Origin: Escherichia phage FL18
Sequence record: PP400780
Length of the DNA: 64,000 nt
Direction: 5' to 3' (one strand)
Shown: positions 1-64,000 of the stretch, piece by piece
How the letters are laid out: each line of letters starts with the position of its first letter
Position numbering within the stretch: position 1 is the stretch's first letter
Position numbers and translations under genes: made by a program
Notes under the pieces: generated by a model
What the model was told of the DNA's origin: nothing
Seen by the model: the letters and a program-made list of their open reading frames with translations, nothing else
Database searches by the model: none

Positions 1-232
1 AAACTCGTCCAGAAGTAGTATTAATTGCATAAGATTTACCCCAAGCAGCCTTAAGATTAAGACCATCAGCCGCGTCATAAGTTTTCCATGCGCCAGCGGC
101 ATAAGGAACTTCACCATCACCTAATTCATAATAGATTTCGTCAAAGTTCTCATTTATTTTTTCACCACCTCGACGAAGGTAATCGCCTTGTCCGTCATCA
201 ACGACGTTACCAATTTTAATATTTTGTTTCAT
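1..232 (-). CDS. 10: baseplate wedge/tail pin protein gp10, N-terminal part (continues beyond window)
   Basis: Minus-strand ATG at 230-232 overlapping gp9 stop; ORF open to window edge; synteny downstream of gene 9; N-terminus resembles gp9 N-terminus. Confidence 0.55.
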   Translation of the reverse strand, partial: MKQNIKIGNVVDDGQGDYLRRGGEKINENFDEIYYELGDGEVPYAAGAWKTYDAADGLNLKAAWGKSYAINTTSGRV

Positions 233-1104
233 TATTGAGCGACCCCAATTTTCTGAGTTGAGATAATTTTAACTGCCGAACGTAATCCAATAATATCGGA
301 TGTAATCGTCATAGTAGCAAAGTTGTTAATAATACTAAAGCTAATATTAGCAATCTCGTCGGTTTCATCTACATTACCAACTCGCATTACTGCAAATTCG
401 GTAGAAAGAACTTCTGAGTTAATTGTATCTATTAGAATATTTATTTCGCATGTTTTTATTTTTCTACCGTCCGCGGATTGGCATGTAACAAGCAATTTAG
501 CCATGTTATAATCTGTGCGATAAAACAGAGGAATAGAAACTGTGTTTCCTGTAAGACTCCAAGTCCCATCGACAGGAGATTCTTTCTGCCCAAACATGTT
601 ATCAGTAGAATAATTCCATACTGAAGTTGTCCCATTAAGTTCAACACAACGAAGAACAACATGTGTATAAGGGGTGGAAATAACAAGATTATTAAGAACA
701 CCTTTAATCGAACCATCGGTTACTTGGATACTTAAAGGATTGTTAACAGAAATAGACCCATTAGAGTTTATGAATTCTACAGAGTCACCTAATTCAGGAC
801 GGTCAATAATAACAATCACACCGCCATCAGAAGCATCAATATCATGCATAGTGCCTGGTTTAATAGGAGTTTGATAATCAACCGCCTTTCCTTTTTGATA
901 ATAACCTGTGGCATGAATAGTTTGACCTGTAGGTCCGGTTCCATCTGCTACAGCCATTTTACGTTGATCGCCAAATGCATTGTAAATAGCGTTGATATCG
1001 TCATTTATTTTATTACCACCGTCGAATAAGATATCACCTGTTGAGGCATTACCAATTTCGCCGGTATCGATTAATTGTTTAGGAGTTTGCTTAAAAAATG
1101 CCAT
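232..1104 (-). CDS. 9: baseplate wedge tail fiber connector gp9
   Basis: 290 aa ORF (T4 gp9 288 aa); position between gene 8 and gene 10. Confidence 0.7.
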   Translation of the reverse strand: MAFFKQTPKQLIDTGEIGNASTGDILFDGGNKINDDINAIYNAFGDQRKMAVADGTGPTGQTIHATGYYQKGKAVDYQTPIKPGTMHDIDASDGGVIVIIDRPELGDSVEFINSNGSISVNNPLSIQVTDGSIKGVLNNLVISTPYTHVVLRCVELNGTTSVWNYSTDNMFGQKESPVDGTWSLTGNTVSIPLFYRTDYNMAKLLVTCQSADGRKIKTCEINILIDTINSEVLSTEFAVMRVGNVDETDEIANISFSIINNFATMTITSDIIGLRSAVKIISTQKIGVAQ

Positions 1105-1139
1105 AATTCTGCCTTTTGTTGTCTGATATTATTATATTC

Positions 1140-1147
1140 TATTTATA
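1140..1147 (-). promoter_or_regulatory. T4-type late promoter TATAAATA upstream of gene 9
   Basis: tatttata on plus strand = TATAAATA on minus strand, intergenic 8-9. Confidence 0.4.
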
Positions 1148-1158
1148 GATACAAAAAT

Positions 1159-1176
1159 GGGAGCCCGAAGGCTCCC
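1159..1176 (-). terminator. stable hairpin (UUCG tetraloop on minus-strand transcript) after gene 8
   Basis: palindrome gggagcc-cgaa-ggctccc. Confidence 0.4.
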
Positions 1177-1179
1177 TAA

Positions 1180-2184
1180 TTAAAACATAAACAAAATGTT
1201 AATTTCTTCTGTTTGGTCCATTGCCATAATAACAGGTGGTCGGTTTTCCATATAAATCATTTCACCAGAATGACGTTGCAGATCTCTAGGGTCGTAATAA
1301 TCCTTTTCTGCTTTAACATTAGGGTCATTTGGATTTTTCTTAGCTTCTAACGGGTTTGCGATAATTGATATCTGTCTAAAACCCTTGTTACCAGGCAAAG
1401 CTGCCTCAGGGAAATAAACAGAATCAAAATATGCTTTAAACCGCATCGTATTAGCTTTAACACGGTAAATCAAACCGTAGTCATCTTGTTTCCAAGTTAA
1501 GTTATTTTCATATCCCCAACGGGTGGGGTCTTCTTTAATTTCTTCCGGCCATGGAACTACAAGATATTCATTAGTGCAACGGTTAATTGACACATCGGCA
1601 GGAATCTCATAAAGATATTCCCAAATATATCCATCACCGGTTTCGATAACCCCATTAGCATCGCCTCTGCCTTCAGGAGGAGACATAGAACGAACAGACG
1701 GAGTCCATTTACCACCCAATTTAAGACATTCATCTTTATTATCTAAAGATTCTATTGAACAGAGCCCTACGTCAGGGACATCTAAACAACGGTAAATTAA
1801 CCAACCAGCTCCAACTTCTGTCGCGTTGTACGGAGCAGTATTACATGCGACTATATCGTTAATTCTAAACGTGTAAGGGTCTGGATATCGCACATCTCCC
1901 CAATCACGTCTAGGAATAACAGAATCTAACATTGAAGGTAAAACTTTAACGGTACCCATCATATGGGTCCACATATCAGTAACACCAAGAATAGAATCTG
2001 TAGGATAAGGTGGGGCGAAGCCCACCTCATTTTCATTTGACGCCCAAGGCTCTGAACGTCCAAACGTAATATAAATGGAGTTCTTATCATCTCCATCCCC
2101 AACTGAATTGTAAAAATTCAGCATTTTCTCTGTTCTAAATTTTGATGTAACTATTGCACGATAGATAACACTTGAATCATTCAT
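1180..2184 (-). CDS. 8: baseplate wedge subunit gp8
   Basis: 334 aa ORF, same length as T4 gp8; synteny. Confidence 0.75.
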   Translation of the reverse strand: MNDSSVIYRAIVTSKFRTEKMLNFYNSVGDGDDKNSIYITFGRSEPWASNENEVGFAPPYPTDSILGVTDMWTHMMGTVKVLPSMLDSVIPRRDWGDVRYPDPYTFRINDIVACNTAPYNATEVGAGWLIYRCLDVPDVGLCSIESLDNKDECLKLGGKWTPSVRSMSPPEGRGDANGVIETGDGYIWEYLYEIPADVSINRCTNEYLVVPWPEEIKEDPTRWGYENNLTWKQDDYGLIYRVKANTMRFKAYFDSVYFPEAALPGNKGFRQISIIANPLEAKKNPNDPNVKAEKDYYDPRDLQRHSGEMIYMENRPPVIMAMDQTEEINILFMF

Positions 2185-5100
2185 CTAATTTAACCTGTGG
2201 TGGATTCACGGGGTCTCTTGGATTTCCTACATTATCGATTAACCGTTGTTCAACCAAATCTCTAAATCTAGAGAATGTTGTTCCGGACGCATCAAATAAT
2301 GGGCTCATCAGTTTACGTCGTTCCGATGGAAGTTGACCTTGAAATATGGAGTTATTGTTTTCAGCGTTATAATCTTCAGGCAATGGATAATCTTGATCAG
2401 CCATAGGGCCTATTTCATATATCGCTTTACCTGTAATAGGGTCAAACTCAACATTTCCTTGTGGGTCTAATTTAGCCACTCGGTCGGCATATTTAGTCGG
2501 TAATCCAGAATCCCACTTATAGTTTTTGTATTTATTAATAATGGTTTCAACATGTTTAAGTGTTAATCCGGTGTTAATAAACATTGTGAGAAGGGTAATT
2601 GCGATAAATCCAAATCCAACCGGATGAACAAAACGTAATACGTCTGATTTCCAACGAGATGATGGAAGTTTAGATTTAATCTTCATTACGTAGTATGCTC
2701 TACCACGATTTATGTAATCGATGTTGTTCTGAGAAAGCTCTTTACCTTTAATACCACGAACAATTTCACCTTCAAACCCAGGGAGTCTTTCAGCTTTAAC
2801 TTCCTGTCCTTGGATTAAACGTCCTAAGAGGTTGTGAATTGTTACAGTCCATTGTAATTTACCTTTAGAGTAACTTCTCTCGATATACGTCACATTACAA
2901 CGTCCTGTAGCGGTGTATATGGTTTGTCCGACCAAATCTTCTGTCAACGAATCAGATTCAATGATGATATCATATTCGGTCCCGGAACTAGATTCAATTT
3001 CAATTTCAACATCTTCATTATAAAGCACTTTAAACAAGAATTTATATGATGCTTCAGTTCCTTTAGTTGAATAGAAGTCATAACTTCTTGATTCAAAGAA
3101 ACGAGACACTAAATCGCGTTTTTCGGCGTTTAAGTAAATGTTTCGTTTATAAATCTCAGACCATAAATATTCCCACGCATGTTCTTCTCGCGGATATTGA
3201 TTTTTAATAAGATTCAAAAGGTTATTATAATGGGTCCCATAACCGTCAGAAAGATACTGAATATAAGCCTCGCAGAATGCTTCGAAGTTTGTATTATCTA
3301 AAAGATAAGACTCCGGCATCATTGTAGTGAGCAATGGTCGTAAATCTGGGTCTGCAATACCGTTCTCTTCTACAGGAGTCCATGTGGTATCTTTTTCTTG
3401 GTTTTGTAACGATGCTGTTAAGAATATATTAGTAGGCTTCCAAATTATAGAAACATTATCTCTAACACGATAACTAAAATCATAATAAGAAATAATCTCA
3501 CCTGATGATTTATAGAAAATCATGCCGGATGCATATTTTTTAAATCCGGTGAAATCTACGTTAGGCATCACTATTGTACAGTCACCGTCCTTCCAATATT
3601 CATGAACTTCACGGTCTGAAGAACTAAGTGGATGATTCTCAATAACCTTAGTGTAAAGTAAATCAGAATAAATTACAACGGCCTTGTCTGAGTTATTAAT
3701 CCAACATCGAGTACCAGACTTTCTAGAATAACTAAAGAATGGCTCAGCATAGTATTCCATCGGTTGAGGAGTGAACGATTCCCATTGAGAGTCTTCAGTT
3801 GAAATAAATGCCATCATATGATAATGTTTATCAGCCAACCATTCGCGAGGATACTCATATTTAACAGCCCCGATTAAACCGTACTTGACTTGTGTTTTTT
3901 GGTCATCAACAATATCTGATTCTAAAAATTTAAAATTACTAGATGAAATAGATAACTCAACACCATCAGTAGACATACTGGTGTACCCAGGTTCAATACG
4001 ACGGCGTTCTTCTTCAGTATTACCAAACACACGTTTAAATGTGCCGGCATCATGGTCTAGAACGTAAACACCCTTATCAGCAGAATCAACAATAGGAGTG
4101 GTCCTCGGGTCGTCATTAAGATTAACAACTTCACCGATAATCAGTGCAAATATTTTACCACCGACAGAATCCATTTTATAGCAAACTGCCTTAGGGTTAC
4201 CTGTGATGTTAAATGTTTCTTGTTCAAACAAACGTTCGGAATATGTCGGAGATAACGGGTCTGAATCAATAGGGGCATTACTAGTTTTAATAAAACGAAC
4301 TTTATCTCGAGCAGCAACGTATACATAATCGTCATTGCAAACGATAGCTTCTGCAATACGTGATACGTTAGCAGGTAATGATGCGTAGTTACCAAATATT
4401 TCTACATCAAATCCTAAATTTAATTGGTCACCAATTTTAGCAAATGTTATATCTTGAGAACTAAATCTCACATCATCAGCAGACCATCGAACGTCTGTTG
4501 ATTTACGACCGTAAAATAATTTATCGTACCCAAGAACATACGTGGTGTAATCTGTCTGGTAATACACTGTTCTTGATACAGGATACCCTACACGGTCATT
4601 AAACAATTTAACCGATTTCCAGGTTTGTCCCTTATCATTAGAGACTTTAACCACAGGCTGATACCGTTCAAACAAATAAAGAATTCCTTCGGATTCCATC
4701 AAATAAACACGGTTTATATCATGACACACTTGTTGAATCGAACCTTGAATTTCATGATACTCATTTTCGCCAATAATGAAATTTTTAATAGATGAAATAT
4801 CCGCATAAGCAGGGCTAAATTGGAACGATTCATTCATTAGAGCTGCCATTATAGTGTCGTTATTAAAATCGACATAAGCCATGTTGTTATTTGTAAATTT
4901 TTCTCTAATAAAAGTGTTAGCCAATTGCATTTCAATCATATGTTGAAATGTATACGCGTTAGTCTGAAATGATTCAAATATTTCGGTATATACCCAATCG
5001 GATCTCTCGAAGCCTTCGGCGGCAGTTGATACACGAATAATATAAGAAGTTAACGGGTCTAAGCTACTTTCGAACCAGTTGCTATTAGGAGTATATCCTA

Positions 5101-5275
5101 AATTTATCCATCTGTAGCTGGCAGTGGGAATAATTCCCCCATCTGCCGTTTTAGTCTCAGCGATTTCTACGAAATAGTAGAAATTAGCACCAACGTCATC
5201 CCAGCGTATTTGAACTTGGTTAGCGGACAACTTGGATATTCTGAGACTTGTGACTGCTGGCGCTTTTACTGTCAT
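2177..5275 (-). CDS. 7: baseplate wedge initiator gp7
   Basis: 1032 aa ORF, same length as T4 gp7; synteny. Confidence 0.8.
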   Translation of the reverse strand: MTVKAPAVTSLRISKLSANQVQIRWDDVGANFYYFVEIAETKTADGGIIPTASYRWINLGYTPNSNWFESSLDPLTSYIIRVSTAAEGFERSDWVYTEIFESFQTNAYTFQHMIEMQLANTFIREKFTNNNMAYVDFNNDTIMAALMNESFQFSPAYADISSIKNFIIGENEYHEIQGSIQQVCHDINRVYLMESEGILYLFERYQPVVKVSNDKGQTWKSVKLFNDRVGYPVSRTVYYQTDYTTYVLGYDKLFYGRKSTDVRWSADDVRFSSQDITFAKIGDQLNLGFDVEIFGNYASLPANVSRIAEAIVCNDDYVYVAARDKVRFIKTSNAPIDSDPLSPTYSERLFEQETFNITGNPKAVCYKMDSVGGKIFALIIGEVVNLNDDPRTTPIVDSADKGVYVLDHDAGTFKRVFGNTEEERRRIEPGYTSMSTDGVELSISSSNFKFLESDIVDDQKTQVKYGLIGAVKYEYPREWLADKHYHMMAFISTEDSQWESFTPQPMEYYAEPFFSYSRKSGTRCWINNSDKAVVIYSDLLYTKVIENHPLSSSDREVHEYWKDGDCTIVMPNVDFTGFKKYASGMIFYKSSGEIISYYDFSYRVRDNVSIIWKPTNIFLTASLQNQEKDTTWTPVEENGIADPDLRPLLTTMMPESYLLDNTNFEAFCEAYIQYLSDGYGTHYNNLLNLIKNQYPREEHAWEYLWSEIYKRNIYLNAEKRDLVSRFFESRSYDFYSTKGTEASYKFLFKVLYNEDVEIEIESSSGTEYDIIIESDSLTEDLVGQTIYTATGRCNVTYIERSYSKGKLQWTVTIHNLLGRLIQGQEVKAERLPGFEGEIVRGIKGKELSQNNIDYINRGRAYYVMKIKSKLPSSRWKSDVLRFVHPVGFGFIAITLLTMFINTGLTLKHVETIINKYKNYKWDSGLPTKYADRVAKLDPQGNVEFDPITGKAIYEIGPMADQDYPLPEDYNAENNNSIFQGQLPSERRKLMSPLFDASGTTFSRFRDLVEQRLIDNVGNPRDPVNPPQVKLDE

Positions 5276-7245
5276 TGTGAAATAGGCTCCAAATCTATAG
5301 TTAAGTACTGAGGACGTAAGTCATTTTCGAATACGATTAAAGAACCATCCTTTGTAAAAATAATATCATCTGCAGGGTCAGAATAAAGTTCAATTGTTTG
5401 AACTTCAAAACGGTCTGAAGTGAGGTCAATTTTAGCAATGTTCCAATAAATCGAATCGGCAGGATAATTCACTTCACCAATTGAATAGTATTTGTTTCGT
5501 CCGTCAGTAACAGTAAGTTTATTAAAATCATTACCTGTATAAGGTTGTATATTTTCGTTTTCAACAACATCACCGTCCGCAAATGGACCAATAATAACTT
5601 GACCTATACCACGGTCATTACGGTCAGAAGATACTATGCGAACACCGTATTTAATAGTTTCGTTTGCATTTTCTGGATTAGGTCTGTGCGAATCAAACGA
5701 GAATATATTAGATTCCATCGATCTATCTTTAATCTGATTATTGTATTTAATACCGGCCTCAGGCGTTTTATAGAAGTTTTGTACTTCGCGAACCATTTGA
5801 ATAGTAGCTGAAGAACCAATAATAGAAATATCTGCATCATCGACATAAGTTAGCATTTTAGATTTTGCAAACGATGAGTTAAAAATTTCTACATCTTCAA
5901 TATAATAACGGTCAATTTTATTAATAATTTGCCCTTCAAGATATTGTTCTGATTCTTGGAGTTTATTCAACGCGTATGTAACTTTGATATTCATTTTGAT
6001 AAACAAATAATCAGGCGAAATAACAACAGGTGTAATAGTCCCTAAGTTATAATCATTCAAATAGTTTTTGATATCATCGCGTTGGACAGAAGTCAAGTAC
6101 AATCCAGATTTAGGCTTAGCAGCAATATATGCGTACCCTGGTTTAGATGAATCTGTGAATGTTTGAACCGCTTGAATAATAGAACCAAACCGCTCAGAGA
6201 CGAATGTGTCATAGTCGGAAGCGGTTACACAACGTTGTTGAGTTTCGCGTTTAATTGTGCCTAATTCGCGGATACGTTCAATATCTTCAGGGTCACCACC
6301 GCCGTCGGCCCCAACAAAGTCTGGGTTATTGCTAGGGTTCTCGTTAATATCGATTACCGTGATATTAACTAATGTATCAGCATAAGAAAATCCTACAGCA
6401 CCGTTAGCATCTGCGCCATTAGTAGAAATATACTCAATTACGATTTTAGAACCCTGAACAGGTTTAAGGCCACCAATATAGTTAGATGTTAACGCACCTT
6501 CTGATGTGTTAATAGAGATTTCGCCTTCACCAAAATAAAATTCAGTGTTCCCATCAACTGTTTCACGCATATAATAGATTGTTGACGTAGAACCAGCGTG
6601 AACCATCGACTTACGAGTCCAGTTAATCCATTCTGCTCCGTCAACATACAACTTAACCAAATTACGGTCAATATTCTTATCACGAATAATGATAGGTTTT
6701 AATCTATCAAATGTTAATTCAGTGCGAACAATACGTCCTTGAGCTAATCGAAGACGTGGAAAATATTGGTTATTTTTGTCTTTAACTACAATGACATCTT
6801 CAGTAGAAACAAAGTTATACGGGTTAACAGAAGTATCTTTAGCGTATGCTAAGAAACGAGTGCCACGTGGAATGGTGATATAGTTTCTATTTAATGCATC
6901 CGTACATGTGAGCATAATTTCTGTTTGTGCTGCTGATTTAGATGAAGGCAGATATCCGTTATCTTGAGCCGCTTGTACAACAGAACTACGCAAGTTTGCA
7001 GTACGCATAAAACTTTCATACACTGCACTATTACTGAACTGTTGGATGTAAAGAGTGTTATATGCTAAAAGGTCGCACAATACGTTTAAACGCGAACCTT
7101 CAAAATCATAATCAAGAAATTCGTTCTGTCCATTGAGCCATTCAATAATGTTTTGTTTGATTTCGGCAAATGTACCCCCGATAAAAATCTCGGGAATAGC
7201 ATTCGCTGTTCGGGCTAATTGATAATTTACAGGAGTGTTTGCCAT
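5272..7245 (-). CDS. 6: baseplate wedge subunit gp6
   Basis: ORF track gives 676 aa; start moved to internal MANTPVNYQ (about 657 aa; T4 gp6 660 aa). Confidence 0.8.
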   Translation of the reverse strand: MANTPVNYQLARTANAIPEIFIGGTFAEIKQNIIEWLNGQNEFLDYDFEGSRLNVLCDLLAYNTLYIQQFSNSAVYESFMRTANLRSSVVQAAQDNGYLPSSKSAAQTEIMLTCTDALNRNYITIPRGTRFLAYAKDTSVNPYNFVSTEDVIVVKDKNNQYFPRLRLAQGRIVRTELTFDRLKPIIIRDKNIDRNLVKLYVDGAEWINWTRKSMVHAGSTSTIYYMRETVDGNTEFYFGEGEISINTSEGALTSNYIGGLKPVQGSKIVIEYISTNGADANGAVGFSYADTLVNITVIDINENPSNNPDFVGADGGGDPEDIERIRELGTIKRETQQRCVTASDYDTFVSERFGSIIQAVQTFTDSSKPGYAYIAAKPKSGLYLTSVQRDDIKNYLNDYNLGTITPVVISPDYLFIKMNIKVTYALNKLQESEQYLEGQIINKIDRYYIEDVEIFNSSFAKSKMLTYVDDADISIIGSSATIQMVREVQNFYKTPEAGIKYNNQIKDRSMESNIFSFDSHRPNPENANETIKYGVRIVSSDRNDRGIGQVIIGPFADGDVVENENIQPYTGNDFNKLTVTDGRNKYYSIGEVNYPADSIYWNIAKIDLTSDRFEVQTIELYSDPADDIIFTKDGSLIVFENDLRPQYLTIDLEPISQ

Positions 7246-7253
7246 TTTAATTC

Positions 7254-7553
7254 CTATTTTATAAAGACTTTTGACGAGGCCTGAGAAACAGTATCCCCGC
7301 ATGAAATTGGGTCAGCCATTTGAACGGCCTTTTTACCGGTGACGTATACTTTAGATGTACGAGGTTCAGTAACACCTCCATGAGTCTCGTATGGTTTTTT
7401 AATTTCTGTATGAGGTGTTATTTGGTCTCCTGCCACAAGAACAGGAATACCGCCGGTGAACACTTTAGATTGGGAAGCATTTATTACAGTAGGAGGCCAT
7501 GCTTCATGACCTGTTGTAACGCACTTGTCGTAACTTAAGCCAGACATTTTCAC
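7254..7553 (-). CDS. 5.4: PAAR-repeat baseplate spike tip protein (gp5.4-like)
   Basis: 99 aa ORF between gene 5.1 and gene 6 (T4 gp5.4 97 aa). Confidence 0.55.
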
Positions 7554-8065
7554 GGCCTCTCATAAACATAGTTTCGTAATTGATGAGCCCATTTGCTCCA
7601 ATTTCCTACTATAGTTTTTGTATAAACCTTAGTAAGAGTTTTTTGTACTGGAGCCGGTGGAGGTTCTGTACCAGAGTCACTTCTAGAACCGCCTGATGAA
7701 CTTTCTTCTTGGTGGTTATAAATCATTTCAACCGTATAACTAAACACTTTACGAAGATTCTGAGGAGCTCTCCACAAATATAACTGTGTGGATTCATCTT
7801 TTGGTAAATCATCCCATGAAGATGCGGTTTCAAAATCATCATTTAATCGGTACTTCAATGCATCTGAAGAAAAGCTAAACACACTTTCATATGTTCCATA
7901 TAAACGATTACCATCTACCGTAATGCCTTGTGTCGGTTCATAATCTGTTATATTTATTGACACTAAAGTTTCGGTTGTTTCTAACTGTGGAGTAAAAAGG
8001 ACGTCAATAGACGCCCCTTCCATGTCTTCTCCTAAGTCGGTATTTAAAGGAAGTATTTGTGCCAT
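7550..8065 (-). CDS. hypothetical protein, gene 5.1 position
   Basis: 171 aa ORF directly downstream of gene 5. Confidence 0.45.
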
Positions 8066-8068
8066 ATA

Positions 8069-9802
8069 TTACCCAATATCAATACGAGATCCGTCAACAG
8101 TGTATTGTCCTGAAGCTACTGAGCTCATTGTAGACATTGTTTCTGCCCAATCCCCGGCAACAGTCATATCAACATTACCATTAACAGTCCATTTAACGTT
8201 TCCGTTGACGGTGTAATCATGATTCCCTTCGACCTGAGTTTTAGCATCACCTTTAACAAGAATATCTGCATTTCCGTCAACAACTATTTTGATATTACCC
8301 TTAACGTAAAGAGTTCCATCGCCTTCAACAGTTTTAGATTGGTTACCACGAATAAAGATTGTGTCATTGCCGTCTATTTGATGGAGACGGTCTGCCATGT
8401 TATAATATATTTCATTAGCACCAACGTTAACAAGCTTATCGCCAGAAATCAAAAAGTTCCCATCGCCATTAGTGATGTCAAAAAGGTCTTCTACAGTTTT
8501 ACGAGTACGACGCCCGGATGGAGAAACTTCCTCATATGACCCTGTTGGATGAACTAAGCGATAACGTTCATTACCTGGAGTATCGTCAAATTCTTGGATA
8601 TGACCACTTTCTGTTTCCATAGCATGAACATATGGGTACTCACCACGATAACTTGATTCCGGTTCTTTAAAAAGGATGCGTGAATCTAATGGAACAGGAG
8701 GACCAGCCGGGTCTTCTGAATCGGTATTTCTAGTAACTAAATCGGCACCAACTCCTGGTGAAGGCGGTGTTTTAACAGGAACACCGTATGATTCCATGTT
8801 ACCGGTTAAAATAATTGTTGTTACGCGTGAAGCGCGTCCTTTAGTCTGTTGGAACCATAATGAATCGCGTCCAGATTTGTATGCAGTTTTCCAATCGCCT
8901 GTGGCCATTGCTTTAAGCATAGTATTGAATTTTGCTACACCGCCAACGCCCATCTGGAAGCACATGTTTTCTAATGCCATTTGGCGAGATCTGTTCATTT
9001 TAGCATAAACAGGACCCACTTTAGAATTAGAACGAATGTCTTTCTGCATCTTAGCAAGGTCTTTCTCAAATAATGCTGTTGCTTCTTCTAATGTAATAGT
9101 TCCCGGATTTCCTGTTACTTCACGCCCTACTTGATCAGATAACAATTTATTAATTCGAGACATATCTCTGGTCTTTTCCATTACGATAAGGTGTCCAATA
9201 CCTACTGTAGGATATCCGAGATGGTCCCAATACACTTTATCACGAAGACCTTCGTCACGACGTAACATTTCTGTTATTGTAAAATTAGGGTCATCATCTT
9301 CTGGAATATTTGCTAAATCTGTATCGTCTGGGTTTATACCATAATCCAAGTTGTTATCTTGAATTACGTTAGAGTTCGAATAATAACCAGCTTCACCACC
9401 TTGGTTTAATACGTTCGTATCATTACCTAAACGTCGCGGATACTGGCCTGTCGGGTCTGAAAAACCTTCAAGTCTATTAGGCTTTTCACGTACTATTCCG
9501 CCGTATGTACCAAGTACAATCCCGTTTGTTTTCCATTTGTCTAAGAAATGACCATATACTCGAGTTCCTTCAACAGGACCTGTAACAGAACCACCAATAC
9601 CTGACATTGATGCAGACGTAATAGGTTGAATAACAGTCATCCATGGAAGTTTTTCTGTAGGAATACCTTGTACGTCACCTTGTGCTCTCTGCGCCGGATG
9701 AAGACCAACGACTCGAACTCGAACTCGCCCTTGTTTTAATGGGTCCATTCTGTCCTCGACAACACCCACGAACCAATTAAGGCTACTGCTAATCATTTCC
9801 AT
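8069..9802 (-). CDS. 5: baseplate hub/central spike with tail lysozyme domain gp5
   Basis: 577 aa (T4 575); internal T4-lysozyme-like domain (GIGHL...TGNPG...MCFQMGVGGVAKF); C-terminal VxGN beta-helix repeats. Confidence 0.85.
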   Translation of the reverse strand: MEMISSSLNWFVGVVEDRMDPLKQGRVRVRVVGLHPAQRAQGDVQGIPTEKLPWMTVIQPITSASMSGIGGSVTGPVEGTRVYGHFLDKWKTNGIVLGTYGGIVREKPNRLEGFSDPTGQYPRRLGNDTNVLNQGGEAGYYSNSNVIQDNNLDYGINPDDTDLANIPEDDDPNFTITEMLRRDEGLRDKVYWDHLGYPTVGIGHLIVMEKTRDMSRINKLLSDQVGREVTGNPGTITLEEATALFEKDLAKMQKDIRSNSKVGPVYAKMNRSRQMALENMCFQMGVGGVAKFNTMLKAMATGDWKTAYKSGRDSLWFQQTKGRASRVTTIILTGNMESYGVPVKTPPSPGVGADLVTRNTDSEDPAGPPVPLDSRILFKEPESSYRGEYPYVHAMETESGHIQEFDDTPGNERYRLVHPTGSYEEVSPSGRRTRKTVEDLFDITNGDGNFLISGDKLVNVGANEIYYNMADRLHQIDGNDTIFIRGNQSKTVEGDGTLYVKGNIKIVVDGNADILVKGDAKTQVEGNHDYTVNGNVKWTVNGNVDMTVAGDWAETMSTMSSVASGQYTVDGSRIDIG

Positions 9803-10377
9803 TATGCAATCTCCATCTCACGAATCAAATCAGTAATAAACGAGTTTATATCTTCTTTTGCAACAATTTTTATTTTACGAAGTTTTTCGTTATCTAATAC
9901 AGCCGCTTCATAAATATCTACTGCAGCTAAAGGTCCTTTATATTGCGGATACTTACGAGCTTCATCACCTTTATCGTACCACACTAAAGGCTCGTCTGGA
10001 TATGAAACTAAATTGTAAAATTTCTCACGGTTCTCGTTAATATGATAAAGAATTTGGTCGCCGCCAGCATTAGCATATTTCTGAATAGAAGCTTGATACG
10101 CTGCTTCCTGAGATGTAATCCAACCATAATACGGATCATAGTTGTCATTACACATCAAAAGGACCCAGTATAATTGAGGGTTGCCATAAATGATATTCGC
10201 TAGTTCTTCAGGACGCGGAGAGCCTTTAATATAATAAGAACGTAATCTATAATTGGCAGCAACACGCTTAAAGTACTCTTTATAGTTACGAAATATGTCT
10301 GTCATAGGAATAGTAGGTGCATTCTTATCAACTGTTTTAGCACTATATCCTATTGGGTCGAAGAATGTAAATAACAA
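9802..10377 (-). CDS. 53: baseplate wedge subunit gp53
   Basis: 191 aa ORF upstream of gene 5; synteny. Confidence 0.6.
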   Translation of the reverse strand: MLFTFFDPIGYSAKTVDKNAPTIPMTDIFRNYKEYFKRVAANYRLRSYYIKGSPRPEELANIIYGNPQLYWVLLMCNDNYDPYYGWITSQEAAYQASIQKYANAGGDQILYHINENREKFYNLVSYPDEPLVWYDKGDEARKYPQYKGPLAAVDIYEAAVLDNEKLRKIKIVAKEDINSFITDLIREMEIA

Positions 10378-10404
10378 GATAGTCTCCTTCCAATATGAAA
10401 TTGG

Positions 10405-10412
10405 TATAAATA
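10405..10412 (+). promoter_or_regulatory. late promoter TATAAATA for gene 4
   Basis: exact TATAAATA 27 nt upstream of AAGGAGG-ATG of gene 4. Confidence 0.5.
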
Positions 10413-10419
10413 ATAATAC

Positions 10420-10427
10420 TATTTATA
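10420..10427 (-). promoter_or_regulatory. late promoter TATAAATA for gene 53 (divergent)
   Basis: tatttata on plus strand, upstream of minus-strand gp53 start. Confidence 0.45.
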
Positions 10428-10438
10428 AGGAGGACAAC

Positions 10439-10888
10439 ATGGCCTACTCTGGTAAATGGGTCCCAAAAAATTTAAAAAAATACCGTGGAGACCATACCAA
10501 AATAACGTATCGTTCAAACTGGGAAAAATTCTTTTTCGAATGGTTGGATAAAAATCCAGAAATTATTGCATGGGGTAGTGAAACAGCAGTAATTCCATAT
10601 TTCTGTAACGCAGAAGGTAAGAAACGTCGATACTATATGGACATATGGATGAAAGATGCATCAGGTCAAGAGTTCTTTGTAGAAATAAAACCAAAGAAAG
10701 AAACTCAGCCACCTATTAAACCGGTGAATCTTACAACTGCGGCTAAGAAACGTTATATGAATGAAATCTACACGTGGTCTGTGAACTGTGACAAATGGAA
10801 AGCTGCCTCAGCTGTTGCTGAAAAGAGAAATATAAAATTTCGAGTTCTAACCGAAGACGGACTTAGAAAACTCGGATACAAGGGGTAA
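10439..10888 (+). CDS. 4: head completion protein gp4
   Basis: ATG at 10439 after AAGGAGG; 149 aa (T4 150); ORF track start 10295 is an upstream extension. Confidence 0.6.
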
Positions 10889-10890
10889 TT

Positions 10891-11712
10891 ATGAGCATAT
10901 TCCAAATTATATCTGAAGGCGTACAAGCCCCTAAGATTGCTCAGTCTATGAATGAAAGAAAATGGATTGAGATAGGATTAGAATACAGGAAAGCTAAAGA
11001 GAAAGGAATCACTGCAAAAGCATTTGCAGAATCAAAAGGAATAAAATACTCGTCGTTTACATCTGCAATGTCTAGATATGCATCATCTATTAAGACTGCA
11101 CAGAAAATTGAAACGCTTGAATCTAAACCTAAAAATAAACTCAATAAGCAAGAACGTCAACTTCTGATGATAAACTCGTTTCGCAGTTCAATACGAGAAA
11201 AGATTAGAAATGAAGGCGCAGCAGTAAACAACAAATCATCTAAGTGGTTTGTTGAAACAATTAAAAAAAGTGTAAAAGGTCATAAAGTAGTCAAGCCTAC
11301 GCCAGGCAAAATTTATACTTACGTGTATGATGCTAAACACAAAGATACTCTACCATATTGGGACAGATATCCTTTGATTATTTATTTAGGATTAGGTAAA
11401 CATAATTTGATGTATGGGTTAAACTTGCACTATATCCCACCTAAAGCACGTCAACAGTTTCTTGAAGAATTGCTGAAGCAATATGCTAGCACAACTACTA
11501 TTACTAATAACACAAAGTTGAAGATAGACTGGAGCAAGGTGAAAGGATTTCAAGGTGCTGACAAAATGATTAAAGCATACCTGCCAGGCCACATTAGAGG
11601 AACAATAACAGAAATAGCTCCTAAAGACTGGGCTAACATAATCATGTTACCTACTCAGCAGTTTATGTCAAAAGGAAAACGTTTCTCTGCGAATACTGTT
11701 TGGAAATCTTAA
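10891..11712 (+). CDS. 2: DNA end protector protein gp2
   Basis: 273 aa (T4 274); synteny. Confidence 0.6.
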
Positions 11713-11814
11713 TTCTATTCTCTTCCGTTCTTCTGATATTCTGTTGAACCGGATTAATGGAAGAGACCTAAAACCATTATACTGCATTTTTATTAAAGCG
11801 TTTTTGAGGTGCTT

Positions 11815-12399
11815 ATGACTCGTCCAGCGAGACAGATTTTTAACCAAACAAATATAACAAACTTTGTTGTGGATATCCCGGATAGTACACGAACTTCAGG
11901 TTTTGTGCTCAATGCCCAAACGGCACCGTTGCCAGGTGTGAGAATTCCTGTTGTTGAAACTGTGACAGGCACAATGGGGTTAGGACGTGCAATGCGTGCA
12001 GGCACCACATTTGAATATGACCCTTTTGTTGTACGATTTATAGTTGATGAAGACATGACGTCCTGGATGAACATGTATAAATGGATGCTCAGCACTAATA
12101 ACTATATAACCGGACATAATACGGCCCACTCCGATGGTCCTGAGTTTGTTACTTTGCACATTTTAAACAACAATAAGACTGAAGTAGTTTTGACGGCAAA
12201 TTTCTATAAACCATGGATTTCTGATTTGAGTGAAATTGAATTTAGTTACACTGAAGACTCTGACCCTGCCGTTACGTGCGTAGCAACTATTCACTACGCG
12301 TATATGACGATAGAAAAGGATGGCGAAGTCATTGTGTCTCAACAACCACGTCAAGCAGTCGAATCTAAATCCATTTCTAGACACCCTTCCTTGCGTTAA
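11815..12399 (+). CDS. 3: tail completion/sheath stabilizer gp3
   Basis: ATG 11815 after GAGG; ORF track start 11809 is GTG; synteny between 2 and 1. Confidence 0.5.
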   Translation: MTRPARQIFNQTNITNFVVDIPDSTRTSGFVLNAQTAPLPGVRIPVVETVTGTMGLGRAMRAGTTFEYDPFVVRFIVDEDMTSWMNMYKWMLSTNNYITGHNTAHSDGPEFVTLHILNNNKTEVVLTANFYKPWISDLSEIEFSYTEDSDPAVTCVATIHYAYMTIEKDGEVIVSQQPRQAVESKSISRHPSLR

Positions 12400-12452
12400 T
12401 CGCTTCTAGCTCCGTATGTTATAATCACTCATAAATTATATGAGGAAAACCT

Positions 12453-13187
12453 ATGGAGCTAATCTTTTTAAGTGGCATCAAACGTAGTGGTAAAGACACT
12501 ACTGCTGATTACATCAATTCAAACTTTAAATCCGTAAAATACCAATTGGCATATCCGATTAAAGACGCTCTAGCAATAGCCTGGGGACGTAAACATGCTG
12601 AAGATCCTGATGTATTCACAGAGTTGAAATACGAATACTTTGAAGGCATTGGATATGACCGTGAAACACCATTAAATCTCAATAAGTTGGATGTTATTGA
12701 ATTATTGGAAGAAGCGCTAATTTATTTACAAAGTCAATATTTACCAATTAATAATGTTAAAGTATTATCATCATTAGAAGGTGGGTATTCATATCTAGAT
12801 ATTAAACCATATGAAGCCCTGCGTGAAGCTATAAATAATATCAACGACACATGGTCAATCCGCCGTCTTATGCAAGCCCTCGGTACGGATGTTGTCGTTA
12901 ATTTATTTGACCGTATGTATTGGGTTAAACTTTTTGCATTAAACTATATGGATTATATTGGAAGTGATTTCGATTACTATGTTGTAACCGATACACGCCA
13001 AGTCCATGAAATGGAAACCGCTAGAGCGATGGGTGCTACAGTTATTCATGTGGTTCGCTCTGGTACGGAATCCACTGATAAACATATTACAGAAGCTGGG
13101 TTGCCTATTGAAGAAGGCGATTTAGTTATTACAAACGACGGCTCTTTAGAAGAGCTTTATTCTAAAATTGAAACAATCTTAAGGTAA
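12453..13187 (+). CDS. 1: deoxynucleoside monophosphate kinase gp1
   Basis: 244 aa; N-terminal P-loop-like LSGIKRSGKDT; synteny. Confidence 0.75.
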   Translation: MELIFLSGIKRSGKDTTADYINSNFKSVKYQLAYPIKDALAIAWGRKHAEDPDVFTELKYEYFEGIGYDRETPLNLNKLDVIELLEEALIYLQSQYLPINNVKVLSSLEGGYSYLDIKPYEALREAINNINDTWSIRRLMQALGTDVVVNLFDRMYWVKLFALNYMDYIGSDFDYYVVTDTRQVHEMETARAMGATVIHVVRSGTESTDKHITEAGLPIEEGDLVITNDGSLEELYSKIETILR

Positions 13188-13191
13188 TAAA

Positions 13192-13877
<686 letters not shown>

Positions 13878-13890
13878 TTTTCACAAAACA

Positions 13891-13925
13891 GTTTACATAA
13901 GGATGATGGTGTGTTACTATCATCC
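13891..13925 (+). promoter_or_regulatory. PeSL: early promoter (GTTTACA ... TACTAT) inside inverted repeat ggatgat/atcatcc
   Basis: seen in sequence; recurring element. Confidence 0.55.
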
Positions 13926-13954
13926 TATCAAATAAACAACCTCAAGGAAATAAA

Positions 13955-14266
13955 ATGAAAACCTATCAAGAATTCATCGCGGAAGCTACTAAAGCAGATA
14001 AAAATTTTGTTATTAACACTAACGGCCCGTTAGATGATGAATACGCTAATGCTATTATTAAGTCAATTTCTAATCAAGGCGTTGAAGTATCAAATTTCGA
14101 ATATAAGAAAAATGATACTTATATGGTAATTAGTATCAAAAAAGGTTCAAAGGCTAAAATTAAATCTGCATTTGGTGTTATGCGAGTCGACCAAATCGAT
14201 AACCACGATTTTTCACAAACAGGGGTTAAACGCCAAAATACCATTTCTTCTAAAGGCATAAAATAA
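13955..14266 (+). CDS. internal protein with capsid targeting sequence (ipI position)
   Basis: N-terminus MKTYQEFIAEA; 103 aa. Confidence 0.65.
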   Translation: MKTYQEFIAEATKADKNFVINTNGPLDDEYANAIIKSISNQGVEVSNFEYKKNDTYMVISIKKGSKAKIKSAFGVMRVDQIDNHDFSQTGVKRQNTISSKGIK

Positions 14267-14300
14267 TTTACAACACGATAGGACTATGTTATAGTAGTCC
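14266..14300 (+). promoter_or_regulatory. PeSL (core ggactatgttatagtagtcc)
   Basis: -35-like ATTTACA plus stem-loop with -10-like TATAGT. Confidence 0.5.
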
Positions 14301-14327
14301 TATCAAAACAACCAAATGGAACCTAAA

Positions 14328-14591
14328 ATGAAAACTTTCAACGAATTCATCTCAGAATCATCTGGTGTGAAAATTAACAAAGCGGTCAATCAGGTTATTG
14401 CTGATATTCTTAATTTGTATAACATTGACTTAACTCCGCATATCACGCTTGGTAACAAACGAAACTTTTTCGTATTTGACACATCCGAACTTGATGAAAA
14501 TCAGTTCAATAATATTCAACGTTTTGCTAATGATAAAGGTCTTCGACACGAGCCTGGTGGCTATAAAAAATACGCAATATATTTGAAATAA
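14328..14591 (+). CDS. internal-protein-like, CTS MKTFNEFISE
   Basis: start taken at second ATG to match CTS; 87 aa. Confidence 0.55.
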   Translation: MKTFNEFISESSGVKINKAVNQVIADILNLYNIDLTPHITLGNKRNFFVFDTSELDENQFNNIQRFANDKGLRHEPGGYKKYAIYLK

Positions 14592-14593
14592 AG

Positions 14594-14630
14594 GTATACA
14601 AGCCTATAGGGATATGTTATAGTAGTCCTA
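14594..14630 (+). promoter_or_regulatory. PeSL variant
   Basis: gtataca ... gggatatgttatagtagtccta. Confidence 0.45.
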
Positions 14631-14660
14631 TCAAAACAAATGAGTAAATGGAGAAATAAA

Positions 14661-14846
14661 ATGAAACGCGCTGAACTGATTCGTAATGTTGCTGTAGTAA
14701 TTGCTTCAATGGCTTTTAGTTTTTCGATGTTTGTAGGATTCATTTGCGGACTACTGACAACAACTGAAAATTCTATCTCATTGGTAGTAGCATTTCTAAT
14801 CGGTTTAATCGCTATCGTTATGGATAAAATTGCAAAAGGCGAGTAA
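14661..14846 (+). CDS. small membrane protein
   Basis: 61 aa, hydrophobic core; SD TGGAG upstream. Confidence 0.45.
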   Translation: MKRAELIRNVAVVIASMAFSFSMFVGFICGLLTTTENSISLVVAFLIGLIAIVMDKIAKGE

Positions 14847-14847
14847 A

Positions 14848-15210
14848 ATGAAATATCACGTATATGCGGATTTTGAAGCAAATCCTTCTAAAGACCCCGA
14901 TTGTCGTTTGATACGCAGACCATTTGATTCAGCAGCTCAAGCCTGGGCCTGGATTAAAACTTGTACTCCTTCTTACACTTTCTTTGAAGTGGTAGACGAT
15001 AACGGTGTTCTGCATCCAGAACCTACAGAAACTATTAATTTCCTTCTGTTTGCTGGTTATGACTGTTATCCTCTTGGTGGTATTGACGACCTTGTTGCTA
15101 CAGGAAAAACTTTTGAAGCTCTTCGCGAAATTTATAAAAACGCGGAAGAAAATTTTGACTGGTATCATATTGTTGATGCTCATACCTTTGAAATGGTGGA
15201 ACATTCATGA
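14848..15210 (+). CDS. hypothetical protein
   Basis: 120 aa ORF, start adjusted to ATG 14848 just after upstream stop. Confidence 0.45.
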   Translation: MKYHVYADFEANPSKDPDCRLIRRPFDSAAQAWAWIKTCTPSYTFFEVVDDNGVLHPEPTETINFLLFAGYDCYPLGGIDDLVATGKTFEALREIYKNAEENFDWYHIVDAHTFEMVEHS

Positions 15211-15491
15211 TTCTTTATGCTAAAGTATCGTCCATTGAGAACGGATATGAAAGCGACCAACGTGCAGCTAAAGCACTAGTTAATGACTACGGTATTCTGA
15301 CTATCTTTGAGGTTGAAAAGGTTTATATCGACCGTTCATCTTCGCAAGTTAAATTACTCTGTGAAGACGATAAATTTAACACAGTTAACTTTGATTTCTT
15401 TATTGAAACAGAAAAAGGCCCTCTTGAATATGACATTTTCAAGAATCCTTTAGGACTTGATTGCATTCAGAACACATACACAATATGGTGA
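15207..15491 (+). CDS. hypothetical protein
   Basis: 94 aa ORF, ATGA overlap with upstream gene. Confidence 0.45.
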   Translation: MILYAKVSSIENGYESDQRAAKALVNDYGILTIFEVEKVYIDRSSSQVKLLCEDDKFNTVNFDFFIETEKGPLEYDIFKNPLGLDCIQNTYTIW

Positions 15492-15522
15492 GAAATCGTT
15501 TTGCCAACTGTTAAAATGATTG

Positions 15523-15550
15523 ATTTGCTTTAAGAATTATGTGTTATTAT
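15523..15550 (+). promoter_or_regulatory. candidate middle promoter (MotA box TGCTTTA + TATTAT) upstream of tRNAs
   Basis: tgcttta at 15526-15532, 12 nt spacer, tattat. Confidence 0.4.
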
Positions 15551-15611
15551 TAATTCATACCCTCTATTACCAAAGGTACTCTAAAGTGCCTTTCATAATA
15601 GAAAGTTATTT

Positions 15612-15685
15612 AGGCCCTGTAGCTCAATGGTTAGCAGCAGTCCCCTCATAAGGGAAAGGTTACCAGTTCGAATCTGGTCTGGGTC
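15612..15685 (+). tRNA. tRNA with anticodon CAT (Ile2/Met-type), no encoded CCA
   Basis: manual cloverleaf: anticodon loop ctCATaa, T-arm accag-ttcgaat-ctggt; acceptor stem has one mismatch and one G-U, D-stem weak. Confidence 0.5.
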
Positions 15686-15691
15686 ATATAT

Positions 15692-15768
15692 TCGAGGCAT
15701 AGCTCAATTGTATAGAGCAACGGATTTCTAATCCGTAGGTTGAAGGTTAGAATCCTTCTGCCTCGACC
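15692..15768 (+). tRNA. tRNA-Arg (anticodon TCT), CCA encoded
   Basis: manual cloverleaf with perfect 7-bp acceptor stem cgaggca/tgcctcg, D gctc/gagc, anticodon loop ttTCTaa, T-arm gaagg-ttagaat-ccttc, CCA. Confidence 0.85.
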
Positions 15769-15769
15769 A

Positions 15770-16084
15770 AATAAGAAGCCGGGTCGCTACCGGTAAGTCG
15801 TCGGACTGATGTTCCCTGAGTAAGGACTGGTCTTAATAAATCTTTACGATTTGTTAATATCCCCTTACATCACAGCAGAAACGGCGCACCGAATTATCGA
15901 TTCGAGGAAATATCTTTGCCGTAAGCCGAGTAGCGTTTTTGACGGAACGTTCGGATATGGTCGAGATATGGCCTTTTAAAAATATTGAGTAGCGTCAACT
16001 GCTTAATAACCGGGTTCGAATCCCGGCGTTTCGTACAAACACTTGCCTTAGCAGGTGGGACCCCGACAAGGTTGCCGCAAGGCT
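15770..16084 (+). ncRNA. possible small stable RNA(s) co-transcribed with tRNAs
   Basis: no ORF; contains T-arm-like ccggg-ttcgaat-cccgg at 16009-16025; ends at intrinsic terminator; T4 is reported to carry small stable RNAs in its tRNA cluster. Confidence 0.3.
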
Positions 16085-16114
16085 TAGCCCCTTCCGAAAG
16101 GTTGGGGCTTTTTT
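16085..16114 (+). terminator. intrinsic terminator (agcccc..ggggct + T7), cassette copy 1
   Basis: hairpin with GAAA loop followed by T-run. Confidence 0.6.
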
Positions 16115-16115
16115 T

Positions 16116-16123
16116 GTATAAAT
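16116..16123 (+). promoter_or_regulatory. late promoter TATAAATA immediately after terminator
   Basis: exact TATAAATA. Confidence 0.45.
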
Positions 16124-16159
16124 ATAGTAAACAATAAACCTACTTTCTAAGGACCATCA

Positions 16160-16786
16160 ATGTATACTTTTAATGAATTTTTAGCCGAAACGGAAGTAAT
16201 CACCGAAGCCGGTGTACGTATGACAAAAGAGAAATGGCAAGCTGCTTACGATGCTATTTCTGGTACAAAAACTAGTACAGAGTTTTTCAAAAACGTTCAA
16301 GCCATGTACGGTATCGACACTTCCAGCCAAAAAGAATATTACAGAGCTTCTAAAGCATTCAAAGATATTGTTAGTGGTGGCGTTTCTGCTAAATCGGGTT
16401 CGCCTAAAGTAAAACCTGCTCCTACCATTTCTAAACCTGCGACCCCTAAAGCAATAGCAAAACCTGAGCCTAAGCCGGAAGTAAAAGCAACTCCTAAAGC
16501 TCCTGCTCTTAAGTTTGATACTTCTAGCCTGGAAAAAAAATATAAACAACTATCTTCGCTTGTTCGTGATATTGAATCCGATACATCTTCACTCGTTCGT
16601 GAATTCAATAGTCTTCGTAATGGCCAACATATCAACAACCTTGATACCCCAGACCTTTATCGTCTTTATTTGACTATCGAAGGTTTGAAGTACACTCAAC
16701 CACTTCACGATGAGATTAAAGAAAAACTTCGTCAGGCAGGTCGTTTGGCTGCTGACGCTGCTCAGTATGCAAAAACTCGTAAGTAA
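16160..16786 (+). CDS. internal-protein-like with CTS-like N-terminus and Pro/Lys-rich repeat region
   Basis: N-terminus MYTFNEFLAE; repeats PKVKPAPTISKPATPKAIAKPEPKPEVKATPKAP; 208 aa. Confidence 0.55.
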   Translation: MYTFNEFLAETEVITEAGVRMTKEKWQAAYDAISGTKTSTEFFKNVQAMYGIDTSSQKEYYRASKAFKDIVSGGVSAKSGSPKVKPAPTISKPATPKAIAKPEPKPEVKATPKAPALKFDTSSLEKKYKQLSSLVRDIESDTSSLVREFNSLRNGQHINNLDTPDLYRLYLTIEGLKYTQPLHDEIKEKLRQAGRLAADAAQYAKTRK

Positions 16787-16791
16787 AGAAT

Positions 16792-16807
16792 GGGGACTTC
16801 GGTCCCC
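16792..16807 (+). terminator. UUCG-tetraloop hairpin after ORF
   Basis: ggggac-ttcg-gtcccc, no T-run. Confidence 0.35.
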
Positions 16808-16838
16808 ATTAGGGGGTCTATAACTTTCTGAAAAAGTT

Positions 16839-16880
16839 GTTTACTTCTTCCCTAGATGTGTTACTATAGACCTATAAAAA
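16839..16880 (+). promoter_or_regulatory. PeSL (GTTTAC ... TGTTACTATAGACC)
   Basis: seen in sequence. Confidence 0.5.
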
Positions 16881-16895
16881 CATGAGGAAAATATT

Positions 16896-17201
16896 ATGAG
16901 TCTTTATACTGAACTGAATAAAAAATCTGAAGAATCTGCTGAAACTATTTTTAAAAACGTGCAAAAGCGTATTTTAGAAAAGATGTATAACGCTGCAGCT
17001 AAAGGTGAAAAATCTTGCCAGTTTCCGATTAGGTGTTCTTCAGATTTATGCGCAAATACTATTGAATGGCTGGAAAGTGAAGGTCTTACGGTAAAGAAAA
17101 ACCCGGCGACTTCTATTGACGGTGAATCATATATTAGTATTTCTTGGGATAAACCACGTATGAATGAAGGATACTACAAGTTGTTAAGTTGGAAAAATTA
17201 A
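16896..17201 (+). CDS. hypothetical protein
   Basis: 101 aa ORF after PeSL with SD GAGGA. Confidence 0.5.
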   Translation: MSLYTELNKKSEESAETIFKNVQKRILEKMYNAAAKGEKSCQFPIRCSSDLCANTIEWLESEGLTVKKNPATSIDGESYISISWDKPRMNEGYYKLLSWKN

Positions 17202-17210
17202 AAATAATGA

Positions 17211-17240
17211 TGTACAAGCACCAAGGATGGTGATACTATA
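17211..17240 (+). promoter_or_regulatory. PeSL-like early promoter (TGTACA ... TACTAT)
   Basis: 17 nt spacing. Confidence 0.4.
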
Positions 17241-17269
17241 GACTTATCAACTACAGAGGAGTAAACAAA

Positions 17270-17434
17270 ATGACTACTTTAATTATTTGGTTCGATGAAA
17301 ATGAAGAAACATACTGTGTGAATATTGGTGAAAGTCCAATGCCTGAATTTGAATCCTCGGATAAAAACTCTGTTGTATCTTGGGCTGAAGGTTATAAAGC
17401 CGCTAAAGGTGACGTTGAAATAATTTACATCTAA
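17270..17434 (+). CDS. small hypothetical protein (54 aa, below ORF-track cutoff)
   Basis: ATG after SD GAGGAG; translated by eye. Confidence 0.35.
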   Translation: MTTLIIWFDENEETYCVNIGESPMPEFESSDKNSVVSWAEGYKAAKGDVEIIYI

Positions 17435-17453
17435 GTACGTTTATGTTATAGTA
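17424..17453 (+). promoter_or_regulatory. PeSL-like early promoter
   Basis: atttaca ... tatgttatagta. Confidence 0.4.
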
Positions 17454-17481
17454 ATCACATCAAATCAAGAGGAGAAACAAA

Positions 17482-17709
17482 ATGGCTACAGTTAGTATTG
17501 ATGTCGTTGATTATGAATACACTGAAGAAGTTATTCGCAACCGTCACCCTGAAGTTCGTATCGATTCAGTCCAAGATTCCAAGTTTTGGACAACTGAGCT
17601 TAATCTGAGCGGTCCTTATGAAGCTGTTAAGAAGTTCATGGTTGAAGAATACTGCGAAGGCATGCACCCCGAAGACACCAAGTTTTATGTCAATTTGATT
17701 AAAAAATAA
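17482..17709 (+). CDS. hypothetical protein
   Basis: 75 aa ORF, SD AGAGGAG. Confidence 0.5.
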   Translation: MATVSIDVVDYEYTEEVIRNRHPEVRIDSVQDSKFWTTELNLSGPYEAVKKFMVEEYCEGMHPEDTKFYVNLIKK

Positions 17710-17779
17710 TTTACAAACTCTTGAGAGCAGAGTATAATGCTCTCGTTGGATAATAAACCACCAATTGAAAGGTAATAAT

Positions 17780-18373
17780 ATGAACACACTGAAGAAACTT
17801 GTTGAATTCATCCGCACTAAACTGGGTACTGCTATGGCTAAAAATCTGACTGTCGAAGAACAGTATAACGCAGCTGCAGATAAGTTGATCACCCAAATCA
17901 AAGAACTAAAAACGGCTTCTGTTAAATCTATTAATGAAGAAAAACGTATTCGCGAACTTGTTAATGAAAAGAACAAGCAAGCCGCTTCTAAGGAACGTGA
18001 AATTCGTAAGCTCCTGGCTGAAGGACAAGATGTTACTATGCATGCTAAGCTTGGTCTTCTGTATCGTCGAACCGCCGAACAACTTAATACAAAAGCTGAC
18101 GGGTATGCCGCTATGCGAATTGAAATTGCTCGTAAGGTGGTTGAACTTGATGATGCTCGTCAGAATCTGGCAATCAAACTCGAATACATTCGTGAAACTC
18201 GAGCAGCCAATGCCCTTGGTATCTCTACGGCCGATGATGTAATTGAAATCGCTGCACTGACTAAGGTTGATATCGAAGACACTCTGACTCGTGTTGAAAC
18301 GTTCAATGGCACTCCAGCTGGTGTTGAAACCACTTCTGCTGATGTACAAGAATATATTAACTCTTTGAAATAA
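17780..18373 (+). CDS. hypothetical coiled-coil protein
   Basis: 197 aa from ATG 17780; charged/helical composition. Confidence 0.5.
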
Positions 18374-18382
18374 AATAATACG

Positions 18383-18405
18383 GAGGACTCCGGTCCTCCT
18401 TTTGG
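18383..18405 (+). terminator. intrinsic terminator (ggaggac-tccg-gtcctcc + TTTT)
   Basis: seen in sequence. Confidence 0.55.
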
Positions 18406-18422
18406 ATAATAAAGGAGTTAAC

Positions 18423-19025
18423 ATGCGAAACCAAAATAATGATATTGACTCAATGTTCGAAGAGTTCCGAGATAAGGTAAATCCACCTACGTCTTTAGTT
18501 GATTCATTACGATATGTTGCAACTGGACGTAAATGGTACTGGTCGTCTTCTTATGAGACCACCGAGAAAACGGCTAGCCATAGCAGAAAATCTTTATTAG
18601 CCCCAGGTATTATGATTCATGATATCGGAGCTATTGCTAAACTAGTTGCAGACCATGATATTAGATTCACTGATTTCGTTGCTACTACATGGTCTGTTTG
18701 TTGTTTAAACACCGAATTGGAATATATCAGTGAACGTTCAGATGATTACATAGGCTTTAGAGACAAGCTTTTAAGGTCTAACATGTTTTATATTGATACA
18801 GAAGTTCTAGTCAATAATAAAAAATACTACTTCACTTTAATCGTCGATTCTGAAACTATGTATGAAGGCAAGCCTTTGCTTAAGAGAGTTGATGCTTTAA
18901 GTGCTATTGATGCGCTTTATGAAACTATGGTTGTTAGTCCTAATTTCACTAACAATTTAATCCTTGAGCAATTTATTATGGAATGTAGAGAATATGTCAA
19001 AGCCAACCCTGTACATGCCAATTAA
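18423..19025 (+). CDS. hypothetical protein (C-terminus contains FIMECR)
   Basis: 200 aa from ATG 18423 after AAAGGAG. Confidence 0.5.
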   Translation: MRNQNNDIDSMFEEFRDKVNPPTSLVDSLRYVATGRKWYWSSSYETTEKTASHSRKSLLAPGIMIHDIGAIAKLVADHDIRFTDFVATTWSVCCLNTELEYISERSDDYIGFRDKLLRSNMFYIDTEVLVNNKKYYFTLIVDSETMYEGKPLLKRVDALSAIDALYETMVVSPNFTNNLILEQFIMECREYVKANPVHAN

Positions 19026-19389
19026 GCCCTGGGCATACGAATACAAACGTAAATTAATCCCAAATGAAGTACTATTTGGCCCTATTTTAGCTTTAGCATT
19101 TTTAATCTTTATGATTATAGGAGCCGTTTTAGATTCTAGTGAAGTTATATCTTCTGATGCGGTGTTTTTACTTATTATACCTGGGTCGTTTATTGTGCCA
19201 TTTTTATTAATGCCTATTAACTGGGTGGGATATTGGTATCAAGGCCGTCATCACAGAGCTCGAGTTCGTGAGTGGAAAGTTCAGTGCGCAAAAGCCCAAG
19301 CTCAGTATGATGAAGCTGTTAAAAAGTATGAATATGAAGAAGCTATGGAATTCGTTAAGGAAATAAGATGCAAAAGCCTCAACTCTTAA
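19015..19389 (+). CDS. membrane protein
   Basis: hydrophobic segments; start uncertain (18994 or 19015). Confidence 0.4.
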   Translation: MPIKPWAYEYKRKLIPNEVLFGPILALAFLIFMIIGAVLDSSEVISSDAVFLLIIPGSFIVPFLLMPINWVGYWYQGRHHRARVREWKVQCAKAQAQYDEAVKKYEYEEAMEFVKEIRCKSLNS

Positions 19390-19727
19390 CCATATGGCCT
19401 TCTCTTGGTGAGAACATTCTAATTTTTATTATGAGTATTGGCATGGGATTTGCCTTTGGATTAGTTGGATTTCTTATTGACGGCGTTGTGTTAGGATTTA
19501 TAGGGAACACTGGTGGATTCACAGACCAATGGCAGGACTTACGGTATACCAAAGCCTTTGCATCCATCGCATCATTTTGTACTGTAGTCTATTTTTACTA
19601 CGATTTTATAAACCATAACAAGAAAAATAAAAAGGTTTACGCTTCTCAAATGATTAGTTATAATGAACTCCTAGCTAGACGTGAAAATGAAACAATCGAA
19701 AACTTTATTAAGGAATGTAGAAAATGA
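19368..19727 (+). CDS. membrane protein ending NFIKECRK
   Basis: 119 aa; SD AAGGA 7 nt upstream. Confidence 0.5.
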   Translation: MQKPQLLTIWPSLGENILIFIMSIGMGFAFGLVGFLIDGVVLGFIGNTGGFTDQWQDLRYTKAFASIASFCTVVYFYYDFINHNKKNKKVYASQMISYNELLARRENETIENFIKECRK

Positions 19728-20029
19728 GTAAGATTATTGAAATTAAAGTACCAGAGTTTAATGATGCCAAATCCGCTTCAGATGCAATTTATAAACTTCT
19801 GAATCAAGCTGAACGTATCGAAGAAGAAGCAACAAAGATCGCAGACCAATATGCCGTATCATTTTCTGTAGGTGATTATGGTAGCGGTCGTACTTATTAT
19901 CCTAAGGGTGAAATCGTATCCCAGTGGATGAAAAATGAAATTGAAAATAACGGTGGCTATGTTAAGCGTGAAGGTAATGGTTACGTTATTACTGAAGGTG
20001 CTTGGGTTTCGTCTTCTGCGTTGTGCTAA
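19724..20029 (+). CDS. small protein, WVSSSxxC-terminus family member 1
   Basis: 101 aa; ends GAWVSSSALC. Confidence 0.5.
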   Translation: MSKIIEIKVPEFNDAKSASDAIYKLLNQAERIEEEATKIADQYAVSFSVGDYGSGRTYYPKGEIVSQWMKNEIENNGGYVKREGNGYVITEGAWVSSSALC

Positions 20030-20038
20030 GGAATCATT

Positions 20039-20311
20039 ATGTCTAAAGAACAAACCGAACTGGCTGAAGCTGTAGCAAAAATCTATGCAGCTATTGAGGC
20101 TGCCAAAGAAATTGCTGATAAACAAAACACAACATTCGATTTGTACCCAGCTTATGGTATGGGTGGAACCTATCATTCACCAGGACATCTTAAAGCCGAT
20201 CTTGAACGTTGTACAAAAAACGGCTATGCTGAATGGGCTGACGTTTACCAATACGACTACAACCTGAGCCTCGAAACTGGTGGTTGGGTCGCATCTTCTC
20301 ACACTTGCTAA
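20039..20311 (+). CDS. small protein, WVSSSxxC-terminus family member 2
   Basis: 90 aa; ends GGWVASSHTC. Confidence 0.5.
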   Translation: MSKEQTELAEAVAKIYAAIEAAKEIADKQNTTFDLYPAYGMGGTYHSPGHLKADLERCTKNGYAEWADVYQYDYNLSLETGGWVASSHTC

Positions 20312-20320
20312 GGAAACAAT

Positions 20321-20518
20321 ATGTCTCGTGAATTAGATTGTGCTGTACGTACGGCAGTAGCTGCCCTGGAAAACCTGTTCCAAATTGCAACAGAAGAACG
20401 CGAAGAAGTTACATTATGGATTGAAGATAACGCAGGTCTGAATCTCCAGAACGCAATCTCATTATCAAATAATAGTATTACTGTTCAAGGCTGGGTATCA
20501 TCTAGTTATTCTTGCTAA
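20321..20518 (+). CDS. small protein, WVSSSxxC-terminus family member 3
   Basis: 65 aa; ends QGWVSSSYSC. Confidence 0.5.
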   Translation: MSRELDCAVRTAVAALENLFQIATEEREEVTLWIEDNAGLNLQNAISLSNNSITVQGWVSSSYSC

Positions 20519-20522
20519 AACA

Positions 20523-20560
20523 GTTTACAACAAGATAGGGCTATGTTATAGTAGTCCTAT
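20523..20560 (+). promoter_or_regulatory. PeSL
   Basis: GTTTACA + stem-loop tagggctatgttatagtagtcctat. Confidence 0.55.
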
Positions 20561-20580
20561 CAAATTAAATGGAGTCCACA

Positions 20581-20820
20581 ATGATTTATTACGAAAGTAT
20601 TGGAACCAAAGTGGTTGCTAAAACCATTACTCGTGAAAAGTTTGCAAAGATATTTGATATGCGTTATAAAAAATCTGAACACAAAGGCATCCGATTCGAA
20701 GATGCGCACTGTACAATTTGCCCTTATAATGAAGACATAAACGGTACAATCGTTCCATTGGTAGAAGCTTCACATGATGACCTTTGGGATGAATATAATA
20801 TCGCATGTCGTGAAATTTAA
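20581..20820 (+). CDS. hypothetical protein
   Basis: 79 aa from ATG 20581 after TGGAG. Confidence 0.45.
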   Translation: MIYYESIGTKVVAKTITREKFAKIFDMRYKKSEHKGIRFEDAHCTICPYNEDINGTIVPLVEASHDDLWDEYNIACREI

Positions 20821-20848
20821 GTTAATGAATTAATCCGAGGAAAATATT

Positions 20849-21805
20849 ATGATGTTAGTTATTGGTTCTCGTGCACTTCACTATCACGGTCTTATTGATT
20901 CTAGCGCTATCAAAAATAGTGATTGGGACTTTATTGCGGACCAAGGTTCTTGGAATGCATTCAAAAATCAAATGATGGGTGTATATGTCCACCAAGATAA
21001 CCATGATGTCCAAGTTTTCAAATGCTTCCATAATGGACGCGAAACTCATTTTGAAGCATATATTGTTCCGGCAATCACTAATGTCCGTGAATTAGTCGGT
21101 GAACTCACTCCTGAAGATTTCACGTCTTCTTATGACCTTTTAAAATACGCCAAGAAAAATTTGACTAAAGACCGTTTGAACGGGTTTTACTGGGCAACTC
21201 CTGAGATATGTCTTGCAATTAAGATGTCTCATCGTTTCAAGAAAAATAATCCATTCTTTTTAAAGACTATGAACCATATTCAGTATCTTCGTGGTAAAGG
21301 TGTTACACTGAACGATGAACTTACTGAAATTATGCTGAAACGCCAGAAAGAAACCTTGAACTATGCTCACCCGGTTCTTGACACTTCTAAAAGTGCGTTC
21401 TTTAAAGATGACATCTATACATATGACCATGATACTATTCATGAAGCCATTGCACTAACAGACCGTCCAGCGTATACATTTTATATGAAAGACGGTTCTG
21501 AAGTCATGACCTCACGAGAGAAGTTCGAATCGTTACCAGAAATGGTCAAATTGGCCGGTGTATATGAAGAATCATGTGTACTAGCATTAGAACGTTCTCA
21601 GATTCCTAATGACTTTAAAATTAACCCTGAAGCCAGTTTCATGATGGCATTGGAAAAGGTCTGTACAAGCATCACCTCCGGTTGGTTCCGTGAATACGCC
21701 TGGGAAAGCTACAGCAAAGTAGTAAGTATGTACCAAAGTTTAGGACATGACGATTACGTCAAACGTTTCAAACAAAATTTCCATATGGTAAAACCTTTCA
21801 AATAA
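20849..21805 (+). CDS. hypothetical protein (318 aa)
   Basis: long ORF with SD GAGGA; no motif recognised. Confidence 0.5.
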   Translation: MMLVIGSRALHYHGLIDSSAIKNSDWDFIADQGSWNAFKNQMMGVYVHQDNHDVQVFKCFHNGRETHFEAYIVPAITNVRELVGELTPEDFTSSYDLLKYAKKNLTKDRLNGFYWATPEICLAIKMSHRFKKNNPFFLKTMNHIQYLRGKGVTLNDELTEIMLKRQKETLNYAHPVLDTSKSAFFKDDIYTYDHDTIHEAIALTDRPAYTFYMKDGSEVMTSREKFESLPEMVKLAGVYEESCVLALERSQIPNDFKINPEASFMMALEKVCTSITSGWFREYAWESYSKVVSMYQSLGHDDYVKRFKQNFHMVKPFK

Positions 21806-21817
21806 TTTCGCAAAACT

Positions 21818-21854
21818 GTTTACACAATTATAGGACTATGTTATAGTAGTCCTA
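21818..21854 (+). promoter_or_regulatory. PeSL
   Basis: GTTTACA + taggactatgttatagtagtccta. Confidence 0.55.
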
Positions 21855-21875
21855 TTAAAACATGAGGAGAATATT

Positions 21876-22181
21876 ATGAAATTAGGCGAAACCAATCGAA
21901 TCGGTCTTTTTACAATATTTGCATCACCTTTTTACGTAGCTCTTTCTGTTGCAGTATTACAAAAGGCTTACAGTATGGATGGTGTTCCTGGTTTTGTATT
22001 CTTATCACCGTTTTTATTATTCGTCGGAGCTTTGTTATTATATGCCACGACTAGTTTCGACCATAACGTCTGGGTTAATTATAAATGTAAATTGTCTGAA
22101 GAAGAACACGCAGAAGCTCGTAAAAAAGCTATTGAATCTACCAATCTAGAAAATTTCATTAAAGAATGCCGAGGAAAATAA
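21876..22181 (+). CDS. membrane protein ending NFIKECRGK
   Basis: 101 aa, two hydrophobic helices. Confidence 0.5.
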   Translation: MKLGETNRIGLFTIFASPFYVALSVAVLQKAYSMDGVPGFVFLSPFLLFVGALLLYATTSFDHNVWVNYKCKLSEEEHAEARKKAIESTNLENFIKECRGK

Positions 22182-22182
22182 T

Positions 22183-22869
22183 ATGAATAGTTCTAAAGTG
22201 TTTAATAGTCAAGCTCGTGCAGTAGGTGGTTTTGCTCATGCGATTAAAAACGACCAGATTAAAAACGAGCCTATGTTCTTTAACTGCGATTTGAATTTTG
22301 CTTTTGATAATGGCGGTCCAATTACTCGTAGCTTTATCCAAAATCTCCCTGACGATTGGAAAGACTCGGATGTAGTATTTGATTCACGAGTCCACATGCT
22401 GATGCCTGGTTGGTACCCTGCTATCCCAGGTTATCACCATGACGATGTACCACGCCCGGATATTCCGGTTGGTCAACACTTTATTACTGCAGGACAACCT
22501 GACTATGACAATCCTCGCTATTTGTCTGAACATATTCTTGGTCTTGTTAACGCTGATGTGTGTCCTACTCATTTTGCAACAGGAACTGCAGAGTTCAGTC
22601 AGATTCCTGATGGTGAACTTATCTATCGCCAGTGGCACAAAGAAGTCCTCGAAAAAATCGAAAAAGGCGAACTAGAGAAATGGGAAGCTCCAGATCGTAC
22701 TCTTCTTCAGTTTGATTGGCAAACATGGCACACTGGTTCTCGTGCAATTAGTAACGGATGGCGTTGGTTCGGGCGTGTATCTCGTAATACAGACCGAGTT
22801 AAAAAGATTACCAATGAAATTCGTGTCAATGCCCAAGTTTATCTGGAATTCCCTATGGAAGGCTGGTAA
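22183..22869 (+). CDS. hypothetical protein (228 aa)
   Basis: ORF with SD; no motif recognised. Confidence 0.5.
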   Translation: MNSSKVFNSQARAVGGFAHAIKNDQIKNEPMFFNCDLNFAFDNGGPITRSFIQNLPDDWKDSDVVFDSRVHMLMPGWYPAIPGYHHDDVPRPDIPVGQHFITAGQPDYDNPRYLSEHILGLVNADVCPTHFATGTAEFSQIPDGELIYRQWHKEVLEKIEKGELEKWEAPDRTLLQFDWQTWHTGSRAISNGWRWFGRVSRNTDRVKKITNEIRVNAQVYLEFPMEGW

Positions 22870-23348
22870 TGATTAACAATAATATAGACGATGGCAACGA
22901 AGGTATTTCGTATTATTCAGTAGATTGGACAGGATGTCCATCCTACTTAGTGAAACATATTTGCCAAGAATTTAAAATCAACCAGCCAGCAGGTATTATC
23001 GTGAACAGATACATTAATGGATATCAACCTATGGATGAAGTAATACGAACAACTCAAGCTGAGCTTGAAAAGTTTTTCAATAAGTGCCAATGGATAACAG
23101 GATGGATTATATTTGTACCGTCAGTGTGGTTTTTTAGTACTAAAGTAAGTGCCTTTGCTATACTAGATATTATCGCTATCTTATTAGCATCTACTATCGT
23201 AAGTATAATTGGCGGTATAATTGGTGGAGGTACTGTAGGCATCATTATTAATCTTGTTAAAAGTAGTTTACAAGAACGTAAAGACAAGATAAAGGCCAAG
23301 AATAATGAAGTTGAACGTTTTATTACCGAATGCAGGAATTTGAGATGA
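22869..23348 (+). CDS. membrane protein ending RFITECRNLR
   Basis: 159 aa; Gly-rich TM segment IIGGIIGGGTVGIII. Confidence 0.5.
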   Translation: MINNNIDDGNEGISYYSVDWTGCPSYLVKHICQEFKINQPAGIIVNRYINGYQPMDEVIRTTQAELEKFFNKCQWITGWIIFVPSVWFFSTKVSAFAILDIIAILLASTIVSIIGGIIGGGTVGIIINLVKSSLQERKDKIKAKNNEVERFITECRNLR

Positions 23349-23581
23349 GTATAGCAATTTACATTAAATCAGAATCATGTGATAGTTATCTGTACACATA
23401 CGATAAAGATGTGTCAGAAGAAAAAATCAAAGACGATCTTAATATGGACCTTGATATGTTCTGTCCTATTGCAGATTACAAACTTGCGGTCTCTAATAGT
23501 GAAAGTCCATCTAAAGAAACGCGCATTGAAGAATTTATATCTGAACTAATGGCCAAATCATGGGACCGAGATGATGAGTAA
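23345..23581 (+). CDS. hypothetical protein
   Basis: 78 aa from ATG 23345. Confidence 0.4.
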   Translation: MSIAIYIKSESCDSYLYTYDKDVSEEKIKDDLNMDLDMFCPIADYKLAVSNSESPSKETRIEEFISELMAKSWDRDDE

Positions 23582-24029
23582 GAAAAATAAAGTGAAAGAA
23601 CTATCAGCCGGTATTATTTTCCTTACCGAAGATAAAGAATTATTCATGGGGCGTGTAACTGGTTCTCGTCATAAAGGTGCATTAGCTCATCGGTGGGATA
23701 TTCCTAAAGGCCGTGTCGAACCTGGCGAATCTCCTATTGAAGCCGCTATTCGTGAATGCGAAGAAGAAACTGGGTTTACACAATATGACCCTGCCTTCCT
23801 GAAAGACCTAGGTGAACATCATTACTCAGACAATAAGAATATTCATCTGTTCCTATATACCATCCCTGTAGAGCACGAGCAATTCAGAAACAGTGTTTGT
23901 AATTCATATCATACATTCCCAGACGGACGACAGATTCCTGAATTTGATGCATTCGCTTTAATTAAACCTTCTCAATGGGAATATGTAATGGGCAAATCAT
24001 TATATAAGGTGCTCACTACACTCCTATAA
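23571..24029 (+). CDS. nudE: Nudix hydrolase
   Basis: Nudix box GRVEPGESPIEAAIRECEEETGF; 152 aa; adjacent to lysozyme gene as in T4. Confidence 0.75.
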   Translation: MMSKKNKVKELSAGIIFLTEDKELFMGRVTGSRHKGALAHRWDIPKGRVEPGESPIEAAIRECEEETGFTQYDPAFLKDLGEHHYSDNKNIHLFLYTIPVEHEQFRNSVCNSYHTFPDGRQIPEFDAFALIKPSQWEYVMGKSLYKVLTTLL

Positions 24030-24063
24030 GTAATAAATACCTCCTATAAACGTGGGAGGTATT

Positions 24064-24552
24064 ATGAATATATTTGAAATGCTTCGTAATGACGAAGGTC
24101 TTAGACTGACTTTATACAAAGACACTGAAGGCTTTTGGACGATTGGCATAGGCCATTTGGTAACAAAGAACCCGTCTTTAGCCATAGCTAAAGCTGAACT
24201 TGACAGAATTATCGGACGTAAATGCAACGGTACAATTACCCTTGATGAGGCTGAAAAGCTATTTAATGAAGACGTTGATAAAGCCGTTCGCGGAATCTTG
24301 GGTAATGCTAAACTTAAACCGGTATATGATTCTTTAGATGCGGTTCGTCGATGTGCATTGGTCAATATGGTCTTCCAAATGGGTGTAGCAGGCGTCGCCG
24401 GTTTTACTAATTCTCTTCGTATGCTTCAACAGAAACGTTGGGACGAAGCGGCAGTAAATCTAGCCCAATCTAAATGGTATCGTCAGACACCTAATCGCGC
24501 GAAACGCGTAATCTCAACATTTAAAACAGGAACTTGGAAAGCGTATATATGA
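24064..24552 (+). CDS. e: endolysin (T4 lysozyme family)
   Basis: [15 protein letters not shown]...TIGIGHL...; length about 162 aa. Confidence 0.9.
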
Positions 24553-24830
24553 AAACATACAATGAATTTTTATCAGAATCTATTCTTAACGAAGCTACTG
24601 ACACATTTGCAACTAAGCTAGGTGCAGCTTTGGTTGAAGCCGAAAGTCTATTAGCACGTATTTCTGAACTTGCTAGTAAGATAGATACTCGCAAATTTGA
24701 ACGTACCAGCGATATCGCTAAGCTTGAAGCCTTGTTACGTATGTGCGATAAACCGGAAGAAATCGCTAAGAACGGCTCGCTGATGAAACAACGTCTTGAA
24801 AAATATATTTCAGGCGCTTCAGAAAAATAG
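24549..24830 (+). CDS. internal-protein-like, [13 protein letters not shown]
   Basis: ATGA overlap with e; 93 aa. Confidence 0.6.
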
Positions 24831-24832
24831 TT

Positions 24833-24884
24833 GTTTACTTCCTCCAAGGGTTTTGATACTATACATTCATCAACTACTTGGAGG
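24833..24884 (+). promoter_or_regulatory. PeSL (inverted repeat cctccaag/cttggagg around GATACTATA)
   Basis: seen in sequence. Confidence 0.5.
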
Positions 24885-24889
24885 AAATT

Positions 24890-24993
24890 ATGACCCGTCC
24901 GAAGCGTCCATTGCGATAAATCAAGCACGCTTAGATGAAAAAATTGCTCAACGTCCGACTTGGTACAAATACTTTGGTAAATCAATTTACTAA
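24890..24993 (+). pseudogene. denV: denV (endonuclease V) remnant: start codon plus frameshifted C-terminal about 31 codons
   Basis: ATG ACC CGT (MTR) then out-of-frame ...[30 protein letters not shown], matching recalled T4 EndoV C-terminus; about 100 internal codons absent. Confidence 0.6.
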
Positions 24994-24999
24994 GGAAAA

Positions 25000-25260
25000 A
25001 TGAAAATGTATCAAGAATTTATCGTTGAAGCAGATGCCAAAGGTCCTAAATTTAAAGTTAAAGCTTTCATTGGTGATGCGGAAGACTTTGGCTCATTAAA
25101 ACGTAATGGGTATTCTTTCTTAGGTGGCAATGGTAAAGAAATCAACACCTATGCAAAACGTAGTGAAATTGCTTATGTTGTAGCAAGTCCTAAAGTAGAT
25201 GTTGACGATATTGGATACGATTTTAACAACTTCGGAATTATTTCTGGCGGTAAAGCTTAA
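25000..25260 (+). CDS. internal-protein-like, CTS MKMYQEFIVE
   Basis: 86 aa. Confidence 0.55.
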   Translation: MKMYQEFIVEADAKGPKFKVKAFIGDAEDFGSLKRNGYSFLGGNGKEINTYAKRSEIAYVVASPKVDVDDIGYDFNNFGIISGGKA

Positions 25261-25263
25261 ATT

Positions 25264-25295
25264 GTTTACGCTTAAGTATTAATATGGTATATAAT
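25264..25295 (+). promoter_or_regulatory. early-type promoter (GTTTAC ... TATAAT)
   Basis: spacing about 20 nt, weaker match. Confidence 0.3.
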
Positions 25296-25325
25296 TACTC
25301 TATCAAAACAAACAAGGAAACAAAA

Positions 25326-25628
25326 ATGAAAACATATCAAGAATTTATTACTGAAGCGCGAGTGAGTGCAGGTAAATTAGAAGCCGCTATAAATAAAAAG
25401 GCCCATTCATTTCATGATTTGTCCGATAAAGACCGTAAGAAACTTGTAAGCCTTTATATTGACAAAGAGCGTATTCTCGCTCTTCCTGGCGCTAATGAAG
25501 GTAAACAGGCCAAGCCTTTGAATGCTGTCGAAAAGAAAATTGATAACTTTGCTTCTAAATTCGGTATGTCTATGGATGACCTTCAGCAAGCGGCTATCGA
25601 AGCAGCTAAAGTAATTAAAGGTAAATAA
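25326..25628 (+). CDS. internal-protein-like, CTS MKTYQEFITE
   Basis: 100 aa; SD AAGGA. Confidence 0.6.
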   Translation: MKTYQEFITEARVSAGKLEAAINKKAHSFHDLSDKDRKKLVSLYIDKERILALPGANEGKQAKPLNAVEKKIDNFASKFGMSMDDLQQAAIEAAKVIKGK

Positions 25629-25630
25629 CA

Positions 25631-25676
25631 GTTTACTTCTCCTAGAATTGTGATAGTATATTCATAATTCTAGGAG
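25631..25676 (+). promoter_or_regulatory. PeSL (11-bp inverted repeat ctcctagaatt/aattctaggag)
   Basis: GTTTAC then stem-loop containing GATAGTATA. Confidence 0.55.
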
Positions 25677-25739
25677 GGGTAAATACAGAAATGGACAATT
25701 CATGTGCCACGGAATGGCCCAACATAAAAGAGAAACTAA

Positions 25740-26279
25740 ATGAGAACATTTTTAACTGGACCTTATCTATCCCTGATGAATGCTTTTACACACCATTCTG
25801 ATGCTAGAGTAGAAGAAATTTGTAAGAACGGTTACGTCCCACCATTTGAAGACGTACTCAAGCAGTACTGTACACTTCGTTTAGACGGCGGCAGACAATC
25901 AGGTAAATCGACCGCAGTAACTAATTTTGCTGTTAATTGGCTGTATGATGGTGGAACAGTTATTGTTCTTTCTAATACTTCAGCTTATGCTAAAATTTCT
26001 GCTGGCAACATTAAAAAAGAATTTTCTCGTTATTCTAGCGATGATATTCGATTCCGTTTATTTACTGATTCTGTTCGTAGTTTTATTGGCAATGAAGGTT
26101 CTAAATTCCGTGGATTAACGCTTTCTCGTATTCTGTACATAATTGACGAGCCTATTAAAGCTCCTGATATGGATAAGATTTACAATGTCCATATTAAAAC
26201 AGCCCAACACTGTTGCAAAAGCAAATATTGCATCGGCGGTATTGCTCGTCCTCAATTTTTTGTGATTGGAATGCAATGA
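25740..26279 (+). CDS. small P-loop NTPase-like protein
   Basis: Walker A-like GGRQSGKST, Walker B-like ILYIIDEP; 179 aa. Confidence 0.45.
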   Translation: MRTFLTGPYLSLMNAFTHHSDARVEEICKNGYVPPFEDVLKQYCTLRLDGGRQSGKSTAVTNFAVNWLYDGGTVIVLSNTSAYAKISAGNIKKEFSRYSSDDIRFRLFTDSVRSFIGNEGSKFRGLTLSRILYIIDEPIKAPDMDKIYNVHIKTAQHCCKSKYCIGGIARPQFFVIGMQ

Positions 26280-26584
26280 TGACCACTATTGAAGTTTTTG
26301 AGTATTGTTATAACAGCCCAGTATGCAATAAAAGGGCTCTTGTAGAAAATTATGAGATTTACCATTTTAAACCTAAACGATATCGTTTGACTAAAGGACC
26401 GTTCGCAGGGCAGCAGGTTCTTTGTACTGCTCCTAATGCACGGTTGATGACTAGTATTCCGCATTTCAAAATGGAATTTATTGATGGGCCATTTAAGGGA
26501 TTAATCACTCAAAGTTTAATGGCGTTTAATTCCGACCCATTTTTGATTAAAGAAAAAACTTGGATAAATTTATTTTCTAATTGA
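26276..26584 (+). CDS. hypothetical protein
   Basis: ATGA overlap; about 102 aa. Confidence 0.4.
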   Translation: MMTTIEVFEYCYNSPVCNKRALVENYEIYHFKPKRYRLTKGPFAGQQVLCTAPNARLMTSIPHFKMEFIDGPFKGLITQSLMAFNSDPFLIKEKTWINLFSN

Positions 26585-26590
26585 GGTTAT

Positions 26591-26953
26591 ATGAAAGCAT
26601 ATCAAATTCTTGAAGGTGCACATAAAGGCACTATTTATTTTGAAGACGGTACTCAAGCCAGGATTATTGTCTCTAAGACTTTTAAAGAAGACTCTATTGT
26701 AGACCCGGAAATTTTCTACGGTTTGAAGGCCCGTGAAATTGAAATTGAACATCAACCTAAAGTTAAAATTGAAGGTGGTCAACATCTGAACGTTAACGTT
26801 CTGCGTCGTGAAACTCTTGAAGATGCAGTTAAGCATCCGGAAAAATATCCGCAGCTGACCATCCGTGTATCTGGTTATGCAGTTCGCTTTAACTCTCTGA
26901 CTCAGGAACAGCAGCGCGACGTTATCGCTCGTACCTTTACTGAGAGTCTATAA
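26591..26953 (+). CDS. autonomous glycyl radical cofactor (GrcA/YfiD-like)
   Basis: C-terminal about 64 aa nearly identical to recalled E. coli GrcA incl. glycyl-radical motif [13 protein letters not shown]; a T4 homologue (Y06I) is described in the literature. Confidence 0.8.
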
Positions 26954-27177
26954 TGGCTAAATTGATTATAGAAGGGTCTGAAGATGTTTTAAAATGTTTT
27001 GCCGCCTGGTTTAGTTGCTCAGGCGAGCAATCATTCACTGAAACATTTAGAATGGGTGATATTACTGGGAACTATCCGACAACTGATATCACTGTACGTG
27101 GATATGGTATTAATGAGCCTATCCAATTGGTCGAATATGACCTTGCCACTGATGAGGAAATTCCTTATGTCGATTGA
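26953..27177 (+). CDS. hypothetical protein
   Basis: 74 aa ORF, ATGA-type overlap. Confidence 0.4.
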   Translation: MAKLIIEGSEDVLKCFAAWFSCSGEQSFTETFRMGDITGNYPTTDITVRGYGINEPIQLVEYDLATDEEIPYVD

Positions 27178-27433
27178 AGACATCAAAGGCCACAAGCCGC
27201 ATACCAATGATAAAATTGGTAAAGTGAACGCTATTAAAGATGCTGAAGTCCGTCTTGGATTGTTGTTTGATGCTCTGATTGAAGAAGCATATATCTTGAA
27301 AGAAAATGAAACAGAGCAACAAACCAAAGAAGATATGGATGCAGTGCAGGCTCTTAAGTACGCTAAGCAACATCTAAAAGAAGCCAGCATGTGGGCATGT
27401 CGTGCAGTATTTCGACCTGAGGAAAAATACTAA
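27167..27433 (+). CDS. hypothetical protein
   Basis: 88 aa from internal ATG of ORF 26999..27433. Confidence 0.4.
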   Translation: MSIEDIKGHKPHTNDKIGKVNAIKDAEVRLGLLFDALIEEAYILKENETEQQTKEDMDAVQALKYAKQHLKEASMWACRAVFRPEEKY

Positions 27434-27648
27434 TGGCTTCTACTATTACTGGGTTATTGGACTTCCAAGAAAAGGTCAACAAAATTTGTAGTGAATACTT
27501 AAAGTATCTTGAAGAAGACCTTGAAGATTGTAAGGAAGAAGGCGAAGAAGACTATGCTGATCAGCGTCGACGCCAAATCGAAGAGATGAGGCGTTTCGCC
27601 AATATAGTATCTAAAGAATCTTGGGCTTTAACTCCATTTTATCAATAA
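27433..27648 (+). CDS. hypothetical acidic protein
   Basis: 71 aa. Confidence 0.4.
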   Translation: MASTITGLLDFQEKVNKICSEYLKYLEEDLEDCKEEGEEDYADQRRRQIEEMRRFANIVSKESWALTPFYQ

Positions 27649-27652
27649 AGTA

Positions 27653-27701
27653 GTTTACTTCTCCTCTAGTTGTGTTACTATAGACCTGTCAACTAGAGGA
27701 G
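27653..27701 (+). promoter_or_regulatory. PeSL (perfect 12-bp inverted repeat ctcctctagttg/caactagaggag)
   Basis: GTTTAC + TGTTACTATAG in loop; 3' arm supplies SD GAGGAG. Confidence 0.6.
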
Positions 27702-27709
27702 AAATCAAA

Positions 27710-28168
27710 ATGACTATCAATTCAGACGTTTTTATCCGCCGTAATAAACTCCGTCGAATCTTTGAAACGGAGTTCCGCAAAATAAATGCCGGTATAAAAG
27801 ATGCTGCAAAGTCTCTTGGACTACCAGGCTTTCATATCAAGTATTCTCAACATCTCTTAGATCGTGCCATCCAGAGAGAAATAGATGAGAATTACGTTTT
27901 TGAATTATTTCATAAAGTAAAAAATCATGTTAAAGAAGTTGCAGAATTTTTATCAATGCCGGCACGTCCAGATGTTGATGAAGATTTTGTCGAAGGTGTC
28001 GAATATCGCCCAGGCCGTTTAGAAATAACTGATGGAAATCTTTGGTTAGGACTTACAGTTTGTCGCGAAAATCCAGCATTCAAAATGAAGACTCTTCAAT
28101 GCAGAATGGCTATTATTAACAGTAAACGACTACCAGGAAAAGCTTCTAAAGCAGTGATTAAAATCTAG
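27710..28168 (+). CDS. hypothetical protein, possibly RegB endoribonuclease (position and size)
   Basis: 152 aa; location in tk-e interval; identity not verified. Confidence 0.35.
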   Translation: MTINSDVFIRRNKLRRIFETEFRKINAGIKDAAKSLGLPGFHIKYSQHLLDRAIQREIDENYVFELFHKVKNHVKEVAEFLSMPARPDVDEDFVEGVEYRPGRLEITDGNLWLGLTVCRENPAFKMKTLQCRMAIINSKRLPGKASKAVIKI

Positions 28169-28176
28169 AGGTAAAC

Positions 28177-28719
28177 ATGAGAAAAGCACTACTCGCTGGT
28201 CTATTTGCTCTTTCGTTATCAGCATATAGCTCCGAGCATACTTTTAGTAATGTCCAACTCGATAACTTGAATTATGCTTATCAGTTCGGGGAACAGTTTT
28301 CTAAGGACGGAAAATTTAAAACGCATGAAAATATGCATAAGAAAGGACTTGGATACATAATGGCCGCAATACTATGGCAAGAATCGTCTGCCGGTATTAA
28401 TCTTAAAGATAAGAAAGGTCACCATGTGTATGGAATGTTCCAAAATTATCTACCAACAATGAGGGCAAGAATTAACCAGCTTGGTTATAATATGACTGAT
28501 GCCCAAATTAAGAAAATGCTATCTAAGCGGTCTAATTCAGCCAGATGGGCTTATATCGAATTTTCTTATTGGTTAAATATACATAATGGGGATATAAGAA
28601 AAGCTATATCCTCATATAATGCAGGATGTAAGACAAGTGCTGGAAGTAAATATGCTTCTGAAGTCCTAGAAAAGGCTAATTACCTTAAATCAAATAAACT
28701 ACTGGAAATAAAAGAATGA
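28177..28719 (+). CDS. secreted lytic-transglycosylase-like protein
   Basis: N-terminal signal peptide; SLT-like motifs WQESS, GMFQ, SYNAG. Confidence 0.5.
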   Translation: MRKALLAGLFALSLSAYSSEHTFSNVQLDNLNYAYQFGEQFSKDGKFKTHENMHKKGLGYIMAAILWQESSAGINLKDKKGHHVYGMFQNYLPTMRARINQLGYNMTDAQIKKMLSKRSNSARWAYIEFSYWLNIHNGDIRKAISSYNAGCKTSAGSKYASEVLEKANYLKSNKLLEIKE

Positions 28720-29063
28720 CCAAAATGTTGGCTTTAATAGTTGGCTTGGTTTCATTTAACGCTCTTGCTAATACTACATATACTGATGTAACGGAGTATA
28801 CAAACAGAACGGCGTCTGATTATTGTGGTAAAAGTCGAGAGTGTAAAGTAGATTTTTCACAAAAATTGTTATATGCGTATAAAGACGGAGAAAAAGATGG
28901 GGCGTCTAGTAGGTTCAAGGCGTCTACTTTAATTAAAAGATACTATAAAAAATGGCAAATATTAGAATGCTCGGTGGCGGAACCTAAAGATAAGGCAGCA
29001 TGCAATTCTATGGTGGACCGTCTAGTTGACTCTTATACTAGAGGACTTGCAGCAAGTGATTAA
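28716..29063 (+). CDS. secreted hypothetical protein (vs position/size)
   Basis: 115 aa with signal-peptide-like N-terminus. Confidence 0.4.
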   Translation: MTKMLALIVGLVSFNALANTTYTDVTEYTNRTASDYCGKSRECKVDFSQKLLYAYKDGEKDGASSRFKASTLIKRYYKKWQILECSVAEPKDKAACNSMVDRLVDSYTRGLAASD

Positions 29064-29520
29064 AAACTATATCAAGGGCGATATTGTCGCCCTGTTTTCT
29101 AAAGGTAATAATATTGCTCACGGGTGTAATTGTTTTCATACAATGGGCGCTGGTGTGGCAGGACAATTAGCAAAGGCTTATCCAAAAATTCTGGAAGCCG
29201 ATAAACTTCAAACCGAATTCGGAGACAAGTCTAAACTCGGGACTTATTCGGTTTATGAAAAATATTTTAAGACCCATAAAGCTTATTGCTTTAATCTTTA
29301 TACACAGTTTGGGCCGGGACCTAATTTTGAGTACTCTGCTTTAATGAATTGTATAATAGAATTAAATGAATTCGGAAAGAATAAGATAACAAAGCCTGTA
29401 ATTTATATGCCAAGAATTGGTGCAGGTATTGGTGGTGGAAACTGGGATGTCATCGAAGAGATTTTAGATACGTATTCCACTAAACTAGAAATTGTGATTG
29501 TTGATTGGGAACCTAAATGA
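29056..29520 (+). CDS. macro-domain protein (ADP-ribose binding/hydrolase fold)
   Basis: GDI...AHGCNCFHTMGAGVAGQL and IGAGIGGG motifs; start codon uncertain (GTG 29056 or TTG 29026). Confidence 0.55.
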   Translation: MIKNYIKGDIVALFSKGNNIAHGCNCFHTMGAGVAGQLAKAYPKILEADKLQTEFGDKSKLGTYSVYEKYFKTHKAYCFNLYTQFGPGPNFEYSALMNCIIELNEFGKNKITKPVIYMPRIGAGIGGGNWDVIEEILDTYSTKLEIVIVDWEPK

Positions 29521-29699
29521 AATTAACTAAAGAAGAGAAAGCTAAACTGTTCGAACTTATCCATGACCTATTGGATGAACAAGCAGCCACCAATGCGTAC
29601 GATGAATATGCTCCTTTAACAGATGAAGAATATCACGCATTGATGGAATCATTTGACAGGAAAGAACAAGAACTCATTGACTACGTGAATTCACTATAA
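29517..29699 (+). CDS. hypothetical protein
   Basis: 60 aa. Confidence 0.4.
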   Translation: MKLTKEEKAKLFELIHDLLDEQAATNAYDEYAPLTDEEYHALMESFDRKEQELIDYVNSL

Positions 29700-29708
29700 G
29701 GGACTCTT

Positions 29709-30290
29709 ATGGCTAGTTTAATTTTTACATATGCCGCTATGAACGCTGGTAAGTCTGCTTCATTACTTACTGCCGCACATAACTATAAAGAACGTGGCAT
29801 GGGTGTATTAGTTCTTAAACCGGCTATTGATACTCGTGATTCAAAAGGTGAAATAGTCTCTCGTATTGGTATTCGTCAGGACGCCAATATAATTACAAAA
29901 GACATGGATATCTTTGAATTCTATAAATGGGCTGCAGCACAAAAGGATATTCACTGCGTATTTGTTGACGAAGCTCAGTTCTTAACTACTGAAAAGGTGT
30001 ATCAACTTAGTCGTATTGTTGACGTATACAATGTGCCGGTAATGGCATATGGACTACGAACAGATTTTAAAGGTAATCTATTTGAAGGTTCTCAAGCATT
30101 AATGGCTATTGCCGATAAGCTTGTTGAACTTAAAGGTGTCTGTCATTGCGGTAAAAAGGCCACAATGGTAGCTAGAGTCACGGAAGACGGACTTCCAATT
30201 ACAGATGGCAGTCAAATTGAAATTGGTGATACCGATAGATATGTGTCATTATGCCGGAAGCATTGGAACGATTTGACAGGGTTGTTATAA
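29709..30290 (+). CDS. tk: thymidine kinase
   Basis: P-loop AMNAGKSASL, zinc ribbon CHCGKKA...C; 193 aa. Confidence 0.85.
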   Translation: MASLIFTYAAMNAGKSASLLTAAHNYKERGMGVLVLKPAIDTRDSKGEIVSRIGIRQDANIITKDMDIFEFYKWAAAQKDIHCVFVDEAQFLTTEKVYQLSRIVDVYNVPVMAYGLRTDFKGNLFEGSQALMAIADKLVELKGVCHCGKKATMVARVTEDGLPITDGSQIEIGDTDRYVSLCRKHWNDLTGLL

Positions 30291-30293
30291 ATA
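30286..30293 (+). promoter_or_regulatory. late promoter TATAAATA
   Basis: exact match overlapping tk stop. Confidence 0.35.
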
Positions 30294-30317
30294 CTAATAT
30301 CTAACCAAGAGGTATAT

Positions 30318-30530
30318 ATGCAGCAATTAAACGAAAGACAACTTCGTAATCTTACTGTAACCCAATTGGATGAAATCCGAAGAGAATTAGGACATTCTAT
30401 TTCTCATTTAAACGAGGATATCCGTCAAACTGGTTCTAAAGCTGATTATACACGCAAGCGCAAGCTGGAAAAATACCTCACAGATGTTAAGGCCGTCCAA
30501 AGGCGAAAAATAAATACTGGCCAAAATTAA
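30318..30530 (+). CDS. hypothetical protein
   Basis: 70 aa, SD GAGG. Confidence 0.45.
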
Positions 30531-30542
30531 CAGGAGGCCTAT

Positions 30543-30845
30543 ATGGCCTTAAGAGCGATAGCTGTCATGGCGAGGCTGGGGTTTTTTGCAGCAACAACTC
30601 CTATCGTTGGTACTGCATATATCGACCCATATTTTGATAACTTTATGGAATCAGGGATTAAAAACGTATATACTTTGTTTGAAATTCAAAATGTCGAGAA
30701 TTCTGAAAAATTCTATAAGTATATGGCAAAGCATTACAAAAATAGCCCCTGTGATGATGCATTTGAATGTCATGAACAAGGCATAAAAACTGCCAGACAA
30801 TTTGCCGAGTTCATGAAAATAAAATTAGAGCCTACGTCTATCTAA
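30543..30845 (+). CDS. rI: lysis inhibition regulator RI
   Basis: 100 aa; N-terminal hydrophobic segment, DPYFDNFMESGI...CDDAFEC similar to recalled T4 RI. Confidence 0.7.
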   Translation: MALRAIAVMARLGFFAATTPIVGTAYIDPYFDNFMESGIKNVYTLFEIQNVENSEKFYKYMAKHYKNSPCDDAFECHEQGIKTARQFAEFMKIKLEPTSI

Positions 30846-30851
30846 TTTACT

Positions 30852-30880
30852 AGCCCCTTCCGAAAGGTTGGGGCTTTTTT
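30852..30880 (+). terminator. intrinsic terminator, cassette copy 2
   Basis: agccccttccgaaaggttggggct + T-run. Confidence 0.6.
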
Positions 30881-30881
30881 G

Positions 30882-30889
30882 TATAAATA
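30882..30889 (+). promoter_or_regulatory. late promoter TATAAATA after terminator
   Basis: exact match. Confidence 0.45.
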
Positions 30890-30913
30890 TCCTTGTAAAC
30901 TAAGAGAGGATAT

Positions 30914-31471
30914 ATGAAATTTTTAAAATATGTAAGTTGGGTTGTTCTTGTTCCTATAGATTGGATCGCAGCGATTTTAGCAATTATTCTAGCACCATTT
31001 GTAGTTCCATTCCATAGTGAAAAAACCGGTAAACTACCTTATGGCTTTGACTGGATGATGACTTACGATAATCCTATCGATGGTGACCGCGGCCATGTTG
31101 AACGTTGGTCTAAAATACGTAAAATTCCTGTTATAGGTAAATATGCTCAACGCGTAGCTTGGCTATGGCGCAACAAAGCATATAATTTTTCTTATCATGT
31201 TTTAGGTCGCGAAGCTTCATCAGAATGGCACTATAAAGGCAACGCCGAAACTAAATCTGGATCTCCTGATCCGGCACATCATGGATATCTTTTAGTTTGG
31301 AACGAGTCTGCATGGGGATTATTCGCTGCTATACCTTATCTTAAGGTTGGTGGTATTACATTTTATCTGCGTGTTTACTGTGGTTGGAAACTTAAGAGTC
31401 TTTTGAGTCGTCCTATTCCACGCGCAATGCTTTCATTCCATATCAACCCTTTACGATATTACAAAAACTAA
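30914..31471 (+). CDS. membrane protein
   Basis: 185 aa, N-terminal TM helix. Confidence 0.5.
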   Translation: MKFLKYVSWVVLVPIDWIAAILAIILAPFVVPFHSEKTGKLPYGFDWMMTYDNPIDGDRGHVERWSKIRKIPVIGKYAQRVAWLWRNKAYNFSYHVLGREASSEWHYKGNAETKSGSPDPAHHGYLLVWNESAWGLFAAIPYLKVGGITFYLRVYCGWKLKSLLSRPIPRAMLSFHINPLRYYKN

Positions 31472-31475
31472 TCAA

Positions 31476-31504
31476 AGCCCCTTCCGAAAGGTTGGGGCTT
31501 TTTT
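31476..31504 (+). terminator. intrinsic terminator, cassette copy 3
   Basis: same hairpin sequence + T-run. Confidence 0.6.
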
Positions 31505-31514
31505 GCATTTAGCA

Positions 31515-31565
31515 GTTTACTTCTCCTCAGGTTGTGTTATAGTAGACCTTACTTACTAGAGGAGA
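31515..31565 (+). promoter_or_regulatory. PeSL
   Basis: GTTTAC + tctcctc ... gaggaga inverted repeat. Confidence 0.5.
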
Positions 31566-31570
31566 ACGTT

Positions 31571-31750
31571 ATGTCACGTAAAGAAAAAATTTCTAAGTTA
31601 ATGTTTTTTATTGAAGAGTACGCTAACGCTGTATCCGATTGGGAAAATGCCCACGGGTGTGAAGACGGTGATATCGATATCAATAAGGCAATGAAAAAGA
31701 TGGCTGATACGCACACTGAATTGCAAATGTATGTTAACGAGATTATGTGA
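31571..31750 (+). CDS. hypothetical protein
   Basis: 59 aa. Confidence 0.4.
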   Translation: MSRKEKISKLMFFIEEYANAVSDWENAHGCEDGDIDINKAMKKMADTHTELQMYVNEIM

Positions 31751-31757
31751 GGATATT

Positions 31758-31964
31758 ATGCTTTACGATTATACTGGAAAATCTGAAGACGGTGTACTTG
31801 AACTTTTACCTGAAAGCGCTGAAGATGATGATATAGTGGTGATGTTTTGTAAAAATGGTCCTGGGGATAAGGGATGGATTTATCTTCGCCAAGAAAATGA
31901 CTTAATTGTTTTGGACCCTAAACAAGTTGAAGAACTTTATCAACATTTAAAATACAATCGGTAG
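31758..31964 (+). CDS. hypothetical protein
   Basis: 68 aa, SD GAGGA. Confidence 0.4.
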   Translation: MLYDYTGKSEDGVLELLPESAEDDDIVVMFCKNGPGDKGWIYLRQENDLIVLDPKQVEELYQHLKYNR

Positions 31965-32003
31965 TTTACATCTTGGTAGGACTACTATAACATAGTCCTA
32001 CCA
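31964..32003 (+). promoter_or_regulatory. PeSL with inverted core (ggtaggactactataacatagtcctacc)
   Basis: same stem as other copies but loop sequence is the reverse complement. Confidence 0.45.
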
Positions 32004-32021
32004 AAACAAATGGAGAACAAA

Positions 32022-32132
32022 ATGAAACTTTTGCTTATTGCTTATGTTATAGTACAATACAATTATCCAATGTTTACGTATAACATGGTAAATGGTGTAA
32101 TGAATCTTATTGAAGCGAGTATGGTAAAATGA
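32022..32132 (+). CDS. very small hydrophobic ORF (36 aa)
   Basis: SD TGGAG; low confidence. Confidence 0.25.
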   Translation: MKLLLIAYVIVQYNYPMFTYNMVNGVMNLIEASMVK

Positions 32133-32308
32133 CACGTGAACAAGCTAATAAATTGATGGACCTTATCCGTGACTTACGTGAAGCCGATTCAGATTTGAAT
32201 GATGTAGCTTATCATGCGGTAAATGATAACGGAGACTTTTATGAAAATCAGGTTGATGCTTGTCAGAATGATTTGGTGAATTTTGTTGAAACTTTAATTG
32301 GTGAATAA
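32129..32308 (+). CDS. small acidic protein (59 aa)
   Basis: ATGA overlap. Confidence 0.35.
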   Translation: MTREQANKLMDLIRDLREADSDLNDVAYHAVNDNGDFYENQVDACQNDLVNFVETLIGE

Positions 32309-32309
32309 T

Positions 32310-32840
32310 ATGAAAACTGTAATTGAAACGACTGAGTTGTTTGGTGATTTATGTATCGAAAAACGTGGTTATGCTTACGTTCTGACACAAGAAGATGATG
32401 CGGTTACTATTCTTCCTATGGAACTGGACAAGATTTTGAAACTCAATCCATCAGGCCATGCATCTGTAATTAACATTGGTGAAGACCTTCAAGTTCGTTT
32501 TTATCACGGACTTTATAGTGGGGTTAATATCGAAACCGAAGATGAATGTTTTTCTATTAATAATTGGAAAACATTTGTCACTAAGGTGAAAGAATTCATG
32601 GAATCTGAAACAGCCAAAAAGGCCAAACTTCAATGGGCTAAATGCCGTAATGCTTTTATTACAAATCAGGACCGCCCTGACTATACAACAGTCCTAGGCG
32701 TTAATCCTTCTTATGAAGATGGTGATGTCATAGTTATTCGCCAAATTGATGACCTTCGTCAACATATCATTACATTAGACAAAGATGAGGCAGTTGCTCT
32801 TAAAGCTTATCTCGATTCTATTATCCCGACTTTGAAATAA
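32310..32840 (+). CDS. hypothetical protein
   Basis: 176 aa. Confidence 0.5.
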   Translation: MKTVIETTELFGDLCIEKRGYAYVLTQEDDAVTILPMELDKILKLNPSGHASVINIGEDLQVRFYHGLYSGVNIETEDECFSINNWKTFVTKVKEFMESETAKKAKLQWAKCRNAFITNQDRPDYTTVLGVNPSYEDGDVIVIRQIDDLRQHIITLDKDEAVALKAYLDSIIPTLK

Positions 32841-32849
32841 GGAATTATT

Positions 32850-33323
32850 ATGATTATCAATGAAAACTCTTGGCACTTTAAAATTTATACCGCGTTTAAT
32901 AGTACATGGAATCGTCCGAAAACGTTGTGTGCTTATTTTTGGAAAACGTTAATCCCAGTATTGGCTGCTTCAATTATTGGATTTGCGATTTTAGCAGCAG
33001 TCACAATCATTGGCCAGGAAATTTTAACTAAATTCTTTGTTTTTAGCAGTCTATGGACATTAGTTCCGGCTTCAATTGGTGTAGGCATTTTAATGGTAGC
33101 AGTCATGGCTTTTATTGCTACCGGGTTGGTAATTGGTCCGTCTTGGTTGTTAGACAAATATAACGACAGAAAATATTATAAAGAAATTGAGCTCATTGCG
33201 CAAAACCAAGAACGAATTAAAAATGGACTTGAGCCTATTGAACGTAAGAAATCATTAATAGGTGAATACCTTAAAGCTCGTAAAGAAAAAGTCTGTCCTA
33301 CTCTTGAATATAAGGCTAAATGA
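32850..33323 (+). CDS. membrane protein
   Basis: 157 aa, two TM segments. Confidence 0.5.
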   Translation: MIINENSWHFKIYTAFNSTWNRPKTLCAYFWKTLIPVLAASIIGFAILAAVTIIGQEILTKFFVFSSLWTLVPASIGVGILMVAVMAFIATGLVIGPSWLLDKYNDRKYYKEIELIAQNQERIKNGLEPIERKKSLIGEYLKARKEKVCPTLEYKAK

Positions 33324-34309
33324 TGAAAACGATTGTTAAGTCTTACTTTGGTAGCCACCTTTATGGAACGTCTACTCCTGAATCTGACGTCGATTTTAAA
33401 GAAATTTATGTCCCTCATGCTCGTGATATCTTGACCGGTAACGTTAAAGAACATATGAGCAAGAACACGAATAACACATCTTCTAAGAACACAAAAGACG
33501 ATGTGGATCATGAGTTGTATAGTCTCAAATATTTCTTTAAACTAGCTGCGGATGGTGAAACCGTCGCATTAGATATGCTTCACACTCCACCAAGTCTAGT
33601 AGTTAAATCTGATTTGCCTGATGTATGGAAGTATATTCAAGATAACAGGTCTCGTTTCTATACTACTAACATGAAATCTTATTTAGGGTATGTCCGTAAG
33701 CAAGCTTCTAAATACGGTGTCAAGGGTTCTCGACTGGCTGTTCTTCGTCAAGCCCTTAAACGTTCTAATGAATGGGGACAATACTTTGATAATGGTGCAG
33801 TAATTCGTTTATCACATATGAAGAATGTTCTGCCTGTAGGTGAATTTGCTTCGTGGGTTGAAACCGAAAACGAGAAAACAGGTAAGCAAACATTCTATAA
33901 TCTGTTAGACCGTAAATTCCAAGATACGTTAACCAATAAAGAGTTCAATGCCATCCTGGTTAAACTGGAAGAGAACTATGGCGAACGTGCTCGTAAGGCA
34001 GAAGCCAACGAAGGTATTGACTGGAAAGCATTGAGTCATGCATGTCGTGGTGGACTTCAATTATTGGAAATTTACAAAACCGGCGACCTGGTTTACCCAC
34101 TTCAGGATGCTCCATTTATTCTCGATGTTAAGCTTGGTAAACATACGTTTAAAACTGTACAAGAATTCCTAGAAGATATCGTTGACCAAGTTGAACATGC
34201 GTCAGAACAAGCCGCTAAGAACGGTATGCAACAAAAAGTAGATATGAGTTTCTGGGATGACTTCCTTGAACAAGTCTACTTAGAAAACCACAATTCGTAC
34301 TATAAATGA
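33320..34309 (+). CDS. nucleotidyltransferase-fold protein (Pol-beta superfamily)
   Basis: motif GSHLYGTSTPESDVDF (GS-x10-DxD) and downstream acidic DHE; 329 aa. Confidence 0.5.
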   Translation: MMKTIVKSYFGSHLYGTSTPESDVDFKEIYVPHARDILTGNVKEHMSKNTNNTSSKNTKDDVDHELYSLKYFFKLAADGETVALDMLHTPPSLVVKSDLPDVWKYIQDNRSRFYTTNMKSYLGYVRKQASKYGVKGSRLAVLRQALKRSNEWGQYFDNGAVIRLSHMKNVLPVGEFASWVETENEKTGKQTFYNLLDRKFQDTLTNKEFNAILVKLEENYGERARKAEANEGIDWKALSHACRGGLQLLEIYKTGDLVYPLQDAPFILDVKLGKHTFKTVQEFLEDIVDQVEHASEQAAKNGMQQKVDMSFWDDFLEQVYLENHNSYYK

Positions 34310-34312
34310 TAA

Positions 34313-34329
34313 GGGCCTTCGGGCCCTTT
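34313..34329 (+). terminator. UUCG hairpin (gggcc-ttcg-ggccc + TTT)
   Basis: seen in sequence. Confidence 0.45.
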
Positions 34330-34357
34330 AGGGGGTCAAAATATTTTTAAAAAGTAG

Positions 34358-34390
34358 TGTACACGCTTTTAGGATATGTTATTATAGACC
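34358..34390 (+). promoter_or_regulatory. PeSL-like early promoter
   Basis: TGTACA ... TATGTTATTATAGACC. Confidence 0.45.
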
Positions 34391-34415
34391 TATCAAAACA
34401 AGAGGAGAAAACAAA

Positions 34416-34634
34416 ATGAAAACCAAAATGTTAGAAATGATTCGTGAAGCAGGTGATAAAGGTCTTATGGTTAACACTCGTGATGCAGACCAACGTCAAG
34501 CATTCGGTGAACTGAAAGCTAAAGGTCTAGTTAAAGCATCCTTAGGAATTGGTAATGCATTACGAGTCACCTTAACCCCAGCCGGTAAAGCAGTGTTCTT
34601 TCAACCTCTTACCAAAAAATCTCGTCGCAAATAA
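34416..34634 (+). CDS. small basic protein
   Basis: 72 aa. Confidence 0.45.
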   Translation: MKTKMLEMIREAGDKGLMVNTRDADQRQAFGELKAKGLVKASLGIGNALRVTLTPAGKAVFFQPLTKKSRRK

Positions 34635-34636
34635 TT

Positions 34637-34673
34637 GTTTACTTTTGCTTTAAACATGTTATTATAGACCTAT
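34637..34673 (+). promoter_or_regulatory. PeSL-like early promoter
   Basis: GTTTAC + TGCTTTA + CATGTTATTATAGACC. Confidence 0.45.
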
Positions 34674-34703
34674 CGAAACGAAATGAGTAAATTGGAGAAT
34701 AAA

Positions 34704-35684
34704 ATGTTCAACGTTCAAATCAAAAAAGGTATCTATCGTAATAACGAAATCTCTGGTTCTTATGTTGCCACAAAGACCTGGTTCCCGGCAAAGCTTAATC
34801 CTGAATGTTCCCACTTAGGTGATGGTAAAATTTTCGTTATGATTGATGGTTCTGAACGTGGAGTATGGGTCTTCAAATCAGACATCATAATGGAAGGAGT
34901 TGAGACATCGCCAGTTGCAGTTGTTGAAAGCACTGAAGATATGAAAACTCGTATCAACAAACGCTTTAAAGTAATGAACATGATGACGAATGGCATTATC
35001 GATGGCAAAATTCGTTCACTCATTATTTCAGGTGCAGCTGGTATTGGTAAGACGTATTCTCTGGATAAAGCACTTAATAATGCTAATGATAACGGTTTCA
35101 TCAAATACAAAAGCATTAATGGTAAAATCTCTGGTATTGGCCTTTACGAACAACTTTGGCCCAACCGTGATGCAGACAGCGTTCTCTTAATCGACGACGT
35201 TGACGTATTCTCAGATATGGACATCTTGAACCTTCTTAAAGCAGCATTAGATACCGGAGATAAACGCAAAGTTTGTTGGAGCACTGCGTCATCTTATCTC
35301 GACGATAAGGGTATTGATAAAGAATTTGAGTTTGAAGGTACTATCGTTTTCATTACAAACGTTGATATCGATAAAGAGTTAGAACGCGGTTCTAAACTTG
35401 CTCCACACCTTCAAGCTTTAGTATCTCGTTCAGTGTATCTCGACCTTGGAGTACACTCTAATGAAGAGATTATGGTTCGAGTTGAAGATGTAATATTATC
35501 TACTGACATGATGCAGAAACGTGGTCTGACGGATGCAGAAACGTATAAAGCATTGTCCTGGATGAAGGCTAACGTATCTCGTCTTCGCAATGTATCATTA
35601 CGTACGGCTCTTTATGTAGCAGATTTTATTTCAACTGATAAAGATGGTTGGGAAGAAATCTCGGAAGTTACTTTACTGAAATAA
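34704..35684 (+). CDS. AAA+/P-loop ATPase
   Basis: Walker A GAAGIGKT, Walker B LLIDDVD; 326 aa. Confidence 0.55.
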   Translation: MFNVQIKKGIYRNNEISGSYVATKTWFPAKLNPECSHLGDGKIFVMIDGSERGVWVFKSDIIMEGVETSPVAVVESTEDMKTRINKRFKVMNMMTNGIIDGKIRSLIISGAAGIGKTYSLDKALNNANDNGFIKYKSINGKISGIGLYEQLWPNRDADSVLLIDDVDVFSDMDILNLLKAALDTGDKRKVCWSTASSYLDDKGIDKEFEFEGTIVFITNVDIDKELERGSKLAPHLQALVSRSVYLDLGVHSNEEIMVRVEDVILSTDMMQKRGLTDAETYKALSWMKANVSRLRNVSLRTALYVADFISTDKDGWEEISEVTLLK

Positions 35685-35822
35685 GCTTATAGGAAGTTCT
35701 GAGGTAACAAAAGCCATAAAGATGAATAATCATATGGCTTACCTCAAAGAAGGACACCAGGAACCTACTGAGGGCATAGAAATATTTAAAAATAATGATG
35801 TACAAATCAAAGAGGATATGTT

Positions 35823-36110
35823 ATGGATTTTATGCAAAAAATTAAAGCCGCAGTCGAACTCTATGCTCATCGTATGGTTAGTTCTACAATGCAATATAGC
35901 GAGGAGGTTCGCCAGGACTCTTCCTTGAAAGGAAAAACTAAAGCCTTAATTACCTTAGATCGTTTGCAAAAGAATGCTATAGAGATGCTCCAGTACGACA
36001 AGGGTGTATATAAGAAAGAGCAGGAAGAGAAACTTAAATCTGAAAAATTACAAAAAATCCCGAAGTCTGTTTGGTTCAGTGGAAAAAATACCGAAAAAAG
36101 TTTCTTTTAG
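35823..36110 (+). CDS. hypothetical protein
   Basis: 95 aa; preferred over overlapping ORF 35722..35928. Confidence 0.4.
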   Translation: MDFMQKIKAAVELYAHRMVSSTMQYSEEVRQDSSLKGKTKALITLDRLQKNAIEMLQYDKGVYKKEQEEKLKSEKLQKIPKSVWFSGKNTEKSFF

Positions 36111-36112
36111 TT

Positions 36113-36146
36113 GTTTACAAGGTCTATGGTTATGTTATTATAGACC
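36113..36146 (+). promoter_or_regulatory. PeSL (ggtctat ... atagacc)
   Basis: GTTTAC + stem-loop with TATGTTATTATAG. Confidence 0.5.
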
Positions 36147-36168
36147 TATCAACTACTGGAGGTAAAAC

Positions 36169-36696
36169 ATGAACGCTAAAGATATTTTCAACCTGGTAAA
36201 TTATAACGACGGTAAATTTAAATCTGAAGCACAAAGTAAGTTCTTTAATGACATTGCTTATGGTAATGAGATTACCGTGGACGGAGGTCAGATTTTCAAA
36301 TCTCGCTGGAATTGGATTGTTATCATAGATTCAGTTGGAATTGTTGAAGTCTACAAAAACACTAACAAAAAACGTACATTATTCTGGTCTCGTGAAACTA
36401 ACGAGCAGTACAAAAAGGATAAAGCATCTCGTTTATCCAAAGTAACCCAGGAAGATATCGAGTTTATCAAGAAAGATATCGAGATGTACGAAAATTTAAT
36501 TGCTGAAGACCAGGCAGTACTCGATAAGTTTGATGAAATTAAAGCTTCTCGTGAAATCCCTGACTTCATGAAAGAAACAGTAAACGAACGATACGCTCTC
36601 ACTTCAGAACGTATTGCAAACTATACAAAACAGAAAGCAGAACGTATTAGTACTCTTCGGAAATTTGAAGAACGTTTAAAGACGGTTCACGCATAA
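36169..36696 (+). CDS. hypothetical protein
   Basis: 175 aa. Confidence 0.5.
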   Translation: MNAKDIFNLVNYNDGKFKSEAQSKFFNDIAYGNEITVDGGQIFKSRWNWIVIIDSVGIVEVYKNTNKKRTLFWSRETNEQYKKDKASRLSKVTQEDIEFIKKDIEMYENLIAEDQAVLDKFDEIKASREIPDFMKETVNERYALTSERIANYTKQKAERISTLRKFEERLKTVHA

Positions 36697-36698
36697 AC

Positions 36699-36723
36699 GC
36701 TTTACCCAAGGACGGGTTATAAT
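36699..36723 (+). promoter_or_regulatory. candidate middle promoter (GCTTTA + 13 nt + TATAAT)
   Basis: seen in sequence. Confidence 0.35.
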
Positions 36724-36758
36724 GGTTTTGAGTTCCAATTCAATCTGAGGAAATAGTT

Positions 36759-37754
36759 ATGAGCATTACATCTTATGCGGTAAAACATGAAATTAACGGT
36801 TTATGTGCTTCACAGATTAAAGTGTGGTTTAAAGACCATAATGATCGCAGAGCACTTAATTATGAACAAATTGCTATCCAAGTTCATCAATTACTGGTTA
36901 GTAAATTTGATTTTCATATGCCGTCTGAAATCTATACTAATCTACCGCGAGCGCTTATTAAAGCGTGTAAAGGTTATGGAAAATCAATGGCTGATGGAAT
37001 CTTCAGCGCGCTGAATAAACTTAACGTTCTGTCGATGATTAACTCTAACAATATCCTGCGTAATTTAGGACGTACTGATTTGTTCGGTCGTGAACAGGGT
37101 AAAATGCCTTTGAAATGGATTGTTGCTCATCTTAACGAGAACCAAACACGTTTTCTGGCTGTATCAGCACGTTTACAAATGGGCCTAGATCGTCAGATGA
37201 ACTTTAAAACTCATCCACGTTATTCAGGTTCAACAGACTTTTATAAATGTGAGCTTCAAAAGGTCGGTGGCAAAACTGTCTTAGTAGTTCGTGTAACTTT
37301 TGAAGGACGACGTCAAGGATATTTTAACCTAATTGGCTCTGGTCTTAAACATTGCGGATTTATCGACGAAGTTGATATCAAGCGAGACGGCATTGGATAT
37401 CGTATTGGATATGTTTGTACTCTTAAAGAAGAGATTTTAGGCCCGATCCCAGGACTAAAAGACGTTAGATATAAAGACGAGCTCGTTGAAGAAATAAAAG
37501 AAGTTGAATATGATATCAACCAAGAAGATGCTCTTAAAGACCTTATTGATGAACTAAACCAAGACGTTATTCCGGTTCAGAAATTTGAATCAAAACATGC
37601 TGAGCAAATCAAATACTTTGAAGCTTTGATTAACGAACTTAATGTAACTATTCAACAGACTGACGATGAAATCTCACGATTAGCAGGCTTAAACGGTAAA
37701 AATAAAACAGAACGAGCTAATCTTATTCAAGTAGTAAAACTTCTTAAGGAATGA
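36759..37754 (+). CDS. hypothetical protein with C-terminal coiled coil
   Basis: 331 aa. Confidence 0.5.
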   Translation: MSITSYAVKHEINGLCASQIKVWFKDHNDRRALNYEQIAIQVHQLLVSKFDFHMPSEIYTNLPRALIKACKGYGKSMADGIFSALNKLNVLSMINSNNILRNLGRTDLFGREQGKMPLKWIVAHLNENQTRFLAVSARLQMGLDRQMNFKTHPRYSGSTDFYKCELQKVGGKTVLVVRVTFEGRRQGYFNLIGSGLKHCGFIDEVDIKRDGIGYRIGYVCTLKEEILGPIPGLKDVRYKDELVEEIKEVEYDINQEDALKDLIDELNQDVIPVQKFESKHAEQIKYFEALINELNVTIQQTDDEISRLAGLNGKNKTERANLIQVVKLLKE

Positions 37755-37783
37755 TGTACAACCAAGGATGGTTGGAGTATAAT
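37755..37783 (+). promoter_or_regulatory. early promoter (TGTACA 17 nt TATAAT)
   Basis: seen in sequence. Confidence 0.4.
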
Positions 37784-37811
37784 GAATCTATCTTAACGAG
37801 AGGAAAATATT

Positions 37812-38765
37812 ATGACACGTTCACATTACATTGATTATTTTGCAGGTCTTATCGCTAACGTTCATGCCCAACGTGCTTCTGGTTCATTAGGATTTGATGT
37901 TCCACACCGAGTTGTAGTAAGTGGTATTCTTCGCGATTTTGGTACATACACAGGCCAAGAAAATCATATCTGTAAAGATACTCAGAATGCGTATTCTCAT
38001 TCATTAGGGACACTGCTTCAATGGTTCAAACGTTCTCGTTTATTATCTTCGACTGTAGCTCGCGATAACATTAAAAACTTTATGAAGCCGAGCTTTATTA
38101 AATCTGCGACATCTAAAACCGATTTGGTTGAATTCACTATTGTTAATGATGTTAAAAAGACTCATTTGGCTGATTGGTTATCTACCATTCCTGAAACTAA
38201 ATTTGCTGATAAATTTGCTTGTGAATTCAATAACCAAGTGAATATGCTTTTTAAACATTCTCGTAAATTATTTACAGGTGGCGATGGTCGTACAAATAAA
38301 GTTCATGCTAAAGATTGGGTTACTGCAGTATTCAAACCAACCGGTAATGGTAACGCATCATTGTCAATTGATATCCAGGTTCCTTATTACTACTCACGTA
38401 ATCTCGGTACCATGAAAGCCGAAGAAATTAATAAGCGCAACAAAACCGTTCGTTCGCTGTCTTATAAACTTTGTACGATGTTACAGATTATGGATGTTGT
38501 TGAAATGTTCGACGAAACCGAAGATAACGGTTCAATGTTATTCAGTTCTAATATTCGAATTAAGCTGAAGAACCCTAATACATATAAACCTAAGCCTATT
38601 AAAGAACCTAAAGTAGAAAAAGTTGATAACTTAAGAGAAGAACGCGAATATCTCAAATCTCGTCTGAAAGAAGTCGAAGCCCAGATTGCAGAACAGACTA
38701 AATCGTTAAAAGCTCTGAATGCGAAAGCGGATGGTTTACGAAATGCCATTGAGGTATTGAAATGA
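37812..38765 (+). CDS. hypothetical protein with C-terminal coiled coil
   Basis: 317 aa. Confidence 0.5.
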   Translation: MTRSHYIDYFAGLIANVHAQRASGSLGFDVPHRVVVSGILRDFGTYTGQENHICKDTQNAYSHSLGTLLQWFKRSRLLSSTVARDNIKNFMKPSFIKSATSKTDLVEFTIVNDVKKTHLADWLSTIPETKFADKFACEFNNQVNMLFKHSRKLFTGGDGRTNKVHAKDWVTAVFKPTGNGNASLSIDIQVPYYYSRNLGTMKAEEINKRNKTVRSLSYKLCTMLQIMDVVEMFDETEDNGSMLFSSNIRIKLKNPNTYKPKPIKEPKVEKVDNLREEREYLKSRLKEVEAQIAEQTKSLKALNAKADGLRNAIEVLK

Positions 38766-39076
38766 AAAAGCGTCTATTAGAAGACATTGCAGCTTCAAGT
38801 AATTCCAGTTTAATTAAAATTATTATGGCCGGTGAAGAAGACGATCTGGAAATGCGCGGAAAGATTCATGGTTGTGATGATTATAGCAGCCCTATTAATT
38901 GGAATTCTGTAATGGTCATGGTTGAACGCCGCGAACGTGCTTCTAAAAACGTTCCTAATTGCCCTGAATGTGGAACTGAACAGGTGCAATTGGTCCATTG
39001 GCAGACTAATAATCTTCGTTATAAATGTCGCCATTGTAAACACCGATTTGACCGAGAAGAAAATGACCAAGCGTAA
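38762..39076 (+). CDS. zinc-ribbon protein
   Basis: CPECG...CRHCKH; 104 aa. Confidence 0.5.
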
Positions 39077-39221
39077 AGAATATATGGAGACTGCTGAAAA
39101 GGCAGTCCGTGAATTAGCAATAGCTTATTATAATGAACATGGTAAATTTCCTGATAGATACAGCGTGCTTAAATCAGCTTTAACTCGTTCATATAAAAAA
39201 TATGCTATCAGAAGTAAGTGA
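39063..39221 (+). CDS. small hypothetical protein (52 aa)
   Basis: ATG within end of previous gene. Confidence 0.3.
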
Positions 39222-39307
39222 TATTATATACAAACATAAAGAACAAACGGGCCAAAGTCTTGATTACGACGAGACTTTTAAACAAGTACTAGGAATTAAG
39301 GAATAAT

Positions 39308-39571
39308 ATGTTTAAAGTATATGGTTATGATAGCAACATCCATAAATGTGTGTATTGCGATAATGCAAAACGTCTTTTGACCGTGAAGAAACAGCCATTT
39401 GAATTTATCAATATTATGCCGGAAAAAGGTGTTTTTGATGATGAGAAAATTGCTGAGCTTCTGACTAAACTAGGTCGTGATACTCAAATCGGCTTGACAA
39501 TGCCTCAGGTATTTGCTCCTGATGGAAGTCATATTGGTGGATTTGACCAACTGCGAGAATATTTTAAATGA
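39308..39571 (+). CDS. nrdC: glutaredoxin/thioredoxin (NrdC)
   Basis: 87 aa; CVYC active site; sequence matches recalled T4 thioredoxin. Confidence 0.85.
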   Translation: MFKVYGYDSNIHKCVYCDNAKRLLTVKKQPFEFINIMPEKGVFDDEKIAELLTKLGRDTQIGLTMPQVFAPDGSHIGGFDQLREYFK

Positions 39572-39903
39572 ACGATATTGATTTTGCCAAAGCATATAAA
39601 TTTGTAGCAACTCTTCTCGGCCCTGACGCTCCTACTAAGCTTGAAGTTTTAAATTCGATTCCGACTTCATTGGTTCGAGATGCTGAAATATGGACATGGG
39701 ACGACCCAGCTGTTTGTGAAGACCTGTACATTCTGATGAATGACATGATGGTTAAAAAGCCTGAAACAATGGTTACTATTACTGTTGAAGAATATAATCG
39801 CCTACAAGCCATCGAAGAGCTTCTGTGGAATGTTGAATCTGATTTGCCATCTGGGCTAGAATCCTGGGTTGATTATGAAGAGCTCAATAAGCTCCGCGGT
39901 TAA
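39568..39903 (+). CDS. hypothetical protein
   Basis: 111 aa. Confidence 0.5.
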   Translation: MNDIDFAKAYKFVATLLGPDAPTKLEVLNSIPTSLVRDAEIWTWDDPAVCEDLYILMNDMMVKKPETMVTITVEEYNRLQAIEELLWNVESDLPSGLESWVDYEELNKLRG

Positions 39904-39952
39904 ACCGTGGTATTCGGCTCGACTGTCTCCCATCGAGCCAGACGTCGAAACA

Positions 39953-39982
39953 GTTTACAACGACGAAGAAACATGTTATGAT
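39953..39982 (+). promoter_or_regulatory. early-type promoter (GTTTACA ... TATGAT)
   Basis: seen in sequence. Confidence 0.35.
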
Positions 39983-40031
39983 GAGCCTTCAATAAATGAA
40001 TTAATTGATATGGAAATGGGAAGAGATTATT

Positions 40032-40202
40032 ATGCAAGTTAAATTATTGTACCGTTTATTAAAAAATGGCAAGCATGATTGGTATTTGCTTATTAAAACC
40101 GATCAGAATTTTTTCTCCGGACACCCATTTACAGTTCGTCCTACTAAACGTCAGCTTCGCAAAGCTAAACGTTCTCATCGTAACTTTTATAACGTTTACT
40201 AA
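40032..40202 (+). CDS. small basic protein
   Basis: 56 aa from ATG 40032. Confidence 0.35.
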   Translation: MQVKLLYRLLKNGKHDWYLLIKTDQNFFSGHPFTVRPTKRQLRKAKRSHRNFYNVY

Positions 40203-40204
40203 AT

Positions 40205-40212
40205 TATAAATA
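40205..40212 (+). promoter_or_regulatory. late promoter TATAAATA upstream of gene 49
   Basis: exact match 30 nt upstream of gene 49 ATG, followed by hairpin. Confidence 0.45.
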
Positions 40213-40241
40213 CCCTTATCTATTTAAGGTAAGGGTTTATC

Positions 40242-40715
40242 ATGTTATTATCAGGCGCAAAATATAAAGAAGAAAAACAAAAATTTTATGATGCACAGAA
40301 TGGTAAGTGTCCTATTTGCCACCGTGAATTAGACCCTGATGTTCAAGGTAACCATCTTGACCACGACCACGAATTAAACGGGCCAAAAGCCGGTAGAGTT
40401 CGTGGATTACTCTGTAATCTGTGCAACGCAGCAGAAGGTCAAATGAAGCATAAGTTCAACCGTTCCGGTCTTAAAGGACGTGGTGTCGACTACCTCGAAT
40501 GGCTTGAAGCTCTTCTTGTTTATTTGAAACAAGATTATTCTGATAATAATATCCATCCTAATTTTGTTCCAGACAAAACTAAAGAGTTCTCAAGACTAGG
40601 TAAAGAGGAAATGATGGCTGAGATGCTTCAAAGAGGATTTGAATATAATGAATCTGACACCAAAACACAGTTAATAACTTCATTTAAGAAGCAGCTTAGA
40701 AAGAGTTTAAAATGA
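40242..40715 (+). CDS. 49: endonuclease VII (Holliday junction resolvase)
   Basis: 157 aa; zinc motif CPIC...C..C and HLDHDHE; strong similarity to recalled T4 gp49. Confidence 0.85.
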   Translation: MLLSGAKYKEEKQKFYDAQNGKCPICHRELDPDVQGNHLDHDHELNGPKAGRVRGLLCNLCNAAEGQMKHKFNRSGLKGRGVDYLEWLEALLVYLKQDYSDNNIHPNFVPDKTKEFSRLGKEEMMAEMLQRGFEYNESDTKTQLITSFKKQLRKSLK

Positions 40716-41380
40716 ATGTAGTATATAAACTATCATTTATTAGTAGAATTAATGCTAAAACCCCGCCATATTATTATATTGGAAGTAAAACCAATTGCAC
40801 TTTTGACGGAACGAATATTATTGATAAAAATGGTAAATTTTATTATTCGTCTTCGTCATCTTCCGAATTTCAAAAAGCTTTGTTGAAAGAAACACCGAAA
40901 GTTGAAATATTATATTTTCAATTAGTCGGAGATGAACAAATAACTAGCATTGAAGCTGAATTTCAAAAGAATATAGAAAAAGATATATGGAATAAAGAGT
41001 ATTTTAATTTAGCATATGCTAATGGTCAATTTACAACGTACGGTGTTTCTCCTTCTAAAGAAACTAGAGAAAAGCAATCAATAACCATGATTAAAAGAAA
41101 TCGTAATAAAGGTAAAAATCATGGATTTTATGGAAAGCATCATACTAATTTAGCCAGAAAGAAAATATCAGAAGCTTCTAAAAAATACTGGAAAGAAAAT
41201 CCACATCATGGATTTTCGCACACAAAGGAAGCTAAAATTAAAATTGGAATTTCATCTTCTATCAGGCATAAAGGAAGTGGAAATCCGATGTACGGCGTAA
41301 AACCTTGGAAAACTCCTAGCGTTGTTCCATGGAATTTAGGTAAAATGAAAGAAATGGTAAAACGAGTAAAACATGCATAG
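40712..41380 (+). CDS. GIY-YIG family endonuclease (short form)
   Basis: VYKL...YYYIGSK plus NUMOD3-like GKNHGFYGKHHT motifs; 222 aa. Confidence 0.55.
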   Translation: MNVVYKLSFISRINAKTPPYYYIGSKTNCTFDGTNIIDKNGKFYYSSSSSSEFQKALLKETPKVEILYFQLVGDEQITSIEAEFQKNIEKDIWNKEYFNLAYANGQFTTYGVSPSKETREKQSITMIKRNRNKGKNHGFYGKHHTNLARKKISEASKKYWKENPHHGFSHTKEAKIKIGISSSIRHKGSGNPMYGVKPWKTPSVVPWNLGKMKEMVKRVKHA

Positions 41381-42203
41381 GTATTATATAATTTATAAAA
41401 TAACAAATATAATTAATTCAAAGGAATATATCGGTGCGCATAGCACCGATAACATAAATGATGGTTATATGGGATCAGGAACATTGATTCGTGCCGCTTT
41501 ATTAAAATATGGTAGAAAAAATTTTAATAAAGAAATTTTACATGTTTTTGATAATGAAAAACAAATGTATGATAAAGAAGCTGAACTCGTAACCGAAGAG
41601 TATTGTCTAAAAGAAAATACATATAATATTAAACCTGGTGGAAAAGGTGGAACTGCCTATGAACAGACACTTGAACATCGCCGCAAAAATAGTTTAGCAA
41701 ATAAAGGTAAAAAGAGAACAGAAGAAACTAAAATAGCTATTTCACGTGCTTTAAAGAAATATAAACGTACGCCAGAGCATCAAGCAAATTTAAATAAAGC
41801 CGTAAGCATAGCTATGAAGCGAAAAGATGTTAGAAGTAAATTAGCTGGAGAGCGGTCTGAGAAAGATAAATTACCTATATCAAACGGTGTTAAAAAATAT
41901 TACAATTCTTTGAGTGAAGAAGAACGCGAACTTCATCGCAAGCGAATTATTGAAGGTAAAAAGAATTCTCCCATGTCATTGGAATCTAGACAAAAGCTTT
42001 CAAAAGCTTTAAAAGGACTTCAAGTTGGTTCAAAAAATCCAATGTATGGAAAAATTTCTCCAACTAGCAAAACCGTTTCAGTTGACGGTATTAAATATGA
42101 TTCAATTAAAAAGTGCTCAAATGCCATAAAAGTTTCTAGACATCTTATACTAAAACGCTGTAATTCTACTGATGAAGCTTGGAAAAATTGGATATTATTA
42201 TGA
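41373..42203 (+). CDS. GIY-YIG homing endonuclease
   Basis: YIIYKITN...EYIGAH...GSG, three NUMOD3-like repeats, C-terminal HTH; 276 aa. Confidence 0.65.
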   Translation: MHRYYIIYKITNIINSKEYIGAHSTDNINDGYMGSGTLIRAALLKYGRKNFNKEILHVFDNEKQMYDKEAELVTEEYCLKENTYNIKPGGKGGTAYEQTLEHRRKNSLANKGKKRTEETKIAISRALKKYKRTPEHQANLNKAVSIAMKRKDVRSKLAGERSEKDKLPISNGVKKYYNSLSEEERELHRKRIIEGKKNSPMSLESRQKLSKALKGLQVGSKNPMYGKISPTSKTVSVDGIKYDSIKKCSNAIKVSRHLILKRCNSTDEAWKNWILL

Positions 42204-42670
42204 ATTATGACAGAATATACCCGTGTTGCTTTGTGAATGGCCCTGGATGCAGGGTCGTTCTTTTCGTTACAGGTTGTTTGCATAAATGCGAAGGGTGTTA
42301 TAATAAATCAACATGGAATGCTAGAAATGGTGTTCCATTCACTGGTGAAACACTAGAACAATTAATTGAATGTTTGAATAATGATTATATAGAAGGATTG
42401 ACTATAACCGGAGGTGACCCTCTTTATCCTGATAACAGAGACGTGATTCACTCTGTGGTTCAAACTATTAAAAATCTTTATCCCAATAAAAGCATTTGGT
42501 TGTGGACAGGATATAAGTTTGAAGATATTAAACAACTAGAAATGCTTAAATATGTTGATGTTATTATTGATGGGAAGTATGAGAAAAATCTTCCGACTAA
42601 AAAGCTGTGGCGAGGATCAGATAATCAGCGACTTTGGTCAAATACCGATGTGGTGTGGAAACATGATTAA
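42203..42670 (+). CDS. nrdG: anaerobic ribonucleotide reductase activating protein (radical SAM)
   Basis: CLHKCEGCYN cluster; 155 aa. Confidence 0.75.
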   Translation, partial: NYDRIYPCCFVNGPGCRVVLFVTGCLHKCEGCYNKSTWNARNGVPFTGETLEQLIECLNNDYIEGLTITGGDPLYPDNRDVIHSVVQTIKNLYPNKSIWLWTGYKFEDIKQLEMLKYVDVIIDGKYEKNLPTKKLWRGSDNQRLWSNTDVVWKHD

Positions 42671-42785
42671 ATTGAATTATATTATGGATACTATAAATGA
42701 TATGATTTTTCATTTTGGTCCAGAATTTTATTCGCAGTATAGTTTAGTGCTTATCAATGCTTGGTTAATCAATTAAGGGTAAAAT

Positions 42786-43001
42786 ATGTATAAATTTCGT
42801 AAAGGTTTAGCTGATTTTCTTACAACTGTAACATTCTTTCTGTTTATGGCAGTTGGAGCTATTTTCCTTATTCCTTTTATTGCTATATTTTTCGTGATTA
42901 GTTTGATTTCTCCAGAAAAAGGACTATCTTCTAGTGAGTTCAATGAGCGTCTGGATAAAATTACTAACAAGCTGAATGCGGTTCTTGATAAAAAGGATTA
43001 A
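42786..43001 (+). CDS. small membrane protein
   Basis: 71 aa, TM helix. Confidence 0.45.
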   Translation: MYKFRKGLADFLTTVTFFLFMAVGAIFLIPFIAIFFVISLISPEKGLSSSEFNERLDKITNKLNAVLDKKD

Positions 43002-43003
43002 TT

Positions 43004-43315
43004 ATGATTAGTTTTGAGCGGTATGTAGTAGAGAGTTGGAATGGTTTTGATATGTTCGGTAATGACTATTATTTCTATGAATGTAGTCTGAACCCAAGCT
43101 TCTGGGCTGGACGTGAACAAGACCTCGAAGAAATCAACGCTCGTGCCGATTTGTTAGGTGAACTGCCTACGGTTTATTTTACCTTTGATGAATCCGGCTT
43201 CGTTATCCAGGTTTATTTTCCTGAAGAAAACTCTGGTGAGGATTCTGTTAATCCTCCTTATTGGGCTTACCAAGGAATTATTTCTCGTGGAACAAAACTC
43301 GAACTTAAAGAATAA
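43004..43315 (+). CDS. hypothetical protein
   Basis: 103 aa. Confidence 0.45.
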   Translation: MISFERYVVESWNGFDMFGNDYYFYECSLNPSFWAGREQDLEEINARADLLGELPTVYFTFDESGFVIQVYFPEENSGEDSVNPPYWAYQGIISRGTKLELKE

Positions 43316-43610
43316 GATTGAAGTCTATGGAATTCCAGATGAAGTAGGTCGTTGTCCTGGATGTCAATCAGTTACAAAACTTCTAAAGGAGCTCAATGCT
43401 CCTTTTACTTTCTATAAAGTTCTTACAAATAATGGTAAGATTGAGTATGATCGTCCACTGATTGTATCTCTTGCTAAACGCGCTGGATTCACATCTCTTA
43501 ACATTCGTTATCCAGTCATTTTCATTAATGATTCTAGACAAAAGAATATTAAACACTTCAAAGAAACTCTCATTTCACTTGGATATGATAGAGATATCAT
43601 AGAAGATTAA
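43277..43610 (+). CDS. glutaredoxin-like protein (CPGC), start codon uncertain
   Basis: KIEVYGIPDEVGRCPGCQ resembles NrdC fold; no in-frame ATG near the domain start. Confidence 0.4.
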
Positions 43611-43614
43611 GACG

Positions 43615-43634
43615 GGCCCTCTGGGCCTTTCTTT
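43615..43634 (+). terminator. hairpin ggccc-tct-gggcc + T-rich
   Basis: seen in sequence. Confidence 0.4.
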
Positions 43635-43708
43635 CTCACATTCTGTATATTACCATTCTAAGCTATCGTTCCTTTCTTATCATTCCCTAAAATATTTTTC
43701 ACAAAGTT

Positions 43709-43738
43709 GTTTACAACGAGCTCAAACCGTGGTATTAT
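43709..43738 (+). promoter_or_regulatory. early promoter (GTTTACA 17 nt TATTAT)
   Basis: seen in sequence. Confidence 0.45.
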
Positions 43739-43768
43739 TAACATATGAATTGCCTTTGAGGATTTGAT

Positions 43769-43951
43769 ATGGTTGTGGTTGATAAAGAAATTAAAAAGGG
43801 ACAGTATTATCTTATTAATGGTAATGCTGTTCGCGTTACCTACGTAAATGGTTATGATGTTTATTATCTTATACTTAAGTTACATAAACACATGATTTGT
43901 GACCGTGCTGTATTTAGTTCAGTTGCTAAGGAAATTAAACTCCATGGGTAA
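43769..43951 (+). CDS. hypothetical protein
   Basis: 60 aa. Confidence 0.4.
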   Translation: MVVVDKEIKKGQYYLINGNAVRVTYVNGYDVYYLILKLHKHMICDRAVFSSVAKEIKLHG

Positions 43952-44237
43952 AACGTATCGTCGTAAAGACTTAAAAGTGCGTGATTATGACTATTTCGGA
44001 AAGCGTAAAGCTCCTGACGGTGTAAGTCATAAAGATATGGTTGAAAACATTTTTCGCTCAGATAAATGGCGTAGAATGAAAGGTATTGATTCAGAAGTTA
44101 AAGATGAGTTAAATCGTCAATTACGCGGTGAAGTAAGAAAGTTGAAAAAATCAGTTTACATTGACGATGATTTTGATTATAATACTTCTCAACGAGTTGC
44201 TAAACGTAAATCAAACGAGTGTTATCGTTACAGCTGA
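43944..44237 (+). CDS. basic hypothetical protein
   Basis: 97 aa from ATG 43944. Confidence 0.4.
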   Translation: MGKTYRRKDLKVRDYDYFGKRKAPDGVSHKDMVENIFRSDKWRRMKGIDSEVKDELNRQLRGEVRKLKKSVYIDDDFDYNTSQRVAKRKSNECYRYS

Positions 44238-44244
44238 GGAAAAT

Positions 44245-44376
44245 ATGAATATCAAACGCATGCTTTTTAAGCAAGGGCTATATACTTTAAATGTTACTCC
44301 AAAAGGCGATACAACTAAGTGGTCAGTAAATGACTGGATTAAATTTATTGATGAAAACGGTAATTGGGAAATTTAA
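44245..44376 (+). CDS. small hypothetical protein (43 aa)
   Basis: SD GAGGA. Confidence 0.3.
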   Translation: MNIKRMLFKQGLYTLNVTPKGDTTKWSVNDWIKFIDENGNWEI

Positions 44377-44577
44377 ATGAATCCTGAATCTAAATTATCG
44401 CAGCGAATTGCTGAAGAACGCGCCAAATTTTTCCAGAACATGAAACACAATGGTATTGAGGATGAAGTTTTTCTAAATTGGTTCTGGAATAATAAGTATG
44501 CAGCATGTGAAGGAGCTTTGTCATTGTCAGTCGCAATGATGTACGAAGGCTGGAAGGGTGCCAAAAAGTTTAGCTAA
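44377..44577 (+). CDS. hypothetical protein
   Basis: 66 aa. Confidence 0.4.
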   Translation: MNPESKLSQRIAEERAKFFQNMKHNGIEDEVFLNWFWNNKYAACEGALSLSVAMMYEGWKGAKKFS

Positions 44578-44595
44578 GGGCTTCGGCCCTTTTTG
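44578..44595 (+). terminator. intrinsic terminator (gggc-ttcg-gccc + TTTTT)
   Basis: seen in sequence. Confidence 0.55.
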
Positions 44596-44630
44596 GATAA
44601 TAAAATTTTTAACGTAATTGAGGATAATGT

Positions 44631-44957
44631 ATGACTATTCAAATTAAAAACGCCATCAATTCTTACGCATATGATAAAGTAGTTTCTTTGCTAGAAAAAG
44701 GCGATATTGTAACTCCTCAAATTTTGGATAAATGGGAAAAAGAGCTTCATCAAATGATGAAACAGAATGATCAGAAGATTGGACGCAACACTGTACGTGA
44801 ATTGTTGGTTCAATATATCTTGTCAGAATTTGATGTTAAAGCTTTTGGTGTAGAATCTAAAGCTTATCAAAAGCATGAAATTTCCGATAAAACTATTCGT
44901 CGCATGAAAAATCAACGCAAGAAAAAAATTGCAGACCTGAAAATTACTAAGGTATAA
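44631..44957 (+). CDS. hypothetical protein
   Basis: 108 aa. Confidence 0.5.
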   Translation: MTIQIKNAINSYAYDKVVSLLEKGDIVTPQILDKWEKELHQMMKQNDQKIGRNTVRELLVQYILSEFDVKAFGVESKAYQKHEISDKTIRRMKNQRKKKIADLKITKV

Positions 44958-44959
44958 TT

Positions 44960-45175
44960 ATGAACGAAGCTCTTATTAACGATTTGCGTCTTGCTGGATA
45001 TGAAGTAAATACAAATGGCATTGGTTTAACTCAAATTGAAGGAAACGGATTCATCCTTGAGTATGAATTTAGCCAATGGTGGTTATATGCCAATTACGGC
45101 GAATTGATTGAATATGTTGACCAATTTGATTCACTAGATGCAGCTCTTGAAGCGGCTAAGTTGATGAATGTATGA
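44960..45175 (+). CDS. hypothetical protein
   Basis: 71 aa. Confidence 0.45.
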   Translation: MNEALINDLRLAGYEVNTNGIGLTQIEGNGFILEYEFSQWWLYANYGELIEYVDQFDSLDAALEAAKLMNV

Positions 45176-45441
45176 AATTTATTAATATTTCTATTACTAT
45201 TGAAAATTATGGCATTTTCTATGTTGACCAATACATGAAAATTTCATTTTTCCCAAATAAGACTGGTGTTGGATATTGGGAAAGTCATGTTTCTGAATTA
45301 AATGAAAGTGAATATGTTAGCACACATGAAAAGTTTTTAGACTTTTTATATCATGCAGATTTAACTAGTCATTATATAGATATTCATGAATTTAAAAAGA
45401 TGATGGAGAAAGTGTTCCAAGCATACTGTTTACTTAGATAA
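45172..45441 (+). CDS. hypothetical protein
   Basis: 89 aa. Confidence 0.45.
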   Translation: MKFINISITIENYGIFYVDQYMKISFFPNKTGVGYWESHVSELNESEYVSTHEKFLDFLYHADLTSHYIDIHEFKKMMEKVFQAYCLLR

Positions 45442-45453
45442 CTGATATCCTCT

Positions 45454-45489
45454 ATGCTTTAAGATAGATCTTCAAATATTATGATATAA
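45454..45489 (+). promoter_or_regulatory. possible middle promoter (TGCTTTA, TATTAT/TATAAT) upstream of gene 55
   Basis: spacing non-ideal. Confidence 0.25.
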
Positions 45490-45519
45490 TAGATCTATGA
45501 ATTGAGCTAAGAGGTGAAA

Positions 45520-46077
45520 ATGTCAGAAACTAAGCCTAAATATAATTACGTAAACAATAAAGAGCTTTTACAAGCTATTATTGATTGGAAAACAGAATTA
45601 GCAAATAATAAAGACCCAAATAAAGTAGTTCGTCAGAATGATACTATCGGATTAGCCATTATGCTTATTGCAGAAGGCTTATCTAAACGTTTCAACTTTT
45701 CAGGATACACCCAGTCTTGGAAACAAGAGATGATTGCAGATGGGATTGAAGCCTCTATTAAGGGACTTCATAATTTCGACGAAACTAAGTACAATAACCC
45801 GCATGCATACATAACTCGAGCTTGTTTTAATGCTTTTGTCCAACGTATCAAAAAAGAACGTAAGGAAGTTGCAAAGAAATATAGTTACTTCGTTCATAAT
45901 GTCTACGACAGTCATGACGATGATATGGTAGCGTTGGTAGATGAAACGTTTATTCAAGACATCTACGATAAAATGACGCATTATGAAGAATCCGCTTATA
46001 AAGCTCCTGGGGCTGAAAAGAAGGAAGTTGTTAGCGATTCGCCTAGTTTGGATTTTTTATATGAGGACGACAATTGA
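45520..46077 (+). CDS. 55: late-transcription sigma factor gp55
   Basis: 185 aa, same length as T4 gp55; synteny. Confidence 0.75.
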
Positions 46078-46276
46078 CATCTCTAACTACTTAGAAGAAC
46101 CTTTTGACGAAGCAATCCCTTATTTGGTAAAACTGTTGGGTCGAGAATTTAAAATTAATTTTGACATCGACCCTTTGAACCCACATGACGTGTCATTTTC
46201 GATAAATGGGACTCCAGTTGAGTACGAGTTCCGTATTGAAGAGGACGGACGTTTTTATTTTAATTTAATGAGATAA
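46061..46276 (+). CDS. hypothetical protein
   Basis: 71 aa from internal ATG. Confidence 0.35.
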
Positions 46277-46277
46277 T

Positions 46278-46601
46278 ATGACTACCGAGATTATTGAAAA
46301 TAAAGAAGCAGAAGATGCAGTAGCTAAAATGCTACAAGAAATCCAAAAGAAAAATGAAGCTGAAGCACGTAAAAAATCCGAAAAGATTCTTAAAAAGAAT
46401 CGTTTTGAACTAAACCGTCTTTATGCTCATGCTCAAGAAGCAGCAATTCAAAACAACTTCGAAGCTTACGAATATGCTATTAAGAAATCTCGGGATATTC
46501 TACGACAACCATATAATGACAAGTTAATTAAAATCCAGTGGGTTACTACTCGTCAGGCTATTGAGGACATCATTAATGGCGCTAGTTCAAACAAAGTTTA
46601 A
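46278..46601 (+). CDS. hypothetical protein
   Basis: 107 aa. Confidence 0.45.
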   Translation: MTTEIIENKEAEDAVAKMLQEIQKKNEAEARKKSEKILKKNRFELNRLYAHAQEAAIQNNFEAYEYAIKKSRDILRQPYNDKLIKIQWVTTRQAIEDIINGASSNKV

Positions 46602-46782
46602 ACGTCTGAAGCTGAACGCAGGGTTCACCCTTAAATTGGGAGGTCCTCTTTGTGTTAAAATTTCTGAAAAGGAATATCACGACGGTTCTATTACAGAAAT
46701 TTGTCCGCCTATTGTAAAGGCACACCCAAAACAACTCGTGTGGGTTGATTCATTTCAAGTTAAGAAATGGTGGAAACGATGA
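46576..46782 (+). CDS. hypothetical protein
   Basis: 68 aa. Confidence 0.4.
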   Translation: MALVQTKFKRLKLNAGFTLKLGGPLCVKISEKEYHDGSITEICPPIVKAHPKQLVWVDSFQVKKWWKR

Positions 46783-46821
46783 GAGAAATTGATTTAGGCA
46801 TTTTCTGAGAGGTGCTTATGC

Positions 46822-46995
46822 ATGACGAACATCCCGACTTCTGAAAATTTCGATAAAATCCGTAAAGGCAAAGCAGAAAGAATGAGACGTTTTAAAGAGT
46901 CTTATGATAAAGCTAAAGCCGAAGGAACTATTACATACAAGCCCATTCGATTTAAAAGTTCAAATGAGCCTCTGTACGGTGTACTATGTGGATAG
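46822..46995 (+). CDS. small basic protein (57 aa)
   Basis: SD GAGGTG; below ORF-track cutoff. Confidence 0.35.
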   Translation: MTNIPTSENFDKIRKGKAERMRRFKESYDKAKAEGTITYKPIRFKSSNEPLYGVLCG

Positions 46996-47018
46996 GAACT
47001 CTTCGGAGTTCCTTTTTT
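46996..47018 (+). terminator. intrinsic terminator (aggaactc-ttcg-gagttcct + T6)
   Basis: seen in sequence. Confidence 0.6.
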
Positions 47019-47041
47019 GCTTTATAAACGGATGATAGAAT
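47018..47041 (+). promoter_or_regulatory. candidate middle promoter (TGCTTTA + 11 nt + TAGAAT) for gene 47
   Basis: seen in sequence. Confidence 0.4.
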
Positions 47042-47064
47042 GAATTAACTAATGAGGAAATAAT

Positions 47065-48084
47065 ATGAAAATTTTGCACTTAGGCGACTTCCATATCGGA
47101 GTCAAACAAGACGACCCATGGGTTCAAGATATTCAACGTGATGGTATTCGACAAGCAATTGAATACTCTAAGAAACACGGGATTAAAACTTGGATTCAGT
47201 ACGGTGATTGGTTTGACGTCCGTAAAGCAATAACACATCGTACAATGGAATTCAATCGTGAAATCGTTGATATGATTTCTAAAGCAGGCATTCACGTTCA
47301 TGTCACGATAGGAAACCATGACATGGCGTTTAAGAATACAATAACACCTAACACTGTTTCTGAATTGTTAACTCAATTTGAAAACTTTACTATTTACGAG
47401 CATCCGACTACTGTAGATTTTGACGGATGTCTGATTGATATCGTTCCATGGATGTGTGAAGAAAATACAGGTGAAATCTTAGAGCACATCAAGACTTCTT
47501 CTGCCGCATATTGTGTTGGGCACTGGGAACTGAATGGCTTTTATTTCTATAAAGGGATGAAGTCTCATGGGCTTGAACCTGATTTCTTAAAGACCTATAA
47601 ACAAGTCTGGTCTGGCCACTTCCATACAATCTCTGAAGCTGCTAACGTCAAATATATTGGGACACCATGGACCCTTACTGCAGGTGATGAGAACGACCCT
47701 CGCGGATTCTGGGTATTTGACACTGATGTTGAACGTATGGAATTTATTCCTAATGAAACAACATGGCATCGACGAATCACTTATCCATTTAAAGGCAAAA
47801 TCAATTATTCTGATTATACTAATCTAGCCGTACGTGTTATAGTATCAGAAATTGATTCAGAGTTGACTAAGTTTGAATCTGAACTTGAAAAAGTAGTTCA
47901 CTCTCTTCGTATGGTTTCTAAAGTTGATAACAGTGTTGAATCTGATGACGACCAGGAAATCGAGATTAAATCACTTCAAGATATCATTAAAGAATATATT
48001 GACGCGATTCCAGATATCTCAGACGAAGACAGAGAAGCGCTGGTCAAATATTCCAACGAACTTTATATTGAGGCGACACAATGA
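47065..48084 (+). CDS. 47: recombination endonuclease subunit gp47 (Mre11-like)
   Basis: 339 aa; phosphoesterase motifs HLGDFH, GNHD. Confidence 0.85.
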   Translation: MKILHLGDFHIGVKQDDPWVQDIQRDGIRQAIEYSKKHGIKTWIQYGDWFDVRKAITHRTMEFNREIVDMISKAGIHVHVTIGNHDMAFKNTITPNTVSELLTQFENFTIYEHPTTVDFDGCLIDIVPWMCEENTGEILEHIKTSSAAYCVGHWELNGFYFYKGMKSHGLEPDFLKTYKQVWSGHFHTISEAANVKYIGTPWTLTAGDENDPRGFWVFDTDVERMEFIPNETTWHRRITYPFKGKINYSDYTNLAVRVIVSEIDSELTKFESELEKVVHSLRMVSKVDNSVESDDDQEIEIKSLQDIIKEYIDAIPDISDEDREALVKYSNELYIEATQ

Positions 48085-48338
48085 CTTTAGATGAATTTAA
48101 TAATGCTGGTCTTGGGCTTGAAGTTGAAATAGACGTTAAAGATGATGATGGATTCGAGAACACTATCAAGTATTGGATTGAACCATTACGTGTTGAAGGC
48201 AATGAAGTTAAAGCAGTTCATGTCTGCACCGACTGGGCTATTGAATTTAGCTTTAATATAATGGACAACGATACTCCCGGCTCTATTCTTAAAATGGCTG
48301 AAGCGTGTATTGAGGATGCGTATAATGACGAAGACTGA
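48081..48338 (+). CDS. hypothetical protein
   Basis: 85 aa. Confidence 0.45.
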   Translation: MTLDEFNNAGLGLEVEIDVKDDDGFENTIKYWIEPLRVEGNEVKAVHVCTDWAIEFSFNIMDNDTPGSILKMAEACIEDAYNDED

Positions 48339-48564
48339 TTATGAAATCCATCGTCATGAATTTAGTATTGGTGACGGTTATATTGGTATCGTTGAATGGA
48401 CTGAGAATTACGAGGAATCAACTCCTCGTTTCTTTGGAACAATGTATGTTACCTGTGAGTACGCACCAGGTGTTGTTATGTATGCAGAACTAGATGAATA
48501 TTTTGCTGATAGGGATGACATGTTAAAATATGTAGAGGACTTCATTCGAAGAGAATACATATGA
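48310..48564 (+). CDS. hypothetical protein
   Basis: 84 aa. Confidence 0.45.
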   Translation: MRMRIMTKTDYEIHRHEFSIGDGYIGIVEWTENYEESTPRFFGTMYVTCEYAPGVVMYAELDEYFADRDDMLKYVEDFIRREYI

Positions 48565-50249
48565 AATCATTTAAATTAAATCGTGTTCGTTATCAAAACA
48601 TCATGTCGGTAGGTGGGAATCCTATTGATATCCAATTAGATAAAGTCCAAAAGACATTAATCACCGGTAAAAATGGCGGCGGTAAATCTACGATGTTAGA
48701 AGCCGTTACTTTCGGACTTTTCGGTAAACCATTTCGTGATGTTAAGAAAGGACAAATCATTAATAGCACGAACAAGAAAGAGCTCTTAGTTGAGCTTTGG
48801 ATGGAATTCGATGATAAAAAATACTTCATTAAACGTGGCCAAAAGCCCAATATTTTCGAAATCTCCGTTGACGGTGTTCGTCTCGATGAATCTGCCAGCA
48901 GTCGTGACTTCCAAGAAGAATTTGAACGTAGCATCGGAATGTCATACGCGTCTTTTAAACAGATCGTTGTGCTTGGGACGGCAGGGTATACCCCTTTCAT
49001 GGCTCTTAGCACCCCTGCTCGTAGAAAACTTGTCGAAGACCTTTTAGAAGTCGGCACACTCGCTGAAATGGATAAAATCAATAAGTCTCAAGTTCGCGAA
49101 CTTAATTCTCAGGGACAAGTTCTTGATGCCAAGAAAGATGGTGTTATCCAACAAATTAAGATTTATAACGAGAATATCGAACGTCAAAAGAAATTATCTG
49201 GTGATAATGTAGCGCGTCTACAGAATATGTATGACGACCTAGCCAAAGAAGCTCGTTCATTAAAAGCAGAAATCGAAGAAGCTAATGAGCGACTACTTAA
49301 TATCGTTCTTGATGAAGACCCTACTGAGGCATTCAACAAGATAGGACAAGAAGCATTCTTGATTAAATCTAAAATCGACTCATACAACAAAGTTATTAAG
49401 ATGTATCATGACGGTGGCACATGTCCTACTTGTGCATCACAATTGCACCAGGGTGACCCTATTGTCTCTAAGATTACCGATAAGCTTCATGAATGTAATC
49501 ACTCATTCGAGCAACTTACCTGTCACAGAGATAATCTGAGTGTCCTAGTTGATGAATATAGAGCTAATGTTAAGACTAAGCAGGACCTTGCATCTGATAT
49601 TCGTACCAAGAAACAAGCAATGATTGCCACTATTGATAAAGCTAAGAAAGTTAAAGCTGCAATAGAACAAGCCTCGGCGGAATTTATCGACCATGCTGAT
49701 GAGGTAGCTTTGCTTCAAAAAGAACTTGATAAAATCATTAAAACAAAATCAGATATCGTTCTTGAAAAATATCATCGTGGTATTATCACAGATATGTTAA
49801 AAGATTCTGGTATTAAAGGTGCTATCATTAAAAAATATGTGCCTCTGTTTAATAAGCAGATTAACCATTATCTTAAAATCATGGAAGCCGATTACGTGTT
49901 TTCTATTGACGAAGAATTCAATGAATCTATAAAATCACGTGGCCGTGAAGAGTTCAGTTATGCTTCATTTAGTCAAGGTGAAAAGGCACGTATCGATATC
50001 GCATTGTTGTTTACATGGCGAGATATTGCTGAAAAGGTTTCTGGTGTTAAAATCAACACTCTAATTCTTGATGAGGTTTTTGATGGTGCTGTCGATTCTG
50101 AGGCTGTTAAGGCTATAGATACCATCCTTGGTAGTTTACAAAATACTAACGTGTTCATTATCTCTCATCGAGACCATGACCCTCAACGTTATGGACAACA
50201 TCTTCAAATGAGCAAAGTTGGACGATTTACTGTGATGACTGTCTCATAA
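48561..50249 (+). CDS. 46: recombination endonuclease subunit gp46 (Rad50-like ATPase)
   Basis: 562 aa; Walker A GKNGGGKST, central coiled coil, CPTC zinc hook, C-terminal signature region. Confidence 0.85.
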   Translation: MKSFKLNRVRYQNIMSVGGNPIDIQLDKVQKTLITGKNGGGKSTMLEAVTFGLFGKPFRDVKKGQIINSTNKKELLVELWMEFDDKKYFIKRGQKPNIFEISVDGVRLDESASSRDFQEEFERSIGMSYASFKQIVVLGTAGYTPFMALSTPARRKLVEDLLEVGTLAEMDKINKSQVRELNSQGQVLDAKKDGVIQQIKIYNENIERQKKLSGDNVARLQNMYDDLAKEARSLKAEIEEANERLLNIVLDEDPTEAFNKIGQEAFLIKSKIDSYNKVIKMYHDGGTCPTCASQLHQGDPIVSKITDKLHECNHSFEQLTCHRDNLSVLVDEYRANVKTKQDLASDIRTKKQAMIATIDKAKKVKAAIEQASAEFIDHADEVALLQKELDKIIKTKSDIVLEKYHRGIITDMLKDSGIKGAIIKKYVPLFNKQINHYLKIMEADYVFSIDEEFNESIKSRGREEFSYASFSQGEKARIDIALLFTWRDIAEKVSGVKINTLILDEVFDGAVDSEAVKAIDTILGSLQNTNVFIISHRDHDPQRYGQHLQMSKVGRFTVMTVS

Positions 50250-50251
50250 AC

Positions 50252-50284
50252 GCTTTAACATGATGTGGTTATAATGACCACATC
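50252..50284 (+). promoter_or_regulatory. PeSL-like promoter (GCTTTA, TATAAT in loop of gatgtggt/accacatc)
   Basis: seen in sequence. Confidence 0.45.
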
Positions 50285-50303
50285 AAATTAAATGGAGAAC
50301 AAC

Positions 50304-50492
50304 ATGGAGTATTCAACCGGTCAACATCTTCTTGTTGTCCCTGAAATTAAAAAATATGTTTTGACCAATACGTTTTCAGGTGAAGAACATATTGTTACTG
50401 AACAAATGCTCAAATCTGCTTTTAAAGATGAGTATAATAAAATAATGTCTAATCGCAATTCCGCATGGACAGTTACCGACTTCTACGAATAA
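50304..50492 (+). CDS. hypothetical protein
   Basis: 62 aa. Confidence 0.45.
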   Translation: MEYSTGQHLLVVPEIKKYVLTNTFSGEEHIVTEQMLKSAFKDEYNKIMSNRNSAWTVTDFYE

Positions 50493-50504
50493 GAGAGAAA
50501 TAAT

Positions 50505-50921
50505 ATGTTTACTACTGTTAAAGGTTTCACTGCTGCTGATCTGAAAGTTACTTCTATCCGTACTGACGCTAACCCACATAACCATAATCGTGTTCGTAAA
50601 GCATGGGTCCTGCATTGTGATGAAGCAAGTGCTAAAAAACTCCAATCTTTGCCACAAGAAACTCGTTTTATGATTTATGGTTTTATTGATAACGATGTAT
50701 CTGATATGTGGATTCATCTGATGCGTAAGCACTATAAAGATTCTATCGAAGCAGGTGCTAAAATCGTTCTTGATAAAGACGGTTCTGAGCGTCTGGAAGA
50801 TTTCTACTGTGTTGATGCCGACGAACAACTAATTGCAGCTGGCGAAATTGTTGCTTCTAAAATTCCAGAATATATTGAATCACTGCCTGAAGCTATTAAA
50901 AAGCAGATGGTTGCTGCTTGA
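50505..50921 (+). CDS. hypothetical protein (rpbA position)
   Basis: 138 aa between 46 and 45. Confidence 0.4.
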   Translation: MFTTVKGFTAADLKVTSIRTDANPHNHNRVRKAWVLHCDEASAKKLQSLPQETRFMIYGFIDNDVSDMWIHLMRKHYKDSIEAGAKIVLDKDGSERLEDFYCVDADEQLIAAGEIVASKIPEYIESLPEAIKKQMVAA

Positions 50922-51451
50922 TAATTATGAATTTAATATATCTTATAACCTTTTATAATCGTGAGATTAAAAATGAATACCCGTGTTATTATATAGGTTC
51001 TAAAGTTTCGTGTCATTTTAATGGAAAGGATATTATTGAAGATTCTACCGGTAAAATATATACCGGTAGTGTTAATTCCTCGTATTCTCCTTTATATAAC
51101 AGATTAATAGACCAAGGCGAATATTCTGTAAAAATTTTAGGCGAAACCACATTAGACCCTAGAAGAATAGAAAGACTATTCCAACTCAATGTTAAAGCCG
51201 TTTCAAATGAAAAATATTTTAATAAGGCTTATGCTAACGAGAAGTCTAGAATATCAGCTAAAGGATATGCACCGTATAAAAATTTAAAAACAGGCAAAAT
51301 AGTAAAACTTTCTAAAAACGAAATAAACGAAGATTACGTCGGTGTTAGAAAAAATTGCAAATTGTCGGAGAATCATTTAAACGCAATTAGAGAATTTCAA
51401 AAAAACATATTGGACCAAAGAACGAAGAGAGAAAGTTTCTATTCGTTCTAA
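50918..51451 (+). CDS. GIY-YIG-like endonuclease N-terminal fragment
   Basis: IYLITF...YYIGSK; paralogous to ORF 40712. Confidence 0.45.
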   Translation: MIIMNLIYLITFYNREIKNEYPCYYIGSKVSCHFNGKDIIEDSTGKIYTGSVNSSYSPLYNRLIDQGEYSVKILGETTLDPRRIERLFQLNVKAVSNEKYFNKAYANEKSRISAKGYAPYKNLKTGKIVKLSKNEINEDYVGVRKNCKLSENHLNAIREFQKNILDQRTKRESFYSF

Positions 51452-51455
51452 AAAA

Positions 51456-51818
51456 ATGTTTAACGATAGAGATTTTGCTTTAAAATTTAAAGATATAATG
51501 AATTCTCCTAATGTTAAAGATAAAATAAAAATATCTAAAACATTGTATTGGTCTAAACCTGAAAATAGAGCAAAGGCCTCTATCGCAGCTTCGAAAAGAA
51601 ATGCAACCAAAGAATTTAAGGATAAATTCAGAAAATCTAAAGCTAGAGGTACATGGATATTTCATGAACAAAAATTAAAGGAATTGTGGATTGCTTTAGG
51701 AAAACCAAGTTATATTACATTTAGAAAACATGCAATTCAGCATGGTTTTAATGATGAATCATACCAAGGTGCTATCCGGTCTTGGACAAATTATTATGCT
51801 AATAGGAAACCTAAATGA
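51456..51818 (+). CDS. endonuclease C-terminal DNA-binding-like fragment
   Basis: basic NUMOD-like region in a different frame directly after the 50918 ORF; possible split or decaying homing endonuclease gene. Confidence 0.35.
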   Translation: MFNDRDFALKFKDIMNSPNVKDKIKISKTLYWSKPENRAKASIAASKRNATKEFKDKFRKSKARGTWIFHEQKLKELWIALGKPSYITFRKHAIQHGFNDESYQGAIRSWTNYYANRKPK

Positions 51819-52501
51819 AACTTAGCCGTGAAACCGTAAATATTCTGAAAAACTTCGCTTCTATTAACTCTGGCATTCTGCTGAGTCAAGGTAAATTTAT
51901 TATGACTCGTGCAGTTAATGGCACCACTTATGCGGAAGCAAATATCTCTGATGAAATTGATTTTGACGTAGCACTTTATGATTTGAATAGCTTCTTAAGC
52001 ATTTTGAGTCTAGTGTCTGATGATGCTGAAATTTCAATGCACACTGATGGCAATATTAAAATTGCAGATACACGTTCCACAGTTTATTGGCCTGCCGCTG
52101 ACAAGAGCACCATTGTTTTTCCTAATAAGCCAATTCAATTCCCAGTGGCTTCTGTGATTACTGAAATTAAAGCTGAAGACCTTCAACAATTGCTTCGAGT
52201 TTCACGTGGACTTCAGATTGATACAATTGCTATTACAAATAAAGATGGTAAAATTGTTATCAATGGCTATAATAAAGTTGAAGATTCCGGACTAACTCGT
52301 CCTAAGTATTCTTTGACTCTTACTGATTATGACGGTTCTAATAACTTTAACTTCGTAATCAATATGGCTAATATGAAAATCCAGCCAGGTAACTATAAAG
52401 TAATGTTGTGGGGAGCTGGTGATAAAGTTGCAGCTAAGTTTGAAAGCTCTCAAGTAAGTTATGTTATTGCGATGGAAGCCGATTCTACTCACGACTTCTA
52501 A
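51815..52501 (+). CDS. 45: sliding clamp gp45
   Basis: 228 aa, same length as T4 gp45; synteny with 44/62. Confidence 0.85.
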   Translation: MKLSRETVNILKNFASINSGILLSQGKFIMTRAVNGTTYAEANISDEIDFDVALYDLNSFLSILSLVSDDAEISMHTDGNIKIADTRSTVYWPAADKSTIVFPNKPIQFPVASVITEIKAEDLQQLLRVSRGLQIDTIAITNKDGKIVINGYNKVEDSGLTRPKYSLTLTDYDGSNNFNFVINMANMKIQPGNYKVMLWGAGDKVAAKFESSQVSYVIAMEADSTHDF

Positions 52502-52507
52502 GTCAAA

Positions 52508-52531
52508 GCTTTACGTTTATTGTGATACGAT
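52508..52531 (+). promoter_or_regulatory. candidate middle promoter (GCTTTA + 12 nt + TACGAT) for gene 44
   Basis: seen in sequence. Confidence 0.3.
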
Positions 52532-52576
52532 TATGGAGGAGAAATCCTCCAGTTTAATGATAATGAGGAAAATTAC

Positions 52577-53539
52577 ATGATTACTATCAATTCCAAAGAA
52601 CACATTCTAGAACAGAAATATCGTCCTTCTTCCATTGACGAATGTATTCTGCCTGCGTATGACCATGAAACATTCAAGTCTTTAGTATCTAAAGGAAAAC
52701 TTCCTCATATTATTTTGCACTCTCCATCTCCTGGTACCGGTAAAACAACCGTAGCAAAAGCATTATGTAATGATATCAATGCCGAAATGATGTTCGTCAA
52801 CGGTTCTGATTGTAAGATTGATTTTGTGCGTGGTCCATTAACTGCATTCGCTCGTTCAGTCTCAATGGAAGGCAAGCCTAAAGTTATTGTTATTGATGAA
52901 TTTGACCGTAGTGGCCTCGCCGAATCACAACGGCACCTTCGTACATTCATGGAAGAATTCTCTAGTAACTGTTCTATTATTATTACTGCCAACAACATCG
53001 ATGGAATTATTGAACCATTACGTAGTCGTTGTCGAGTTATCGAATTCGGACGTCCAACCGAAGAAGATAAAATCTCAATGATGAAGAAAATGATTCATCG
53101 TATGGTTGAAATCTGTAAGAACGAAAATATCGAAATCGCTGATATGAAAGTTGTTGCAGCTCTGGTTAAAAAGAACTTCCCAGACTTTCGTCGTACAATT
53201 GGTCAATTAGACCAGTACTCGTCTAAAGGTGTTCTTGATGCGGGTATTTTGTCTATCGTAACTAATGACCGTGGCACAGTCTCTGATGTTATCGAAGCAA
53301 TGAAGAACAAAGATATCAAACAGCTTCGTGCATTAGCTCCAAAATATGCCGCTGATTATTCATGGTTCATCGATAAATTAGTTTCAGAATGTTATGACCA
53401 AGTTGCGCCTGGTAAAAGTATTATTTCGCTTTACGAAATTGCAGGTGAAAATAATAAGTTTCATGGACTAGCTAGTAATATTGAATTACATGTTATGTAT
53501 ATGCTTCTTCAACTGACTTGTGAATTGACTTGGAAATAA
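52577..53539 (+). CDS. 44: clamp loader large subunit gp44 (AAA+)
   Basis: 320 aa; Walker [11 protein letters not shown], Walker B VIVIDEFD. Confidence 0.85.
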
Positions 53540-53540
53540 T

Positions 53541-54104
53541 ATGAACTTATTTGATGATGACGTCCAGCTTAACGAGCACCAAATTGCATGGAAGTCTAAC
53601 GACGCTGATGCGATTCAAAAATGTGCTGACATGTTTAAAGAAAAACCTGAGAATGAATTCTTTAAAATCATTAATGCTATTAATGAAAAGAAATCTATGT
53701 CAATTGCTCAGGTCGACTACTCAAAATTTATGGTTGAGAACTCATTATCCCAGTTCCCAGAATGTATGCCAGCCGTTTACATGATGAACTTAGTCGGTTC
53801 TGAATTAAGTGATGAAGCGCACTTCAACTATATGATGGCGGCAATTCCACGTGGCCGACGATTCTCTAAATGGGCTAAACTAGTCGAAGACACTTCAGAG
53901 TTACTAGTTATCAAACTGTTGATGAAACATTACACAATCAACATGAATGATGCTACCGAGTATAAGCGGCTCCTTGAAAAAAATAACAAGTTGCCAATAG
54001 TCCTTAAAGAACTGAAGGCCATGGTCACTGATGAGTTTCTCAAAGAAGTTACAAAAAATGTGAAAGAACAAAAACAATTTAAAAAATTAGCATTGGAATG
54101 GTAA
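53541..54104 (+). CDS. 62: clamp loader small subunit gp62
   Basis: 187 aa, same length as T4 gp62. Confidence 0.8.
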
Positions 54105-54106
54105 AA

Positions 54107-54475
54107 ATGATCGAAATTAAATTGAAGAACCCCGAAGATTTTCTGAAAGTCAAAGAGACTCTGACCCGTATGGGCATCGCTAATAACAAGGATAAAGTTC
54201 TTTATCAGTCCTGTCATATCCTCCAAAAGCAAGGTAAATATTACATCGTCCACTTTAAAGAAATGCTGCGTATGGACGGACGTCAGGTTGATATTGATGG
54301 TGAAGACTATCAGCGACGTGATTCGATTGCTCAGTTGCTTGAAGACTGGGGCTTGATTGTTATTGAAGACTCTGCTCGTGAAGATCTGTTTGGCCTGACT
54401 AATAACTTCCGTGTTATCTCTTTTAAACAGAAAGATGACTGGACTTTGAAAGCAAAATATACAATTGGTAATTAA
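54107..54475 (+). CDS. regA: translational repressor RegA
   Basis: 122 aa; MIEIKLKNPEDFLKVKETLTRMGIANNKDKVLYQSCHILQK similar to recalled T4 RegA. Confidence 0.85.
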   Translation: MIEIKLKNPEDFLKVKETLTRMGIANNKDKVLYQSCHILQKQGKYYIVHFKEMLRMDGRQVDIDGEDYQRRDSIAQLLEDWGLIVIEDSAREDLFGLTNNFRVISFKQKDDWTLKAKYTIGN

Positions 54476-54481
54476 AGCAAT

Positions 54482-54495
54482 GGGACTTCGGTCCC
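54482..54495 (+). terminator. UUCG hairpin (gggac-ttcg-gtccc) between regA and 43
   Basis: no T-run; could be stabiliser or part of a gene 43 translational operator. Confidence 0.35.
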
Positions 54496-54556
54496 ATTTG
54501 GAGTATAATAAGTTCATCAACAAACAAAAGACAATAACTCGTCTAAAGGAAATTAA

Positions 54557-57268
54557 ATGAAAGAATTTTACTTAACGGTTGAACAGATTGGTGATTCAAT
54601 TTTTGAACGTTACATCGATTCTAATGGCCGTGAACGTACTCGTGAAGTAGAATATAAACCATCACTGTTTGCTCATTGTCCAGAAAGTCAGGCTACGAAA
54701 TATTTCGATATCTACGGTAAGCCGTGTACTCGTAAGTTGTTCGCTAATATGCGTGATGCCTCCCAATGGATTAAACGCATGGAAGATATCGGACTTGAAG
54801 CACTTGGCATGGACGATTTCAAATTGGCGTATTTGTCTGACACTTATAACTATGAAATCAAATACGACCATACAAAAATTCGTGTGGCTAACTTCGACAT
54901 CGAAGTAACATCTCCGGATGGGTTCCCTGAGCCATCACAAGCAAAACATCCGATTGATGCTATCACCCATTATGACTCAATTGACGACAGGTTCTACGTA
55001 TTTGATCTATTGAATTCTCCATATGGTAATGTAGAAGAATGGTCTATTGAAATCGCTGCTAAGCTTCAAGAACAAGGCGGTGATGAAGTTCCATCTGAAA
55101 TTATCGATAAAATCATTTATATGCCGTTCGATAACGAAAAAGAATTGTTGATGGAATATCTCAACTTCTGGCAACAGAAAACTCCTGTCATTTTGACTGG
55201 ATGGAACGTTGAGTCATTCGATATTCCATATGTGTATAACCGAATCAAGAATATTTTTGGCGAATCTACTGCGAAACGTTTATCACCGCATCGTAAAACT
55301 CGTGTTAAAGTTATCGAAAACATGTATGGTTCTCGTGAAATCATTACATTGTTCGGTATCTCTGTTCTTGATTACATTGACCTTTACAAAAAATTCTCTT
55401 TTACCAATCAACCGTCGTATTCTCTGGATTACATTTCAGAATTTGAATTGAACGTTGGTAAACTGAAATATGATGGCCCTATTTCTAAGCTTCGTGAAAG
55501 CAATCACCAACGATATATAAGCTATAACATCATCGACGTGTATCGTGTATTGCAAATTGATGCTAAGCGTCAGTTCATCAACTTGAGTTTGGACATGGGT
55601 TATTATGCTAAGATACAGATTCAATCTGTGTTTAGCCCAATTAAAACATGGGATGCTATTATTTTTAATAGCCTTAAAGAGCAGAACAAGGTGATTCCAC
55701 AAGGTCGTTCTCACCCGGTTCAACCTTATCCCGGCGCTTTTGTTAAGGAACCTATTCCAAATCGATACAAATATGTAATGAGTTTCGACCTTACATCTCT
55801 GTATCCAAGTATTATTCGCCAAGTGAATATTAGCCCGGAAACAATAGCAGGAACGTTTAAAGTAGCTCCATTGCATGATTATATTAACGCAATCGCTGAA
55901 CGTCCTTCAGATGTGTACAGTTGCTCTCCTAACGGCATGATGTATTATAAAGACCGTGATGGTGTAGTTCCAACTGAAATCACTAAGGTCTTTAATCAAC
56001 GTAAAGAACATAAAGGTTACATGCTTGCAGCTCAACGTAATGGTGAAATAATTAAAGAGGCATTGCATAATCCTAATCTTTCTGTTGACGAACCATTAGA
56101 TGTTGATTATCGTTTCGACTTCAGCGATGAGATTAAAGAAAAGATTAAAAAGTTGTCTGCTAAATCTCTTAATGAAATGTTGTTTAGAGCTCAACGTACT
56201 GAAGTTGCAGGTATGACTGCACAAATTAACCGTAAATTGCTTATCAACTCGCTTTATGGTGCACTTGGAAACGTTTGGTTCCGTTATTACGATTTGCGTA
56301 ATGCAACTGCAATCACAACATTCGGGCAAATGGCTTTACAGTGGATTGAACGTAAAGTTAATGAATATCTGAATGAAGTTTGTGGTACAGAAGGTGAAGC
56401 TTTCGTTCTATATGGTGATACAGACTCCATTTATGTATCTGCAGATAAAATTATTGATAAGGTTGGTGAATCTAAATTCCGTGATACCAACCATTGGGTA
56501 GACTTCTTAGATAAGTTTGCACGTGAACGTATGGAACCTGCTATTGATAGAGGTTTCCGTGAAATGTGCGAATACATGAACAATAAACAACACTTAATGT
56601 TCATGGACCGAGAAGCTATCGCTGGGCCTCCGCTTGGTTCTAAAGGTATTGGCGGATTTTGGACTGGTAAGAAACGTTATGCATTAAACGTGTGGGATAT
56701 GGAAGGTACTCGTTACGCTGAGCCTAAACTCAAAATCATGGGTCTAGAAACTCAGAAATCTTCGACCCCTAAAGCAGTACAGAAAGCTCTTAAAGAATGT
56801 ATTCGTCGTATGCTTCAAGAAGGTGAAGAATCATTACAAGAATATTTTAAAGAGTTTGAAAAAGAATTCCGTCAATTGAATTATATTAGCATCGCGTCGG
56901 TATCTTCTGCGAATAACATTGCTAAATATGACGTAGGTGGATTCCCTGGTCCTAAATGCCCGTTCCATATTCGTGGAATTCTGACATATAACCGAGCTAT
57001 CAAAGGTAATATCGATGCACCACAAGTTGTAGAAGGTGAAAAAGTATATGTTCTGCCTTTACGTGAAGGAAACCCATTCGGTGATAAATGTATCGCATGG
57101 CCTTCTGGTACTGAAATCACAGATTTAATTAAAGACGATGTACTTCATTGGATGGACTACACTGTTCTCCTTGAGAAGACATTTATTAAACCACTTGAAG
57201 GATTCACATCAGCAGCGAAACTCGATTATGAGAAGAAAGCATCTCTGTTCGATATGTTCGATTTTTGA
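54557..57268 (+). CDS. 43: DNA polymerase gp43 (family B)
   Basis: 903 aa; exonuclease FDIE, polymerase YGDTDS and KxxxNSxYG motifs; length and N-terminus as recalled for RB69 gp43. Confidence 0.95.
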   Translation: MKEFYLTVEQIGDSIFERYIDSNGRERTREVEYKPSLFAHCPESQATKYFDIYGKPCTRKLFANMRDASQWIKRMEDIGLEALGMDDFKLAYLSDTYNYEIKYDHTKIRVANFDIEVTSPDGFPEPSQAKHPIDAITHYDSIDDRFYVFDLLNSPYGNVEEWSIEIAAKLQEQGGDEVPSEIIDKIIYMPFDNEKELLMEYLNFWQQKTPVILTGWNVESFDIPYVYNRIKNIFGESTAKRLSPHRKTRVKVIENMYGSREIITLFGISVLDYIDLYKKFSFTNQPSYSLDYISEFELNVGKLKYDGPISKLRESNHQRYISYNIIDVYRVLQIDAKRQFINLSLDMGYYAKIQIQSVFSPIKTWDAIIFNSLKEQNKVIPQGRSHPVQPYPGAFVKEPIPNRYKYVMSFDLTSLYPSIIRQVNISPETIAGTFKVAPLHDYINAIAERPSDVYSCSPNGMMYYKDRDGVVPTEITKVFNQRKEHKGYMLAAQRNGEIIKEALHNPNLSVDEPLDVDYRFDFSDEIKEKIKKLSAKSLNEMLFRAQRTEVAGMTAQINRKLLINSLYGALGNVWFRYYDLRNATAITTFGQMALQWIERKVNEYLNEVCGTEGEAFVLYGDTDSIYVSADKIIDKVGESKFRDTNHWVDFLDKFARERMEPAIDRGFREMCEYMNNKQHLMFMDREAIAGPPLGSKGIGGFWTGKKRYALNVWDMEGTRYAEPKLKIMGLETQKSSTPKAVQKALKECIRRMLQEGEESLQEYFKEFEKEFRQLNYISIASVSSANNIAKYDVGGFPGPKCPFHIRGILTYNRAIKGNIDAPQVVEGEKVYVLPLREGNPFGDKCIAWPSGTEITDLIKDDVLHWMDYTVLLEKTFIKPLEGFTSAAKLDYEKKASLFDMFDF

Positions 57269-57308
57269 TATAATGTCATGGACGGTAAACTAATTAAATG
57301 AGAGAAAT

Positions 57309-57944
57309 ATGAAAACTACTCCTATTACTATCGCTATTGACGCAATCATAAAACAAGCTTCTTCTTTGGCCGCTATGGCCAAAGTAATTAGTCAAAACCC
57401 TGCTCGTTATAATGCTATTCTAGAAACTCTTCGACGCCCTGGACTTAGTAATTATGAAAGCCGGGTAATTATTACAGGTGTTGGTAAGAATGCTAATATC
57501 GCAACTAAAGCTTCCGAGACATTTGCTTCACTAGGTATTCCTAGCATGTATTTGAACACTGGGCATTATTCTCACGGTGATGCAGGATTCATTGCGCCTA
57601 ATGATGTGTTGATTCATATTAGTCGTTCTGGTAAGACTGAAGAAATGATAGGTGTTGCTAAACATCTTCGTATGATTCGTCCTCAGGTTAAACAGATTCT
57701 GTTACATTGTAACCCAGACATTCCACAAGAATACGAAGCTCTTTTTGATTATACGTTCTGTACTGGCATCGCGGTAGAGGTTGATGAGAATTCTCTGGCT
57801 CCGACTATGTCCACTACATTGTTGTTAGCGCTTATCGATACGTTTGCTATCAACCTTTCGTCTGAACGTGGATTTACCTCTAATGATTTCCTTAAGTTCC
57901 ATCCAGGCGGTGCACTAGGTGCCATGTTACGAGGCGAACAATGA
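57309..57944 (+). CDS. SIS-domain sugar-phosphate isomerase (arabinose-5-phosphate isomerase KdsD/GutQ-like, no CBS domains)
   Basis: ITGVGKN, HGDAGF, SRSGKTEE, LAPTMSTT, FHPGGALG motifs; 211 aa. Confidence 0.7.
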   Translation: MKTTPITIAIDAIIKQASSLAAMAKVISQNPARYNAILETLRRPGLSNYESRVIITGVGKNANIATKASETFASLGIPSMYLNTGHYSHGDAGFIAPNDVLIHISRSGKTEEMIGVAKHLRMIRPQVKQILLHCNPDIPQEYEALFDYTFCTGIAVEVDENSLAPTMSTTLLLALIDTFAINLSSERGFTSNDFLKFHPGGALGAMLRGEQ

Positions 57945-58084
57945 AAGCAATAACAATAGGACTTTTACTATTGATGCTTGTCATGACTATCTACTGGAGC
58001 TTAACGGCTCCGGTAATGATTCCAACACTTGTAATTGGATGGATTATGATTGGACTACAAGCAAAGTATGAATGCTTTAACTAG
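57941..58084 (+). CDS. small membrane protein (47 aa)
   Basis: ATGA overlap; hydrophobic. Confidence 0.3.
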   Translation: MKAITIGLLLLMLVMTIYWSLTAPVMIPTLVIGWIMIGLQAKYECFN

Positions 58085-58125
58085 AATAGTGTACAATACT
58101 CCTACTTACCAATGAGGACTTTAAC

Positions 58126-59811
58126 ATGAAAAAAGCTGTTATTCTTGGTGCTGGACTGGCAACTCGTTTGTATCCAATAACGCATCATATTCCTAAGGTG
58201 CTTGTTAACTATAAACAAGATACTATTCTGAGCAATTTGTATACAATTTATTCTGACCTTGGCGCAGATGAAATTATTGTAGTAGTTCATTCAAAATTTG
58301 CTGAAACTGTTCGAGCTTATTGTGAACAAGAAGGGTTCAATGTGACTATTCGTACAGTTGATGAAGCGTATGGTTCTGCTTATGCTCTTGCTAAATTACA
58401 CAAAGATTTAGACGGCCATAATGTAATTGTTAACTGGTGTGATATTATTCCTGATTTTGGTTCATGGTCTTGGAATGTTAACGCAATCTATGTTAAGGGT
58501 GACGAATGTCGATATAATTTCGACGGTGAAAATATCACTAACGTAGGTTCAACAGGTGGTAATGTTGTAGGAATTTATCAGTTCAAAGACTGGGAATTCT
58601 ATATGGGTTCTACTGATGAGGAAATTCATGAATACTGCAAAGGACGTGATTTCGTAGAATTCCTTTACGGCAGCGCATTCAATAAATCAGAGCTTATGAA
58701 TCTAATTGATTTAGGTGATATGCCTAAACTTGAAAAAGCTCATGAAGTTCGTGAACTTAATCGTAGTTTTAATGCAGTTGAAATTGGTGAAGAAACTGTA
58801 ACTAAATTCGCATTAACCGAACAGGGTCGAGCTCTTCAGAAAGATGAGATTTCGTGGTATCTTAAAGTGAAATCAGATTCAGTTCCTCAGTTAGTTTCTG
58901 TTAATGAAAATAACTTTGAAATGGAACGCATTAAAGGTAAGCCTGCATTTGAATATATTAAATCCAAATCAAGTCTTGCTCGTCCACAAATTGTTGATGC
59001 AATTTTAGATGCACTGAAATTCAGCACAGACACTTATTTTGTAAGTCCTGAAACTGTTCGTCGTGATTTCACTAAAGAATTCTATACGAAAGTTATTGAT
59101 CGTTGTGAAAGCATTCAACCATTGATTGATTCATTTGGTAAAATCACACATGTGAACTACACTAAGATTGGACGTCTGAAGCCAATGCTGAAACAAGCTT
59201 TAGAACACCTCATTCGTTATCATAACCGTTCTCAGGGACAGTACTCTGTTATTCACGGTGACCCGAACTTCAGTAATACTATGATTACTGATAATGGCGA
59301 AGTCAAGTTTATCGACCCTCGTGGATATTTTGGTGAAACCAAGATTTACGGGCCAAAATTGTACGATGAAGCTAAAGTGCTTTATGCTGTTTCAGGTTAT
59401 GATGAATTCAATGCTAATCCGACCTGGGGGCAGTTTACTATTGATGAAACAACTTGTAATGTGACTATTAACATCAATCCATTAGTTTACAAATATAGAA
59501 AGATGAGTTCGTTTAACGAGTATCATCATTTGGCAGTGGCAATTATCTGGATTGCATTAGGCGGTTATTTCAAGAATAATCCACTTAAAGCGGTAGCCGC
59601 ATATTATAAAGGTATGGAACTTCTGACTAAGCAATTACGTAACATGGGCCGTGTACTTCAGGACGGCTCTATTAGTTATGACGTAGCAGAACCTGTAACG
59701 GCTACTCTGATTACAAAAAATCCTGGTAAATGGGTACTAACTGATAAAGAAACTGGTGTTTCCTATCGTCCAATCGGTGGCGATATCACTCATCAATGGG
59801 AACGAATCTAA
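58126..59811 (+). CDS. bifunctional sugar-1-phosphate nucleotidyltransferase / sugar kinase
   Basis: N-terminal GAGLATRLYPITHHIPKVLV (NTP-transferase signature); C-terminal HGDPNFSN and FIDPRG (APH/choline-kinase-like catalytic motifs); 561 aa. Confidence 0.65.
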   Translation: MKKAVILGAGLATRLYPITHHIPKVLVNYKQDTILSNLYTIYSDLGADEIIVVVHSKFAETVRAYCEQEGFNVTIRTVDEAYGSAYALAKLHKDLDGHNVIVNWCDIIPDFGSWSWNVNAIYVKGDECRYNFDGENITNVGSTGGNVVGIYQFKDWEFYMGSTDEEIHEYCKGRDFVEFLYGSAFNKSELMNLIDLGDMPKLEKAHEVRELNRSFNAVEIGEETVTKFALTEQGRALQKDEISWYLKVKSDSVPQLVSVNENNFEMERIKGKPAFEYIKSKSSLARPQIVDAILDALKFSTDTYFVSPETVRRDFTKEFYTKVIDRCESIQPLIDSFGKITHVNYTKIGRLKPMLKQALEHLIRYHNRSQGQYSVIHGDPNFSNTMITDNGEVKFIDPRGYFGETKIYGPKLYDEAKVLYAVSGYDEFNANPTWGQFTIDETTCNVTININPLVYKYRKMSSFNEYHHLAVAIIWIALGGYFKNNPLKAVAAYYKGMELLTKQLRNMGRVLQDGSISYDVAEPVTATLITKNPGKWVLTDKETGVSYRPIGGDITHQWERI

Positions 59812-60197
59812 TGCACCGTGTAGAAAACATGCTTAATCTTTGTTTTGATGTCGATGATTGTATAACAGAGTGGAATAACAATCGTGATTACGTGAACTTC
59901 AAACCTGACGTCGAAATGGTGTCTGCCATTAATGCCCTGTATGATGCAGGGCATACCATAACGCTTTACACTGCTCGCGGTATGAAGTCAGTAGGTCCTG
60001 GACGTATAGCAATTGACATTCTCCCAAGTCTGATTCAGAACTTGGAAAACATTGGTTTGAAGTACCATAATTTGCTAACACATAAACCAGTATATGATTG
60101 GATTATCGACGACAAAGCTATGCGTCCTGACGAATTCAAAGCTCTTATGAATAAAGGCGAATTCGAAACATTTAAATCGTATAAACCGAATCTATAA
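59811..60197 (+). CDS. HAD-superfamily phosphatase-like protein
   Basis: motif I FDVDDCIT; 128 aa. Confidence 0.5.
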   Translation: MHRVENMLNLCFDVDDCITEWNNNRDYVNFKPDVEMVSAINALYDAGHTITLYTARGMKSVGPGRIAIDILPSLIQNLENIGLKYHNLLTHKPVYDWIIDDKAMRPDEFKALMNKGEFETFKSYKPNL

Positions 60198-60253
60198 TAA
60201 TTTAAGTAAGACCTGCAAAAACCATCGCGTCAATTAACGTGAGATGCAAAAAA

Positions 60254-61414
60254 ATGAATACTTTTAAAATTGGAACGAATTTTGATTTAGCTCTTCTTGA
60301 TAAAATCGTAGAGCTCAATAAAACTTATCCTAATAGCTTGATAAACGAAGTATACGGCTCTACAAGAGAAATGGCTTTTGTAGCAGCCAGACCTGATTTT
60401 AGGCTTCCTGACGTTGACAAAAAGATGTTAGAAGATTACGTTAAACGTTGTAACGAATTAGGTATTTGCTTTAACTATACACTCAACACGATAAATCCTG
60501 GTTCAAAAAGAGAACTAGTTGAGTGGAAGAAGAAAGCTATTCAGGATTATGTTCAGTATCTTTGGTCAATAGGTGTATGGCGTATTACTATCGCTAACCC
60601 TGTTGTTATGGAAATTGTTCGTGAAGTCAATAAAGACATTGAGATTGAAGTTTCAACAATTCTACATGTCGATGCTGTAACTCAAATCAAATACTTGCAT
60701 GACCAGTATAATATCAAAAAGGTCTGCTGTGGAATTCATAAGAACCGTTCAGTTTCTTTCCTGAAGCGTGCAGCAGAGTTTTGCAATAAGAACAATATAA
60801 TATTTGAAGTTCTTGTAAATGAGTTCTGTTCTAATGCTGGTAAAGGGTATACAACACATTGTAGCTATCGTGACTCTTGCTATATTTTCCATAGTACTGA
60901 TGTTACAGCTGATGATGCTAAATCCTTAAACGGATATCCTATGCAGCACTGTATTAAAGCTCGTGATACAGACCCATTTAACTGGTTGAGAACTCGTTTT
61001 GTTCGTCCTCAAGATTTGAAACTTTATAATGATATTGGTATCACTCAATTCAAAGTTTCAGGACGTACAGGTAGCACAGACTACATTTTGAAAGTTCTTG
61101 AAGCATACGCTTCTGAAAAGTTTGAAGGTAATTTGTTAGAACTGTGGAAGCCTTTAGAGACTATTTTCACTCTTGAAAACGAAACTGAGTTTTCACATAC
61201 AGTAAATATTGAAACCTCTTTGTTAGATGGCTTTTTAGAAAAAAGGTGGTTCAGACATCCAGATTTCGATTGTGCTAATGAAATCTGCGGGACGACGTGT
61301 ACATATTGTGAAAGATATTATAAACGTCAATTATCTAAAAACGGGTTAGCAGAAAACTCTATATCTATTATTGATATAACTAACTCTGATGACGCTTTGA
61401 GGTACCCGGAATGA
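60254..61414 (+). CDS. cysteine-rich hypothetical protein
   Basis: 386 aa; C-terminal CANEICGTTCTYCERYY cluster; function not recognised. Confidence 0.5.
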   Translation: MNTFKIGTNFDLALLDKIVELNKTYPNSLINEVYGSTREMAFVAARPDFRLPDVDKKMLEDYVKRCNELGICFNYTLNTINPGSKRELVEWKKKAIQDYVQYLWSIGVWRITIANPVVMEIVREVNKDIEIEVSTILHVDAVTQIKYLHDQYNIKKVCCGIHKNRSVSFLKRAAEFCNKNNIIFEVLVNEFCSNAGKGYTTHCSYRDSCYIFHSTDVTADDAKSLNGYPMQHCIKARDTDPFNWLRTRFVRPQDLKLYNDIGITQFKVSGRTGSTDYILKVLEAYASEKFEGNLLELWKPLETIFTLENETEFSHTVNIETSLLDGFLEKRWFRHPDFDCANEICGTTCTYCERYYKRQLSKNGLAENSISIIDITNSDDALRYPE

Positions 61415-61650
61415 TTTCTAGAAAAACTTTTAATCACCAACTTAATGAAGAGATTTTGACTACGAAACTGAACACTAACGAACAAATTCTTAAAAAGGCC
61501 CTTATGGGCCTGTTTGAAACCAAAGCGGCTAAAGTGATTAAAGGACCTGTTCAATTAGAATATTACGCTGATACATTTCTTCATAGTGTTCTTGGAAGTA
61601 TCGATGCTGAAGCTTTACGTTATATCAACATTGCCAAGAAATTCAAATAA
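61411..61650 (+). CDS. hypothetical protein
   Basis: 79 aa. Confidence 0.45.
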   Translation: MISRKTFNHQLNEEILTTKLNTNEQILKKALMGLFETKAAKVIKGPVQLEYYADTFLHSVLGSIDAEALRYINIAKKFK

Positions 61651-61673
61651 GCTTTACGAATTGAGTATATAAT
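61651..61673 (+). promoter_or_regulatory. candidate middle promoter (GCTTTA + 11 nt + TATAAT)
   Basis: seen in sequence. Confidence 0.35.
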
Positions 61674-61692
61674 AAATTGTATTGAGGTAAAC

Positions 61693-62409
61693 ATGGGGAA
61701 ACATAACACAATGAAATATATCAAAGCCGCAGATTTTCAAACCGCATTTAAAGCAGTCAATCGTGAAATTTTAGAAAACCCGGAATTCGTAACTGATTCT
61801 CGTATTGGACGTTGTAATGAAATTGGGTCTATGACAGTAGTTGTTGACACTCCATCATCATTCAAAATGACTGACCCACGTATTAACCGCATCTCTTATG
61901 AATATGCCGAAGACTTCTGGAAGTTTATGATTTCTGGTGGTACCAACGCAGAAGAAGCGTTTAAGGCATATCCTAATGTCGCTAAATTTATTTCTAAACC
62001 AAAATCAGATGTTTTGCCGGCGAACTTCAATACTTTCTATGGTCCTCGCATTGCGGCCCAATTACCAGCTCTTCTAAAAGAACTTAAAGAGAAGCCTAAC
62101 TCTCGAAGAGTTGTGTTCCAAATTCTAGAAAGTTCTGATCAGGCTTTGCTTGATTCGGATGAAACGCTTGAATATCCATGTACTGACTCAGTGACTTATT
62201 ATATTCGTGATGGTAAGCTTTATACCCACTGTCATATGCGTTCTCAGAACTGTGCTGTTGTTATGCAGTTGGATTTTTATCTCCAAGGAAAATTACTTCA
62301 TTATATCGCTAACGAATGCGGTGTAGAAGTTGGTGATTATACTCATACCATGGTAAGTGCCCATGTGTTTGAACGTGATTTTGATTATGTTAAAGGATTC
62401 CTTGACTAA
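61693..62409 (+). CDS. 42: thymidylate-synthase-family pyrimidine hydroxymethylase (gene 42-like dCMP hydroxymethylase, divergent)
   Basis: NSRRVVF, YPCTDSV (catalytic Cys), HMRSQN...QLDFY; synteny before uvsX; 238 aa. Confidence 0.55.
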   Translation: MGKHNTMKYIKAADFQTAFKAVNREILENPEFVTDSRIGRCNEIGSMTVVVDTPSSFKMTDPRINRISYEYAEDFWKFMISGGTNAEEAFKAYPNVAKFISKPKSDVLPANFNTFYGPRIAAQLPALLKELKEKPNSRRVVFQILESSDQALLDSDETLEYPCTDSVTYYIRDGKLYTHCHMRSQNCAVVMQLDFYLQGKLLHYIANECGVEVGDYTHTMVSAHVFERDFDYVKGFLD

Positions 62410-63308
62410 TGGCTATTTTCCGCGTACCAATCTTGAGTATGCGGTCTTATGAAACTGGACAGTATGCTATCCTTAAGGATGGCAACTTCCAACTTCATTT
62501 GCACCGTGCTAATCCGGGTGATGTGATTACATATCCACGTAATGCATCTGATATTAAAGAATGCGAACGTCTTTTCCCAGAATTTAAGTTTGTTCCATTA
62601 TGGTATAAAGATAACGCTTATAACACTCGTAAATATTTCTGGTCTGAAAATGAATTTGTGGTTGATTCATTAATTGCTTATTATGATTGCGATTTTCTAA
62701 TCACAGATATAACTGGATATGACGGCGCTTTTGATGTAGAATTCAATTTCAATATCACTGCAGACCCTAATAAACCACGTTTTTATATTGACGAATTCTT
62801 AAAAACCGACATGTTGTCGGTTAATCGTTCAATCCAAACAACTGTGTTGAATGAACGTCAAAAAGAAGTGCTGGTTAACGCAGGTGCAGATGGTAATAAG
62901 ATTATCGTAACGCAGAAAGTTATACGTCCTTCCATCATGCAGCGTCTTGTAGGTGATTTGGCTCCTATTTATCTAGATGGTATTTTTCATCCATTTCGAA
63001 TTAGTGACCCGTGCTATCGTTTTGAACAAGTGGTTGAATGTGCAATTCAATTAGGTCAACCGCTTTATATAACCGATCCAAATAATAGCTTTGACAGAAA
63101 TAAGTATCCTGAAGAAGCGTTGATTCGAATTTTTAAACCAACTAAAACTGAGTACTATCAAATTCTTAAAGGACGTCCGAAGATTCAATATTTCGAAAAT
63201 CCTGAAGAGGTATTTCATCCAGGTCTTGGTGAGTTCATCTACTTTAATGCTTTAATTTCTTCACCGTATAATATACCTAAATATGAAGATGTCGTAATCG
63301 AGGAATAA
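62409..63308 (+). CDS. hypothetical protein at beta-glucosyltransferase position
   Basis: 299 aa; no resemblance to recalled T4 beta-gt. Confidence 0.45.
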   Translation: MAIFRVPILSMRSYETGQYAILKDGNFQLHLHRANPGDVITYPRNASDIKECERLFPEFKFVPLWYKDNAYNTRKYFWSENEFVVDSLIAYYDCDFLITDITGYDGAFDVEFNFNITADPNKPRFYIDEFLKTDMLSVNRSIQTTVLNERQKEVLVNAGADGNKIIVTQKVIRPSIMQRLVGDLAPIYLDGIFHPFRISDPCYRFEQVVECAIQLGQPLYITDPNNSFDRNKYPEEALIRIFKPTKTEYYQILKGRPKIQYFENPEEVFHPGLGEFIYFNALISSPYNIPKYEDVVIEE

Positions 63309-63309
63309 A

Positions 63310-63858
63310 ATGGCTAAAATTATTTTAGTAGATGGCCCGGATAATGCTGGTAAAACAACTTTCATTAATGACATAATGGAAATTAGTGAAAGATATGTAA
63401 AAATTGATTTCCCTAAACGAACAGTTGATGGACGTTTCGATGTTAAGTCTCGAAATGAAGTTGGCTGTTTTGAAACGATGTTGAATTATTTAGACCCTAC
63501 TAAGATTTATCTGTTAGACCGTGGATATATTAGTAACTGGGTTTACGGACGTATTCGACAAGATGCGGACTCGGTTCTTGACGTTTATGAACAGGATTAT
63601 ATTCGTCTTTGCCAAAACCATGATGTGTTCACAATTATTTTAACACGTAACGAAATGACTGAAAGTTTTGAAGACGACCTTATTACTTTGTCTTCATTCG
63701 GTTTTAATACAGTCATTTCACATTTTGAAGAGTTTGCAATTCATAACAAAATCCAAACGTATCAATTACTTAATCATGATGGTGCTAACAAAGTTATAGG
63801 ATTTAATGCAAGCGAACGTAATGGTTTGATTACAGAAATCATCAAATGGGCTCGTTAA
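63310..63858 (+). CDS. P-loop nucleotide kinase (thymidylate/dNMP kinase-like)
   Basis: LVDGPDNAGKTT and DRGYIS motifs; 182 aa. Confidence 0.55.
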   Translation: MAKIILVDGPDNAGKTTFINDIMEISERYVKIDFPKRTVDGRFDVKSRNEVGCFETMLNYLDPTKIYLLDRGYISNWVYGRIRQDADSVLDVYEQDYIRLCQNHDVFTIILTRNEMTESFEDDLITLSSFGFNTVISHFEEFAIHNKIQTYQLLNHDGANKVIGFNASERNGLITEIIKWAR

Positions 63859-63956
63859 GAGCCATTTAAAGTTTTAAATGCTGTATAACCCTTAGTATAT
63901 AATCATCTTATCTTTTAAACATGAGTAAAATATAATGATGCCTATGGAAAAAATAC

Positions 63957-64000
63957 AATGTCTGATTTAAAATCTCGTCTGATTAAAGCTTCTACTTCTA
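63957..64000 (+). CDS. uvsX: recombinase UvsX, first codons (continues beyond window)
   Basis: MSDLKSRLIKASTS matches recalled T4 UvsX N-terminus. Confidence 0.7.

Follow-up and report, generated by a model that had tools for sequence, protein, structure and literature searches.

The window analysed here, a 64-kb stretch of Escherichia phage FL18 (PP400780), carries a real gene for a GrcA-like protein, the stop codon of which overlaps the ATG of the following gene (TAATG; Table 1). Nucleotide identity of the gene region is 99.2 % to Escherichia phage JM17 and 92.3 % to T4 vs.6, and the protein shares 93 % of its amino acids with T4 Vs.6 (8 differences, both proteins having 120 residues) and matches PHROG 1209 over its full length (E = 8e-63). 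The order of the genes is kept relative to T4 (nudE-e-...-vs.8-vs.7-vs.6-vs.5-vs.4-vs.3-regB), with vs.6 lying between vs.7 and vs.5, upstream of regB. The window phage is a T-even phage of the Mosigvirus type and, judged by similarity and position, the gene is the ortholog of T4 vs.6 (Y06I). A scan for promoters and terminators in 25600-27800 gave nothing above shuffled expectation.

Table 1. Features of the vs.6 locus in the 64-kb window.
Feature	Position	Strand	Basis
vs.7 ortholog, upstream neighbour	26276..26584	+	tblastn with T4 vs.7 (63 % amino-acid identity); JM17 annotation; PHROG 2049
Shine-Dalgarno sequence GAGG	26583..26586	+	read from the sequence; 4 nt 5' of the ATG
vs.6-ortholog CDS, GrcA-like	26591..26953	+	ORF listing; ATG...TAA, 120 aa
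Phage-lineage N half, codons 1-59 and base 1 of codon 60	26591..26768	+	48 % nucleotide identity to E. coli grcA
Host-derived tract, end of codon 60 to codon 117 (EGGQHLNV...ARTFT)	26769..26941	+	breakpoint test, megablast
Gly95 codon in RVSGYAV, predicted glycyl-radical site	26873..26875	+	alignment to GrcA and PflB
Codon 105, CAG (Gln); host CCG (Pro)	26903..26905	+	alignment to E. coli GrcA/grcA
Phage-type 3' end GAG AGT CTA TAA, beyond the host-derived tract	26942..26953	+	codon comparison
vs.5 ortholog, downstream neighbour	26953..27177	+	ORF listing, gene order compared with T4, PHROG search

Several other observations concern the surroundings of the gene. An antisense reading frame of 88 amino acids (26570-26836, minus strand) overlaps vs.6; it is without support and presumably spurious. 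The ipII ortholog at 25326-25625 is 96 % identical to T4 ipII at the nucleotide level, with a dS of 0.085, while the genes around it are 64-84 % identical to their T4 counterparts, with dS from 0.8 to above 2; in sequence terms this looks like a recent phage-phage exchange. At 24865-24990 the window matches residues 96-137 only of T4 DenV, and JM17 is annotated with a 47-aa 'endonuclease' at the equivalent place, so denV may be a remnant in the window phage.

The family assignment of the protein is clear. The Pfam Gly_radical domain (PF01228) covers residues 59-101 (E = 4e-18), the best match among solved structures is E. coli YfiD/GrcA (PDB 6OWR, E = 1.4e-41), and the top NCBIfam family by far is the GrcA equivalog TIGR04365 (IPR011140), matched at profile positions 23-126 with 156 bits. 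This is below the curated cut-off of 170 bits, where E. coli GrcA scores 233.9 bits, because the N half of the phage protein has diverged. The RVSGYAV motif and two further blocks common with the C-terminus of PflB are all present, and Gly95 aligns with G102 of GrcA, the equivalent of G734 in PflB. Judged by these matches, the window protein is a GrcA-like, stand-alone glycyl-radical domain of ~14 kDa, that is, an autonomous glycyl-radical cofactor.

The numbers of the two glycines follow PMC8683613 and established knowledge. Among "spare part" proteins, experimental validation exists only for YfiD and T4 Y06I, which upon activation by PFL activase bring activity back to oxygen-cleaved pyruvate formate-lyase (PMC8683613, citing Wagner et al., 2001). 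The earlier note had mentioned a T4 homologue described as a spare glycyl-radical domain able to repair this enzyme, which agrees with Wagner et al. (2001) as cited in PMC8683613. By analogy with Y06I, the window protein would also rescue pyruvate formate-lyase. The host activase PflA, as shown for T4 Y06I, would place the radical on Gly95, and the radical protein would then dock onto pyruvate formate-lyase that oxygen has cut at its own radical glycine and restore its activity. Fermentative supply of acetyl-CoA and ATP could in this way be maintained during infection in low-oxygen habitats, which is the presumed physiological gain for the phage.

The N half and the host-like tract

The N-terminal half of the protein had been described in the earlier note as unrelated to GrcA, and this proved to be wrong. 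BLASTP aligns residues 22-120 of the window protein with residues 28-127 of E. coli GrcA, and the N half used alone still finds GrcA, with 35 % identity over 40 amino acids (E = 2e-6). Alignment in hhalign of 10 phage N halves with 11 bacterial GrcA N halves gives a probability of 96.9 % (E = 1.3e-10) and extends from end to end, phage positions 1-60 being matched with GrcA 2-67 in 60 aligned columns. Since the N half is homologous along its whole length, the whole gene is a GrcA homolog, and it is only the level of divergence that shifts abruptly within it. A fusion between a phage N-terminal domain unrelated to GrcA and a captured host C-terminal domain would agree with the low identity of this half to E. 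coli grcA (just 48 % of nucleotides and about 30-35 % of amino acids) and with the first ~20 residues, which BLASTP leaves unaligned, but in view of the BLASTP and profile-profile matches over the N half itself we consider such an origin highly improbable. The N half is 7 amino acids shorter than that of E. coli, its synonymous sites are saturated in comparison with grcA, its GC3 in the window is 0.25, and the region is kept among the Straboviridae copies.

The shift in divergence is sharp. In a codon alignment, the first 175 columns are 48 % identical to E. coli grcA and the last 182 columns 96.2 %, and the maximum chi-square breakpoint falls at 26768|26769 (chi-square 103.9, p < 0.0005; the highest value in 2,000 permutations was 19.2), with the megablast alignment to E. 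coli also beginning at 26769. Over the last ~185 nt, identity to grcA is 96.2 % in practically every one of 5,426 complete E. coli genomes. When the entire 64-kb window was used as the megablast query against these genomes, the tract was the sole match, with counts equal to those of a tract-only query, so that an identity to host grcA of 96.2 % in the tract stands against no match in the rest of the window. The 60-residue C-terminal string quoted in the earlier note is encoded exactly as given, and 59 of its 60 residues are identical to E. coli GrcA, with Q105 in place of proline. The breakpoint, the sole megablast match and the low synonymous divergence of the tract described below strongly support the recent recombination with host grcA that had been suggested from these letters.

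Codons 61 (GAA GGT GGT...) to 117 (ACT) comprise 171 nt, of which the window and E. coli disagree at 4, three of the differences being synonymous and the fourth giving P105Q. This is the sole amino-acid difference from E. coli GrcA in the tract and is unique to the window among twelve E. coli-type copies; JM17, which is 99 % identical to the window, retains CCG at codon 105. T4 differs from E. coli at one of the 171 nt (R73H) and two other phage copies at none. Nucleotide identity of the tract to E. coli grcA is 96-98 % in the window and 98-100 % for the 171-nt stretch in T4-type phages, and the window agrees with E. coli at all 21 sites that distinguish this species from K. pneumoniae. Beyond codon 117 the gene reads GAG AGT CTA, where E. 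coli has GAA AGC CTG. The same three codons are found in Slopekvirus Klebsiella phages, GAG AGT is common to most E. coli T-even copies and GAG AGT CTA to the Mosigvirus-type ones. As the last three codons are phage-type, as in the distant Slopekvirus, they define the right edge of the tract.

An assembly or contamination artefact, with host reads merged into a phage contig, has practically no chance of explaining this pattern, given that the junction is in frame, that it recurs in over 600 phage genomes sequenced independently, the T4 reference among them, and that the tract bears substitutions specific to phages and runs into a phage-type 3' end.

Matches to the tract are found at up to 21-22 places in at least one E. 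coli genome, with a median of 2-3 (grcA, pflB, tdcE). As a donor pflB was rejected: the E. coli-type tract of a near-identical copy (L097) is ~77 % identical to pflB and ~97 % to grcA.

Origin of the tract and direction of copying

Could such identity have been kept by selection alone? An ancient shared C-terminus, preserved without any recombination by purifying selection that acts on the protein, codon usage or an RNA element, is suggested by the near invariance of the C-terminal 60 amino acids across Enterobacterales and by the high expression of grcA. This reading is, however, already refuted by the synonymous sites. Tract dS is 0.00 between T4 and E. coli (0/43 synonymous sites changed) and 0.07 between the window and E. 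coli, as compared with 0.05 between E. coli and a cryptic Escherichia species or clade, 0.41 between E. coli and Citrobacter amalonaticus, 0.60 between E. coli and K. pneumoniae and 1.07 between E. coli and Salmonella. Since other genera lie at 0.41-1.07 from E. coli, change at synonymous sites is clearly tolerated, and constraint on protein or codons is no explanation. An Rfam scan of 26300-27200 found no known RNA family, which leaves an RNA constraint at the nucleotide level unsupported, and the phage tracts are polyphyletic, following the host. We hold a history of selection without recombination to be extremely improbable.

A neighbour-joining analysis of the tract in 35 bacterial and 25 phage sequences places E. 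coli, Escherichia sp. and all Tequatrovirus/Mosigvirus-type phage tracts in one clade with 99.2 % bootstrap support. The E. coli-like synonymous states of the tract are not ancestral in the distant phage copies.

Near-identity by itself gives no direction, and the 3' half of E. coli grcA might in principle have been converted from a phage copy. Yet the E. coli tract shows ordinary vertical divergence from other enterobacteria: it is normally placed in the enterobacterial gene tree, the dS of its N half is similar to that of the C-terminal tract, and the allele is fixed, being found in every one of the 5,426 E. coli genomes. In E. coli phages GC3 is 0.36-0.41 in the tract versus 0.19-0.25 in the N half, and the Klebsiella phages described below show the same excess of the tract over the N half. 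The vertical divergence of the E. coli tract and the GC3 of the phage tract, higher than that of the N half, both indicate that copying went from host to phage. The reverse direction can be given hardly any credence, and the analysis of grcA and vs.6 found no evidence of phage-to-host flow.

For T4-like myoviruses a clock of 1.3e-5 substitutions/site/year has been published (PMC6722890). The absolute date of ~10^2-10^3 years that would follow from it is not relied on here, because short-term rates overestimate long-term rates.

Phage lineages and the number of events

A second host species has left its own tract in related phages. In Jiaodavirus Klebsiella phages (KEN22, AM_K4, one IMG/VR contig and the 'Salmonella' phage PSE-D1 were compared) the N half is phage-type, with about 73-75 % nucleotide identity to the T4 and window N halves, while the tract has the K. 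pneumoniae state at 17-19 of the 21 sites diagnostic for K. pneumoniae versus E. coli. Tract identity to K. pneumoniae grcA is 94.9-99 %, one copy having a single difference in the first 52 codons, and GC3 is 0.56-0.61 in the tract versus 0.22 in the N half. These tracts end on the right near codon 112, as opposed to codon 117 in E. coli-type tracts. Identity to K. pneumoniae grcA reaches 95-99 % in 106 records of the phage database. That Jiaodavirus tracts are of K. pneumoniae type and end at another codon on the right indicates that host-to-phage copying happened at least twice and is probably recurrent. PSE-D1 (L182, 221-583) was isolated on Salmonella and has the K. pneumoniae state at 17/21 diagnostic sites. 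What its tract reflects may be the host in which the phage evolved and not the one used for isolation. A Salmonella-type tract was not found in the phage database, where the best identity to Salmonella grcA is 84 %.

All Straboviridae copies have phage-type N halves, which group by phage genus, while the type of the tract tracks the host. In Slopekvirus, Pseudotevenvirus, Karamvirus and oral-metagenome phages the tracts are 75-84 % identical to the closest sampled bacterial grcA, and in the search for their donors the best bacterial matches reached 77-84 %; on these identities they appear to be old, or else their donors are unsampled. Conversion is thus not universal or continuous across all lineages. 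Amino-acid signatures of the host group persist even here: LLDAVEH in Slopekvirus Klebsiella phages and NPDKYPQ...VITRT in the Pasteurellaceae-associated oral-metagenome phages.

A few copies deserve separate mention. IMG/VR phage contigs of ~150 kb (L115-L120, L127, L136-L137), whose ids suggest human-associated samples, have grcA-like genes with the Pasteurellaceae-type NPDKYPQ...VITRTFTESL, 79-84 % identical at the nucleotide level to the closest sampled bacterial grcA, mostly from Pasteurellaceae such as Haemophilus. T5-like Demerecviridae (L092, L094, L138-L165) have a grcA-like gene that also starts with MKAYQ, and its C-terminal segment is closer to E. coli pflB (72-77 % of nucleotides) than to grcA. 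In Krischvirus MIZ5 (L095, 364-777 and 826-1367) the core motifs are altered to GHHLNANV and RISGYATRF, and a gene for an HNH endonuclease lies directly downstream. Two database entries have labelling problems: PLSDB files a 5.37-Mb K. pneumoniae replicon (CP125156.1, L177) as 'plasmid unnamed2', and a contig labelled 'Vagococcus sp. WN89Y' (L034) bears an enterobacterial grcA.

Among the E. coli phages themselves, the host-like tract is not private to the window phage but common to hundreds of T-even phages, with 624 records in the phage database at least 95 % identical to E. coli grcA. Between the window and T4, dS is 0.455 in the N half of vs.6 and 0.073 in the tract (Fisher p = 0.004), the flanking genes ranging from 0.8 to above 2. 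Fixed differences between Tequatrovirus-type and Mosigvirus-type phages (nine copies) number 12 in nt 1-180 and 0 in nt 181-351 (p = 0.0004). Across twelve E. coli-phage copies, N halves differ by up to 14 % and tracts show 0-4 differences from E. coli, all of which belong to one of two clades and most to a single copy; the ancestral state of the tract in both clades is the E. coli sequence. The contrast in dS, together with the restriction of clade differences to the N half, indicates that the tract was homogenised after the phage lineages separated, and since the homogenised segment begins and ends where homology to the host gene does, independent conversion by that gene is more parsimonious than phage-phage spread.

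T4 and the window are ~90 % identical in a block at 26472-26950, which takes in the 3' end of vs.7 and all of vs.6, with flanks mostly at 40-73 %. As it spans vs.6, even the phage-type N half is less diverged than its surroundings.

One might instead propose a single host-to-phage event in one E. coli T-even ancestor or lineage, followed by phage-phage spread in which conversion by the host took no further part. Mosaicism is pronounced in T-even genomes, the block just described and the ipII ortholog being local examples, and the left edge is the same in all E. coli-type copies, at grcA nt 200. However, phage-phage exchange would normally bring flanking phage sequence along, whereas it is precisely the N half that holds the fixed clade differences and the tract that holds none, and the bounds of the homogenised segment are exactly those of host-gene homology. 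The E. coli sequence is ancestral in both clades, later differences being confined to one of them, and the separate Klebsiella event shows that the host-to-phage route has been used repeatedly. On balance we think a single event unlikely, and repeated conversion by host grcA remains our preferred reading.

Proposed history and comparison with known systems

We propose, with a probability of about 0.8, that an old acquisition of full-length grcA was followed by overwriting of its 3' tract with host grcA, in the direction from host to phage, in at least two independent and most likely recurrent events, and that the protein serves in rescue of pyruvate formate-lyase as T4 Y06I does. The ancestral straboviral gene would have been a complete grcA. 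With time its N half would have fallen to about 30-35 % identity with GrcA, too little for homologous recombination to act on, while the conserved C-terminal coding region would have remained sufficiently similar to host grcA to recombine with it by means of the phage machinery. Short stretches of homologous, cytosine-containing DNA present in a T4-infected cell are efficiently incorporated into progeny genomes by the recombination proteins of the phage (marker rescue, insertion/substitution). During infection, host sequence would be copied into the tract by homologous recombination (gene conversion), up to edges set by the limits of phage-host homology, and the flanks without homology, being unconvertible, would stay phage-type. 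Within Tevenvirinae the donors would have been Escherichia once and K. pneumoniae once, independently. Conversion is most likely recurrent because each round restores the near-identity that enables the next. The radical domain presented to host PflA and PflB would as a result be the host's own.

A stronger version of this proposal is that the 3' tract of vs.6 is a standing target for the chromosome of the current host, which would convert it again and again in the manner of marker rescue, the phage allele being continually reset and so keeping a record of recent host species, as in PSE-D1 with its K. pneumoniae tract; we rate this as somewhat better than an even chance. Phages of the T4 type break down the DNA of the host, and exchange between them and the chromosome is commonly assumed to be slight. 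Neither the gene nor its biochemical role is new, and the annotation is ordinary; the new element is the 171-nt stretch, identical to E. coli at 98-100 % in T4-type phages, with its sharp edges and its independent K. pneumoniae counterpart. That a strictly lytic phage recombined recently with the host chromosome is strongly supported by the breakpoint and synonymous-site comparisons, and it probably did so more than once. If recurrent, such exchange would allow recombination from host to lytic phage to be measured by simple experiments in the best-understood phage, it would keep an auxiliary protein matched to its host partners PflA and PflB without dependence on selection alone, and it would make the tract a sequence marker of the recent natural host of a phage. 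A standing target, if real, would be a clean and tractable case of ongoing gene flow from the chromosome to a virulent phage in the T4 model system. Literature on Y06I, vs.6 and GrcA with phage recombination yielded only biochemical citations and no mosaic; the T4 genome review (PMC150520) was outside this search and a prior mention is possible.

The closest characterised counterparts of the window protein are the two validated proteins. T4 Vs.6 (Y06I) is alike in length, in its position between vs.7 and vs.5, in mosaic structure and in the left edge, and its right edge is essentially the same, except that it carries the host-type GAA one codon further; it has one tract substitution relative to E. 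coli (R73H) where the window has four, including P105Q. E. coli GrcA (YfiD, 6OWR) is a full-length homolog and likewise a stand-alone Gly-radical domain, with 59/60 identity over the last 60 residues. The window protein differs from it in the shorter N half, only ~30-35 % identical, and in a score below the TIGR04365 cut-off, and its gene lies in an AT-rich lytic phage within an operon-like array of other vs genes.

As a process, copying of homologous DNA has a mechanistic precedent in T4 marker rescue, which, however, uses laboratory plasmids with phage DNA, whereas the donor for vs.6 would be a natural chromosomal gene. Host-phage intragenic recombination in cyanophage psbA/psbD was reportedly described by Zeidner in 2005. 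It has also been proposed for these genes by Sullivan (2006; PMC1484495). These genes and vs.6 are alike in being auxiliary metabolic genes of T4-like phages, mosaics of phage and host segments with patchy GC content and phylogenies that follow the host. With its supported breakpoint, host-like synonymous sites and incongruent segment histories, vs.6 is, by the same kind of sequence comparison, a mosaic of the psbA type. It differs from the cyanophage genes in that its donor tract is 98-100 % identical to one named host species, that its edges are sharp and reproducible, that two clearly separate donor species are involved, and that the carrier is a classical enterobacterial model phage which degrades the DNA of its host.

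What the first reader, a model, noticed from the sequence alone, without database searches (positions are those of the whole stretch)
29056..29520. Macro-domain protein next to tk
The ORF has the hallmark macro-domain glycine-rich motifs (GDI...NCFHTMGAGVAGQL, IGAGIGGG). Macro domains bind or hydrolyse ADP-ribose adducts. In a phage this could reverse host ADP-ribosylation-based defence (DarT-type toxins modify DNA) or tune the phage's own ADP-ribosyltransferases. The start codon is non-ATG (GTG or TTG), which may limit expression.
Basis: partly seen in the sequence, partly recalled or inferred. Interest (0 to 1): 0.65.

Follow-up and report, generated by a model that had tools for sequence, protein, structure and literature searches.

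The report
Phage macrodomain that counters DarTG2 defence

Summary
Window 29056-29520 (+) is a 154-aa ORF with a GTG start and a real macrodomain: it passes Pfam's Macro threshold, its AlphaFold model has pLDDT 96, and its closest folds are TARG1, Poa1p and DarG. The window is about 99% identical to phage RB69, and the ORF is the annotated gene tk.4. It is 84% identical to T4 Tk.4 and sits in the same gene order. A 2025 preprint (HIDEN-SEQ) named T4 Tk.4 AdfM: it was the only T4 gene needed to grow on DarTG2, and a clean knockout became sensitive.

What I add: the protein is not a DarG-type enzyme. The catalytic lysine of DarG, TARG1 and PhiKZ AdfM is an invariant glutamine here (Q84, 122/122 relatives). 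This matches Streptomyces SCO6735, where Q85 is essential for cleaving thymidine-linked ADP-ribose.

A 38%-identical relative (Vibrio phage Gary Adpp) is an ADP-ribose-1''-phosphate phosphatase inside an NAD+ salvage operon. A small-molecule role is therefore the main rival, but no such operon lies in this window.

The gene is already known. No biochemistry exists yet for the T-even protein. Interest is low to moderate.

The parts
29056..29520 (+). tk.4 (adfM) coding sequence: 154-aa single-domain macrodomain protein, GTG start, TGA stop
   Evidence: ORF and sequence. RefSeq RB69 tk.4 has the same coordinates by homology. Pfam Macro. 84% identity to T4 Tk.4. AF2 pLDDT 96.
29041..29063 (+). Translation start region: Shine-Dalgarno GAGGA (29041-29045), GTG start (29056-29058), and the vs stop codon TAA (29061-29063) overlapping the start (GTGATTAA)
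   Evidence: Sequence. GAGGA and the spacing are conserved in RB69, Mizar, T4, fPS-2, VR7 and IME08. Those phages have ATG except the RB69 lineage, which has GTG. An RBS is annotated in phage Mizar.
29080..29082 (+). Asp9 codon of the 'KGD' motif. By general knowledge of macrodomains this is the adenine-contacting position.
   Evidence: D or N in 121/122 relatives, and D in TARG1, SCO6735 and PhiKZ gp104. The adenine contact itself is inferred, not tested.
29119..29163 (+). H22-G23-C24-N25-C26 motif and phosphate-binding loop 1 (M30-G31-A32-G33-V-A-G). N25 is equivalent to DarG N22, PhiKZ AdfM N23 and SCO6735 N27.
   Evidence: G23, N25, C26 and G33 are invariant in alignment A1 and are the only residue seen in the 122-sequence set (N25 121/122 with one gap); H22 is 119/122. 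SCO6735 has H24-V25-C26-N27. PhiKZ N23A reduces activity (PMC13309987).
29293..29307 (+). N80-L-Y-T-Q84 strand end. Q84 occupies the position of the catalytic Lys of DarG (K80), TARG1 (K84) and PhiKZ AdfM (K78), and of the essential Gln85 of SCO6735.
   Evidence: MAFFT alignments. hhalign of A1 against SCO6735: prob 98.4%, E 4e-15, Q84 aligned to Q85. Q is present in 122/122 relatives.
29410..29445 (+). Phosphate-binding loop 2, P119-R-I-G-A-G-I-G-G-G-N-W130. TARG1 D125 corresponds to G126 here.
   Evidence: P119, I121, G122 and G124 are invariant. The same motif is IGCGLAGGTW in SCO6735.
29075..29103 (+). Conserved GC-rich hairpin (AGGGCGAU-AUU-GUCGCCCU) followed by a U-rich tract, inside codons 7-16 of tk.4. 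Possible attenuator, RNA 3'-end element or translation control. Role unresolved.
   Evidence: Terminator-like hit. An 80-nt fold has z = -2.9. The same stem occurs in five T-even genera, including one where the amino acids differ and a G.U pair becomes A-U. It is annotated 'terminator' in phage fPS-2.
28716..29063 (+). Upstream gene vs (valyl-tRNA synthetase modifier). Its stop overlaps the tk.4 start.
   Evidence: PHROG 1256, E 9.5e-35. RB69 annotation.
29517..29699 (+). Downstream gene tk.2 (DUF7438). Its ATG overlaps the tk.4 stop (ATGA).
   Evidence: Pfam DUF7438, E 1e-16. RB69 annotation.
29709..30290 (+). tk, thymidine kinase (context only)
   Evidence: Pfam TK, E 7e-57.

Best explanation
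The ORF is the RB69-lineage orthologue of T4 tk.4 (AdfM), a stand-alone macrodomain made by the phage as a counter-defence. The host toxin DarT2 attaches ADP-ribose to thymidines in single-stranded phage DNA and blocks replication. Tk.4 most likely binds the ADP-ribose and hydrolyses the bond at ribose C1'', restoring the thymine so replication can continue. It would do this with a lysine-free active site of the SCO6735 type (H22, N25, Q84 and a positioned water), not with the lysine used by DarG, TARG1 and PhiKZ AdfM. What is shown: the macrodomain fold and motifs, the orthology and conserved gene order with T4 tk.4, and the glutamine-for-lysine active site. What is shown only in T4: genetic need for the gene on DarTG2. 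[quoted passage not shown]
For: Identity and gene order:
- The window is 98.9-99.1% identical to RB69-type phages with the same gene order regB-vs.1-vs-tk.4-tk.2-tk.
- The protein is 84% identical to T4 Tk.4 over 153 aa, E 5e-103, without gaps. T4 has the same vs-tk.4 order.

Genetics in relatives:
- T4 tk.4 was the single hit in a transposon screen on DarTG2, and a clean knockout was sensitised.
- T4 lacking adfA and adfN stays DarTG2-resistant, so another factor was expected (PMC11825919).
- RB69 is reported as a DarTG1 target, and T5 and SECphi18 as the DarTG2 targets (PMC9967889). This fits an active tk.4 in RB69.

Fold:
- pLDDT is 96. The top folds are TARG1, Poa1p and DarG.
- The DarG HMM in PADLOC is the only hit, E 2.6e-8.

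Active site:
- Q84 is invariant in 122/122 relatives and aligns with SCO6735 Q85.
- SCO6735 cleaves thymidine-linked ADP-ribose on DNA, and Q85A and Q85E are dead (PMC9411070).
- All residues invariant in the family alignment are intact in this allele. There is no frameshift.
Against: - No biochemistry exists for any T-even Tk.4. The preprint itself says enzymatic removal 'seems likely'.
- The evidence is a preprint on T4, not on this phage. I could not read the original RB69/DarTG2 plaque data (LeRoux 2022 is not held).
- The protein is closer in sequence to the ADP-ribose-1''-phosphate phosphatase Adpp (38% identity, E 2e-24) than to any proven DNA ADP-ribose hydrolase. BT1257 scores E 4e-10, SCO6735 7e-5 and DarG 2e-3.
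- It lacks the extended lysine-bearing loop that the SCO6735 authors link to DNA processing: 8 residues here against 13.
Confidence: 0.68

Rival explanations
1. Small-molecule enzyme: the protein is mainly an ADP-ribose-1''-phosphate phosphatase (Adpp/Poa1p-like). It would convert the product of RES-domain NADases, or other ADP-ribose derivatives, to ADP-ribose as part of phage NAD+ economy. DNA would not be its main substrate.
For: - Vibrio phage Gary Adpp (KNV71_gp137) is 38% identical, E 2e-24. It shares the HxCNC motif and the Gln and falls in the same PHROG 335.
- Gary Adpp was shown by LC-MS to convert ADPR-1''P to ADPR, and the three-gene operon is needed to overcome aRES (bioRxiv 10.64898/2026.01.28.702374).
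- Relatives sit inside Prs-like/NAMPT-like operons in Vibrio and Acinetobacter phages.
- Yeast Poa1p is the best structural match by TM-score, 0.81.
- Databases annotate tk.4 as 'phosphatase'.
Against: - ADP-ribose is only useful to the phage if Adps and Namat are present, and neither is in this window (tblastn best E 0.48). tk.4 here sits between vs and tk.2.
- NAMPT-like hits in Escherichia phages number 189 records, against about 650 T4- and RB69-type records. None of the sampled rows was a T4- or RB69-type genome.
- The T4 knockout phenotype is on DarTG2, a DNA-modifying system.
- The Adpp-type proteins examined carry a 7-residue insertion after the Gln that Tk.4 lacks.
- The two activities are not exclusive. 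Both break a bond at ribose C1''.
Confidence: 0.15
2. Non-enzymatic antitoxin mimic: the macrodomain neutralises DarT2 mainly by binding it, or by binding its ADP-ribosylated product, rather than by hydrolysis.
For: Catalytically dead SCO6735 Q85A, DarG K80A and TARG1 K84A all inhibit DarT in vitro, and SCO6735 does so most strongly (PMC9411070). Other phage anti-DarT factors (AdfA, AdfB) act by binding or neutralising the toxin.
Against: The active-site residues, 14 of them invariant (N25, Q84 and the glycine loops), are conserved across relatives down to 38% identity. That pattern is expected for catalysis rather than for a surface that tracks a fast-evolving toxin. The protein lacks the C-terminal DarT-binding domain of DarG: it is 154 aa, and NCBIfam DarG scores 30 bits against a cut-off of 250.
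Confidence: 0.08
3. Eraser for other ADP-ribosylation: it reverses marks written by the phage's own transferases (Alt, ModA, ModB) or by other host systems acting on protein or RNA.
For: TARG1-like macrodomains, including SCO6735, also act on Asp/Glu-linked protein ADP-ribose and on uracil-linked RNA ADP-ribose (PMC9411070; PMC13036486). T-even phages encode their own transferases (general knowledge, not tested here).
Against: No genetic or biochemical evidence supports it. From general knowledge, the T4 transferases modify arginine, a linkage not reported for this macrodomain class (not tested here). In the T4 screen, tk.4 mattered only on DarTG2.
Confidence: 0.07

Closest known systems
T4 Tk.4 = AdfM (anti-DarT factor Macrodomain), HIDEN-SEQ preprint 10.1101/2025.11.20.689424
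   Same: Orthologue. It is 84% identical over the whole length with no gaps, has the same neighbours (vs upstream, tk.2/tk downstream), the same Shine-Dalgarno sequence and the same 5' hairpin.
   Different: GTG instead of ATG start. The RB69 lineage lacks tk.3, and tk.1 is elsewhere. A few loop residues differ (A32 against S, G127 against K). The function of this allele has not been tested.
Streptomyces coelicolor SCO6735 (PDB 5E3B) and its close relative Bacteroides BT1257 (2FG1/2AFC)
   Same: ALC1/TARG1-like macrodomain with Gln in place of the catalytic Lys, plus the H-x-C-N and I-G-x-G-[IL]-[AG]-G-G-x-W motifs. hhalign prob 98.4%, E 4e-15. SCO6735 cleaves thymidine-linked ADP-ribose on DNA and neutralises DarT.
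   Different: Only about 25% identical. Tk.4 lacks the 5-residue longer mobile loop with K89/K94. Tk.4 has family-specific invariant residues (C26, D49, Y82, K60). SCO6735 is a bacterial DNA-damage-regulated gene, not a phage gene.
DarG macrodomain (T. aquaticus 5M3E, M. tuberculosis 5M3I) and the chimallivirus 'AdfM' PhiKZ gp104
   Same: Same fold class (TM 0.74-0.75), same Asn (N25 = N22/N23) and same proposed substrate. PhiKZ gp104 removes ADP-ribose from a T-ADPr oligonucleotide and protects against DarTG2.
   Different: The catalytic Lys (K80/K78) is Gln here. The DarG HMM scores 31.7 bits, against 132.9 bits for PhiKZ gp104. There is no C-terminal DarT-binding domain and no DarT partner. 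The name AdfM has been given independently to two non-orthologous proteins.
Adpp of the NARP1-AP pathway (Vibrio phage Gary KNV71_gp137) and yeast Poa1p
   Same: Closest functionally characterised phage relative by sequence after T4 Tk.4: 38% identity, E 2e-24. It has the same HxCNC...Q motifs and the same PHROG 335. Poa1p has the best TM-score, 0.81.
   Different: Adpp is embedded between Adps and Namat and acts on free ADPR-1''-phosphate. It has a 7-residue insertion after the Gln. Tk.4 has no such neighbours. Poa1p has Ser, not Gln, at the key position.
Human TARG1/OARD1 (4J5R/4J5S)
   Same: Best Foldseek E-value, 1.7e-10. The loop length after the key residue is the same. TARG1 also removes thymidine-linked ADP-ribose.
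   Different: TARG1 K84 and D125 correspond to Q84 and G126 here, so the covalent lysyl-intermediate mechanism cannot apply.

Membership tests
Macro domain superfamily (Pfam PF01661) | Profile match above the curated threshold | tested here: met
   27.9 bits against gathering score 22, covering profile positions 2-117 of 118
Macro domain superfamily (Pfam PF01661) | Three-layer alpha/beta/alpha macro fold with two glycine-rich phosphate-binding loops | tested here: met
   AF2 pLDDT 96.2. The top 50 listed Foldseek PDB matches are macrodomains or serine-hydrolase designs that match the same fold. Loops MGAGVAG and IGAGIGGG are present.
T-even Tk.4 / AdfM orthologous group | High full-length identity to T4 Tk.4 | tested here: met
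   84% over 153 aa, E 5e-103, no gaps
T-even Tk.4 / AdfM orthologous group | Conserved position directly downstream of vs, in the regB-vs-tk early region | tested here: met
   Searches show vs immediately upstream in RB69, T4, VR7, IME08 and 011D4
T-even Tk.4 / AdfM orthologous group | Required for growth on DarTG2-carrying hosts | not testable with these tools
   Shown for T4 only. Needs a phage knockout and plaque assay.
DarG antitoxin (type II TA, NCBIfam NF048014 / PADLOC DarG) | Catalytic lysine at the end of the central strand (Taq K80) | tested here: not met
   Gln84 is in that column, and Q is found in 122/122 relatives
DarG antitoxin (type II TA, NCBIfam NF048014 / PADLOC DarG) | C-terminal DarT-binding domain; full-length profile score above the cut-off | tested here: not met
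   The protein is 154 aa and matches only model positions 4-148 of 338: 30.2 bits against a cut-off of 250
DarG antitoxin (type II TA, NCBIfam NF048014 / PADLOC DarG) | Encoded next to a DarT toxin gene | tested here: not met
   The neighbours are vs, vs.1, regB, tk.2 and tk
SCO6735-type (Gln-type) thymidine-ADP-ribose hydrolases | Gln at the Lys position, with the H-x-C-N motif | tested here: met
   Q84 aligns with Q85, and H22/C24/N25 with H24/C26/N27
SCO6735-type (Gln-type) thymidine-ADP-ribose hydrolases | Extended mobile loop with K89/K94 after the Gln | tested here: not met
   The loop is 8 residues, against 13 in SCO6735 and 14 in BT1257. hhalign places a 5-residue gap there.
SCO6735-type (Gln-type) thymidine-ADP-ribose hydrolases | Hydrolysis of thymidine-linked ADP-ribose on ssDNA | not testable with these tools
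   Needs purified protein and a DarT2-modified oligonucleotide
Adpp / NARP1-AP (ADPR-1''-phosphate phosphatase) | Encoded within or beside an Adps (Prs-like) and Namat (NAMPT-like) operon | tested here: not met
   No hit better than E 0.48 in the 64-kb window. The rest of the genome was not examined. Compare the Gary, Brizo and phiAbaA1 operons.
Adpp / NARP1-AP (ADPR-1''-phosphate phosphatase) | Sequence relationship to the characterised Adpp | tested here: met
   38% identity, E 2e-24, same PHROG 335. Tk.4 lacks the 7-residue insertion after the Gln.
TARG1-type glycohydrolases | Catalytic pair Lys84 / Asp125 | tested here: not met
   Q84 and G126 are in those columns. The mechanism is as described in PMC9967889.

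The most novel reading that the evidence does not exclude
T-even Tk.4 proteins may be lysine-free, glutamine-type 'C1'' hydrolases' that take two kinds of substrate with one active site: thymidine-linked ADP-ribose on phage DNA (against DarTG2) and free ADP-ribose-1''-phosphate (the product of RES-type NADases). On this reading T4 AdfM and Adpp are one enzyme family redeployed in different gene contexts. It would be mechanistically distinct from the lysine-type DarG and PhiKZ 'AdfM'. The conserved hairpin just after the start codon may gate its expression.
Probability: 0.3. Interest if true: 0.5.

Novelty: already known. Interest (0 to 1): 0.3.

Why it matters
The gene shows how T-even phages stack specific counter-measures against DNA ADP-ribosylating toxins: AdfA and AdfN against DarTG1, and Tk.4/AdfM against DarTG2. 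RB69 is known to carry a non-neutralising AdfA allele and a frameshifted AdfN (PMC11825919). By sequence, its tk.4 is fully intact.

The useful new point for specialists is that the T-even protein is not a copy of the DarG antitoxin. It has the glutamine-type active site of SCO6735, and its nearest characterised phage relative is a small-molecule phosphatase. Two unrelated sub-classes now share the name AdfM.

That makes the catalytic mechanism and the substrate range of Tk.4 a concrete question that can be tested cheaply. It does not change the overall picture, which the literature already gives.

Tried and rejected
- **Alternative starts.** TTG at 29026 (the mechanical ORF start) and TTG at 29047 were rejected. 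T4, fPS-2, VR7 and IME08 start at the codon that aligns with GTG 29056. GAGGA is 10 nt upstream of it, and only 1 nt from 29047.
- **Register of the Lys/Gln column.** The profile alignment of the family against PhiKZ gp104 put Q84 one column away from K78, in a low-confidence stretch. I did not rely on it. MAFFT L-INS-i with 122 relatives and six reference sequences, and hhalign against SCO6735, both place Q84 in the Lys/Gln column.
- **BT1257 pairwise alignment.** The ungapped phmmer alignment to BT1257 is mis-registered around this loop. It was corrected by the multiple alignment.
- **Residue-level structural superposition.** Not possible. Model coordinates are not exposed, and Foldseek output has no alignments.
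- **Original RB69/DarTG2 data.** LeRoux et al. 2022 could not be read. I used a review's summary instead.
- **Poa1p structure paper.** Not in the library.
- **Promoter scan.** Promoter-like sites were no more frequent than in shuffled sequence: 11 found against 15.1 expected. No dedicated promoter is claimed.
- **Rfam.** Nothing at the hairpin.
- **NARP1 genes.** None found in the window. The whole RB69 genome was not scanned.
- **Overall charge as a clue to DNA binding.** Uninformative: pI is 7.6 here, 5.9 for T4, 5.1 for PhiKZ gp104 and 8.7 for the Brizo relative.

Full report
**What is there.**
The window is an RB69-type T-even phage (Mosigvirus). Bases 27700-30300 are 98.9% identical to RB69 and 99.1% to two other Escherichia phages, and about 150 records cover most of the stretch at 95% identity or more. 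The ORF at 29056-29520 on the + strand corresponds exactly to RB69 gene tk.4 (RB69p113, 'phosphatase; contains A1pp phosphatase motif'). The local gene order is regB (27710-28168), vs.1 (28177-28719), vs (28716-29063), tk.4, tk.2 (29517-29699), tk (29709-30290). Pfam and PHROG hits confirm these genes. The gene is therefore two genes upstream of tk, not adjacent to it.

**Check of the observation.**
- Both quoted motifs are in the translation.
- Pfam Macro scores 27.9 bits against a cut-off of 22.
- PHROG 335 matches at E 1e-66.
- An AlphaFold2 model built on 95 relatives has pLDDT 96.2 and pTM 0.91.
- Foldseek against the PDB returns TARG1 (E 1.7e-10), yeast Poa1p (TM 0.81), Bacteroides BT1257 (TM 0.77), and T. 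aquaticus and M. tuberculosis DarG (TM 0.74-0.75).

The mechanical ORF begins at TTG 29026, but the real start is GTG 29056. It aligns with the ATG of T4, fPS-2, VR7 and IME08 tk.4. It has GAGGA 10 nt upstream and overlaps the vs stop codon (GTGATTAA, where T4 has ATGA). The 70-mer around the GTG is 100% identical in 77 phage records, so GTG is a fixed feature of this lineage. Whether it lowers expression is not known.

**What is known about it.**
The protein is 84% identical to T4 Tk.4 over its whole length, without gaps.

A preprint of November 2025 (HIDEN-SEQ, 10.1101/2025.11.20.689424) reports three things. tk.4 was the only T4 gene whose transposon insertions were lost on a host expressing DarTG2. 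A clean knockout made T4 sensitive to DarTG2. The authors named the gene adfM. They state that enzymatic removal of ADP-ribose from DNA 'seems likely' but did not test it.

This filled a gap left by earlier work, in which T4 lacking adfA and adfN was still DarTG2-resistant (PMC11825919). A review summarises RB69 as a target of DarTG1, and T5 and SECphi18 as targets of DarTG2 (PMC9967889). That fits a working tk.4 in RB69. The same Nat Commun paper shows that RB69 carries a non-neutralising AdfA allele and a frameshifted AdfN. By contrast, tk.4 here keeps every residue that is invariant in the family.

**What kind of macrodomain it is.**
DarG (K80), TARG1 (K84) and the chimallivirus PhiKZ gp104 (K78) use a lysine at the end of the central strand. 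PhiKZ gp104 was also, and independently, named AdfM. It was shown to remove ADP-ribose from a thymidine-modified oligonucleotide.

In a MAFFT L-INS-i alignment of the window protein, T4 Tk.4, 120 database relatives and reference sequences taken from PDB alignments, that column holds glutamine. Q84 is present in 122 of 122 family members. Glutamine is also found there in BT1257 and in Streptomyces SCO6735.

For SCO6735 this residue is Q85. Counting the PDB chain confirms an offset of 20, which also places H24, V25, N27, K34 and K89 correctly. SCO6735 cleaves thymidine-linked ADP-ribose on DNA and protects against DarT. It loses all activity as Q85A or Q85E. The authors propose a water-mediated mechanism in which Gln85 positions the ribose and the backbone of V25 holds the water (PMC9411070).

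Tk.4 has the matching H22-G23-C24-N25 and N80-x-x-T-Q84 motifs. The family profile aligns to SCO6735 with probability 98.4% and E 4e-15. That is better than its alignment to PhiKZ gp104 (96.2%, E 2e-9).

The DarG profile of PADLOC scores 31.7 bits for Tk.4 and 132.9 bits for PhiKZ gp104. The NCBIfam DarG model scores 30 bits against a cut-off of 250, and only its macro half is matched. Tk.4 is thus a lysine-free, SCO6735-like member of the ALC1/TARG1 class, not a captured DarG.

It differs from SCO6735 in lacking the five-residue longer, lysine-bearing loop after the glutamine. It also has its own invariant residues: C26, D49 and Y82, with K60 nearly invariant.

**A rival that comes from the family itself.**
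Homologues are found in 2798 of 50,697 phage records. In Vibrio Thalassavirus phages and in Acinetobacter phage phiAbaA1 the homologue lies beside or between a Prs-like and a NAMPT-like gene, with overlapping start and stop codons.

A January 2026 preprint (10.64898/2026.01.28.702374) shows that this macrodomain in Vibrio phage Gary (KNV71_gp137, named Adpp) dephosphorylates ADP-ribose-1''-phosphate. That compound is the product of the RES-domain defence aRES. The Adps/Namat pathway can then rebuild NAD+ from the resulting ADP-ribose.

Gary Adpp is 38% identical to the window protein (E 2e-24). It carries the same HxCNC and glutamine motifs and belongs to the same PHROG 335. It scores against the DarG profile at the same level as Tk.4, so similarity to DarG does not separate the two functions.

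Several points argue against a primary Adpp role here:
- There is no Adps or Namat in the window.
- The different gene context is conserved across T-even genera.
- Tk.4 lacks the seven-residue insertion seen in the Adpp-type proteins.
- The T4 phenotype is on a DNA-modifying system.

Both reactions break a bond at ribose C1'', so a dual activity is plausible and untested.

**Other rivals.**
Catalytically dead SCO6735, DarG and TARG1 inhibit DarT in vitro by interaction. A binding contribution therefore cannot be excluded, but the strict conservation of the catalytic residues argues for enzymology. I found no evidence that the protein tunes the phage's own ADP-ribosyltransferases.

**Verdict.**
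The gene and its role are already known. What remains open is the biochemistry: the substrate range and the glutamine-based mechanism. The small points added here are the active-site class, the collision of two different proteins under the name AdfM, and the relationship to Adpp. Interest is 0.3.

Noticed in passing
window 29075-29103 (+), inside codons 7-16 of tk.4: A GC-rich 8-bp hairpin (AGGGCGAU-AUU-GUCGCCCU) is followed by a U-rich tract. The stem is identical in Mosigvirus, Tequatrovirus, Gaprivervirus and Dhakavirus. In Krischvirus 011D4 the encoded amino acids differ (D-L-I-A for D-I-V-A), yet the stem is kept and a G.U pair becomes A-U. It is lost in Jiaodavirus. It uses GGC/GTC/GCC codons, giving 58% GC in a 36% GC gene. 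It is annotated 'terminator' in phage fPS-2. It could attenuate read-through from vs, stabilise the vs transcript end, or control tk.4 translation. No Rfam match.
   Followed up: partly
window 29056 and the matching position in public RB69-type records (H87, H90, H93): In several GenBank records of RB69-type phages, no tk.4 CDS covers the first 45 bases of the gene, although the sequence is identical there. One search shows at least one of them (PTE-Eco05) does annotate a 'Poa1p_like' protein. Gene callers probably skip the GTG and start downstream, which would cut off D9 and possibly N25.
   Followed up: no
L004 3129-6156 (Vibrio phage Brizo), L012 1629-4659 (Vibrio phage Gary), L005 967-4471 (Acinetobacter phage phiAbaA1): Relatives of Tk.4 sit inside Prs-like/NAMPT-like (Adps/Namat, NARP1) operons with overlapping start and stop codons. 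These relatives carry a 7-residue, partly basic insertion right after the conserved Gln, which might serve as a sequence marker separating Adpp-type from Tk.4-type proteins. Only three examples were examined.
   Followed up: partly
literature: PMC13309987 and bioRxiv 10.1101/2025.11.20.689424: The name AdfM has been given independently to two non-orthologous phage macrodomains: PhiKZ gp104 (Lys-type, DarG-like) and T4 Tk.4 (Gln-type). The PhiKZ paper states that no macrodomain Adf had been reported. All three characterised phage macrodomains (T4 Tk.4, PhiKZ gp104, Gary Adpp) fall in the single PHROG 335, labelled 'phosphatase'.
   Followed up: yes
window 28716-29063 (vs) and 28177-28719 (vs.1): The gene just upstream, vs, is reported in the HIDEN-SEQ preprint as the most strongly depleted T4 gene in minimal medium. 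Both vs and vs.1 begin with hydrophobic, signal-like N-termini, and vs.1 has a weak sub-threshold SLT transglycosylase match (E 0.005). They were not studied further.
   Followed up: no

Follow-up and report, generated by a model that had tools for sequence, protein, structure and literature searches.

Probable local inversion of the hairpin loop in a PeSL-type early promoter of a Mosigvirus coliphage

Results and Discussion

Gene content and architecture of the locus

The sequence that we analysed, hereafter the window, is a 64,000-nucleotide stretch of Escherichia phage FL18 (PP400780) and represents the early region (tk / mobD / nrdC) of a Mosigvirus, an RB69-like T4-type coliphage. With 2 kb of sequence spanning the hairpin described below as query, 181 phage records matched, nearly all of them Escherichia or Shigella Mosigvirus, with PHB12 as the best match (96.7%), and a 24.5-kb query gave JM17 at 98.7% and RB69 at 97.0%. 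The hairpin lies between a homolog of RB69ORF107c, for whose orthologous product Pfam DUF7189 is on record, and a small ORF of the T4 Y05J family (Phage_T4_Y05J; Pfam PF26864 on record for orthologs), which is followed by tk.1-like and mobD.1-like genes (Table 1). The TAG stop codon of the upstream gene (31962-31964) abuts the -35 element of the promoter, and the small downstream ORF encodes 36 aa when read from the ATG at 32022 or 40 aa from an alternative ATG at 32010.

Table 1. Features at and around the inverted hairpin loop, with positions in the window.
Feature	Position	Strand	Basis
Next early promoter on the 5' side, GTTTACT-16-TATAGT with TGn	31515..31543	+	promoter scan
RB69ORF107c homolog, upstream gene, 68 aa according to annotation in relatives	31758..31964	+	ORF list, ortholog annotations
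-35 element GTTTACA (sigma-70 hexamer TTTACA, 31965-31970)	31964..31970	+	unaltered by the flip; same in orthologs
Hairpin 5' arm TTGGTAGGACTA, in the promoter spacer	31973..31984	.	sequence; folds with the 3' arm
TGn + -10 module TGTTATAGT, no -35 partner	31984..31992	-	read from sequence
Inverted loop CTATAACA, exact reverse complement of the ancestral TGTTATAG	31985..31992	.	ortholog and paralog comparison
Residual -10-like hexamer TAACAT, 17-bp spacing, 9/12, no TGn	31988..31993	+	promoter scan
Hairpin 3' arm TAGTCCTACCAA, part of the AG(A/T)CCTATCAA box	31993..32004	.	sequence, promoter listing
Shine-Dalgarno GGAG (32012-32015) and small downstream ORF	32012..32132	+	sequence, ORF list, ortholog annotations
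Middle-promoter-like motif TTGCTTATTGCTTATGTTATAGTA inside the small ORF	32033..32054	+	motif match 32042-32054; SA79RD annotation

From 5' to 3' the parts of the element are arranged as GTTTACA-TC-TTGGTAGGACTA-CTATAACA-TAGTCCTACCAA-AACAAAT-GGAG-N6-ATG, where the loop together with the 3' arm would ordinarily hold TGn and TATAGT, and in its sequence context the flipped copy reads ...GTTTACATCTTGGTAGGACTACTATAACATAGTCCTACCAAAACAAATGGAG... The stem is a perfect 12 bp around an 8-nt loop. The two stem words given in the preliminary description of this locus, GGTAGGACTA at 31975-31984 (+) and its complement at 31993-32002, are present as reported, but the stem to which they belong is 12 bp long and not 10. 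The 3' arm is part of a box, AG(A/T)CCTATCAA, that is kept 3' of the -10 in many early promoters of the window. The hairpin still folds in the flipped form, with a predicted energy of -18.3 kcal/mol as RNA (z = -6.2) versus -20.6 for the forward form, and of -10.7 kcal/mol as DNA versus -10.6 for the forward form. We also considered whether the hairpin is a canonical intrinsic terminator and rejected this, as there is no U-run on either strand and the terminator scan gave no terminator-like site.

Just 3' of the element and within the small ORF, a MotA-box-like TTGCTT is followed by TGTTATAGTA (32033-32054), and the orthologous site was annotated as T4 middle-promoter-like by the depositors of SA79RD. 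The -10 of this motif is TATAGT in the window, RB69 and mar005p1, and TGTAGT in most other relatives.

The loop is inverted relative to orthologous and paralogous elements

Comparison of CTATAACA with TGTTATAG showed that six of the eight loop positions differ, the other two being unaltered by inversion, and since the stem is itself palindromic the 8-nt loop is the sole informative (non-palindromic) part of the inversion. Within the window the forward loop TGTTATAG is present in three paralogous PeSL (promoter-early stem-loop) copies, and a repeat search detected at least six related copies on the + strand. In the same search 21831-21854 came out as the perfect reverse complement of 31977-32000 (24 nt), and 14279-14306 matched the flipped copy in reverse complement at 96% over 28 nt. 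Perfect + strand matches to the 13-mer CTATGTTATAGTA lie at 14284, 20541 and 21836, and its only - strand occurrence in the window is at 31983-31995. The core that the preliminary description reported as reverse-complemented is exactly so over the 8-nt loop; however, the 13 nt that it gave as the core take in three stem bases on one side and two on the other, and lie one base out of register with the exact reverse complement. All PeSL-type promoters of the window lie on the + strand, and the outer stem at the flipped locus is of its own variant, TTGG...CCAA, as in the orthologs, where the paralogs have GATAGG...CCTATC or TTATAGG...CCTATTAA.

We then read approximately 27 distinct orthologous loci directly, drawn from INPHARED phages, IMG/VR, metagenomes and Logan/ENA contigs, and every one of them carries a forward loop. 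This is TGTTATAG in RB69, mar005p1, LF82-1, JS09, TH12, BEU50 and JM17, TGATATAG in PHB12, SF, NHEP29, SA79RD and TH58, where it is accompanied by a C/A stem mismatch, and TGGTATAG in PTE-Eco05, with forward loops throughout in the IMG/VR, metagenome, Logan and ENA contigs; the -35 is the same in the orthologous sites read. In two of these sequences, mar005p1 (OZ035759; L007/L018) and an ENA metagenome contig (L028), the 32-bp hairpin agrees with that of the window in everything save the orientation of the loop, which in both is the forward TGTTATAG. The footprint of an inversion, as first proposed for this locus, is therefore borne out, and comparison with close relatives shows a true inversion and not a divergent copy. 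Outside the loop mar005p1 differs from the window at two of the other 113 positions of a 121-nt segment, and both flanks are collinear with those of relatives up to the hairpin, at 97-99% identity.

BLAST with these 121 nt, centred on the element, returned 160 phage records with a best full-length identity of 93.4%, which corresponds to eight mismatches, six of them in the loop, and agrees with what a forward loop would give; thus no deposited relative among the 160 records carries the flip. Likewise, the flipped pattern together with its -35 had no matches in IMG/VR or genome_contigs (GTDB genome set), and pattern scans of metagenomes found no flipped copy. Looking up the exact proteins of three small ORFs nearby gave no match, and the tk.1-like 59-aa protein gave six contigs, all with forward loops. 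These comparisons show that the flip is a derived state, private to the window genome. Inversion of a hairpin of the mar005p1/RB69 type gives the observed sequence exactly, which identifies the ancestor as one of this type; a PHB12-type ancestor (TGATATAG loop, TAATCC arm) was rejected, as its inversion would give TAGGATTA-CTATATCA-TAGTCCTA, unlike the observed sequence.

Using the ~26-kb early region of ten genomes we compared every perfect hairpin with a stem of ≥6 bp and a loop of 4-20 nt, with a loop-flip test that had been tightened after an earlier version gave false positives with 4-5-nt loops. Among the 1227 hairpins tested there was no loop-flip polymorphism besides that at 31973-32004. 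When the PeSLs at 14267, 20523 and 21818 were artificially flipped and used as BLAST queries, only forward loops were found (90-158 records each), and the slightly higher identities of NRG-P0074 and RB69 in these searches were due to point substitutions in forward loops. Furthermore, of 85 window-specific 11-mer runs in 24.5 kb, reverse complementation fully accounts for that at 31975-32002 alone. A second inversion candidate, at 31670-31700, turned out to be trivially palindromic (GATATCGATATC), and PHB12 has this palindrome too. With no second case in the ten genomes or at the three other PeSL loci, we rejected the idea that flips are a recurrent property of PeSLs.

Examination of the orthologs (L001-L032) also showed that all four combinations occur at the fourth stem pair, namely TTGG..CCAA, TTGA..TCAA (compensated; L019, L026 and L032), TTGG..TCAA (RB69 and JM17) and TTGA..CCAA (PTE-Eco05). 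Mismatches of the inner stem are common, for example GGACTA/TAATCC in PHB12-type phages, and stem pairing in the orthologs appears to be favoured and not strictly required.

Predicted effect on promoter strength and direction

We next evaluated the promoter with a consensus-matching scan. The forward form, in mar005p1, reads TTTACA-17-TATAGT and scores 10/12 with a TGn (TGt-TATAGT), and the flipped form reads TTTACA-17-TAACAT and scores 9/12 overall, with TAACAT at 4/6 and no TGn; the region 5' of the promoter, CATTTAAAATACAATCGGTA, is moderately AT-rich. A listing of early promoters in the window gave 25 regex matches, of which roughly 17 are convincing. Among these, TGn stands directly 5' of the -10 in almost all, the only exception besides the flipped copy being that at 19635 (AGT), and the flipped copy alone has TAACAT as its -10. 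Promoters of the TGn/-10 class have been described previously (PMC2988021). With an intact -35, no TGn, and TAACAT in place of TATAGT at the same spacing, a weaker sense promoter is expected, and we consider that it is probably weakened and not necessarily dead.

On the minus strand, the promoter scan found no two-hexamer promoter at the flipped element. As a speculation from the motif itself, the minus-strand TGTTATAGT might, as an extended -10 promoter, drive weak transcription antisense to the upstream gene. The genes downstream would be reachable by read-through from the promoter at 31515-31543, the scan having found no terminator-like site between that promoter and the flipped element, and perhaps also by transcription from 32033-32054, and together these routes would explain why the flip is tolerated. 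A compensatory change at 32045-32054, where the window has TGTTATAGTA and PHB12, SF and LF82 have TGTTGTAGTA, was considered and rejected, as the unflipped RB69 and mar005p1 share the variant of the window.

Origin of the inversion

Taken as a whole, the reading that we consider likely is that of a PeSL-type early promoter whose loop was inverted by one local event in this genome, through a template switch, with weakening of the sense promoter. The flanks and the stem are untouched by the inversion. The inverted tract would measure between 8 and 32 bp, its breakpoints presumably being hidden within the 12-bp arms. The collinear flanks, the locus-specific outer stem and the single orientation of the PeSLs indicate that the event was confined to the element's own palindrome. 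Two 12-bp arms that are 8 bp apart cannot synapse in duplex DNA, and the accepted route is an inter-strand template switch. The most likely mechanism would be one in which the replisome makes such a switch at the hairpin, with the polymerase copying the loop off the opposite strand and then switching back inside the other arm, so that a second PeSL copy would not be needed. Inversion of the spacer of an inverted repeat is a standard outcome of template switching (PMC8604942), and template switching at quasi-palindromes was, according to work cited in PMC5941160, first shown in phage T4 (Ripley 1982; Schultz & Drake 2008). A 'loop inversion only' class of such mutations, with perfectly paired hairpins, stems that carry no footprint and loops of up to 7-8 nt, has been described by Monttinen & Loytynoja 2022 (PMC8794818), and the inversion seen here would fit this class.

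The preliminary description had proposed either an intramolecular inversion, which is borne out here, or recombination between PeSL copies in opposite orientation, and had taken the flip as direct evidence that these elements recombine. This second explanation is not supported: all PeSLs of the window are on the + strand and the sole minus-strand match to the core is the flipped copy itself, collinearity is unbroken on both flanks, and the outer stem has the TTGG...CCAA of this locus where the paralogs have GATAGG...CCTATC. For the inversion the inverted repeat of the element itself suffices, and the flipped loop says nothing on recombination between repeated elements. A form of this second explanation, in which another PeSL pairs in inverted register and donates a short patch by gene conversion or recombination, is in our view unlikely. 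The palindromic stems make such pairing feasible, and there is perfect reverse complementarity between 21831-21854 and the inner 24 nt (TAGGACTA-loop-TAGTCCTA), as well as 96% over 28 nt with 14279-14306. Recombination is avid in T4-type phages, and a role of PeSLs as sites of recombination has been suggested (PMC2839356). However, as the outer stem is locus-specific the donor tract would have to fit in 24 nt with homology arms of only 8 bp. The PeSLs of the window are all in one orientation, both flanks remain collinear, and a template just as good lies much closer, in the complementary strand of the element itself. An artefact of sequencing, library preparation or assembly at a perfect inverted repeat, with the real loop forward, seems quite unlikely to us. 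Library preparation is known to produce fold-back chimeric reads at palindromes, and an artefact would be in keeping with the flip being a singleton, absent from the ~27 loci, the 160 BLAST records, IMG/VR and genome_contigs; such reads are, however, normally a minority and rarely win the consensus, the arms of 12 bp are below the usual assembly k-mers, and the rest of the 24.5-kb region holds no other novelty of the inversion type.

We also weighed a recurrent or programmed promoter switch, in which the loop would flip to and fro in phage populations and so toggle the direction of the TGn/-10. In its favour, the flip puts an intact TGTTATAGT on the other strand and leaves a usable TAACAT at the correct spacing on the sense strand, and the geometry formally resembles an invertible promoter between inverted repeats. 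Nevertheless this is highly improbable, given that no second flip came to light in about 160 relatives at this locus, at three paralogous loci (90-158 records each) or among 1227 hairpins of ten genomes, and that a spacer of 8 bp is far too short for recombinase-mediated inversion. Independent point substitutions that happened on the reverse complement, leaving a merely divergent copy, have a negligible probability. Nothing speaks for them beyond the two of eight loop positions that inversion leaves unaltered, and they would require six changes in 8 bp, each to the exact complementary base, when elsewhere two of 113 positions differ from mar005p1; relatives show no intermediate loops, only single-base variants of the forward loop, and at a local divergence of ~2% the probability is, by our own estimate, on the order of 1e-13.

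Comparison with known elements and significance

PeSL cassettes have been described in T4-type phages by Arbiol et al. 2010 (PMC2839356) and Comeau et al. 2014 (PMC4122927). Like these, the present element lies between genes of a hyperplastic early region, recurs in the genome, adjoins small ORFans, and ends in a Shine-Dalgarno sequence and start codon, here a GGAG at 32012-32015 and an ATG at 32022 between the 68-aa and 36-aa ORFs. PeSLs have a sigma-70-type promoter that is AT-rich upstream, with a stem-loop placed between the -35 and -10 or overlapping the -10. The ancestral form of the locus has such a promoter in full (TTTACA-17-TATAGT with TGn), the flipped copy retains its TTTACA and the 17-bp spacing, and the position of the stem-loop in the flipped element matches the description in PMC2839356. 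The published PeSLs are those of RB49/phi1, PST/T4 and nt-1/KVP40 and have other stems (G-rich/C-rich in RB49), whereas the stem here is (G/T)ATAGGACTA/TAGTCCTAT(C) with no U-run after it, and in the flipped copy the -10/TGn module is reversed. The word 'inversion' is not mentioned in the two PeSL papers (PMC2839356 and PMC4122927). By its architecture the element would be classed as a PeSL, although its -10 is now a match of only 4/6 that lacks TGn.

Recombinase-driven invertible promoters, such as fimS, hin and the invertons of gut bacteria, involve segments of hundreds of bp and a dedicated recombinase, with both orientations coexisting. As in these systems, a promoter element between inverted repeats changes strand on inversion, but unlike them the spacer is 8 bp, far below known invertible segments, and relatives show one orientation only: none of 160 records is flipped at this locus, nor is any at the three other PeSL loci. 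The lack of a second orientation in relatives and the spacer of only 8 bp thus argue against a recombinase-type invertible promoter switch. Closer in scale are the minute hairpin-associated inversions of chloroplast DNA, of which Kelchner and Wendel reportedly gave the classic description in 1996. Such inversions in non-coding chloroplast DNA are among the topics covered in, for example, PMC12371153. There too short inverted repeats flank a small spacer, typically intergenic and homoplasious, that is found in either orientation in close relatives; the plastid flips recur often at the same hairpins, whereas the flip here is a singleton among roughly 160 genomes. With the 'loop inversion only' class (PMC8794818) the element shares a perfect stem, an exact reverse complement of the loop, stems and flanks that carry no footprint, a cluster of several nucleotide changes on a terminal branch, and a loop of 8 nt within the reported 7-8 nt. 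Unlike the sites in surveys of template switching, which concern rRNA, miRNA genes or coding sequence, the loop here carries a -10/TGn promoter element, so the predicted effect of the inversion is regulatory and not structural; the mechanism in our case is one that we infer.

The locus would provide a clean natural case in a T4-type phage in which inversion of a hairpin loop overturns the -10/TGn of a strong early promoter in one step. It suggests that the palindromes in PeSL cassettes are substrates for template-switch-type mutation, a process distinct from the inter-cassette recombination usually invoked for PeSLs, and carries a caveat for alignment and phylogeny, where six apparent SNPs would represent one event. 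The window phage and mar005p1 or RB69 form a natural pair for relating loop orientation to promoter strength and direction. At the same time the flip is a private variant in one genome and a known type of mutation that leaves the general picture unaltered, and as a singleton event it gives no phylogenetic replication that a flip survives selection. A wider proposal, which we regard as a long shot, is that PeSL hairpins are made, kept and occasionally flipped by template switching, a flip being a promoter re-orientation that yields an antisense promoter. If true, a flip would in one step put TGTTATAGT on the minus strand as an AsiA-immune extended -10 antisense promoter, selection for terminators would not be what makes PeSL hairpins, and a weak sense promoter would survive the flip. 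Were phage populations to contain such flips at minority frequency, a PeSL would work as a bidirectional promoter switch that is thrown stochastically.

Other repeated elements in the early region

A 33-nt intrinsic terminator, AGCCCCTTCCGAAAGGTTGGGGCTTTTTT, has copies at 30852-30884 and 31476-31508, which are 624 bp apart and 97% identical (one mismatch in 33 nt), and a third at 16086-16118. The first two bracket a 185-aa ORF (30914-31471; DUF7338 in orthologs) that is absent from seven of nine relatives, where there is a single terminator; PTE-Eco05 has both. This is the pattern of a cassette inserted or deleted between two direct repeats of one regulatory element, and this cassette indel 500 bp upstream is better evidence of cassette shuffling than is the flipped loop.

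In other early promoters of the window (25631-25690, 27653-27700 and 31515-31570) the spacer pairs with the downstream Shine-Dalgarno region. At 25639-25676 this gives a stem of 15 bp with one internal mismatch, CTCCTAGAATTGTGA / TCATAATTCTAGGAG, and at 31522 / 31558 the pairing is TCTCCTC...GAGGAGA. Such pairing would mask the Shine-Dalgarno sequence in read-through transcripts from upstream and not in transcripts from the element's own promoter; the arrangement at T4 gene e / soc / 49 is a known case that resembles it.

Of 18 early promoters, 11 have the box AG(A/T)CCTATCAA(A)AC directly 3' of the -10, as at 14297-14310, 16869-16880, 34386-34399 and 36142-36153. It is kept with or without a complementary 5' arm in the spacer, which indicates that the conserved, promoter-proximal element of the hairpin is its 3' arm, the 5' arm being optional. 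An optional 5' arm is the pattern that would be expected if stems arise by copying (template switching) from the conserved side.

Finally, four small genes start with nearly the same 34 nt, ATGAAAAC(C/T)TATCAAGAATT(C/T)ATC..., at 13951-13984, 14324-14357, 24996-25029 and 25322-25355, and each is preceded by its own early promoter. They look like a paralogous early family, arranged in tandem pairs about 330-375 bp apart.

Follow-up and report, generated by a model that had tools for sequence, protein, structure and literature searches.

Escherichia phage FL18 raises the question of how a T-even phage comes to keep nrdG, the gene for the activase of class III ribonucleotide reductase (RNR), at a locus from which nrdD, the gene for the catalytic subunit, has disappeared. 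The analysis covers a window of 64 kb, ~38% of a genome of ~168 kb (placing judged by comparison with phage JM17), in which the interval between gene 49 and nrdG holds two GIY-YIG endonuclease ORFs only (Table 1). The ORF positions given in an earlier sequence-only reading of the window agree with those found here, except for the start codon of nrdG, which comparison with relatives places at 42200 and not at 42203. The nrdD remnant within the 222-aa ORF went unseen in that reading. A scan for promoters and terminators returned counts no different from those of shuffled controls.

Table 1. Positions of the features discussed, numbered from the first nucleotide of the window.
Feature	Position	Strand	Basis
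Gene 49 (endonuclease VII), intact; upstream neighbor	40242..40715	+	Pfam Endonuclease_7 E 1e-19, EndoVII dimerisation (Endonuc-dimeris) E 9e-32
Fusion ORF, 222 aa: HE1 1-202 + NrdD 586-605 in frame	40712..41380	+	HE1 = free-standing GIY-YIG endonuclease, NUMOD3 linker
Deletion junction, where one copy of the 9-bp direct repeat AACTCCTAG survives	41311..41319	.	BLAST segments overlap there; three-way alignments
nrdD remnant, last 22 codons (TPSVVPWNLGKMKEMVKRVKHA) + stop	41312..41380	+	tblastn; 3'-end alignment with T6, PP01, SF6, JM17
segH, free-standing GIY-YIG homing endonuclease gene, intact	41373..42203	+	T6 and PP01 SegH identity, profile matches
nrdG, radical-SAM activase of class III ribonucleotide reductase, intact, 156 aa	42200..42670	+	TIGR02491, Pfam Fer4_12
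Tequatrovirus-type patch, ~4.4 kb, in Mosigvirus (JM17-like) backbone	41311..45728	.	Sliding identity
Right-hand patch crossover, inside gene 55 (45520-46077)	45726..45729	.	Informative sites
GrcA-like ORF	26591-26953		Pfam Gly_radical domain, RVSGYAV motif

What is left of nrdD

Class III RNR requires an NrdD of ~600 aa with a C-terminal RxCGY motif, and the window encodes no such protein. In tblastn searches of all six frames with two phage NrdD proteins as queries, the only trace of NrdD was residues 584-605 at 41312-41377, with 100% identity to phage Pu-Krd-SF6, and no further NrdD-like sequence was found in the window below E 0.07. The absence of nrdD from its locus, as claimed in the sequence-only reading, is therefore correct, with just the 22-codon 3' end left within the window. 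The glycyl-radical motif RRTCGYLG, which stands directly upstream of this remnant in relatives, has been deleted. The same reading had allowed for an nrdD split by introns encoding the two ORFs, and neither part of such an arrangement is present: tblastn recovered no nrdD exon in any frame and Rfam no group I intron in the 38-46 kb interval at E values up to 1, which rules out a split or intron-interrupted nrdD for the window. We infer that the phage lacks an active class III RNR and relies on its own aerobic RNR and on host enzymes.

The order of genes in relatives shows where the remnant comes from. Among the phages most useful for comparison, Pu-Krd-SF6 (PQ759886) has the complete two-endonuclease arrangement (49, HE1, nrdD, segH, nrdG), JM17 (PP400779) has 49, HE1, nrdD, nrdG and is without the Tequatrovirus-type patch that the window carries at 41311-45728, and PP01, T6, and moha have nrdD, segH, nrdG. 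Thus segH lies between nrdD and nrdG in T6, PP01, moha, and Pu-Krd-SF6, and HE1 is full-length and placed between 49 and nrdD in all HE1-carrying phage records (49/49); the intact proteins measure 273 aa (HE1) and 605 aa (NrdD). The proposal that the two GIY-YIG genes occupy the place of nrdD does not survive this comparison, as HE1 and segH flank nrdD in relatives. A transfer of nrdD to a part of the genome outside the window, for which coverage of ~38% of the ~168 kb leaves room, is extremely improbable: the 3' end of the gene still occupies its native site, joined in frame to HE1, as expected from a deletion and not from a translocation, and nrdD stands between 49 and nrdG in every nrdD-retaining related record listed or inspected.

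The deletion junction and the mosaic patch

Aligned with Pu-Krd-SF6, the window falls into two blocks that share 41311-41319, with 1,961 bp passed over between them. In the reconstructed parent, copies of AACTCCTAG lie 1,961 bp apart, one at HE1 codons ~201-203 and one directly after the nrdD glycyl-radical motif RRTCGYLG. The sequence missing from the window consists of HE1 codons 203-273 and nrdD codons 1-583/585, i.e., all but the last 20-22 nrdD codons, and with it the radical glycine and the catalytic parts of NrdD. The fusion is in frame and ends at the native nrdD stop, and the 8-nt overlap between this stop and the segH start is kept, as in relatives. Next to the junction repeat is CTTGGAA, at a 2-nt offset, giving 14/16 matches overall. 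The length of the repeat was considered as the reason for the use of the AACTCCTAG pair and rejected, as the reconstructed parent contains 117 direct repeats of at least 9 nt.

The junction is also a boundary of ancestry. The backbone has 99% identity to the Mosigvirus JM17 on both sides of the patch (99% for the DNA of gene 49), and the sliding identity to JM17 is at least 99% left of 41319 and right of ~45.8 kb. Inside the patch, identity to PP01 is 91-100% and mostly at least 95%. The patch, composed of the nrdD tail, segH, nrdG, 55.8, nrdH, 55.x, and the 5' part of gene 55, aligns as a single block, at 97-98% identity, with SHFML-26 and with PP01; on its right-hand side the last PP01-type informative site is at 45726 and the first JM17-type site at 45729. 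On the left, the switch from backbone to patch falls exactly at the deletion junction, and the segH-positive and segH-negative nrdD alleles stop being alike within ~4 bp of it. The repeat AACTCCTAG is found in JM17 HE1 and in the nrdD tails of PP01, EC128, T6, and SF6, and is missing from the nrdD tail of JM17. Within nrdD the repeat is therefore restricted to the segH-linked allele, from which it follows that the loss of nrdD would have come with or after the acquisition of segH, possibly with a break made by SegH as the stimulus.

Combined, these observations are best explained, with a probability of roughly 80%, by a deletion allele of the anaerobic RNR region of T-even phages, recent and specific to this strain, in which a parent that had received segH by transfer lost 1,961 bp through AACTCCTAG. 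The segH cassette, together with the segH-linked last 22 nrdD codons and ~4 kb downstream, would have passed from a Tequatrovirus to a JM17-like Mosigvirus, producing a parent with the order 49, HE1, nrdD, segH, nrdG. Recombination or replication slippage between the AACTCCTAG copies would then have removed the 1,961 bp, fusing HE1(1-202) in frame to the NrdD tail and leaving segH and nrdG intact.

It is also possible, if doubtful, that both events were one, and that the invasion by SegH itself deleted nrdD, the locus being the scar of failed homing between genera. During a mixed infection by a segH-positive Tequatrovirus and a JM17-like Mosigvirus, SegH would have made a double-strand break near the 3' end of nrdD; the downstream side would have been repaired by homeologous recombination with a crossover in gene 55, and the resected upstream end joined through the 9-bp microhomology in the resident HE1. 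Such an event would make the junction coincide with the left end of the foreign patch and fall within ~4 bp of the point where the nrdD alleles diverge, as found; in nrdD, moreover, only the donor allele has the repeat, and the site looks chosen, with 117 other repeats of at least 9 nt on offer. SegH reportedly cuts in the neighborhood of its gene, and DNA that contains segH is reportedly among its substrates. A microhomology-linked rearrangement beside segB is known from T6 (PMC13096335). However, normal homing with its left crossover anywhere in the deleted 1.96 kb, followed by a later deletion, would result in an identical sequence, and the coincidence of the endpoints was noticed post hoc. 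Should the single event have occurred, one selfish element would have destroyed a neighboring endonuclease and the adjoining host gene in one step, the locus would be a natural record of the invasion of a free-standing endonuclease causing gene loss beyond gene conversion, and a SegH cleavage site would be predicted at the GYLG codons.

A link between endonuclease activity and the loss of nrdD is plausible but circumstantial: the nrdD allele that has the repeat is the one linked to segH, and the segH-carrying foreign patch has its left end at the junction. The suggestion that homing endonuclease activity had displaced nrdD and orphaned its activase can be retained with respect to the loss of nrdD and the orphan nrdG, but not with respect to displacement as it was worded.

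The endonuclease genes, nrdG, and the GrcA-like protein

Residues 1-202 of HE1 in the window are identical to those of JM17 HE1, and residues 203-273 (the C-terminal ~71) are replaced by 20 NrdD residues. A GIY-YIG alpha/beta fold is predicted for residues 1-100 of the fusion ORF (pLDDT 85-97), and Y5, Y22, G24, E81, and N99 are invariant in a family alignment of 27 homologues, some of which carry PF01541; the HE1 ORF has the predicted fold and the Tyr, Tyr-x-Gly, Glu, and Asn positions by which the GIY-YIG superfamily is recognized. The Pfam GIY-YIG model did not match the HE1 ORF, TIGR01453 did so at just E 5.6e-5, a PDB sequence search with HE1 produced no match, and no counterpart of the conserved Arg (I-TevI R27) was identified in the ORF. 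Missing from the window ORF is the C-terminal module that follows the last NUMOD3 motif, as in I-TevI-type enzymes. By analogy with SegH and I-TevI, the lost part would be the one that binds DNA, and the cut-down HE1 has probably lost its activity as a site-specific nuclease. An annotation of the 222-aa ORF should name a truncated endonuclease with an nrdD remnant fused to it.

The 276-aa ORF is SegH, identical at 270/276 positions to T6 SegH (AY262137) and at 275/276 to PP01 SegH, with profile matches to NUMOD3, weakly to the I-TevI DNA-binding domain and the SegE GIY-YIG domain, and to TIGR01453 (E 3e-13). The assignment of both ORFs to the GIY-YIG type in the sequence-only reading was sound, for SegH by its identity to the T6 and PP01 proteins and for the 222-aa ORF by its invariant residues. 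The gene lies directly downstream of the nrdD stop and directly upstream of nrdG, without an intron. The window resembles the segH-carrying 49/nrdD/nrdG region of the T-even phages T6, RB3, LZ2, and PP01 (Sandegren, Nord and Sjoberg 2005, NAR 33:6203) in the position of segH directly upstream of nrdG and in the 8-nt overlap with the nrdD stop, and shares with T6 and PP01 the variant nrdD tail TPSVVPWNLGKMKEMVKRVKHA. It differs from this region in having no nrdD upstream of the tail, which is joined instead to a second endonuclease gene.

The retention of nrdG that was read from the sequence is confirmed: the gene is intact, although no catalytic partner for its product is encoded in the window. 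NrdG scores 197.6 bits against the NCBIfam equivalog TIGR02491 (cut-off 126.1) and 51.7 bits against the PFL-activase model, matches Pfam Fer4_12 at E 4.5e-49, and has the CxxxCxxC pattern of the activases in its cluster motif, CLHKCEGC. The gene differs from that of its nearest relative, phage EC128, at 4/471 nt (two synonymous and two non-synonymous), and the substitution G151V is not found in four relatives compared. Relaxed selection on nrdG was considered and set aside, as four differences from the nearest relative and one private substitution are too few to show it.

An intact activase with all of its cluster cysteines could have been kept for another client, placing a glycyl radical on the NrdD of the host or on the small GrcA-like protein encoded in the window. 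The latter has a Pfam Gly_radical domain (PF01228, E 4e-18), scores 156 bits against TIGR04365, just below the cut-off of 170, and contains RVSGYAV; a small protein with a PFL-type Gly_radical domain and an RVSGY motif is what defines the GrcA/Y06I type, and in domain and motif the ORF is like the spare-part proteins T4 Y06I and E. coli GrcA (YfiD). The ORF shows no link to the deletion, being 13.6 kb away from it and conserved with or without nrdD and nrdG: the gene occurs together with both in JM17 and persists at 97% identity in vB_EcoM_G53, which is without nrdD and nrdG at megablast sensitivity. Further, T4 Y06I is reportedly activated by the PFL activase of the host (PMC8683613), and NrdG fits its own equivalog far better than the PFL-activase model. 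The sequence-only reading had proposed that nrdG now serves the GrcA-like ORF, which these comparisons leave unsupported, and a second client of either kind is very unlikely. Because the deletion looks recent, an intact nrdG needs no selective explanation, and the gene is best read as a stranded, functionless passenger that has had too little time to decay. In annotation, nrdG should appear as an orphan gene, and anaerobic ribonucleotide reduction should not be listed among the functions of the phage.

Other occurrences and significance

The allele appears to be confined to this phage. None of 50,697 INPHARED phage records spans the junction when searched with a 301-bp query, IMG/VR, JGI metagenomes, and GTDB genomes contain no exact match to a 26-mer across the junction, and an exact look-up of the fusion protein in the gene index found none either. 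Among 5.8 billion proteins its homologues are only a cluster of the full-length 273-aa protein and a fragmentary 138-aa variant. Independent losses of nrdD at the same locus occur in vB_EcoM_G53 (MK327943) and CJY920 (PQ349265), from which it follows that the region tolerates such deletions. The deletion in CJY920 likewise runs through a short overlap (11 bp) but has taken nrdG codons 1-63, and in G53 nrdG is lost too, with an unrelated 41-codon ORF in its place; the window alone still has nrdG complete, together with both endonuclease genes.

An allele seen only once across the 50,697 phage records and the three large collections of contigs could be an assembly artefact, or belong to a minority variant or to a deletion mutant that dominated or contaminated the sequenced lysate, and would then not be part of the biological genome. 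From T4 genetics, nrdD is dispensable in aerobic laboratory growth, and deletion mutants can therefore build up in stocks. Nevertheless, a 9-bp repeat is far too short to mislead an assembler into collapsing 2 kb, the flanks are normal and meet in a clean, in-frame junction, and similar deletions are present in other deposited genomes; a deletion that had taken over a stock would still be real and have the same mechanism. Overall, we consider this origin unlikely.

A parallel is found in T6, where segB and the tRNA-Tyr gene underwent a microhomology-associated tandem amplification selected by a defence system (PMC13096335). Like the deletion in the window, it has an endpoint in the 3' part of a GIY-YIG seg-type gene, involves short homology, and cuts off the C-terminus of the endonuclease. 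The T6 event differs in being an amplification under defence selection, whereas the window has a deletion with no evident selection.

The deletion allele described here is a clean example of an ordinary event and leaves current understanding unchanged; both kinds of change, short-repeat deletions and mosaicism near endonuclease genes, are familiar from T-even phages. For the biology of homing endonucleases, its base-pair breakpoints tie together the arrival of segH, a 4.4-kb inter-genus tract, and the loss of an adjacent gene. With respect to phage therapy and gut ecology, the lack of class III RNR may reduce how well a T-even phage replicates when its host is anoxic.

The junction between gene 49 and nrdG

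At the nrdD locus of this T-even phage, a deletion has left a scar with a homing endonuclease gene on either side, and nrdG is stranded by it. The window aligns to Pu-Krd-SF6 (SF6) in two blocks, 40201-41319 and 41311-43700, that share 9 bp and omit 1,961 bp of the reference. The junction was compared with JM17, the Mosigvirus relative of the window's backbone, as left parent and with PP01 (a Tequatrovirus), EC128, T6 or SF6 as right parent; the sequence common to both parents is AACTCCTAG, and CTTGGAA stands before it, shifted by 2 nt (14/16 matches). Two copies of AACTCCTAG lie 1,961 bp apart in the reconstructed parent, the left at about codons 201-203 (KTPR) of HE1, a 273-aa homing endonuclease, and the right directly 3' of the glycyl-radical motif of NrdD (RRTCGYLG-TPS). 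The resulting ORF joins HE1(1-202) in frame to NrdD(586-605) and stops at the native nrdD stop, with the same 8-nt overlap with the segH ATG as in relatives. The NrdD radical glycine and all NrdD sequence upstream of it are lost, and therefore a class III reductase cannot be made from this locus. Aerobic growth of T4 does not need nrdD.

Features of the nrdD locus and the GrcA-like gene in the window
Feature	Coordinates	Strand	Remarks
Gene 49, endonuclease VII	40242-40715		
Truncated HE1 with NrdD tail	40712-41380		222 aa
SegH	41373-42203		276 aa
nrdG	42200-42670		ATG 3 nt upstream of the earlier start, judged from relatives
GrcA / T4 Y06I-type autonomous glycyl radical protein	26591-26953	+	120 aa, RVSGYAV motif

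The ORFs that the sequence-only reading placed at 40242-42670 exist, with only the nrdG start moved, and the reported absence of nrdD is borne out. When the whole window was searched by tblastn with two phage NrdD proteins, the single significant match was to residues 584-605, at 41312-41377 with 100% identity; nrdD is thus reduced in the window to its last 22 codons, which sit in the same frame within the 222-aa ORF. NrdG exceeds the NCBIfam NrdG equivalog cut-off (197.6 bits vs 126.1) and has the cluster motif CLHKCEGC. A terminator-like hairpin of 11 pairs followed by a T-run (42235-42260, + strand) lies within the 5' part of nrdG and is probably due to chance, because regional counts do not exceed those of shuffled controls.

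Gene order and mosaic ancestry

The locus matches 892 phage records by megablast, and nrdD lies between 49 and nrdG in every related nrdD-retaining record among the matches listed or inspected. The order is 49, HE1, nrdD (605 aa), a 276-aa homing endonuclease gene and nrdG in Pu-Krd-SF6, 49, HE1, nrdD and nrdG in JM17, and nrdD, segH and nrdG in PP01, T6 and moha; in all 49 phage records with HE1, it is full-length and between gene 49 and nrdD. The normal place of the two endonuclease genes is therefore on either side of nrdD, which they did not replace. The earlier reading is partly right: the loss of nrdD and the stranding of nrdG are upheld, but not the proposal that endonuclease genes had taken nrdD's place.

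Two parts of the window, 22.5 kb to 41319 and ~45.7 kb to 64 kb, are 99% identical to JM17, with the exception of one stretch at ~30.9-34.3 kb. Between 41311 and ~45.7 kb identity falls to 65-94%, partly unalignable, except for one 200-bp comparison window identical to both parents; this patch is 91-100% identical to PP01 (mostly at least 95%) and matches SHFML-26 and PP01 in one unbroken piece at 97-98%. On the left the patch starts at the deletion junction; on the right it ends in gene 55 (45520-46077), where PP01-type sites run up to 45726 and JM17-type sites begin at 45729. The parents differ every few bases here, and the very sharp switch across 3 nt indicates that the gene 55 crossover used very little perfect homology. 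The repeat is missing from the JM17 nrdD tail, GGGAAATCCGAAC (encoding NPNERGF...); since only the segH-linked tail, GGAACTCCTAGCG (encoding TPSVVPW...), carries it among the nrdD tails compared, the deletion would have occurred during recombination of the segH cassette or later, never before the cassette arrived.

The window also departs from JM17 at 30879-34307, with an unalignable gap (30879-31476) followed by 95% identity to 34307, which is probably another recombination patch. Additionally, JM17 encodes a further GIY-YIG homing endonuclease, in a gene of ~720 bp (38196-38957 of L003, the JM17 sequence) that is missing at window 59815-59836, another endonuclease presence/absence polymorphism in a backbone otherwise 99% identical.

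The endonucleases and the mechanism of deletion

The window's 276-aa ORF is identical to PP01 SegH at 275 of 276 residues and to the T6 SegH deposited with the SegH study at 270 of 276, and by this identity to a characterised protein it is a GIY-YIG enzyme. HE1 has no Pfam GIY-YIG match and no match among PDB sequences; its GIY-YIG assignment is supported by a match (E 1.7e-28) to PHROG 7504, whose annotation is homing endonuclease, and by the invariance of Y5, Y22, G24, E81 and N99 in a family alignment of 27 sequences that include PF01541-bearing proteins. The deletion cut off ~71 HE1 residues after the last NUMOD3 motif. As the I-TevI DNA-binding domain has a weak match in the corresponding part of SegH, we infer by analogy that truncated HE1 would be without its targeting module.

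The simplest account of the event is that short direct repeats recombined, or that replication slipped between them, which is the classical route to T4 deletions. SegH is reported to cleave near its own gene and also to cleave segH-containing DNA (Sandegren et al. 2005). A one-step version, in which a SegH break at the place where nrdD alleles with and without segH begin to differ was followed by upstream resection and microhomology joining, would account for the right endpoint lying at most ~4 bp from that place, although the reconstructed parent offers 117 direct repeats of at least 9 nt. Ordinary homing followed by a later deletion would give the identical sequence, and the one-step version is therefore considered less likely than not. 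The link of the deletion to SegH activity is neat and unproven. A comparable microhomology event cut short segB in T6 (PMC13096335).

Retention of nrdG and standing of the allele

Compared with EC128, the closest relative in the database, the window's nrdG has 4 changes in 471 nt (two synonymous and two non-synonymous), and one of the latter, G151V, occurs in none of four relatives compared. This closeness fits a recent event and is uninformative on selection. The GrcA-like ORF, proposed as a new client of NrdG, is real (Pfam Gly_radical, E 4e-18; TIGR04365, 156 bits, slightly under the cut-off), but the proposed role is unsupported: the gene occurs in JM17 alongside nrdD and nrdG, and the Mosigvirus G53 keeps it at 97% identity though without both at megablast sensitivity. 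The radical of the T4 homologue, Y06I, is reportedly supplied by PFL activase (PMC8683613).

No phage record spanning the junction was found, the junction 26-mer was absent from IMG/VR, JGI metagenomes and GTDB genomes, the fusion protein was absent from the gene index, and the homologue search returned just full-length HE1 and one fragmentary variant. It is unlikely that the junction arose through faulty assembly or comes from a deletion mutant present in the stock; a 9-bp repeat would not make an assembler collapse 2 kb. In a metagenomic T-even contig (Logan ERR4622921, 974-3599), HE1 is fragmented into three small ORFs (40, 138 and 81 aa) and nrdD into two (226 and 370 aa), which suggests decay or sequencing frameshifts at this locus.

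The window is not alone in lacking nrdD: two other T-even phages have lost it independently. G53 (MK327943) has an unrelated 41-codon ORF (3204-3329 of L008, the G53 sequence) between 49 and gene 55.8 instead of nrdD and nrdG, and in CJY920 (PQ349265, a record flagged UNVERIFIED) nt 28 of nrdD is joined to codon 64 of nrdG via an 11-bp overlap (2507-2541 of L009, the CJY920 sequence). The locus in the window is a new allele produced by a kind of event already known.
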